The translations under genes and the position numbers were made by a program. Positions 1 to 31,848 of a stretch of 31,848 nucleotides of DNA are shown here, one piece after another. This DNA is from Anaerohalosphaeraceae bacterium (GTDB lineage: Bacteria; Planctomycetota; Phycisphaerae; Sedimentisphaerales; Anaerohalosphaeraceae). The stretch covers positions 1 through 31,848 of the forward strand of contig JBNRMN010000074.1 in NCBI GenBank assembly GCA_050309605.1. The letters are read 5' to 3'. Under the pieces are notes generated by a model. That model ran no database searches and had not been told where the DNA came from. It saw only the letters and a list, made by a program, of their open reading frames with translations. Every line of letters starts with the position of its first letter. Position 1 is the first letter of the stretch.

Positions 1-28
1 CGCCGCGCTGGTGTGTCGCGTTGGTGCC

Positions 29-207
29 GCCCCGAAGGGGCGGCATATCCCAGCCCAGGGCAACGCCCTGGGTTAGATCGGCCACACGCCATACGCCTCG
101 ACGCTCTGAAAGAGCAGCCTATATTGCCCTTACAGGGCGACCGGCGACCAGCGACCTCATGACCCAGCCCGTTGTGCTGGGCTAAGGTATCATTGCCCTT
201 TCAGGGC
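29..207. repeat. REP-like composite palindromic element (GCCCYnWnAGGGC and AGCCCAGGGCAACGCCCTGGGT hairpins arranged as a large inverted repeat)
   Basis: Hairpins at 29-41, 52-73, 103-115, 126-138, 162-183 and 195-207; the second half is an imperfect mirror of the first. The architecture resembles REP elements linked to IS200/RAYT-type transposases. Confidence 0.7.
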
Positions 208-249
208 ATTTTTGACCCTTCAGGCCGAGTCGAATTGTTCTTGTTTTTT

Positions 250-324
250 ACCCCCTCCCCCCTTCGGGGTACTCCCCCTTGACAGGGGGAGGGTTTACAA
301 TAGCCGAGCGGCGCGAGCCGCCGG
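250..324. repeat. Two further REP-like palindromes (CTCCCCCTTGACAGGGGGAG hairpin; TAGCCGAGCGGCGCGAGCCGCCGG)
   Basis: GC-rich hairpins at 272-291 and 301-324 in non-coding DNA. Confidence 0.5.
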
Positions 325-382
325 ATCATGTGGCGTCTTGGAAAAACGCCCCATCTATCCGTATCCCGTATCGGGCAGCTTG

Positions 383-452
383 CGCTGCCGCGCTGTTGCG
401 CCGCGCTGTTGTGCGCGTTGGTGTGCGCGTTGGTGCCGCCCCGAAGGGGCGG
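383..452. repeat. Short degenerate tandem repeats plus an exact 27-bp copy of 17-43
   Basis: CGCGTTGGTGCCGCCCCGAAGGGGCGG occurs at 17-43 and 426-452, preceded by GCGCTGTT and GTGCGCGTTG units. Confidence 0.75.
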
Positions 453-622
453 ACGGTCATTGACTTTCCTAAACGAAAGGGTCGAACTGAAAAAAACCGG
501 TGAACGGTTACAAAAAATCAATAAGCACCCGTATATGAAATTGGAACTGTCGTTGCTTAAAGAAAGGTCTATAAAGTACTTACACAAGGTGGCAATACTG
601 AAAATCTAATTTGCAACAGCAT

Positions 623-1552
623 CTAAAATGTTCTGAGCCTCTGGATAGCCGATTGGGTAACGGTTTCGAGGGTGTCGGTTTCGGTGATGTCGATCCAGTG
701 GACATTGCGAAAGGTCTTGAACCAGGTGCGCTGGGCCTTGGCCAGTTTGCGGGTATTGATCTTGATCTGCTCAACAGCGTCTTCAAGCGAATATTTTCCA
801 TCCAGACAGGCGATGATTTCAGCGTATCCGATGGCGGCGCGGGCCTGTTTACTCATGGGGTTCGGCTCGGCCAGCAGCGCCTTGACCTCATCCAGCAGCC
901 CTTCTTCGATCATTCGCCTGACGCGCTGATTGATGCGGCCGCTTTCGATCGCTTTGGGCCGACGCAGCCCGATGACAAACCAGTTGTCGTCGGCTTGCTG
1001 CGCCCATTGTTTTTGCAGGGTGCTGATGGGCTGTCCGGCCAGTTCGAACACCTCCAGGGCGCGGATGATGCGTCGCCGGTCATTCGGGTGAATCCTGTCG
1101 GCGGCCTGCGGGTCAATCTGTCGGAGCCGCTCGTGCAGCGCCGCCGCGCCGTGCCGGTCGATGTAGTCGTTCAGCCGCCGCCGAATCGCCGGATCCGAGG
1201 CCGGGCCTTCAAACAGCCCGTACAACAGGGCCTTGATATACATCGCCGTCCCGCCGACGGCCACGACCTGCCGACCGGCGGCCTGAATGTGCTGTGTTGC
1301 GGCCTCGGCCAGCTCAAGAAAACGATCCACGCTAAACGCCTCACTCGGCTCGACCACATCGATCAGATGATGTCGAATCTGTCGGCGTTTTTCCGGCGGC
1401 GGTTTGGCCGTGCCGATATCCATCCGTCGATACACCTTCATTGAATCGACGCTGATGATTTCACCCTTGAGCCGTCGGGCCAGTTCAAAGCCCAGTGCCC
1501 CCTTGCCGGAGGCGGTCACCCCCAAAATAAGAATTTTTCGCTGGTTACACAT
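623..1552 (-). CDS. miaA: tRNA dimethylallyltransferase
   Basis: GVTASGK, SVDSMKVYRRMDIGTAKP, VGGTAMY, IHPNDRRRIIRALEV, AIGY and AKAQRTWF motifs. The ATG at 1552 overlaps the ychF stop. Confidence 0.95.
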   Translation of the reverse strand: MCNQRKILILGVTASGKGALGFELARRLKGEIISVDSMKVYRRMDIGTAKPPPEKRRQIRHHLIDVVEPSEAFSVDRFLELAEAATQHIQAAGRQVVAVGGTAMYIKALLYGLFEGPASDPAIRRRLNDYIDRHGAAALHERLRQIDPQAADRIHPNDRRRIIRALEVFELAGQPISTLQKQWAQQADDNWFVIGLRRPKAIESGRINQRVRRMIEEGLLDEVKALLAEPNPMSKQARAAIGYAEIIACLDGKYSLEDAVEQIKINTRKLAKAQRTWFKTFRNVHWIDITETDTLETVTQSAIQRLRTF

Positions 1553-2618
1553 TAAACCGGAAATTGATGATGTCGCCGTCCTGCACGATGTAGCTTTTGC
1601 CTTCGAGCCGCATTTTACCGGCGGCCTTGACCGCTTTTTCATCGCCGAGTTGCCGCAGATCGTCGCAGGCCATGGTCTCGGCCCGGATAAAGCCGCGTTT
1701 AATGTCCGAGTGCACTTTGCCGGCGGCGTCGTGAGCGCTGGTGCCCTTTTCAATCGGCCAGGCCCGCACCTCGTCCTTGCCCACGGTCAAAAAGCTGATC
1801 AGTCCCAGCGTCCGATAGCAGGACTGGACAAACTTCCACGCCGCCGGCTCGGTCAGGCCCATGTCCTTCATAAATTCGCTGCGGCTCTCGGCATCCAGCG
1901 CCGCCAGTTCGCTTTCGAGTGTTGCGCACAATGAAATGGTTTCCATCCCCTGAGCCGACGGACCGAAATCAAATGTCTTGTCCGGCTCGTTTTCATCCGT
2001 ATTGACGACGACCATCATCGGCTTGAGCGTCAGAAAATTCAGCGCTCGCACGATCTCCATTTCCGGTCCTTCGGTCTGCTCAATGACGCTTCGGATGGGC
2101 TTTTCGGACTCGATGGCGTCCTGCAATTTCAGTTGCAGCGTCAGCTCGGCCTTGTCGCGCGACTGCGTTTTGCTCGGCTTGTGGACTTGTTTTTCAAGCC
2201 GCTCGATCCGCGTGGTCACCAGTTCCAGATCCGCCAGCAGCAGCTCGGTACGCAGTTCATCCAAATCCCGCTGCGGATTGACGCTGTTGCGGTATGCCGG
2301 CGCCGACGGATTATCGAACGCACGCACTACCAGCACGAATAAATCCGCCGTGCGCCATTGATTCAACTGCCGCCGTGCCGCGGCCCGCCCGTGATCGTCC
2401 AGAAACGACAACCCCGGCAAGTCCACACAATCGACCGTCGCGTGTACTGTTTTTTTGGGCTGATAAAGCTGCGTCAGCCAGTCCAGTCGTTCATCGGGCA
2501 CCGAGACCATCACTTCGTGTGCTTCCGTTGAGCCTGTCGGCGCCGGGTCTTTGCCGCTGACGGCCGAGACGAGAGTACTTTTGCCCGATTGGGTTAATCC
2601 TAAAATCGCCGCTTTCAA
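1545..2618 (-). CDS. ychF: YchF/OLA1-family ATPase (divergent, with TGS/DUF933 C-terminus)
   Basis: GxxxSGKST, VPDERL, DLPGL, EVRAW, AAGKVHSDIKRGFIRAE and YIVQDGDIINFRFNV. TTG start with an AAGGGA SD; the alternative start is 2624. Confidence 0.9.
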   Translation of the reverse strand: MKAAILGLTQSGKSTLVSAVSGKDPAPTGSTEAHEVMVSVPDERLDWLTQLYQPKKTVHATVDCVDLPGLSFLDDHGRAAARRQLNQWRTADLFVLVVRAFDNPSAPAYRNSVNPQRDLDELRTELLLADLELVTTRIERLEKQVHKPSKTQSRDKAELTLQLKLQDAIESEKPIRSVIEQTEGPEMEIVRALNFLTLKPMMVVVNTDENEPDKTFDFGPSAQGMETISLCATLESELAALDAESRSEFMKDMGLTEPAAWKFVQSCYRTLGLISFLTVGKDEVRAWPIEKGTSAHDAAGKVHSDIKRGFIRAETMACDDLRQLGDEKAVKAAGKMRLEGKSYIVQDGDIINFRFNV

Positions 2619-2655
2619 TATCAAATCCCTTTACAATAAGTATCGATATGCTTAG

Positions 2656-2684
2656 ATTATAGGTGCCCGGAGGCGACATTGCAA
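2656..2684 (-). promoter_or_regulatory. Sigma70-type promoter for ychF-miaA
   Basis: TTGCAA-N17-TATAAT on the minus strand, about 40 nt upstream of the start. Confidence 0.7.
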
Positions 2685-2692
2685 GCAAGGAC

Positions 2693-3220
2693 TTACGGCG
2701 ATTGACTCGGCCGGGCGGATTGGCCGAAAGCAAGCGCTTTGGTATAAATCAGCTTCGGATCGCCCGGAGCGTAAAAATCTTCAATACACGCAACAAGCGT
2801 ATAGCCGTTTTTATCATAGAACAGTCGAGTCGGGCGGTACTTCTCCAGCCCGGATGTTTCAATGATCACCAGCCGCCCGGCCTGTTCGGCGATTTGCCGT
2901 TCAGCAAACGCCAGCAGCCGCGAGCCGAGACCGGCCTGCTGCCTGTCCGGATCGACGGCAATCCAATACACATCAAACGTTCCCAATGTGCACGGTGTGG
3001 CCCCGAAGCACACCCAGCCGCCGACGCGCCCGTCTGTCTCGGCAACATAGGATTGATACCCCTCGTTACCCTCAGCAGTACACGCCTGATCCAGCACCTC
3101 CTGAGCAATTGTTTCTTCGACGGGCCGAAAAAACGCCGTCCGGCGGATAATCTCCATGACCGCCGACGTGTCGGCGGCAGCCGCTTTTCGAATTGTGCAC
3201 TTAATTTTTGAATTGAACAT
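2693..3220 (-). CDS. GNAT-family N-acetyltransferase
   Basis: YWIAVDPDRQQAGLGSRLL acetyl-CoA motif A and FYDKNGY motif B. Confidence 0.9.
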   Translation of the reverse strand: MFNSKIKCTIRKAAAADTSAVMEIIRRTAFFRPVEETIAQEVLDQACTAEGNEGYQSYVAETDGRVGGWVCFGATPCTLGTFDVYWIAVDPDRQQAGLGSRLLAFAERQIAEQAGRLVIIETSGLEKYRPTRLFYDKNGYTLVACIEDFYAPGDPKLIYTKALAFGQSARPSQSP

Positions 3221-3339
3221 ATGAATCCGGTCGCGGGACAGTCGTCATTTGAAAAAAAACGTTAACAAACGTATCGCCGGCGTCCAACCGGTTTTTACGC
3301 GAATTTGCCACAAGTACGTAACAAAAAACCACCCCGAAA

Positions 3340-4368
3340 TCAATGATTTAATTTCATCAATCGTCGTTGGGCATTGTCCAGCATCATTTCTACAAACCGT
3401 TCGTAGGCGATCCCGCCGGCGGTCAGGGCGGCGGCAAAGCCGGCCTCCGGTGCGATATCCGGATTGGGATTGACCTCAATGATATACGGATCGAGCTGTT
3501 CGTCCAGTCGAAAATCCACGCGTACATAATCACGGCAGTCCAGTGCGTTCCAGGCCGCTGCGGCCAATCGGCGGACCTCGTCGGCGATTCGCGGCGGCAG
3601 GTCGGCGGGAATCTTACGCGGCGTATGGTGAAACGCGAACGATTCGGCGTCCCATTTGGCGCTGTAATCGACAATTTTTGGCCGACTGGCATCAAACGCC
3701 GAAAAATCAATCTCCGCCAGGGGCATGACGCGGGGCTGTCCATCGCATTGCACCACCGACACGTTCAGCTCACGGGCCGGAATGTACCGCTCAATCAGCA
3801 CCGGCTGGGCAAATTGCCGATGCAGCGAGGCGACCTGCAAATGTGTCCGATACGATTCCTCCGGCAGCCGCACGACCGAATTGACGTCGATCCCTTCACT
3901 GGCATCGCAAAACGCGGGCTTGAGGATGTATTTTCCCGGCGGCAGGGCGGACGTATCCGGCTGGGCGCCCGGCTGTACAACCGTTCCTTCCGGCGTCGGC
4001 AATCCGCAGCCGGCCAGCAGGGCCTTGGCCTGAATCTTGTTTTGAGCCAGCAGCAGGGCGGTGGTATCATTGCCCGTGCAGCTTGAGCCGAACGCCCGGC
4101 ATACCGCCGGAACCAGCGCCGCCTGCTGTAGATCGCTTGTAAATTCTTCAATCAGATTAAAAATCAATCCCCGGCCGCCGGTTGTCAGGACGCGCGTCAA
4201 ATGCCGCAAATCGTCAATCGCTTGCGTATGGTACGAATAGCCCAGCGACCGGCAGGCCGCCTCAACGGCGCGCACCTGACCCATCACCCCGGCGCGACTG
4301 TCATACAGGGCATCGCCCGCCCGGCCGAAGGTATTGTGCAGGATCAGGATGGACGTTGGCTGACTCAT
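3340..4368 (-). CDS. D-Ala-D-Ala-ligase-like ATP-grasp ligase
   Basis: IFNLIE, AQNKIQAK, ILKPAFCDASEGI, LIERYIPARELNV, DYVRVDFRL and IEVNPNPDI. The N-terminus is atypical for true Ddl. ATGA overlap with aroK. Confidence 0.85.
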   Translation of the reverse strand: MSQPTSILILHNTFGRAGDALYDSRAGVMGQVRAVEAACRSLGYSYHTQAIDDLRHLTRVLTTGGRGLIFNLIEEFTSDLQQAALVPAVCRAFGSSCTGNDTTALLLAQNKIQAKALLAGCGLPTPEGTVVQPGAQPDTSALPPGKYILKPAFCDASEGIDVNSVVRLPEESYRTHLQVASLHRQFAQPVLIERYIPARELNVSVVQCDGQPRVMPLAEIDFSAFDASRPKIVDYSAKWDAESFAFHHTPRKIPADLPPRIADEVRRLAAAAWNALDCRDYVRVDFRLDEQLDPYIIEVNPNPDIAPEAGFAAALTAGGIAYERFVEMMLDNAQRRLMKLNH

Positions 4369-4886
4369 TGCCTTGCCTTGTTCAGAGCCGCGATGAGGGC
4401 ATCGACCGCCTGATCGTGATTCAGTCCGGACAGCGGGACGGTGACCTCCGCCCAGCGTTCATACAGCGGAATCCGTTTTTCATAAAGACTTTCAAGGGGT
4501 TGACCGGGTTCGAGGACAACGCCGCGTGCATTCAAGTCATCCAGCCGCCGTTTCAGCTCATCCAGCGGCAATTGCAGATAGACGATTCGTCCGTCGGCCT
4601 GCAATGCCCGCATCGCGTCGCCATAATAAACGACGCTGCCGCCGGTGGCGATGACGGTGCGTTTGACGTTGATACGGCCGACAGACTCCCGTTCGATTTG
4701 ACAGAATCCGTCCATCCCCCGCTCGTCAATCAAGTCGCGCAGGCTCCTGCCGCAGGCGGCTTGGATCAATACATCCGTATCCAGAAACGACAGTCCCAGC
4801 TGCTTGGCCAGCAGCACACCGACTGTGCTCTTGCCCGCTGCCGGCATTCCAATCAGGACGATGTTGGATGGATTCGTCGGCATCAT
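4365..4886 (-). CDS. aroK: Shikimate kinase
   Basis: IVLIGMPAAGKSTVG, DTD, VIATGGS and RIPLYERWA. Start at 4886 or 4883. Confidence 0.9.
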   Translation of the reverse strand: MMPTNPSNIVLIGMPAAGKSTVGVLLAKQLGLSFLDTDVLIQAACGRSLRDLIDERGMDGFCQIERESVGRINVKRTVIATGGSVVYYGDAMRALQADGRIVYLQLPLDELKRRLDDLNARGVVLEPGQPLESLYEKRIPLYERWAEVTVPLSGLNHDQAVDALIAALNKARQ

Positions 4887-4891
4887 CGGTC

Positions 4892-6607
4892 TCAGCGCGG
4901 AATGATCTTTTTCATCAGCGCCTCGTGCAGTACATCCCAAAGCGGCTGGGCGTCTTTCGGCGTCATCAGTTTTCGGCGCAGGGTCTCGTCATTCATCGCC
5001 ATAGCGATGTTGCGCAGGATGTGAAGCTGCACATCCGGATCATCCGACGGCGTCAGCACCACATAGATGTATCGCGCCGGGATGCCGTCCGGGGCGTTCC
5101 AGTCGATGCCGCCCTTTGAGCGACCGAAGACGATAATCGCCCGAGGCAGTTGGTCAATGCGGGCGTGCGGCACGGCCAGCCCGTCCAGCACCGCCGTGCT
5201 CATCTTCCGCTCACGGGCCAGAACCGCCTCGACCAATTCATCGTGATTGAGCGAGGGTTTCTGCTCGGCCACAGTCCGGCACAGCTCGGCGATGGCCTCG
5301 TCGCGGTGGGTCGCTTTCAGATCCGGAAGCACACCGCCGCGCAGGAAAAATTCTTCAATCCGTACTTCGCGGCGGGTCTTGAGGGCGTACTTCATCCACG
5401 GCCCCAGCGTCAGCGACGAACCGACCGCACTGAAAATAATCGCTACAAACACCGGCTCGGTAATCAGCCCGTATTCCAGCGCCAGCATCCCGACGACAAT
5501 CTGCATCTCGCCGCCGGGTGTATGGGCAATCGAAATCAGCAGACGATTGGCCTTCGATTGAGCCGTCAGCCGCGTGCCGACCCACGCGCCGAGAAACCGT
5601 CCGCCCAGACCAATCAGAAAAATAAACGTCACCAGCAGCCAGTCGAATTCGGCCAGAAAATCCACCTTCAGCCCGATGCTTGCAAAGAATACCGGAATAA
5701 AAATCGCGTGCACCATCTGCGAAATCACGTTTCGCGTTTTCTCAGACAGGGCCGAGCACTCCCCAACCATCATTCCGGCGATAAAAAACCCGAACAGCGC
5801 GTGAATGCCGATCTTCAGTGTGATCGCACCGCACAAAAAGCCGACCAGGCAGACAAACGTCAGCGATGACCCCGTTTCGGGAAGACGTTTTTTTCGCATC
5901 CAAACCAGCGCGTTGTTGCAGACGCTTCGTCCGGCCGTCAAAGCGGCCAGTGTAAAGACCACCGTGCCGACCAGAATGCCCGCGACCGCCAGCACCGTCA
6001 GTCCCGCCTGGGCCATAAAGCCCAAAATCAGCGTAAAAATCACCCAGCCGAGGATGTCGTTGAGCGACAGCGCGCACATAATCAAAAACCCCAGATCGGT
6101 GCGGTACAGCCGCAAATCCTGCAAGACCCGCGCTGTCATCGGCAGCGCGCTGATCGTCGAGACCGTCGCGATAAACAGCCCGAACATCACCGGTCCGCCC
6201 GTGTCGCCCATATATCGCTCCGCCAGGAACAGACACGGCACAAATGCGATAATCATCGGAAGGATCACATCGGACAGTGAAATAATCAACGCATCGCCGC
6301 GCTGACGCCAAGCGCTGGAAATATCCATCTCGATGCCGATTTTGAGCAGAAAGAACAGAATGCCGAACCAGGCGACCGTTTCAAGCATATTCCACTGGGC
6401 CGGATCGGCGGGAAACAGCGTCCCGTGCAGTCCCGGCCAGACGCGCCCCAGCAGCGTCGGCCCCAGCAAAACGCCCACCAAAATCTCGGCGGTAATCGAC
6501 GGTTGATGCCATCGGTTGAACAGTTCTCCCAGCCCCCGCGCCAAGCCCAGCAAGACCAGAAACTGAATCAAAAACAGAAAAATCTGCGACTCATCAAGAT
6601 AATCCAT
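4892..6607 (-). CDS. Cation:proton antiporter (CPA2/Kef-like) fused to a C-terminal PTS EIIA domain
   Basis: Multi-TM region (EILVGVLLGPTLLG, GIEMD, LNDILGW) followed by LARERKMSTAVLDGLAVPHAR...GIDWNAPDG, an EIIA(Ntr/Fru) signature. Confidence 0.88.
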   Translation of the reverse strand: MDYLDESQIFLFLIQFLVLLGLARGLGELFNRWHQPSITAEILVGVLLGPTLLGRVWPGLHGTLFPADPAQWNMLETVAWFGILFFLLKIGIEMDISSAWRQRGDALIISLSDVILPMIIAFVPCLFLAERYMGDTGGPVMFGLFIATVSTISALPMTARVLQDLRLYRTDLGFLIMCALSLNDILGWVIFTLILGFMAQAGLTVLAVAGILVGTVVFTLAALTAGRSVCNNALVWMRKKRLPETGSSLTFVCLVGFLCGAITLKIGIHALFGFFIAGMMVGECSALSEKTRNVISQMVHAIFIPVFFASIGLKVDFLAEFDWLLVTFIFLIGLGGRFLGAWVGTRLTAQSKANRLLISIAHTPGGEMQIVVGMLALEYGLITEPVFVAIIFSAVGSSLTLGPWMKYALKTRREVRIEEFFLRGGVLPDLKATHRDEAIAELCRTVAEQKPSLNHDELVEAVLARERKMSTAVLDGLAVPHARIDQLPRAIIVFGRSKGGIDWNAPDGIPARYIYVVLTPSDDPDVQLHILRNIAMAMNDETLRRKLMTPKDAQPLWDVLHEALMKKIIPR

Positions 6608-6718
6608 TGCCGTTCTCCGCAAACCATCCCTGTCGCGCACCGCCGACACAGCGCCGACTCGACTTAGCATAGCGAATCCGGCAGAAAAAATCAACCGGCT
6701 TTCCGGCGGCCTGAAGAC

Positions 6719-6748
6719 AAAAAAAGCCGTTGGAACAATCCAACGGCT
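6719..6748 (-). terminator. Intrinsic terminator after the PEP-CTERM gene
   Basis: 10-bp perfect stem AGCCGTTGGA/TCCAACGGCT with a 4-nt loop, followed by a T-run on the minus strand. Confidence 0.85.
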
Positions 6749-6783
6749 GTGATGGTTTTATCGACAAATGAATCGAGGCGCAC

Positions 6784-7422
6784 TTATTTTCTGCGCCGCA
6801 GCAGAAACAGCGAACCGAATCCGAGCATTCCCATTGTCGCCGGCTCCGGAATCACCACCGCCAGATAGGCGCCGTTGGCGGTTTCAGCGCTGGAAAATTT
6901 CAGGCTGCTGTTGCTTTTGGAAGGAAAGCTGAACACGGCCCAATCATGACCGTTGTTCAGGTCGGCTTGGATAGAGTCGGTCACGTCAATACTCAGCCAG
7001 CCGGTCGGAATATCTTTAAGCGTTGCCACTGTGACATCACCGGCCAATTGCTGACTGGCCAGCCCGGTGGCGGTTGATGAATTGTTGCGGTGTTTTAATT
7101 CACTGCCGTTGCCGGATACTTCAGTGATATGCAGGTAAAGATGGGCCTGCTGGATCTCGACGCCGGCGGGAATGTCCGACAATGAGATCTGCATAAATAC
7201 CGTGCTCTGTTCGCCGTTGGCCCAAGAGCTTTCGTACCAATGACCGGCCCAGTTGGGATTGGCACCCACTTTGAATCCTAAGTCTTCCCAGCCATAGGCA
7301 AAGCCGTAACGCGCTCTTTCGCTCTGGCCGTCGCCTTCCGGCTGAACCTGAATCATCAGACTCGCATGTGCCGCCGCCGTCAGTGCCGCCACCGTCATCA
7401 AAACCACAGCCATCTTTTTCAT
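6784..7422 (-). CDS. Secreted PEP-CTERM-sorted protein with a probable DNRLRE/CBM96-like beta domain
   Basis: Signal peptide MKKMAVVLMTVAALTAAAHA, C-terminal IPEPATMGMLGFGSLFLLRRRK and a GGGAG SD. The domain call rests on recalled motifs (SLSDIP...AHLYLH...WLSIDVT...FSSAE). Confidence 0.85.
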   Translation of the reverse strand: MKKMAVVLMTVAALTAAAHASLMIQVQPEGDGQSERARYGFAYGWEDLGFKVGANPNWAGHWYESSWANGEQSTVFMQISLSDIPAGVEIQQAHLYLHITEVSGNGSELKHRNNSSTATGLASQQLAGDVTVATLKDIPTGWLSIDVTDSIQADLNNGHDWAVFSFPSKSNSSLKFSSAETANGAYLAVVIPEPATMGMLGFGSLFLLRRRK

Positions 7423-7946
7423 CGTTGTTCTCCCGTTAAACAGTGTTTGTGTCATACTTCGTTTGATTATTTGTTGCAACATACATGATTCATCAACAGG
7501 GCGGACGCGGCTTTCGTGGGAACACACGATGTGCCCATACGATGCGTCTTTTAAGAACGATGCCCCCTTTGAGAAAAGCAATTCAATCAACAGGCTGATC
7601 ATAACAAAAACACCGCCCGAAAGCAAGATCTTACCTTGTTTACAGCGGAGGATTTCAGTGAAGAATACAGACAAACGACCTCCTGCTCTGTTACAATCGC
7701 TACAGACATTACAAACCATACTAAAAATAAGTCGGCATGATGTTCTTATCAGACTTTGAGGCCGTGAATAAAACCGGCGTCATCCATTTTTTGTCAAAAT
7801 TTTTCCGAAATAGTAACTGCACACGACAACAGCGGTCGTGAAACAGAAAGTCAGTAGCCCCCTTAAGCACGGGACGTTATAATAGAACAGGCGAACAGCC
7901 AAAAATAACAAAAAAGACCTGAAACGATATAATTCAGCATCTCCCA

Positions 7947-9203
7947 ATGAATATTTTGATGATGACCAATACGTATCTGCCGCATGTTGGCGGCGTGGCC
8001 AATTCCGTCTCGGCATGCACAGCCGAACTGAAAAAACACGGCCATCGCGTCATTGTCGTTGCCCCCGAGTATGAGCAGGCAGCGGATGATGAGGCCGACG
8101 TCATTCGTCTTCCCGCCATTCAGCATTTCAACGGCAGCGATTTTTCCGTGATTGTGCCGATCCACGGCTTTTTGCATCGCCGGCTGGATAAATTTAAACC
8201 GGACATTGTACACTCTCACCACCCGTTTTTGGTCGGAAGTACCGCCGTGCGCGTCGCCAAAAAGTACGATTTGCCCCTCGTGTACACCCAACATACGATG
8301 TTTGAGCAATACACCCATTATGTGCCGGTGGGGCATGAGAAACTCAAACAGTTTGTGGTTCGCTTGTCCACCGGCTACGCCAATATGACCGATACGGTCA
8401 TTGCACCCAGTGCCGCCATTGCCGATATTCTCCGCCGGCGGGGTGTCAACAGACCCATTGAAGTGATACCCACCGGAATCGATGTCCATCGGTTTGCCGC
8501 CGGCGACGGGCGTATCTTTCGGCAGCGGCACACGATTGCACCGGATGTGCCGGTCGTCGGTCATGTCGGACGGCTGGCGCCCGAAAAAAATCTTGCATTT
8601 CTTTGTGAGTCTGTCGGCGCCTTCTTGCAGCAGACCCCGCGCGCCCGCTTTGTCGTCGTTGGATACGGCCCGTCGGAGCGCGCGATGAAAGAGATTTTTG
8701 ACCGGCTACATGTGCAGGATCGCATCCATTGGGTCGGAAAACTCAAAGGTCAGCAGTTGGCCGAGGCCTATCACGCCATGGATGTGTTTGCGTTTTCTTC
8801 CAAGAGCGAAACGCAGGGCCTGGTACTGGCCGAGGCCATGGCCTGCGGCGTGCCGGTGGTTGCCCTCGATGCCCCGGGCGTTGGCGAGGTGGTGCAAGAC
8901 GGCGTTAACGGTTATCTGCTCAGCGATGAAAACTGCCTCTCATTTGCGCGGGCACTGGAGCAATATGTCAGCCTCTTGCCGGAACAGAAAAGTGAATTTG
9001 CCGCTCAGGCACGACAGACCGCCGAAGCGTTTTCACTCGATAACTGTATTACCAAACTGCTGACGGTATATCGACGGCTGACTGAGAAAAGCTATGCTCA
9101 GCACCAGAAAGACGAGTCGCCATGGGAAAAAATGATCGCGCATATTAAAACCGAATGGGAGTTGCTGTCGAATCTGACAGACGCCATAGAAGATGCCATA
9201 TAA
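7947..9203 (+). CDS. Glycosyltransferase family 4 (monoglucosyldiacylglycerol synthase-like)
   Basis: TYLPHVGGVANS, IVHSHHPF, GHVGRLAPEKN and SKSETQGLVLAEAMACGVPVV. Confidence 0.9.
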   Translation: MNILMMTNTYLPHVGGVANSVSACTAELKKHGHRVIVVAPEYEQAADDEADVIRLPAIQHFNGSDFSVIVPIHGFLHRRLDKFKPDIVHSHHPFLVGSTAVRVAKKYDLPLVYTQHTMFEQYTHYVPVGHEKLKQFVVRLSTGYANMTDTVIAPSAAIADILRRRGVNRPIEVIPTGIDVHRFAAGDGRIFRQRHTIAPDVPVVGHVGRLAPEKNLAFLCESVGAFLQQTPRARFVVVGYGPSERAMKEIFDRLHVQDRIHWVGKLKGQQLAEAYHAMDVFAFSSKSETQGLVLAEAMACGVPVVALDAPGVGEVVQDGVNGYLLSDENCLSFARALEQYVSLLPEQKSEFAAQARQTAEAFSLDNCITKLLTVYRRLTEKSYAQHQKDESPWEKMIAHIKTEWELLSNLTDAIEDAI

Positions 9204-9215
9204 ACACGGCAATCG

Positions 9216-9347
9216 TCAGGCGTCATCTGGGTTGTTCGACGACTGGCCGGGAGGTTTTCCGGATAACGTGCGATACATCGAGTAGCCGAACAGGCCCAGA
9301 ATCACCGCCCAGCTTAAGAGCATAAAAATCCATCCGTCAAGTCTCAT
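9216..9347 (-). CDS. 43-aa single-TM small protein, probable MetS-like NSS transporter small subunit (not in the ORF track)
   Basis: MRLDGWIFMLLSWAVILGLFGYSMYRTLSGKPPGQSSNNPDDA*. Its ATG overlaps the transporter stop (ATGA). Confidence 0.75.
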   Translation of the reverse strand: MRLDGWIFMLLSWAVILGLFGYSMYRTLSGKPPGQSSNNPDDA

Positions 9348-10906
9348 GGGTCGATCTCCTGCGCGGCTGCTGCGGGGCGTCGCCGCCAGACAAAACGCAC
9401 CATCAGCAGCAAAAAGATGAACAGCCCCGCCAGTCCCACGCGAGTCAGCAAAATGATCGGCTTATCGGCGGGCGGAATATCTTCGAGGAAAAGATGCCTT
9501 CGCCAGTCCGTCCAGATCCACGACGCCAGAATGGTCAGCAGCATCAGCGGCGTGATATATTTAATGATCAAACGATAAATACTCGGAATGCGAATATCCG
9601 ATCCGGCGTGCAGCTCCGTCCAGGCGCGGTCGATGCCGAAGACCCAGGCAAACAAAATCACCTCGACGGTGGCGAACACAACAAGACACACCGTCGTCCC
9701 CCAGAAATCCATCTCGCCCAGAACCCCGTTGCCGTAAAAGAAAATCACCGGCTGACACAGCAAAAAAGTAATCACCGCAAACAGCACCGCCGCTTCGCGC
9801 CGCGACAGATTGAATTCGTCTTCCAAAAACGCGATGGCCGGCTGCGCCAGCGAAATGGAGCTGGTCACACCGGCAACAAACAGCAAAAAGAACCACAAAA
9901 AGCCGAACACCTGGCCGTACGCCATTTTTCCCAGCACCAGCGGCATGGTAATGAACCCGATATCAAAAATTCCCTGCCGGGCAATGGTTTCAATGCCGGC
10001 GGCTCCGACAAAGGCAAACGCCGCCGGAATCACGAGACTGCCGCCGAGCACCACTTCGGTCATCTCGTTGGTCGCCGCCGCCGTCAGTCCCGACAGCGCC
10101 ACATCATCGTTGCGCCGCAGATAACTGGCATACGTTAAAATCACGCCGAACCCCACGCTGAGCGTAAAGAAAATCTGTCCGGCCGCGGCCAGCCACACAT
10201 GCGGCTCACGCAGTGCCTGCCAGTCGGGATTCCACAAAAACCCCAACCCGTTGGCCACATTGTTCTCCGGCAGCGCCGGATCGGGCGCCCCCAGCGTCAG
10301 CACCCGCACCACAAGGATCACTGCAATGACCAGCAAGAGCGGCAGTGCCCACTTGCAGAACCGCTCGATGCCCCGGCTGATGCCGAATCCCACCACAATG
10401 ACATTGATGGCAAAGGTAATCATAAAAAACAGATACGCCGTCCCCAGACCGCTGAAATGCTCATTGTGGGTCAACCCCTGATAGCCCCGCAGAAATTCCG
10501 CCATTGCGCCGGAATCGCCGCATCCGGCGTATTTCCCGGTGAGAGCAAACACGCTGTAGCCCAACAGCCACGATTCGATATAGGTATAATAGGAAAAAAT
10601 GACAACCGGGCCGAAGATGCCGATGACGCCGAAGTATTTGACGAAACGGTTTTTCTGCCACATCGTGTGAAACACGCCCGGTGCGGTGCTGTGGCCGAAC
10701 CCCCCGCCGAAACGGCCGATCGTCCACTCGATCCACATCAGCGGCAGTCCCAGCAGAAAGAACGACACAAAATAGGGGATCATGAACGCGCCGCCCCCGT
10801 TGTCGGCGGCAACCCCCGGAAAACGCAGAAAATTACCCAGACCCACCGCACTTCCGGCCACCGCCAGAATGATCCCCAAACGGCTTGACCATCGCTGTTG
10901 TGACAT
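9344..10906 (-). CDS. Sodium-dependent transporter, NSS/SNF (LeuT-like) family
   Basis: AGSAVGLGNFLRFP, NGGGAFMIPY, AAGQIFFTLSVGFG and AGVTSSIS. GGAG SD before the ATG at 10906. Confidence 0.93.
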   Translation of the reverse strand: MSQQRWSSRLGIILAVAGSAVGLGNFLRFPGVAADNGGGAFMIPYFVSFFLLGLPLMWIEWTIGRFGGGFGHSTAPGVFHTMWQKNRFVKYFGVIGIFGPVVIFSYYTYIESWLLGYSVFALTGKYAGCGDSGAMAEFLRGYQGLTHNEHFSGLGTAYLFFMITFAINVIVVGFGISRGIERFCKWALPLLLVIAVILVVRVLTLGAPDPALPENNVANGLGFLWNPDWQALREPHVWLAAAGQIFFTLSVGFGVILTYASYLRRNDDVALSGLTAAATNEMTEVVLGGSLVIPAAFAFVGAAGIETIARQGIFDIGFITMPLVLGKMAYGQVFGFLWFFLLFVAGVTSSISLAQPAIAFLEDEFNLSRREAAVLFAVITFLLCQPVIFFYGNGVLGEMDFWGTTVCLVVFATVEVILFAWVFGIDRAWTELHAGSDIRIPSIYRLIIKYITPLMLLTILASWIWTDWRRHLFLEDIPPADKPIILLTRVGLAGLFIFLLLMVRFVWRRRPAAAAQEIDP

Positions 10907-11018
10907 CTGAGTTGCTCCGCAAATCAACTTAAAACGTCAAATCCAATACCGAAACCCGCCGCTAAAAAATCAAAACGCAGTATAAAAGGCGCGCCGCTGC
11001 TGGTACAATTTTGATTTT

Positions 11019-11795
11019 TTATTTAATCCCCAATACCGTCAGGCTGTCGCGCTCCACGACACTTCGCATTTTTTCGCGCGGCACCTGCGGCAGATGGGTA
11101 TCGGCCAGCATTTTGTTAAACCCCAGCAGCGTCTCAATGCAGTGGCCCGGCTCGGCATACGGAAACCCGCTGCCGAACAGCAGCTTATCCATCACGCCCG
11201 CCTCATACGCCCCCATCACCAGATTATAGACTTGCCAGATTTTCTGCGGGTGAATCGTCAGGTCGGCAAACACATTCTCATGCTTGCCCAGCAGGCACAG
11301 GGTTTGATGATGAAACGGCAGCCCCATTCGTCCGATAATCATTCGCAGTCCGGGAAACCGCCTGGCCACCTCATCCAGCAGCCACGGCTGGGCATAGTCC
11401 ATCACCGCCGTCGGTGAGAACGGCGGACAATTATGAAAATACACAATCAGCCCTGCCTGTTCGGCCGCCTCATATAGCTGCAGCGCCCGGCTGTGCGACG
11501 GGTGAAAATGCTCTTCGGCGCAGTACAAGACCACCCCCGCCGTCCGGTCGTGATTTTTCAGCGTTTTGAGCCGCTTGGCTGAAATCTCGTCGTTCAGCGG
11601 ATTGACAGAGACAAACCCATATGTCCTGGGCATCTGACGAAGGTACGTTTCCAGCTCGGCATTGAACTGATCGCGCTGGTTTCCGGCCCCGGCCAGAACA
11701 AAACAGGCATCCACGCCGTTGCAGATACGCCGATGCTCCTCGGTCAGCAGGCCCCGCTCGGGGCAATGCAGATGCGTATGGCAATCCACAATCAT
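11019..11795 (-). CDS. Amidohydrolase-family (Amidohydro_2-like) protein with a degenerate metal site
   Basis: N-terminal IVDCHTH, LDEVARRFPGL, NVFADL and DKLLFGSGFP. GAGGA SD. Confidence 0.8.
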   Translation of the reverse strand: MIVDCHTHLHCPERGLLTEEHRRICNGVDACFVLAGAGNQRDQFNAELETYLRQMPRTYGFVSVNPLNDEISAKRLKTLKNHDRTAGVVLYCAEEHFHPSHSRALQLYEAAEQAGLIVYFHNCPPFSPTAVMDYAQPWLLDEVARRFPGLRMIIGRMGLPFHHQTLCLLGKHENVFADLTIHPQKIWQVYNLVMGAYEAGVMDKLLFGSGFPYAEPGHCIETLLGFNKMLADTHLPQVPREKMRSVVERDSLTVLGIK

Positions 11796-12046
11796 AGTCT
11801 ATCCTCTATTCCCTCAAGGAATCTGTCATTGATTTCGTCATTTTCGACCACATTCTACTCATTCCGATACCCGTAGTAAAGCCAAAAGCCCTGTTCTGTC
11901 AAGGACTTTTAGCCAATTGCTCGCAATAAAGATGTACGAAAACCAAAACACATCAAAACGGACAGCCGCATCCGAATTTCGGATTAGACCGTTTTGCTTG
12001 GATATGATACACTCGATAAAAACAGATGTTTTTGGGGATCGAAACG

Positions 12047-12604
12047 ATGTGGGAATTGCCGGAGCCAAAACCGGTCAAGCTGATTTGCGGCATACTGGCC
12101 TGTGATGCCGCGGCGCTGGATGCTGCGCGGGAATGTTTGATTGCGGCGTTGGGGACGGCTGACCGCATCAGCGATATCTGGCCGTTTGATATGACCGCTT
12201 ACTATGCCGAGCAGGCCGGCCCGCGGATTTTGCGTCAGTTTGTCGCCTTTGAGGCGTTGATCGATCCCGGCCGCTTGGCCGCCGTCAAGCACACCACCAA
12301 CTGTCTGGAACGCCGCTTGGCCGACACATTGGCCCGTCCGTGGCCGCGACCGGTCAATTTCGATCCCGGCCTGATTGAGCCGAGCAAGCTGGTGCTGGCC
12401 TCGACCAAGAATTTTGCCCATCGGGTCTATATCGGCGACCGAATGTACGCCGAGGTGACCATGACCTATGTCCGCGGGACATGGCAGACCTTTCCGTTTA
12501 CCTTTCCCGATTTCAAAAGTGGACGTTACGATGCATTCTTGAGCGAGGTGCGGCAGCGGCTCGTCGAACAGCAAAAACAGGCAGCGCGTTCGAAAGAGGT
12601 CTGA
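12047..12604 (+). CDS. DUF4416-family protein
   Basis: PVKLICGIL, TAYYAEQAG, RPVNFDPG, LVLASTKNFAHRVYI and FTFPDFKS. Confidence 0.8.
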   Translation: MWELPEPKPVKLICGILACDAAALDAARECLIAALGTADRISDIWPFDMTAYYAEQAGPRILRQFVAFEALIDPGRLAAVKHTTNCLERRLADTLARPWPRPVNFDPGLIEPSKLVLASTKNFAHRVYIGDRMYAEVTMTYVRGTWQTFPFTFPDFKSGRYDAFLSEVRQRLVEQQKQAARSKEV

Positions 12605-12637
12605 ACTCAGCACAAGATCCGTCGGCCGGGGCATTGG

Positions 12638-13387
12638 TTATGCCATTTTTTGCAGGATCTCGTCGGGAATATCGAAATTGGCATAGACTTCCTGCACGTC
12701 ATCGTGGTCTTCAAAATCCTCCATCAGCGCCAAGATTCGCTGGGCGATTTCCGGATCGTCAACCGCGACGGTATTTTCGGGCACCATCGACAGCTCCGCG
12801 CTGTTCAGGGGGATTTGTTTGTCCTCCAGCGCCGCCTTCAGGTCGTCATAGGCGCTTGGCGCGCAGGTCACCTCGTAAAGTTCGCCAGTATTTTCGATGT
12901 CGTCGGCGCCGCTGTTCAGGGCGATGTCCATCAGCGTCTCCTCATCGACATCGTCGGTCTTGAGGGTAATAACGCCGCGTTTTTTGAACATCCAACTGAC
13001 ACAGCCGGTCGCGCCGAGTGAGCCGCCGCGCCGCTCGAAAATTTTCCGGATTTCCGGCGCTGTACGGGTCCGGTTGTCGGTCAATCCCTCGACCATAATG
13101 GCCACGCCGCCGGGGGCGTACCCTTCGTACAGCACCTCTTCATACGTCACGCCGCCCAGTTCGCCGGTTCCCTTTTTGATGGCCTTTTCAATGGTATCTT
13201 TGGGCATATTGGCGGCCTTGGCCTTATCGATGGCGTAGCGCAGCGTCAGATTGGCCGCCGGGTCGCCGCCGCCGGCTTTGGCCGCAACGATGATCATCCG
13301 TGCAATCTTGCTCCACAATTTCCCGCGTTTGGCGTCGTTGGCGGCCTTTTTGTGTTTGATTCCCGCCCAATGTGAATGTCCAGCCAT
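12638..13387 (-). CDS. yebC: YebC/PmpR (TACO1) family protein
   Basis: MAGHSHWAGIKHKK, YEGYAPGGVA, TDNRTRT and EDHDDVQEVYANF. Confidence 0.95.
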   Translation of the reverse strand: MAGHSHWAGIKHKKAANDAKRGKLWSKIARMIIVAAKAGGGDPAANLTLRYAIDKAKAANMPKDTIEKAIKKGTGELGGVTYEEVLYEGYAPGGVAIMVEGLTDNRTRTAPEIRKIFERRGGSLGATGCVSWMFKKRGVITLKTDDVDEETLMDIALNSGADDIENTGELYEVTCAPSAYDDLKAALEDKQIPLNSAELSMVPENTVAVDDPEIAQRILALMEDFEDHDDVQEVYANFDIPDEILQKMA

Positions 13388-13469
13388 AATCTACCCTTAG
13401 TAAACGTATGGTATGTCTCGTTTGATTGGTATATTCTCTCTCTCGATTTTCCGACCTCTGACCTCTGTC

Positions 13470-14345
13470 CTAATGAATCACCTTATTCAAGGGATACGTA
13501 AAAATCCCCGATGCCCCGGCGCGTTTCAACTGCGGAATCAACTCGCGCTCAATGCGCTCTTCGACCAGAATCTCAATCGCGACGTACTCCGAATCGGCCA
13601 GCGGCGAGACCGTCGGGCTTTTTTCCGACGGCAGGATGTCAAGAATCGCCGGCAGGTTCTGTTTTTGCACATTGAGCTTCAGCCCCACCAGCGTCCGCGC
13701 ATCAATCGCGGCATTGAGCAGAATGGCAATGTTTTCAATCTTATGCCGCTTAAACTCATCCTGCCAGGCCTTGCGGCAGGCAATGAAACGCGTTGTGGAT
13801 TCGAGAATCGTGTCGATGATCCGAAGATTATTCGCCCGCAGTGAAGAGCCGGTCTCAGTCAATTCCACGATGCCGTTGACCAGTCGCGCCTTGACTTCCG
13901 TTGCGCCCCAACTGAATTCGACTTTGACGTTGATCTTCTTCTGTTCAAAGTAACGGCGCGTGGCGCTGACCAGTTCGGTGGCGATGATGCCCCCGGCCAG
14001 ATCTTCGGGTTTCTGGGCGGACGATTCGTTCGGCACGGCCAGCACCCACCGCGCCGGATTGGACGTGGCCTTGCTGTACCGCAGCTCGCACACCTCGTGC
14101 ACATCCGAGGCGTTCTCAATAATCCAGTCGTGCCCGGTAAATCCGGCGTCCAGTACGCCTTCTTCCACGTATCGGCTCATCTCCTGAGCGCGAAGCATAA
14201 TCAACTGAATCTGCGGGTCGTCGATCCGCGGGAAGTAACTGCGCTCATAGCCGCTGATGTTAAAGCCGGCTTTTTCAAACAATTCAAATGTGGCGTTCTG
14301 AAGGCTTCCCTTGGGAATGCCCAGTTTCAATACGTTTTCAGACAA
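13470..14345 (-). CDS. hisG: ATP phosphoribosyltransferase, long form
   Basis: GIPKGSL, LDAGFTGHDW, FSWGATE and TETGSSLRANNL, plus a C-terminal regulatory domain (SPTVSPL). Confidence 0.93.
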   Translation of the reverse strand: MSENVLKLGIPKGSLQNATFELFEKAGFNISGYERSYFPRIDDPQIQLIMLRAQEMSRYVEEGVLDAGFTGHDWIIENASDVHEVCELRYSKATSNPARWVLAVPNESSAQKPEDLAGGIIATELVSATRRYFEQKKINVKVEFSWGATEVKARLVNGIVELTETGSSLRANNLRIIDTILESTTRFIACRKAWQDEFKRHKIENIAILLNAAIDARTLVGLKLNVQKQNLPAILDILPSEKSPTVSPLADSEYVAIEILVEERIERELIPQLKRAGASGIFTYPLNKVIH

Positions 14346-14380
14346 TGTCTTGCTTCCTTTATACTAAATACCAACGTACG

Positions 14381-15076
14381 TTACTTTTTCGGTGTTTTTT
14401 TCTTGGTTGTTTTTTTCTTTTTGGCGTATTTTGCCTTTGACCTGGATGCGGTTTTGGCGCGGGCGGGCTTGAGGCCGCCTTCGGTCTCGGCGCGCAGCAG
14501 TGCGTAAAATGTATAGGCGTCCGCGGCGCTGATGTGGCGTTCGAGAAAACTTTCAATCTCCTGAATCGTCGCATCCGGATGCACCAACTCATGCTCTCGA
14601 AGATACGCCGCCATTTGATCGGTCAGCGGGATCGCATGACCGCTCAGCGCCGTCAAAAACGTATAGGCCGCGACAAACGGCGTCATGCCGGCGATCTCGT
14701 CCAGTTCTTTTCGCGCCTGACGTTTCCCTTCGGACGTCAGCGACAGCAGATTTACCTTGTCATATTTTTCAAAAACGGCATTCAGGGTTTTGATCAGTGC
14801 CTGCGCCGAGGCCGAGGCCGCTTCCGAGGCGTCGCCGAAGACCTCCAGTATCTCTTCCTGACGCGACACACGCAGATCATTCATATCCACAAAATGATCG
14901 CGAATGCGTCGGCAGATCTTACCGGCGTTGGACTCGGTCGTAAAGGCGCTGACAAAGGCATAAACGATTGCCTCGACCGGATCGCTGTAGCGTGGCGGCG
15001 AGGCCGGCGCCGCTTTTTTTTGCAGCGCCTTGAACAGTTTTTCAATTTTCGGGCTGTAGTCTTTACTGTTTTTCAT
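14381..15076 (-). CDS. Hypothetical protein, probable degenerate HhH-GPD/endonuclease III-like fold with a Lys-rich tail
   Basis: DPVEAIVYAF...FVDMNDLRVS...ARKELDEIAGM...GHAIPL pattern and C-terminal KAKYAKKKKTTKKKTPKK. Lies inside the rbfA-hisG operon. Confidence 0.65.
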   Translation of the reverse strand: MKNSKDYSPKIEKLFKALQKKAAPASPPRYSDPVEAIVYAFVSAFTTESNAGKICRRIRDHFVDMNDLRVSRQEEILEVFGDASEAASASAQALIKTLNAVFEKYDKVNLLSLTSEGKRQARKELDEIAGMTPFVAAYTFLTALSGHAIPLTDQMAAYLREHELVHPDATIQEIESFLERHISAADAYTFYALLRAETEGGLKPARAKTASRSKAKYAKKKKTTKKKTPKK

Positions 15077-15094
15077 AGCCGTGACCTTTTCCGA

Positions 15095-15526
15095 TTAAGG
15101 GCCTTGCTGTTCATCCTCATCCGGGGCGTCTGGCTCGGATAAGTCATTTGTCGAGCCGCTGTCTGCAGGCTCGTATTCCTGTCGCGCCCGGTCGATCAGT
15201 TCCAGTGTCCGGAGCGTGTTTTTCATTTTCGTGTCCAGCTCGAACCGCAAATGCGGACAGACTCGCCCGGTCAGGTCGCGCCCGAGCGCCGCCTGTATGG
15301 GACCGGCCGCGTGCTGAATCGCGGCAAAGGTCAACTTGCCCGCCTTCTCGTCAACGCCGAAAATACTGAGATACACCGTGGCGTTTTTCGTGTCCGGCGA
15401 CACCGTCACCTCCGTGACGCTCACCAGCCCCGTGATGCGCGGATCGCTGAGTCGATTCTGGATCGTATGGCTGACCGAATCCCGAATTACCCGCGCGATT
15501 TTAAGTTGTCGTCTTGATTCCGTCAT
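15095..15526 (-). CDS. rbfA: Ribosome-binding factor A
   Basis: DPRITGLVSVTEVTVSPDTKNATVY and PHLRFELD. Located downstream of infB. Confidence 0.92.
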   Translation of the reverse strand: MTESRRQLKIARVIRDSVSHTIQNRLSDPRITGLVSVTEVTVSPDTKNATVYLSIFGVDEKAGKLTFAAIQHAAGPIQAALGRDLTGRVCPHLRFELDTKMKNTLRTLELIDRARQEYEPADSGSTNDLSEPDAPDEDEQQGP

Positions 15527-15674
15527 GTTATATCGATGCACACAAGAGATAAAGATAACGCCGGCCAGACGCCTGCAAAGTCGAAGCATAAAATCCGGAA
15601 AAGGTTACAATTGTTCAAAAAACTCCGGATCTGAACGCCGTCCTTCTGTTATCTTCCGTCTTCTGACCTCTGAC

Positions 15675-18431
15675 TTACAGTGAATCCCGCTTGACCTGCA
15701 CGACTTCAAATGCCTCAAGGACATCCTCAAGCTTCACATCGTCAAATCCGGCGATCTTGATGCCGCATTCCAGCCCGGCCCGCACCTCACGCACATCGTC
15801 CTTGAAGTGTTTGAGCGATTCGATGGTGCAATTGTCTTTGACGACGATATTGTCGCGAATCAACCGCAGTTTGGCGTTTTTGGTAATGGTTCCGCTGGTC
15901 ACGTAACAGCCGGCGATCGTGCCGAGACTGGAGACTTTAAATGTGTTTCGCACCACTGCACGACCGAGGATTTTTTCTTCGCTTTCCGGCTCCAGCATCC
16001 CGATCATTGCCGCCTTGACATCTTCTGTAATACGATAAATGATGTTATACAGCCGAATATCAACGCCTTTGGCCTCGGCCAACTGCCGCACGCGGTCTTC
16101 GGGCACGACATTAAAGCCGATGATAATCGCGCCCGACGCCTCAGCCAGCACCACATCGCCTTCATTGATGCCGCCGACGCCGCTGTGAATAATCCGCACC
16201 CGCACTTCCTCGGTGCTCAAATCGGTCAGGTACTTATTGAGCACGTCCACCGACCCCTGCACGTCGGCTTTGACGATCAGATTCAGTTCTTTGATATTCC
16301 CCGCGGCGATATGGCTGAACAGATTGTCCAGTGTAATCTGCGAGCGTTTGGCCAGGGTCTGCTCCCGGCTGAGCCGCTGCATTTCCTCGGCGGCCTGTTT
16401 GGCTTCATTGATGTCGTCCAGACAGTAAAACTTATCGCCCGCCTGCGGCACGCCGTCCAGACCGGTAATGACCACGGGCATCGACGGATCGGCGCTTTTG
16501 ACGGTGCGTCCGCGGCTGTCAATCACCGTGCGGATGCGCCCATAGACGCCGCCGGCCAGCACCACATCGCCTTTATCCAGATGGCCTTCCTTCAGCAGCA
16601 CCGTCGCGACCGACCCCTTGGTCGGCGACATATGCGCCTCAACCACCCAGCCGTAGGCCGGGATGGTCGGATCGGCCGAAAAATTCAAATCCTCGGCTGT
16701 AAAATCAATATGTTCAAGCAGTTCTTCAATACCCTGACCGGTGACGGCGCTGGTTTGGATGATTTCCGTCTGGCCGCCCCATTCCCGAGGGGTCAACTCG
16801 TGCTCGGCAAGCTGTCCGTAGATGCGATTGACATCCACGCCCGGCAAATCAATCTTGTTCAGCGCCACCAGAATCGCCACGCCCGCCGCCTTGGCATGAT
16901 GAATCGCCTCAATCGTCTGCGGCATCAGCCCGTCATCGGCGGCCACGACCAGAATCACAATATCGGTCATATGGGCCCCGCGGGCGCGCATCGCCGTAAA
17001 GGCCTCGTGCCCCGGCGTGTCCAGAAATGTAATTTTCTTGCCGTGAAGCTCGATCTGATAGGCGCCGATGTGCTGGGTAATGCCGCCGGCCTCGCCCGTG
17101 GCCACATTGGTTTGCCGAATGCGGTCCAGAAGACTGGTTTTCCCGTGGTCCACATGACCGAGCATCGTGACCACCGGCGGACGTTTTTGGAGATTCGGAC
17201 GCGAACGAGTGGAAAATTTTTCTTCAATCTGCTCCAGAAGCGTCCGCTTGCGCTCGACTATCAGCTCCGTGCCGAATTCGAGGGCCACCAGTTCGGCCGC
17301 GTCTGTCGAAATCGCCTGATTGGCGGTGGCCATAATGCCTTGATTCATCAGTTTGGTGATGATGTCGCCCGTCTTGACCGCCAGCGCCGCCGAGAGGTCT
17401 TTGACCGTGATCGGCTCGTGCACGACGGCTTTTTCAGGACGTTCCGACGAGGCGCTGATGTCCTCGGCGCTGCGTGCTTCAATGCGTCGCGACGGCTTGG
17501 CCCGCTTGCTGGCGCCGCCGGCTGCCGCCAGACGTGCCTGACGTTCTTCCAGATCGCGAAGCCGAACCCGCTTGATGTCCCCGCCGCGGCCTCGACGAGC
17601 GCCTTTGTCTCCGGAATCTTTGCGCCGCCCATGGGTTTTGAGTTTGCTGGATTTTTTGCCCTTTCCAGAGGAAGGACCTGCCGGCAGCGGCATCAGCGGC
17701 TCTCCAGCCGCCGGGGACTTGGGACGCGGCTTCGGCCCGTGCCGTCGTGGGCCGGGGCGACGTCGCACGTCATCCTCAATCGATTCAACCCGAACGACTT
17801 TCGGCCCGCTCAGTTTGGCCGGTTTGGGTTTTTCAAGCATCGGCCCGGCCGGTTTGATGACTTCGGGTTCTGGCTCGGGCGCCGGTTCCTGAGGCGCCGG
17901 CGATTCTTCCCGGTCAGGCACGTCGAGTTTTTCCGTTTCTTGGGCTTTTTTGGGTTCTTCGAGTTCTTCGTGTTTTTCAGGTTTTTCAGGTTCTTCGGTC
18001 GGTTCCGGTTCGACCGGCGGTTCAGTTGTTGGCGCCGGCTGCGGCGGCTCAGCAACAGGCTGCGGCGGCTGGTCGATCTCAATCGGCGGCGATTCAACGG
18101 TCGGCTCGGCAGGTGCCTCGGCGGATGCCGCGGCGGCAGGCTCTGTATCGCTCTGTGCGGCGGCTTTCTCTTCTTCAGTCGGTTCGGGCGCTTTCTTTTT
18201 CTTTCGTTTGACGCGAACCTTTTTCAGATCGACGGGCGCAGCCTTCTCGACCGCCGTGGTGTGTTCGCCTTCGCTGAACCACTCACGGATCGTCGCCGCA
18301 AGGCCCACCGAGATCACCGCCATGTGGTTTTTGATATCTTCCAGACCTTCGGCCTGGCATTTTTCCACAATGGCCTGACTCTTGACGCCAAGCTCTTTGG
18401 CCAATAAGTAAACACGTGTCGATTTAGCCAA
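15675..18431 (-). CDS. infB: Translation initiation factor IF-2
   Basis: [52 protein letters not shown] and GLECGI. TTG start with a GGAG SD. Confidence 0.97.
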
Positions 18432-18473
18432 ATTCGTCTCTCCGTTAAATCCGTTACGCCGTACAAAAGACGT

Positions 18474-19703
18474 CTATTTGCGTTTCTTCTTCTTCTTCTT
18501 TTCCTGTCTGAGCAGGGCCTGTGCCTGGGTCTGGACGTTTTCGGCGGCGGCTTTTTTGGATGCCTCGGCTGCGGCGGCAATAATCTTCTCGGCCTGCTCG
18601 GTCGGTACATCCAACTCCTCAACCAGAGGAGCGGCACCGACTTCCTCAAGATCCAGAACCGAGATGATCCCCAGTGCCAGCAGCTTATCAATGAAACTGT
18701 CGTCGATGCCTTCGACGTCCTTCAGCGCCTCGGCCATCCGCTCAACTTCTTTGTTGTATTCATCCGGCGTCAGGATGTCAATGTCCCAGCCGGTCAGCCG
18801 GGCGGCCAATCGTACATTTTGCCCATGCTTGCCGATCGCCAGGGACAATTGGTCTTCGGTAACGACCACCGTCGCTCGTCCCAGCTCAAAACAAATCGCA
18901 ATCTCGCTGACTTTGGCCGGGGCCAGCGCGTTGGCGATCAGATTGTGGGATGAATCGCTCCATTTGACAATATCAATCTTTTCGCCGCCGAGTTCATCCA
19001 CAATATTGCGGATTCGACTGCCCCGCACCCCGACGCACGCGCCGACCGGGTCCACCTTGTCGTCGAGGGTGTCCACGGCGATTTTGGTTCGATACCCCGC
19101 TTCACGTGCCAGCGACTTGATCTCAATGATTCCCTCGGCCACTTCAGGTACTTCCAACTCAAAAAGCCGACGAATAAAGTCCGGATGCGTTCGCGACAGG
19201 ATGATCTTGACCTGATTGGACAAATCCCGCACGTCCAGAATCAGGCACCGAATCCGTTCATTGGGATGGTGTGTTTCGCCGGTAATCTGCTCTGATTTTG
19301 GCAAAATCGCCTCGACCCGATTGGTCACGTTGATCACCAGTACCCCGCCTTCATAACGAGCGACGATACCGTTGATGATGTCGCCTTTGCGCTGGGCGTA
19401 TTCCGCGTAAATACTGTCGCGTTCATCAGCCTTGATTTTTTGAATCATCACCTGTTTGGCGGTTTGAGCCGGAATCCGCCCCAATTGACGAATGTCGATT
19501 TGCACATCATCCTTGTAGGCGGTGATCTGTCCGGTGCTGCGGTCAATGTGCACTACGATATCGCCCTCGGCGCCGTGCAGCAGGCCGAAATGCTTCCGCG
19601 CCGCCGAGATCATCGCCGCCTCAAGATCCTGAAATATGGACTCGCGGTCGATGTTCTTGTCCCGTGCGATGTTGTCAACGATTCGTATTAATTCCTGATT
19701 CAT
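18474..19703 (-). CDS. nusA: Transcription termination/antitermination factor NusA
   Basis: GRIPAQTAKQV, LFELEVPEV, AREAGYRTKIAV, GACVGVRGSRI and LSLAIGKHGQNVRLAARLTG. AAGGA SD. Confidence 0.97.
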   Translation of the reverse strand: MNQELIRIVDNIARDKNIDRESIFQDLEAAMISAARKHFGLLHGAEGDIVVHIDRSTGQITAYKDDVQIDIRQLGRIPAQTAKQVMIQKIKADERDSIYAEYAQRKGDIINGIVARYEGGVLVINVTNRVEAILPKSEQITGETHHPNERIRCLILDVRDLSNQVKIILSRTHPDFIRRLFELEVPEVAEGIIEIKSLAREAGYRTKIAVDTLDDKVDPVGACVGVRGSRIRNIVDELGGEKIDIVKWSDSSHNLIANALAPAKVSEIAICFELGRATVVVTEDQLSLAIGKHGQNVRLAARLTGWDIDILTPDEYNKEVERMAEALKDVEGIDDSFIDKLLALGIISVLDLEEVGAAPLVEELDVPTEQAEKIIAAAAEASKKAAAENVQTQAQALLRQEKKKKKKRK

Positions 19704-19723
19704 TTTGTCGTTTTCCTTCTCAG

Positions 19724-19759
19724 AAAATAAAAAAGTGGAAACCTTCAGGTTACCACTTT
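19724..19759 (-). terminator. Leader terminator/attenuator immediately upstream of nusA
   Basis: Minus-strand AAAGTGGTAACC-TGAA-GGTTTCCACTTT followed by TTTATTTT, about 20 nt before the nusA ATG. Confidence 0.75.
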
Positions 19760-20030
19760 ACACCCGTGCAGAACGCTGTCGAGCCTCGGTCAAGACGACC
19801 CGCGACCGATTCAGGTTGTCCCGTCAATCGGTCATCGTGCCCTCCGCGAAAAAAAATCCTGCATTTCGCACAGTCCCTGAAGAGTTTCGCTTATCATCAC
19901 AAAGTCGGCCAAGCGTTTGGCACGCTCCCGGCAAGCATACTGTAACGCTATGCCTATGCACGACTTATTGTTCCTGCACATAACATCTTAACACCTTTCG
20001 AACAGACTAACATACCCACAATAACCCAAC

Positions 20031-20058
20031 ATTATAATCTAAGCATCCTCTTTGTCAA
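20031..20058 (-). promoter_or_regulatory. Consensus sigma70 promoter for the nusA operon
   Basis: TTGACA-N16-TATAAT on the minus strand. Confidence 0.75.
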
Positions 20059-20203
20059 GGCTTATAACGATGCCCAAAAAGAAAAATAAAGAAACGGTTT
20101 CTCTTCAAATCGCAGTATTCCGGCGTGCGTCAATCCCGCACCGAAGGATTGAATTCGGCATACACCGACGTTATAGTAGAGAAAACCATACAGGAAAATC
20201 AAG

Positions 20204-21679
20204 ATGAAACAGACAAAAAAAGAGGTCGTTTTACTTGCGGCTGCATTTCTATGTCTCTTGGCAGGCGCCTTGTTAAACCCCTGGCTGCTCAAACCGCTGA
20301 TACGTCTGTCCGACGGCCGCGTGTCGCCGTTGCGCGTGATCGTCCTGCTGATGTTTGATGTAGGTGCAATCGCGGCCGGATTGTTTTTGATCAAATACCG
20401 TAGAAAAACGGTCATTTCGTCCAAAAAAGCGGTTTTTTGCTTGCTTTCGCTGCTGTTGGCATTGCTTTTCACGGAAGGGGTGCTTCAGGTGTTGACGCGG
20501 CTGTCCCCGCCCATCGCCCGACAGCTTTCCGGTACGGCCATTACGCTCCACATTTCGGATGACCTTTTAGGGCAGCGCCCCAATCCTACTCATCCCGATC
20601 ATGATGCCCGTGGATTTCGCAATCGGACCGCTTTGACAGAGGCGGATATTGTCGCGCTCGGCGACTCGCAGACCTATGGAATGGGGGTCAAACGACATCA
20701 GGCCTGGCCGCAGCAGCTTAATCGCATTTCAGACTATACCGTGTACAGTATGTCGTTTGGTGGGTACGGCTGCGTGGAAGGGTTGGCTTTGCTGGAGGAT
20801 GCCGCCCGATTAAACCCGAAGCTTGTCGTCTTTGCTCTGTTTACCGGAAACGATTTGGTGGATGCCTTTAATGCGGTGTACAATAAAAACTTGTTCCCGG
20901 AATTCAAGTCCGCCGAGTCGGTTCAAACGGCGATTGAGCAGATTGAAAATACCTCTCCGCTTATGGAACAGGTCCGCCAGATCACGTGGCGAATGTGGCA
21001 AAAAGAAGTGGATGCTCCCCCCGCACCAAAGAAAAAAGAGAATGTGCCGGTACACCGAAGAACGCTTTTTTCGACGATCAAAAAAGCCAAACTGCTGCAA
21101 CTGTTTTTTGCCGCCGAGCGTTGTATCCAAAATACGGTTGTCCACACGCCTTATCGGCGCTGGCTCGCCATCAAAAACGGACATGTCAAACATCCGGAGA
21201 TTTTCGAGGTTCTTGACGTTCCCCCGTTTAGGACAATTTTTACGCCGGACTATCGTTACATCGCAATGAATCTGGATGATCCGCGAATTGCCGAGGGGCT
21301 TTCGATTTCGCTCAAGGCCCTGCAGCGGATGCAGACCGTTGCCGCTGCGAACGGCAGCGATTTTCTGGTCGTGCTGATTCCGACAAAAGAAATGGTATTT
21401 TACGGCGTGCTTGACGATTCCGGCATTGAGCCGTCGGAATCGATGCAATGGGTCGTACAGCAGGAAACCCGTTTACACGAGCAAGTCCGGACGTTTCTCA
21501 AGCAGCACGATATCGCATGTATAGAGGCACTTGCGGCGTTAAGACAATCCTTAATGGATGGGAAACAGCCCTATTTCATCGATGCAGACGGCCACTTAAA
21601 CGCGCTTGGACACGATACGGTGGCCCGAAGCGTCAATGCGTATATCCAGACGTCGGAACTGGGGATGACATCTCGATGA
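20204..21679 (+). CDS. Membrane-anchored SGNH/GDSL hydrolase-family protein (AlgX-like polysaccharide acetylation type)
   Basis: Three N-terminal TM segments, GFRN, IVALGDSQTYG, FTGND and DGHLNALGH. Confidence 0.82.
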   Translation: MKQTKKEVVLLAAAFLCLLAGALLNPWLLKPLIRLSDGRVSPLRVIVLLMFDVGAIAAGLFLIKYRRKTVISSKKAVFCLLSLLLALLFTEGVLQVLTRLSPPIARQLSGTAITLHISDDLLGQRPNPTHPDHDARGFRNRTALTEADIVALGDSQTYGMGVKRHQAWPQQLNRISDYTVYSMSFGGYGCVEGLALLEDAARLNPKLVVFALFTGNDLVDAFNAVYNKNLFPEFKSAESVQTAIEQIENTSPLMEQVRQITWRMWQKEVDAPPAPKKKENVPVHRRTLFSTIKKAKLLQLFFAAERCIQNTVVHTPYRRWLAIKNGHVKHPEIFEVLDVPPFRTIFTPDYRYIAMNLDDPRIAEGLSISLKALQRMQTVAAANGSDFLVVLIPTKEMVFYGVLDDSGIEPSESMQWVVQQETRLHEQVRTFLKQHDIACIEALAALRQSLMDGKQPYFIDADGHLNALGHDTVARSVNAYIQTSELGMTSR

Positions 21680-21692
21680 CCCGGCCAACAGA

Positions 21693-22199
21693 TCAGTATT
21701 CGATGTACGCCACACCGGTCGAGTCGGTGCTGGCCGTGTTCAGACGAATTTCAGCCGTTTCGGGTTTATACAGCCAGCCGATGGTGGTTGCGGAGGGATC
21801 GGCCTCTATCGTACTGACGATTTTAACGCCGTTCTGCCCGTTGAACGGATTCTTCGGAAATCGGTCCAGATAAGGGCCATGAGGATGAGTGGTCGTAGGC
21901 GTTTTTGATGCTGAGGCAACGCCATTGATGTTTGTAGTATAGGTTAATTGTGCAATCAGTGTGGATGCCGGCACGGGATTCAGCATGCTGCCGATCACAA
22001 CATAGCCGGGGGCAAGTCCGTTATGCTGAAGTTTGTACAGTTCAATCTGCGTCCGTATAATCCGCAGGTTCTCTTTGGCGGCCGATTCGCGTGCCTGCTG
22101 CTGATGGTTCTGAAAATGCGGCAGGACGATCGCCGCCAGGATTCCAAGAATGGAAACCACAATCAACAACTCAACCAGCGTAAAACCGCGTGTTTTCAT
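21693..22199 (-). CDS. Prepilin-type (GspG-like pseudopilin) protein
   Basis: MKTRG/FTLVELLIVVSILGILAAIVLP N-methylation motif; QIELYKLQH...GPYLDRFPKNPF. Confidence 0.88.
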   Translation of the reverse strand: MKTRGFTLVELLIVVSILGILAAIVLPHFQNHQQQARESAAKENLRIIRTQIELYKLQHNGLAPGYVVIGSMLNPVPASTLIAQLTYTTNINGVASASKTPTTTHPHGPYLDRFPKNPFNGQNGVKIVSTIEADPSATTIGWLYKPETAEIRLNTASTDSTGVAYIEY

Positions 22200-22409
22200 T
22201 TATCAGACCTTGATCGCCTCGTTAACCGGCGGCAAACAGCCGTCCCGTCCGGATTTTTTCGGTTTTTTTCCCGAACGACTTAACCCGGACTCCCAGTTCG
22301 TGGAAAATTTAGATGCCGGATCGAGCCTCAAAGAAGTGCCTAAAAAAGGCCTTGTACGACGACTATCTGGCAAATTGGTATTTTCAGCTAATTTGCAGGC
22401 GAAAAAAGG

Positions 22410-22437
22410 TTGAAAATAGATAACTTTGGGTTATACT
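22410..22437 (+). promoter_or_regulatory. Sigma70-type promoter for rpsO-pnp
   Basis: TTGAAA-N16-TATACT about 80 nt upstream of rpsO. Confidence 0.6.
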
Positions 22438-22519
22438 ATCGCGTTTGTTAATGAGTGGAAAAAATAGGTCAGGGGGCATGTGGCCCCACCCAAGAACGAT
22501 GAAAGGATGACAGAAAGCA

Positions 22520-22786
22520 ATGATTACCAAAGAGAAAAAGACAAAAGTGATTGAGGAATACAAAACCGCCCCCGGCGACACCGGCTCGCCGGAGGTGCAG
22601 GTGGCCATCCTCAGCAAGCGGATCAGCGAGCTGACCGAACACCTTAAAACCCATCCCAAAGATCACTCGTCGCGGCGGGGACTGCTCAAAATGATCGGCA
22701 ATCGGTCTGCGTTGCTCAAGTACGTCAAAGCCAAAGACATCAATCGCTATCGCCGTATTATTTCCCGTCTGGGATTGCGCAAGTAG
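22520..22786 (+). CDS. rpsO: 30S ribosomal protein S15
   Basis: [27 protein letters not shown] and LGLRK. Confidence 0.97.
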
Positions 22787-22959
22787 GTTACCCGTTCGCA
22801 GGGTGCCTTATGCTGCTCCAGAGAGGGAGGATGCGCGGTGATGGTTTTTCCAAAAAAGACGTTATCGATACAGATAGAGCGAGAAGGTTCACGGCTTGAC
22901 GGTATTGCCTGATGTGAACGCAATGACAATTATTCAAATTTTTTCAGGAAGCAAACCTT

Positions 22960-25071
22960 ATGTTTACGATACATCGTGTAGAAAAAGAAATCGGCGGCAA
23001 GATGATCAGTCTTGAAACCGGTCGAATTGCCCGTCAGGCACACGGCGCCGTGGTGGCTCAACTGGGACAGACCATGGTCATGGCCGCGGCGGTCACCGCT
23101 CCGCCCAGAAGCGAAGAGATCGACTACTTTCCCCTGAGTGTGGATTATCGTGAAAAATACAGCGCCGCCGGCAAGTTTCCCGGCGGTTTTCTCAAACGGG
23201 AAGGACGCCCTTCCACCAAAGAAACACTGACCAGCCGCCTGATTGACCGTCCAATTCGTCCGCTGTTTCCCGACGGGTATTTTCAGGAGGTGCAGATTAC
23301 GGTCAATGTCATCAGTGCCGATCAGGACAACGATCCGGATGTGTTGGCGATGATCGCCGCCAGTGCCGCGCTGAGCATCAGCAAAATCCCGTTCCTCGGC
23401 CCGCTGGGCGCCTGCCGCGTCAGCCGCGTGGACGGGCGGTTTATCGTGTTTCCCACCTATCAAGAACGCGACCGAGGCGATTTTAATCTTGTGTTGGGCG
23501 GCAAACGCGAAGCGATCAATATGATTGAAGTGGATGCCAAAGAAACTCCCGAAGAGGTGGTTGCCGAGGCGGTTCAGATCGGCCATGAGCACGTCCAGCA
23601 GGTCTGCGACCTGATCGACGAACTGACGGCCAAGTGTAATCCCGAAAAAGAAGCCCCCCTGTTCGAACTGGACGAGACCTTGTGCACGCAAATCGAAGGG
23701 GAAACCTTCGATGCGTTTTACCAGGCCTATCAGATTCATCTGAAAGCCGAGCGGACCGCTGCGGTCAACGCCGCCATTGAGCAGGCCGTTCAAAAATACG
23801 TCGCCGTTGAGCCGCCGGCCTGTACGGCCACCCAATTGAAACGAATGCTGGATGCCGTCCAGTGGAAGGCGGTGCGCAAACTGCTGCTCGAGGGCAAACG
23901 TCCCGATGGGCGCGACTACGACCAAGTCCGCCCGATTTATTGCGAGGTAGGGCTGCTGCCGCGTTCGCACGGCTCGGCGCTGTTTACCCGCGGTGAAACG
24001 CAGGCGATGGTCTCGTGTACGCTGGGCACCGGACGCGATGAGCAAATCATCGACGGCCTGACCGAAGAATTCGGACAGAGCTTTATGCTGCATTACACCT
24101 TTCCGCCGTTTTCGGTCGGTGAAGTGCGTCCGTTCCGCGGCCCCGGTCGGCGCGAAATCGGACACGGGGCGCTGGCGGAAAAAGCGCTTGAACAGGTGCG
24201 ACCGGCCGAAGAGGATTTTCCTTATACCATCAAGATTGCCTCGGACATTACCGAGTCCAACGGCTCCAGCTCGATGGCCTCGGTCTGCGGCGGCTGTCTG
24301 GCGCTGATGGATGCGGGCGTACCGATTGTCCGGCCCGTGGCGGGTATTTCCATTGGTTTGGTTACCGAGGGCGACCGCTACGAGCTGCTGACCGATATTC
24401 TCGGCGACGAAGACCATTTCGGCGATATGGATTTCAAAGTCGCCGGCACTGTCAAAGGCATTACGGCGATTCAACTGGACATCAAGGCCTCCGGCCTGCC
24501 TCATCACATTATGGTGGCCGCACTGGATCGCGCCCGTCAGGCACGGCTGAAAATCCTCGATATAATGCATCAGACGATTGACAAACCGCGTCCGGTGCTG
24601 AGCGAATATGCGCCGAAGATTGTCTCGATCAAGATTGATCCGGAGTATATCGGCAAGGTGATCGGCCCGTCGGGCAAGACGATTCGGGCCATTCAGGAAC
24701 AGACCAGTTCGCTGATTGATATCGAAGAAGACGGCACGGTGACCATCAGTTGCGTCGGCGGCGACGGACATCTGAAGGCCCGCGATCTCATTGAGGCCAT
24801 GACCACGCCGCCGAAGGTCGGACGCATTTATCGCAATGCCAAAGTGGTCTCATCCAAAGAATTCGGCGTGTTTGTGGAAATATCGCCGGGCGTGGAAGGA
24901 CTGTGCCATATCAGTGAACTGAGCGACGGCTATGTCAAAAATGCTGACGATGTCTGCAAAGTGGGCGATTTGATTGATGTGAAACTGTTGTCGATTGACG
25001 AACAAGGTCGGTTCAAACTCAGCCGCAAAGCGGCGCTGGCTGAGATGAAGAAAACCGATAAGAAAAGTTAA
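22960..25071 (+). CDS. pnp: Polyribonucleotide nucleotidyltransferase (PNPase)
   Basis: AAGKFPGGFLKREGRP, HGSALFTRGETQ, SNGSSSMASVC and DHFGDMDFKVAGT, plus KH and S1 domains. Follows rpsO. Confidence 0.97.
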   Translation: MFTIHRVEKEIGGKMISLETGRIARQAHGAVVAQLGQTMVMAAAVTAPPRSEEIDYFPLSVDYREKYSAAGKFPGGFLKREGRPSTKETLTSRLIDRPIRPLFPDGYFQEVQITVNVISADQDNDPDVLAMIAASAALSISKIPFLGPLGACRVSRVDGRFIVFPTYQERDRGDFNLVLGGKREAINMIEVDAKETPEEVVAEAVQIGHEHVQQVCDLIDELTAKCNPEKEAPLFELDETLCTQIEGETFDAFYQAYQIHLKAERTAAVNAAIEQAVQKYVAVEPPACTATQLKRMLDAVQWKAVRKLLLEGKRPDGRDYDQVRPIYCEVGLLPRSHGSALFTRGETQAMVSCTLGTGRDEQIIDGLTEEFGQSFMLHYTFPPFSVGEVRPFRGPGRREIGHGALAEKALEQVRPAEEDFPYTIKIASDITESNGSSSMASVCGGCLALMDAGVPIVRPVAGISIGLVTEGDRYELLTDILGDEDHFGDMDFKVAGTVKGITAIQLDIKASGLPHHIMVAALDRARQARLKILDIMHQTIDKPRPVLSEYAPKIVSIKIDPEYIGKVIGPSGKTIRAIQEQTSSLIDIEEDGTVTISCVGGDGHLKARDLIEAMTTPPKVGRIYRNAKVVSSKEFGVFVEISPGVEGLCHISELSDGYVKNADDVCKVGDLIDVKLLSIDEQGRFKLSRKAALAEMKKTDKKS

Positions 25072-25237
25072 TAGCGCATTGCAAGCGGCGGCCGGTATCC
25101 CTTTATCGGCCGCGGCGATTTACGGTCTATGTGACGAAGTGAGTTGTTTCGCTGACCTCGAAATGGGCGATCAGGAACGCACTTGAGCAATTGTGCGGGA
25201 CGAGAAAGGAAACTCGCTTCGATCATGGAGACTGCGA

Positions 25238-25495
25238 ATGGCCAAAGGTACAGTGAAGTGGTTTGACCCGAAGAAAGGATTTGGTTTTGTGGTCAACGAA
25301 TCAGGTGAAGATGTGTTTGTGCATTACAGCAGTATCCATGCAGAAGGATTCCGCTGTCTGCGAAGCGGACAAAGGGTCGAGTACCATCCGATCCAAACAC
25401 CAAAAGGATTAAAGGATCGAACGGTTCAACTGCTTCCGCAAACAGACAGCGGCTACACGACAACATCGGACCGTCAAAGGTCGCCGTCTGACTGA
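25238..25495 (+). CDS. Cold-shock domain protein
   Basis: KGTVKWFDPKKGFGF (RNP1) and DVFVHYS (RNP2). GGAG SD before the ATG at 25238. Confidence 0.92.
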   Translation: MAKGTVKWFDPKKGFGFVVNESGEDVFVHYSSIHAEGFRCLRSGQRVEYHPIQTPKGLKDRTVQLLPQTDSGYTTTSDRQRSPSD

Positions 25496-25529
25496 CGGAT
25501 TTTGAATTGTTTTTTCAGCGCGACGTGAA

Positions 25530-26885
25530 ATGAAAAAAGAGCCAACCATTGTCATTGCGGTTCCTCAGAAAGATCAGGCCGAACAGATCAAATCGGTTTT
25601 TGCCGCACAAGGATTCAACACGCTTTATACGGATCACGGCGACGGAGTAAGGAAGTATCTGGAAACGGCGCCGGTGGGGGCGGTGTTCTGTGCGTATTCC
25701 TTTCATCAATACGGCGACGGGCTGGATGTGCTCACGCATGTGCGCCGGCAAAATCCGGCCGTGGCGGTGATTATGCTGGCCGAGGAGCCGGATCTGGCCG
25801 CGTGCAAGCAGTCGCTCAAACGGGGGGCGTATGATTTCTTCGTCGCGCCGCCGGACCGCAGCGAATTGGAGCGTCTGGCGCGCGAGCTTCGACCGACCGG
25901 TCCGCCGAAAGGGATTGAGGACTTTATTTTTCCCGGTGTCATCAGCCGCAGCCCGGCCATGCAGGGGGTCTATCGCATTCTGCGCCGCGTCGCGCCGACC
26001 GATCTGACCGTGCTGATTGAGGGCGAATCGGGAACCGGCAAGGAACTGACCGCCCGGTCGCTGCATGCCAACTCCAAACGCGCCGACAAGCCGTTTTATC
26101 CGATCAACTGCGCGGGCCTGGCCGAAAGTCTGCTCGAAAGCGAATTGTTCGGACACGTCAAAGGCGCTTTTACCGGCGCGACAGCCGACCGCAAAGGGCT
26201 GTTTCAACTGGCCGATAAGGGCACGCTTTTTCTTGACGAAATCGGCGATATGCCCTCGCTGATGCAGGCCAAGCTGCTGCGGGTGCTCGAAGACGGCCTG
26301 GTCTTGCCGGTCGGCGGCTCGACGCCGATCAAAGTGGATGTCCGCGTCATCAGCGCGACCAACCACGATCTGGCCAAACAGGTCGAAGAAAAACAGTTTC
26401 GACAGGATTTATATTTTCGCATCAAAGGCGTCAGCGTCACACTGCCGCCGCTTCGCAACCGTCCGCAGGATATTCCCGAACTGTTCGGCTATTTTCTCAA
26501 ACAGGCCTGTGAGGAGATCGGCACGGATATTCATCTGATTACCGAACCGGCGATGCGTGCGCTGATGAGTTATTCCTGGCCGGGCAACATCCGCCAATTG
26601 CGTCATGTCGTGCGGACAACGGTGGCCCTGTGTGAGCGCGACACGATTGATCTGCGCGACCTGCCGCCGGAAATTGCCCGCGTCAAGCAGCTTGAGGCCC
26701 CGCTGTCCGGTGCGCACCTGATCGCCGCCGGCCAGGAGACCGCCGGGCTGCCCCTCGAAGAGGTCGAACGCGAGCATATCCGCCGCACACTCGAACTGAC
26801 CGGGCAGAACCGCGCCGAAGCGGCCAAACTGCTCAAAATAGGCGAACGCACCCTCTACCGTAAAATCAAAGAATACAATTTGTAA
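25530..26885 (+). CDS. Sigma54-dependent transcriptional activator (NtrC-like) with an atypical receiver domain
   Basis: [40 protein letters not shown] and a C-terminal Fis HTH. Confidence 0.93.
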
Positions 26886-26886
26886 A

Positions 26887-27236
26887 GGGTGTAACCAGTC
26901 TTCCGCTATGCAACTTTTTTCTATCTTGAATCGATTTTCTTCTGATATGGGTATAGTTTCCGGCGGTTCAGTTCAATGCGATACTGCTGAAAAAAACTCC
27001 CAGTCATCGTTCAAGAACACCGCACGTACATTTAGCATCGCTTGCGCCCCGGCAACGCGCCAGTGCATCCCGATTCCTTCCATGCGATCCATAACCAGGT
27101 GCCGGCAGGCGCCTTCCACAACACCGCTGCCAATGGGATAGCCGTTTGCCAGATATTCATCGTATTTCATAAAGCGTCGGTTGTTTTGAAAGTAGGTCAG
27201 TACCCTGGCCCATTGCGTGCGTTTGGTCATGTTCAA
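26887..27236 (-). mobile_element. ISKra4-family IS remnant: transposase 3' end (frameshifted) and one terminal inverted repeat
   Basis: YFQNNRRFMKYDEYLANGYPIGSGVVEGACRHLVMDRMEGIGMHW motif. An extra base in the A7 run at 26990-26996 hides the continuation QQYRIELNRRKLYPY. Probable IR GGGTGTAACC starts at 26887. Confidence 0.8.
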
Positions 27237-27238
27237 AT

Positions 27239-27403
27239 GCCCTTTGGTTTGACCCGAAGATGCTGGACTATGACGAGTACTGGAACAGCGAGATTGCGGC
27301 CAAGCTGGCGGATTTTGAGCGGATTACCAAGTCCGACTATCTGGAACTGCTTCGGCAGAACGGCTTTATCATTGACCATAACCAAAGACATTTGTTTGAT
27401 TGA
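27239..27403 (+). pseudogene. 3' fragment of an unknown gene (or a 47-aa ORF from ATG 27260)
   Basis: Reads ALWFDPKMLDYDEYWNSEIAAKLADFERITKSDYLELLRQNGFIIDHNQRHLFD* with coding-like codons. It abuts the IS remnant and converges on umuC. Confidence 0.5.
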
Positions 27404-27408
27404 CGGTC

Positions 27409-28668
27409 TTATCCCACCTGCACCAGTTCACTCCATCGCGTCGTATAGCAGGCCGAGCGGTGGTTGAATTGCGTTTGCCAGGGTTTGACGATGCCTTCGG
27501 CGGCAAAGGCGACTTGTTTGTGGTGTCTGTTGAGCCGATCCAGTGTCGCCATCAGGCGGCTGTCCCGTTGACGTGTGGCGGGATTGTCGAACAGGTTCAG
27601 TTGTACCCGATTTTTCGACACCAGCCCACTAAGCAGGACTCCGGCCTTCTTGAATTTAACTCCATCCCGATAGACCCGTGCGGCCAGCGGCCCGACCGCC
27701 TTGACCAGTTCCACGCTGCTGTCGGTTGCCGTCTCAAAGATATGACTGGCTGCATTCGAGTAGGCGTTGGCCTTGTCAAACCGGTTGCTCATCGCAAACA
27801 CCGTCAGCGTCTTGACGCATAACCCTTGCTGACGCAGCTTTTCGCCCGCCCGCACCGCATAGCTGCACACCGCCTCGTGCAGGGCGTCCAGCGTTGTTAC
27901 CGGCTGGCCGAATGACCGCGACACACAGATATTCTGGTTCGGCGCAGGTGTATCTTCCAACCCAAAGCACATCTGCCCCCGCAGTTCCAGCACCGTCCGT
28001 ACCGTCATCACTGAAGACGCCTTCTGAACCCACCGGGTATCGGCCTGGGCCAGTTGCTTTGCGTTGACAATCCCGACCTTACGCAGCTTGGCCGCGATCC
28101 GACGGCCCACGCCCCAGACCTCCTCGACCGGGGTGCGTTCCAGCGCCGCAGCAATATACCGCTCCTGGGTCAAATCCAGCACCCCGGCGGCCTTGTCGGA
28201 CGTCTTGGCCAGATGGTTGGCCACCTTGGCCAGCGTCTTGGTTCGGGCCATCCCCACCGAGACCGGAATCCCCGTCCATTGCAGCACCGTCTGTCGCAAG
28301 CGTCGTCCATAAGCGTCCAGATGGCTGTCGAATCCCTCCAAATCCAAAAACGCCTCGTCAATCGAGTACATCTCCATCGACGGCGTAAACTGCCCCAGCG
28401 TCTGCATCACGCGGCTGGACATATCGGCATAGAGAGTATAGTTCGAAGACAATACGGCCACGTTGTGTTTTTCCAGCAGGTCGCGCACCTTAAATGCCGG
28501 CGTACCCATGCCGATCCCCAGCGCCTTGGCTTCATTGCTGCGGGCAACGATACAGCCGTCGTTATTCGACAAGACCACCACCGGCCGTTTCCGCAAGCCG
28601 GGGTCAAAGACCCGCTCACAGGACACATAGAAGTTGTTGCAATCGACTAAAGCAAAAAGGGTACTCAT
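27409..28668 (-). CDS. umuC: Y-family DNA polymerase V catalytic subunit
   Basis: [43 protein letters not shown] and a QLNLF clamp motif. Confidence 0.95.
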
Positions 28669-29090
28669 AATGGATGAATCACATTGGTTACCACGCCCCA
28701 GACCTCAAACTCCATCCCTTCGGTGATGGGCTGGACGGGGTAGTTGTCGTTTTCCGGTTCAAGCGAGTATGTGCCGCGGCGAATCCGCAGCCGCTTGACG
28801 GTTAACTGCCCGTCGAGGACGGCGATGATGACGCTGCCGTTTTTCGGGTCTTTGGCCCGATCGACGATTAAGAGGTCGCCGTCATGAATTCCCGCCCCGA
28901 CCATCGAATCCCCGGCCACCCGGACAAAGAATGTCGCGGCCGGGTTCTTGATCAGATGCTTGTTCAAATCGAGCTTGCTTTCTTCATAGTCCGCCGCCGG
29001 GGACGGAAACCCCGCTGCAATCCGCGCAATGAACGCCGGCAGTTTCTGCTCACTGAACTGTGGTTTGAATATTTTATCGACTTTCGCCAT
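28665..29090 (-). CDS. umuD: DNA polymerase V autoproteolytic subunit (S24 peptidase)
   Basis: [12 protein letters not shown] cleavage site, GDSM Ser and TVKR Lys. ATGA overlap with umuC. Confidence 0.95.
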
Positions 29091-29117
29091 TGTTATTCTC
29101 TAAAACATTAAACCATG

Positions 29118-29126
29118 ATTATAGCA
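29118..29126 (-). promoter_or_regulatory. Extended -10 promoter for umuDC
   Basis: TGcTATAAT on the minus strand, 28 nt upstream of the umuD ATG. Confidence 0.6.
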
Positions 29127-29257
29127 ATTCGCGATGGCTAAGAAAACATTGAGGTATTTTTCTTTACGGCAGCGGATTGGCAATCTGCTTTTGCGCCAAC
29201 TCGGCGGCGATGTCGCCGGGGTTGTTTTTGAAGCGGTATTGCATTTCCAGGGATACA

Positions 29258-29323
29258 AGCTTGCGGCACACATTCGGCTCGATGCTGGTCGCGTCCGACA
29301 TGCATCCCAAGACCGCCCAAGCC
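29258..29323 (+). pseudogene. Tyrosine integrase catalytic-box fragment
   Basis: SLRHTFGSMLVASDMHPKTAQA matches the HxLRH...HPKxAQ region of phage integrases. Only about 22 codons remain. Confidence 0.7.
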
Positions 29324-29370
29324 GGATTATTGCAGACTATTCCGGACAGTTGGGGTTTTCAAGTGGAAAC

Positions 29371-29406
29371 AAAAAAACCCTGTTTTCACGCGAAAAACAG
29401 GGTTTT
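29371..29406 (-). terminator. Terminator downstream of the tRNA-His fragment
   Basis: 13-bp stem AAAACCCTGTTTT/AAAACAGGGTTTT with an A7 run (U-tract on the minus strand). Confidence 0.75.
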
Positions 29407-29422
29407 GGGCCTGAAAATCAAA

Positions 29423-29468
29423 GGGTGGAAGAGGGGATTCGAACCCCCGACCCCCAGAACCACAATCT
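29423..29468 (-). other. 3' half of tRNA-His(GTG), an att site of an integrative element
   Basis: Minus strand AGATT-GTG-GTTCTGGGGGTCGGGGGTTCGAATCCCCTCTTCCACCC gives the anticodon loop, T-arm and acceptor 3' strand. No matching 5' half is present. Confidence 0.88.
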
Positions 29469-29469
29469 A

Positions 29470-29664
29470 ATGCCCGAATCTTCTAACCAGCAGGATTTAC
29501 AAGGGCTTACAGATTCCGCATCGACCCACTATGTCAAACACTTAGCCATCTGCCTGCAAAAATACCCCGAATTGGCCGCCCTGATTGAGCGGTGGGAATC
29601 ACTGCCGGAGAGCGACCGCACACAGATCATCGAACTGGCCGGAGCGTCCGGCTGGAACCCATAA
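29470..29664 (+). CDS. Small helical protein or domain (PELAALIERWESLPESDRTQIIEL), in-frame with the att core
   Basis: ATG 2 nt from the att core with no SD. The frame is open from 29134 through the att site. Confidence 0.6.
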   Translation: MPESSNQQDLQGLTDSASTHYVKHLAICLQKYPELAALIERWESLPESDRTQIIELAGASGWNP

Positions 29665-29689
29665 TGTTTTTTCAAAAAGGATGAGAACA

Positions 29690-29839
29690 ATGAACCAGGA
29701 ACTACAAAAACAGATCGAGGAACTGAACGACCGGCAACAGGTATTGTTTCTGCGGCTATTGACGGCAGCAACCGAAACCCGTGAAGGCCGGAAACATCAC
29801 ACGGTCAATTTAGCTACTCGGCTCGCACAGGCAGTATAA
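29690..29839 (+). CDS. 49-aa hypothetical protein
   Basis: AAAGGA SD; MNQELQKQIEELNDRQQVLFLRLL amphipathic helix. Confidence 0.55.
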   Translation: MNQELQKQIEELNDRQQVLFLRLLTAATETREGRKHHTVNLATRLAQAV

Positions 29840-29906
29840 ACCAACGGGGCGGCAAGAACGGGTGTATCTTGCCGCCCGCCACCCTTAAAAAGACATGAGG
29901 TGTCCA

Positions 29907-30176
29907 ATGAGAAAGAGGCAAAAAGCCGCATCGGAACCCGCTCTTTATACCAAAGACAACAGGTTGACCGCAAAACAAGTATCCGCCGAATACGGTATCT
30001 GTATCTCGACGCTGGCCAACTGGAGGCAGAATCGATTGACCGATCCGCGGTATCCGCGATACCACAAGCTGTTTACCGGGCGGGTGTATTATATTCGTGC
30101 CGAATTTGAGGAAGACTTTGCCGCCATGCACATCGAGACCGAACTAAAAATGCCGAAGGGTAGACGAAGACAATGA
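29907..30176 (+). CDS. Excisionase/AlpA-like winged-HTH protein
   Basis: LTAKQVSAEYGICISTLANWRQ...PRYHKL..GRVYY and a GAGGTG SD. Confidence 0.8.
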   Translation: MRKRQKAASEPALYTKDNRLTAKQVSAEYGICISTLANWRQNRLTDPRYPRYHKLFTGRVYYIRAEFEEDFAAMHIETELKMPKGRRRQ

Positions 30177-30194
30177 TTTTGCCTCAAAAAAAGG

Positions 30195-30225
30195 TTTGCG
30201 ACGGATCGCAAATTCAGGCTAAAAT
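30195..30225 (+). promoter_or_regulatory. Promoter (TTGCGA-N18-TAAAAT) overlapped by the palindrome TTTGCGA-CGGA-TCGCAAA
   Basis: Perfect 7-4-7 inverted repeat at 30195-30212 covering the -35 box. Confidence 0.6.
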
Positions 30226-30257
30226 AACCAACGGGTATTTTTCAAGGAGATATAAAC

Positions 30258-31073
30258 ATGGGAAGCGGCGGAAGTCAAAGCAGTAGCTCATCACAGCAAA
30301 GCTATACACCGGAACAGAAAAAGTGGCTGGGCAAGACGCTGGGGGTCTATGGGCCGGAACTGGGGCAAAACAACAACGTCTGGCAAGGCGACCGATTGGC
30401 CGGATTTGGCGACCTGCAATCAGATGCGTTGAACAGGTCCAGCGGACTTCTTGATGTTTTTAGTAGCGGGTTTCAGGACTTGCCGTTGTTTAACCAGACG
30501 GGAACGACGCTGGACGACCTCTTGAAAGGCACGGCGGGCGCTGGTAAACTCACGCAGGCCGACACGGACGCTTTCTTTCAAGGGTCGATCTACGATCCGA
30601 CCATGAAGTCGCTTAAGCAGGACATGTTGCCCAGTGTAGACGAGTCGTTTGCCGGTACAAACTTCTTCGGCTCCGGCCGTGCCCAGACGCGGAACAAGAT
30701 GATTTCGGATACATCCGATGCCATGGCCAAGGCGAGGGCGGACTTGAATTGGAATGTTCTGGGGCAGAATCAGGCACTGGACGAGGCGTCGGCTAACCGG
30801 ATGCTGACGGCTGTGCCGCAAGCGATGCAGTACGGAATGATGCCGACGCAGGCCGGGCTGGCGCAGTTGCAGGGGCTGGGCGGCCTGTTTGATATGGGCA
30901 GTGCCGAGCAGACGCAGCGGCAGGCCGAGATCAATACTGCCATCCAGAAGTTTGCCGAGGAAAATCAGATCACCGACCCGGACAATCTGGCGATACTGAT
31001 GAGTCTGTTGAATATGAATTACAGCAGTAGGACAGAAAACGCAAGTCAATGGGACGCGAAGGTATTCTTTTGA
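30258..31073 (+). CDS. Phage-like protein, resembling internal virion/DNA-ejection (pilot) proteins
   Basis: AAGGAG SD. MGSGGSQSSSSSQQSYTPEQ N-terminus, 'WQGDRLAGF' and 'FFGSGR' segments, and a Q/A/G/N-rich helical composition. The family call is pattern recognition only. Confidence 0.6.
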   Translation: MGSGGSQSSSSSQQSYTPEQKKWLGKTLGVYGPELGQNNNVWQGDRLAGFGDLQSDALNRSSGLLDVFSSGFQDLPLFNQTGTTLDDLLKGTAGAGKLTQADTDAFFQGSIYDPTMKSLKQDMLPSVDESFAGTNFFGSGRAQTRNKMISDTSDAMAKARADLNWNVLGQNQALDEASANRMLTAVPQAMQYGMMPTQAGLAQLQGLGGLFDMGSAEQTQRQAEINTAIQKFAEENQITDPDNLAILMSLLNMNYSSRTENASQWDAKVFF

Positions 31074-31354
31074 TGCGAGAAGCCGGACAAGCAACAGCAG
31101 GACGGATTATATCCCCTTGCCGCTATCGACCCCCTGACGGCCTGCCGGTGGCGGATTTGGCCGAAATAGACCGACCGCTTGACACGGAAGCCAGTCCCGT
31201 CCGGCTTCGCGTCGGGCGGCTTGTCGTTCTGGATTGTGGCGGTGGATGGCTGAAGGTCGATATCTTGTGTCCAGAGCGAGACAGGGAATCAGAGTTATTG
31301 CCGCCTCAGCGGGCGGCAGAATTGATTCAATGGCTCAAAAGCCAAGTCAAATAA
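31073..31354 (+). CDS. Hypothetical protein (93 aa)
   Basis: The ATG overlaps the upstream TGA (TGATG) and the stop overlaps the next ATG (TAATG). Confidence 0.55.
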   Translation: MREAGQATAGRIISPCRYRPPDGLPVADLAEIDRPLDTEASPVRLRVGRLVVLDCGGGWLKVDILCPERDRESELLPPQRAAELIQWLKSQVK

Positions 31355-31728
31355 TGGACAAAAAAGCCCTACAAGCCGAACTGGAGCAGTACGTCAAGCC
31401 GGAGTACCGGGCGTTCCTGCTGGACCAGATACCGACGGGGGAGGGCTTGTTGAAGCAGATCACACCGCAAAATCCACACTGGGGCGACGTGATACGGCCA
31501 CTGACAAAGATGTACGCCGAGATGAACCGGCAACTGGGGATCGTGTGCCGACATCTGAAGTATCCGCTCCACCAGTGGGAGTGGAACGAGAGCAAGCCGC
31601 TCAACGTCCTGGCCGAGACGTTCAAGGGGATCGAGGCCACGCAGTGGTTCCAGCGGCATCTGTCGATGATGCTGATGGCGCCAAGCGAGGAACATCCCTG
31701 GACAAAAATTATCGACTGGCCGAGGTAG
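31354..31728 (+). CDS. Hypothetical protein (124 aa)
   Basis: TAATG coupling and strongly GC3-biased codons; starts MDKKALQAELEQYVKPEY. Confidence 0.7.
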   Translation: MDKKALQAELEQYVKPEYRAFLLDQIPTGEGLLKQITPQNPHWGDVIRPLTKMYAEMNRQLGIVCRHLKYPLHQWEWNESKPLNVLAETFKGIEATQWFQRHLSMMLMAPSEEHPWTKIIDWPR

Positions 31729-31848
31729 TGTCAAAAATTTTATGAAAGAATGAAAAATCGTATCGTCTTAAATTTTGTGTGTGAATATGAATAACGGATA
31801 TTCTTTTATCGCAAAGATTATCCTTATCTCACCGCCGCAGAATTTAAC

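Follow-up and report, generated by a model that had tools for sequence, protein, structure and literature searches.

What is encoded by an open reading frame that runs straight through a displaced tRNA fragment? The window analysed here, which is the whole of contig C74 of genome G000 (31,848 nucleotides), raises this question with a plus-strand frame of 176 codons (29134-29664 in the list of open reading frames), which reads ...REKQGFGPENQRVEEGIRTPDPQNHNL-MPESS...YPELAALIERWESLPESDRTQIIELAGASGWNP* and crosses both a terminator-like hairpin of the minus strand and a 46-nt stretch of tRNA-His without meeting a stop. The initial annotation had described this stop-free passage across the terminator and the antisense tRNA-His core, which the frame list bears out, and had proposed that the part behind the tRNA is the C-terminal module of an integrase, which is joined to its enzyme only in the excised circle. 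The evidence assembled below makes it highly probable that a phage-like element integrated at tRNA-His has one of its ends in the window, from 29469 onward, that the att site of this element lies inside its own integrase gene, and that the tail of this gene has been left detached at 29470-29664.

The open frame and the tRNA-His attachment site

The features of the locus are:

27409-28668, minus strand: umuC (Pfam IMS, IMS_C and DUF4113), in the flank outside the present element
28665-29090, minus strand: umuD (Pfam Peptidase_S24), in the flank outside the present element
29134-29664, plus strand: the open frame as the gene caller sees it (entry P0032 of the protein collection, 176 aa)
29252-29319, plus strand: older integrase scrap with the catalytic motif ...SLRHTFGSML...HPKTAQ, out of frame with the long ORF
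29314-29422, plus strand: tail-coding remnant of the older integrase, whose minus strand is the 3' flank of tRNA-His with the terminator hairpin (29374-29406)
29423-29468, minus strand: displaced piece of tRNA-His(GUG) extending from the anticodon loop through the 3' end, which is the att core at the far junction of the element
29470-29664, plus strand: probable detached C-terminal integrase module, 64 codons and a stop, a predicted three-helix bundle with the motif PELAxLIERWxxLPE
29690-31848, plus strand: first genes of the integrated element, with two further ORFs after the ejection-like gene; the contig ends at 31848 in a repeat
29690-29839, plus strand: ORF of 49 aa, the first gene of the element
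29895-30176, plus strand: excisionase-like HTH gene (PHROGs phrog_66 and phrog_1553, excisionase)
30258-31073, plus strand: DNA-ejection-protein-like gene (phrog_4287)

From left to right, the open frame is made up of an old integrase scrap that is read out of frame (29134-29313), an old integrase tail, the antisense tRNA and the module of the new element; it is an attP-like relic and no gene in its own right. The scrap is translated in the frame 29177-29470, not in the long frame. Its bases 29258-29319 are 92% identical to positions 1488-1549 of contig C25, which lie within the catalytic domain of an integrase (...LRHTFGSML...), and it stands in a different frame because 227 bp of the C25 gene are missing in the window, so that the suspected displacement of the scrap by decay has proved correct. 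The adjoining stretch 29314-29422 is part of a 155-bp block that is 94.8% identical to C25 1776-1930; altogether, the piece left of the core is only a remnant of ~170 bp of an older, related integrase tail. The genes umuD and umuC, a sigma-54 activator and PNPase lie further left of the tRNA fragment. Since matches to umuDC and to tRNA-His are found on different contigs in genomes of the same genus, the umuDC pair may be cargo of an older, decayed island. Both ends of the window consist of repeats (1-516 and 31724-31848): units of ~125 bp from 296-424 recur as tandem arrays on more than 20 other contigs, and the last 124 bp are common to contigs C87 and C47.

The tRNA fragment is identical at 45 of 46 positions to C25 1885-1930, which belongs to the sole intact tRNA-His gene of the genome (G000:C25 c[1885..1959]). 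The genome thus holds exactly one intact tRNA-His and one fragment, and no complete tRNA was found in the window by ARAGORN. Just downstream of the fragment, the minus strand carries the terminator-like hairpin (29406-29374), which has a 14-bp stem followed by a T-run. An Rfam scan of 28000-31848 returned a tmRNA candidate at 29423-29527 (15 bits against a gathering score of 47), which was rejected as T-arm similarity only; the real tmRNA is located on contig C33.

The two copies of the core are separated by one mismatch, which lies in the T-loop at window position 29438. Contig C25 has the variant (peptide EEGTRTPD) of P0005, a homologous integrase from another assembly, whereas the window has the variant (EEGIRTPD) of P0004, the empty-site form, in which the identical host frame ends ...NHNLVL in an assembly without the element. 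The window fragment is therefore the original 3' end of the host gene, and the crossover is placed within 29439-29468, which are 30 nt of perfect identity. The unoccupied site itself is found on a 6251-nt contig of an unrelated study, which matches window 28700-29468 with one mismatch and passes from there into the tRNA's 5' half, the break lying exactly at 29468/29469. In this strain, which lacks the present element, the old integrase scrap is already in place, and the order at the window junction is therefore older related remnant, core, present element. The locus had been taken for a junction of two tandem elements, and this stands, with the ~170-bp remnant as the older and the present element as the newer of the two.

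Further traces of integration at tRNA-His were seen in related DNA. In a genome of the same genus, a tRNA fragment is followed by a decayed copy of the module (L022, G243:C94 3263-6424; ...LIERWDTLPLFDDRG*), and the intact tRNA-His of G243 is 1.3 kb away. A contig of run X9 (other sample, same study) matches window 29414-29466 and departs from the tRNA-His fragment at 29466 into different DNA, and a variant module with seven differences in 88 bp (window 29565-29652) is present in this run with different flanks; other elements seem to use the same tRNA-His site and the same module.

The integrase at the intact tRNA-His gene

The initial annotation had placed an intact tRNA-His and an integrase at the far end of the element, and both are found on contig C25, where a small, intact HTH gene (181-423) is followed by the integrase and then by the rebuilt tRNA-His. 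The integrase ORF (420-1940, 506 aa) encodes a tyrosine recombinase, which has PF00589 as its sole Pfam match (E 6.2e-21, residues 205-397) and matches phrog_1 (E 4e-43); R245, R359 and Y392 are invariant in an alignment of nine integrases. The gene does not stop ahead of the att site. It continues for ~110 further codons past Tyr392, through the antisense tRNA terminator and the antisense 3' part of tRNA-His, and ends in a TAA two codons past the shared core (...EEGTRTPDPQNHNL-VL*). At the same core, the window frame reads ...EEGIRTPDPQNHNL-MPESS..., in a phase identical to that of the C25 integrase. Joining the C25 integrase in silico at the end of the shared block to 29470-29664 gives a frame without an internal stop, which from its ATG encodes an integrase of 504 + 64 = 568 aa; the join at the 46-bp core, which had been put forward as a check, is thus in frame. 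The tail of the C25 integrase differs from that of P0005 at ~20% of positions, with zero indels, and little is conserved among the aligned integrases in the linker of ~110 aa except for an ALP and an ATGTD motif.

The stretch C25 1-106, which lies just upstream of the HTH-integrase pair, recurs on ten other contigs; it is found at or up to 7 bases from the contig end on nine contigs and is internal on C73. The assembly of the element is broken here by a multi-copy repeat or IS, and dispersed repeats form the ends of both C25 and C74. Since the interior of the element is unassembled, we infer that C25 and C74 hold the two ends of one element. No circular (attP) junction was seen in the public contigs, whose assembly stops at the shared core and loses rare forms. 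The same genome also has a close relative of the C25 integrase (G000:C60 3033-3668), which meets a stop 20 codons past the ALP motif and has no tRNA nearby; this early stop indicates that the split tail is absent from some members of the group.

The module and its occurrence in other genomes

Searching 1.84 billion representative proteins with window 29323-29661 (phmmer) yielded 28 matches, 25 of which carry PELAxLIERWxxLPExxRxxI, always at the C-terminus. Most of these proteins begin with translations of an antisense T-arm, which occur in all three frames (G(I/T)RTPD, G(F/L/I)EP or DSNP), and the database members are mostly called as small proteins of 61-115 aa. A profile of the matches, A1, finds the module in 76 of the 401 Planctomycetota genomes sampled (55/244 among the high-quality ones). 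According to an AlphaFold model from a 26-sequence alignment, helices are predicted at residues 9-31, 33-44 and 47-60, with a pLDDT of ~90 over residues 20-58. The module has no family in Pfam, NCBIfam or PHROGs, and its Protein Atlas matches are unnamed Planctomycetota clusters only. Foldseek against the PDB gave nothing at E <= 0.001, and the best VIA-align Z was 4.1, with no fold match above the background of helical proteins. The acidic character of the module would argue against DNA binding. It ends in ...GASGWNP, which is not -LAA-like; the tmRNA tag of the genome is GNYQYAMAA.

Module-like C-terminal motifs (..ERW..LP..) were also seen on other proteins: an HTH_3 protein of a viral contig (L092 3219-3848), a viral frame of 260 aa that has no Pfam match and looks repressor-like by eye (L093 685-1467 and L094 2823-3605), an AEP-primase frame (L050 3269-4714) and a protein with FHA and Ser/Thr-kinase domains (L048 3477-5189). 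Among the large open frames around the module matches L048-L056, none is an integrase fusion. Such tails on non-integrase proteins indicate that the module is not integrase-specific, and this distribution hints at a portable interaction or oligomerisation domain.

In total, 43 distinct module loci were collected, 21 of which have a strict T-arm at most 450 nt upstream; the other 22 failed the strict pattern and were not counted, and many of them show T-arm-like peptides, e.g., GLEP. The T-arm is antisense at 17 loci, including L016, which was dropped from the frame counts (weak T-arm match, stop within the T-arm, truncated module), and sense at four. From the end of the T-arm to the Trp codon of the module, the distance is 133-164 nt at 13 of the 16 antisense loci, and the spacing is 231-245 nt at the four sense loci. 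The stretch between T-arm and module is free of stops in the module frame at 20/20 loci, compared with 7/20 and 3/20 in the other frames, and the tRNA part alone is stop-free at 19/20, compared with 10/20 and 14/20; since the loci are partly kin and some of the genomes are GC-rich, these counts overstate independence. Neither ATG, GTG nor TTG occurs in frame between the tRNA part and the module at 11 of the 16 antisense loci. Judged by these sequence counts, the frame is open beyond chance expectation. The prediction that homologues of the module would be associated with tRNA remains has held up, as they adjoin tRNA fragments or tRNA copies at element ends.

Integrases were then located in ten other module-bearing genomes. 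In eight of these, module and integrase share strand and contig, with the integrase 3-25 kb further downstream, and all eight integrase frames (219-491 codons) pass through the tRNA copy and share the phase of the module end. Six of the eight integrases stop only a few codons from where the shared block ends, and the frames of G006 and G361 extend 30-40 codons further. Together with the present genome, integrase and module join in frame in 9/9 cases, for each of which the chance is one in three. The target tRNA is tRNA-Ala in G073 and G046, tRNA-Lys in G227, tRNA-Met in G099 and in G161 (where the integrase is decayed), and tRNA-Leu in G006 and, in sense orientation, in G373; no identity was assigned to that of G361. 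The paired integrases are diverse and share 17-32% identity with the C25 enzyme. Genomes G270 and G177, which have no integrase on the contig of the module, were left unpaired, as was G002 (L013/L017), where the nearest integrase on the same strand is 11 kb downstream without reaching a tRNA and no second copy of the core was found in 18 kb. In G073, an element of ~5 kb (L057, G073:C2 165500-174000) lies between two copies of tRNA-Ala, both of which are complete by ARAGORN, with a 483-aa integrase and the module at its opposite ends; its sister element in G046 has ~8 kb.

Unbroken genes, in which integrase and module are contiguous, were found as well. The second scan of viral contigs brought up L091, a locus in an unintegrated viral genome of 43,208 bp, which has direct terminal repeats and is 100% complete according to CheckV. 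In the middle of this genome, a gene for a 72-aa HTH protein, the same small gene that precedes the integrase on C25, is followed by a single ORF of 573 aa, in which PF00589 (residues 196-389), the motifs ALP and ATGT, tRNA-Arg(UCU) in antisense (3' part) and the module follow one another (module match by hhalign: probability 93.7%, E 1.8e-7); the integrase is 33% identical to that of C25 over 432 aa (E 5e-51). A metagenome contig of 2162 bp, L073, is laid out in the same way around tRNA-Arg(CCG) and has an excisionase-like gene next in line, and P0013, encoded on a 742-kb contig, is a chromosomal remnant of an integrase C-terminus that is fused directly to the module. With the in-frame join on C25, these three fusions bear out the initial assignment of the 'WxxLP' domain as a C-terminal module of integrases. 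Fused forms are rare in databases, where one of 25 module matches (P0013) is joined to an integrase. Word-index searches from P0003 and from A1 revealed no longer, fused proteins, and the first viral-contig scan, which used A2, gave no relatives.

Proposed explanation, alternatives and known systems

Three other explanations of the locus have been considered. That the 64-aa ORF is an independent small gene of the element, which encodes a regulator or an accessory recombination factor, starts at ATG 29470 and shares the phase of the integrase only incidentally, is very improbable. The ATG lies exactly at the start of the module and would allow independent translation here, most database members are called as proteins of 61-115 aa, and module-like tails are present on other proteins; however, the bases 5' of this ATG (...CAGAACCACAATCTA) contain no GGAG-like motif, whereas the next three genes each have one, which agrees with the early remark that the domain lacks a Shine-Dalgarno sequence of its own. 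An in-frame start behind the tRNA part is moreover absent from 11/16 antisense loci, the distance from the T-arm is nearly fixed in 13/16, all nine paired ends join in frame, and L091 and L073 have contiguous integrase-module genes. A shade less probable again is the view that C25 and C74 stem from different strains or related elements in a metagenome bin, in which case there would be no single physical element and the architecture of the family may still hold. The genome is an assembly of 97 contigs, the 155-bp blocks of C25 and C74 are only 94.8% identical, and the interior of the element is unassembled, with both contigs ending in repeats. Against this view, the genome, with 99.7% completeness and 0.26% contamination, contains a single intact tRNA-His beside one fragment, and the unitig depths are alike in the likely source run (host 9.7-12.8, element 14.2, C25-like 11.2-13.2); the older integrase remnant, which the empty site carries too, accounts for the 5% divergence of the flanks.

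It is scarcely credible that the 176-aa frame (29134-29664) works as a chimeric gene in the lysogen. It has an ATG start, no internal stop and an entry in the protein collection, but its first ~60 codons are a decayed integrase scrap read out of frame, its middle part is read from the antisense strand of a terminator and a tRNA, no Pfam family matches it, and in the strain without the element the frame just ends ...NHNLVL (P0004).

The preferred reading is that 29470-29664 is the detached end of an integrase gene, because the crossover site sits within the integrase gene in these planctomycete elements. The integrase of the free circle would be a protein of 568 aa with three parts: an N-terminal region with the tyrosine-recombinase catalytic domain, which ends near Tyr392; a linker of ~110 aa, whose DNA would provide, on the opposite strand, the terminator of the tRNA and the last 46 nt of tRNA-His; and the 64-aa three-helix module. 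Crossover in the segment from the anticodon loop to the T-stem (29439-29468) would sever the gene after codon 504. The integrase of the prophage ends in ...NHNL-VL*, with its last two codons taken from the host half of the tRNA and with all catalytic residues kept, and the module is stranded at the far junction, where it has neither a promoter nor a ribosome-binding site. Excision would restore the continuity of integrase and module.

Whether the full-length and the truncated integrase differ in activity or specificity, by analogy with IntP and IntX of Mx8, is evenly balanced in our estimation; if they do, the state of the element, integrated or excised, would be both recorded and enforced by the structure of the gene itself, with the participation of the excisionase-like gene (29895-30176). 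In the primary work on Mx8, IntX is reportedly less active. More doubtful, although conceivable, is a wider role, in which the module would be a portable control domain of planctomycete phages, serving oligomerisation or docking to a host factor, that is carried by integrases, repressor-like HTH proteins and replication proteins, and whose removal by integration would provide a built-in switch of directionality or lysogeny across the phylum. If true, such a portable-module switch would be a bacterial counterpart of the archaeal 'all-in-one' integrase modules and of integration-dependent immunity.

To our knowledge, the textbook cases of an integrase gene that spans its own attachment site are limited to two myxophages and the archaeal SSV-type elements. 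Here, the design of Mx8 appears as the rule for a diverse group of Planctomycetota integrases, with the module present in 76/401 sampled genomes. For annotation, this suggests that small ORFs without a start beside displaced tRNA fragments are integrase tails and that integrase ORFs overlapping tRNA genes are no errors, and the reading frame allows the ends of an element to be paired and attP to be rebuilt. These elements would also be a clean system for asking how a tyrosine recombinase is tuned by a domain at its C-terminus that can be detached. Mx8 gave int-attP cassettes for Myxococcus, and the present findings suggest such cassettes for planctomycete genetics.

The myxophages Mx8, whose integrase is called IntP in the phage and IntX in the prophage, and Mx9 resemble the elements described here in that the ORF of a tyrosine integrase extends across attP. 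The core is likewise the antisense 3' part of a tRNA, where the tail of the Mx8 integrase reads ...ARSTGLEPVLLG...; the tail of this protein (533 aa) passes through the antisense T-arm (...STGLEPV...) and then continues for ~95 aa, and an excisionase-type gene is present. According to the Islander paper (PMC4383910) and a review (PMC6070905), integration of Mx8 swaps the C-terminal ~100 aa for a handful of codons from the host and does not touch the catalytic domain; the former describes both Mx8 and SSV integrases as extending across attP, and the latter states that myxophage integration makes a new 3' end of int, by which activity is altered, not abolished. The architecture is thus known from Mx8, whereas the predicted three-helix tail is without detectable homology to Mx8: the profile of the module gives an hhalign probability of 0.1% with Mx8 Int, and tblastn of the module-bearing P0008 against 50,697 phage records found no module match, with one unrelated weak match and no Mx8. 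The host phylum differs as well, and, unlike in Mx8, the planctomycete tail is a conserved three-helix module common to diverse integrases (17-33% mutual identity) at many tRNAs and in both orientations.

A full-text literature search for a planctomycete case, or for an attP within or across an integrase gene, gave nothing relevant beyond these two papers, PMC8371274 and PMC9262239. In the former, a 2021 review, self-disrupting recombinases are called exclusive to Archaea. The 'suicidal' integrases of the SSV type (SSV1, pTN3, pT26-2), which are covered there, are alike in that attP lies in the integrase gene, a tRNA is targeted and the gene is partitioned (PMC8371274). However, the SSV cut parts the N-terminal region from the catalytic domain and inactivates an enzyme of the family PF16795 (Phage_integr_3), whereas the planctomycete cut falls ~110 aa past the catalytic Tyr of a PF00589 enzyme. 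Integration-dependent immunity of mycobacteriophages (BPs, Brujita and others) is alike in two respects (PMC9262239): attP is located at a tRNA 3' end inside a phage gene, and integration strips a C-terminal control element and thereby switches the behaviour of the protein. In the mycobacteriophages, however, it is the repressor gene that is split, and what is lost is a short, ssrA-like degradation tag, whereas the planctomycete element has a split integrase gene, from which a predicted folded module of 60 aa is removed; the HTH gene upstream is intact.
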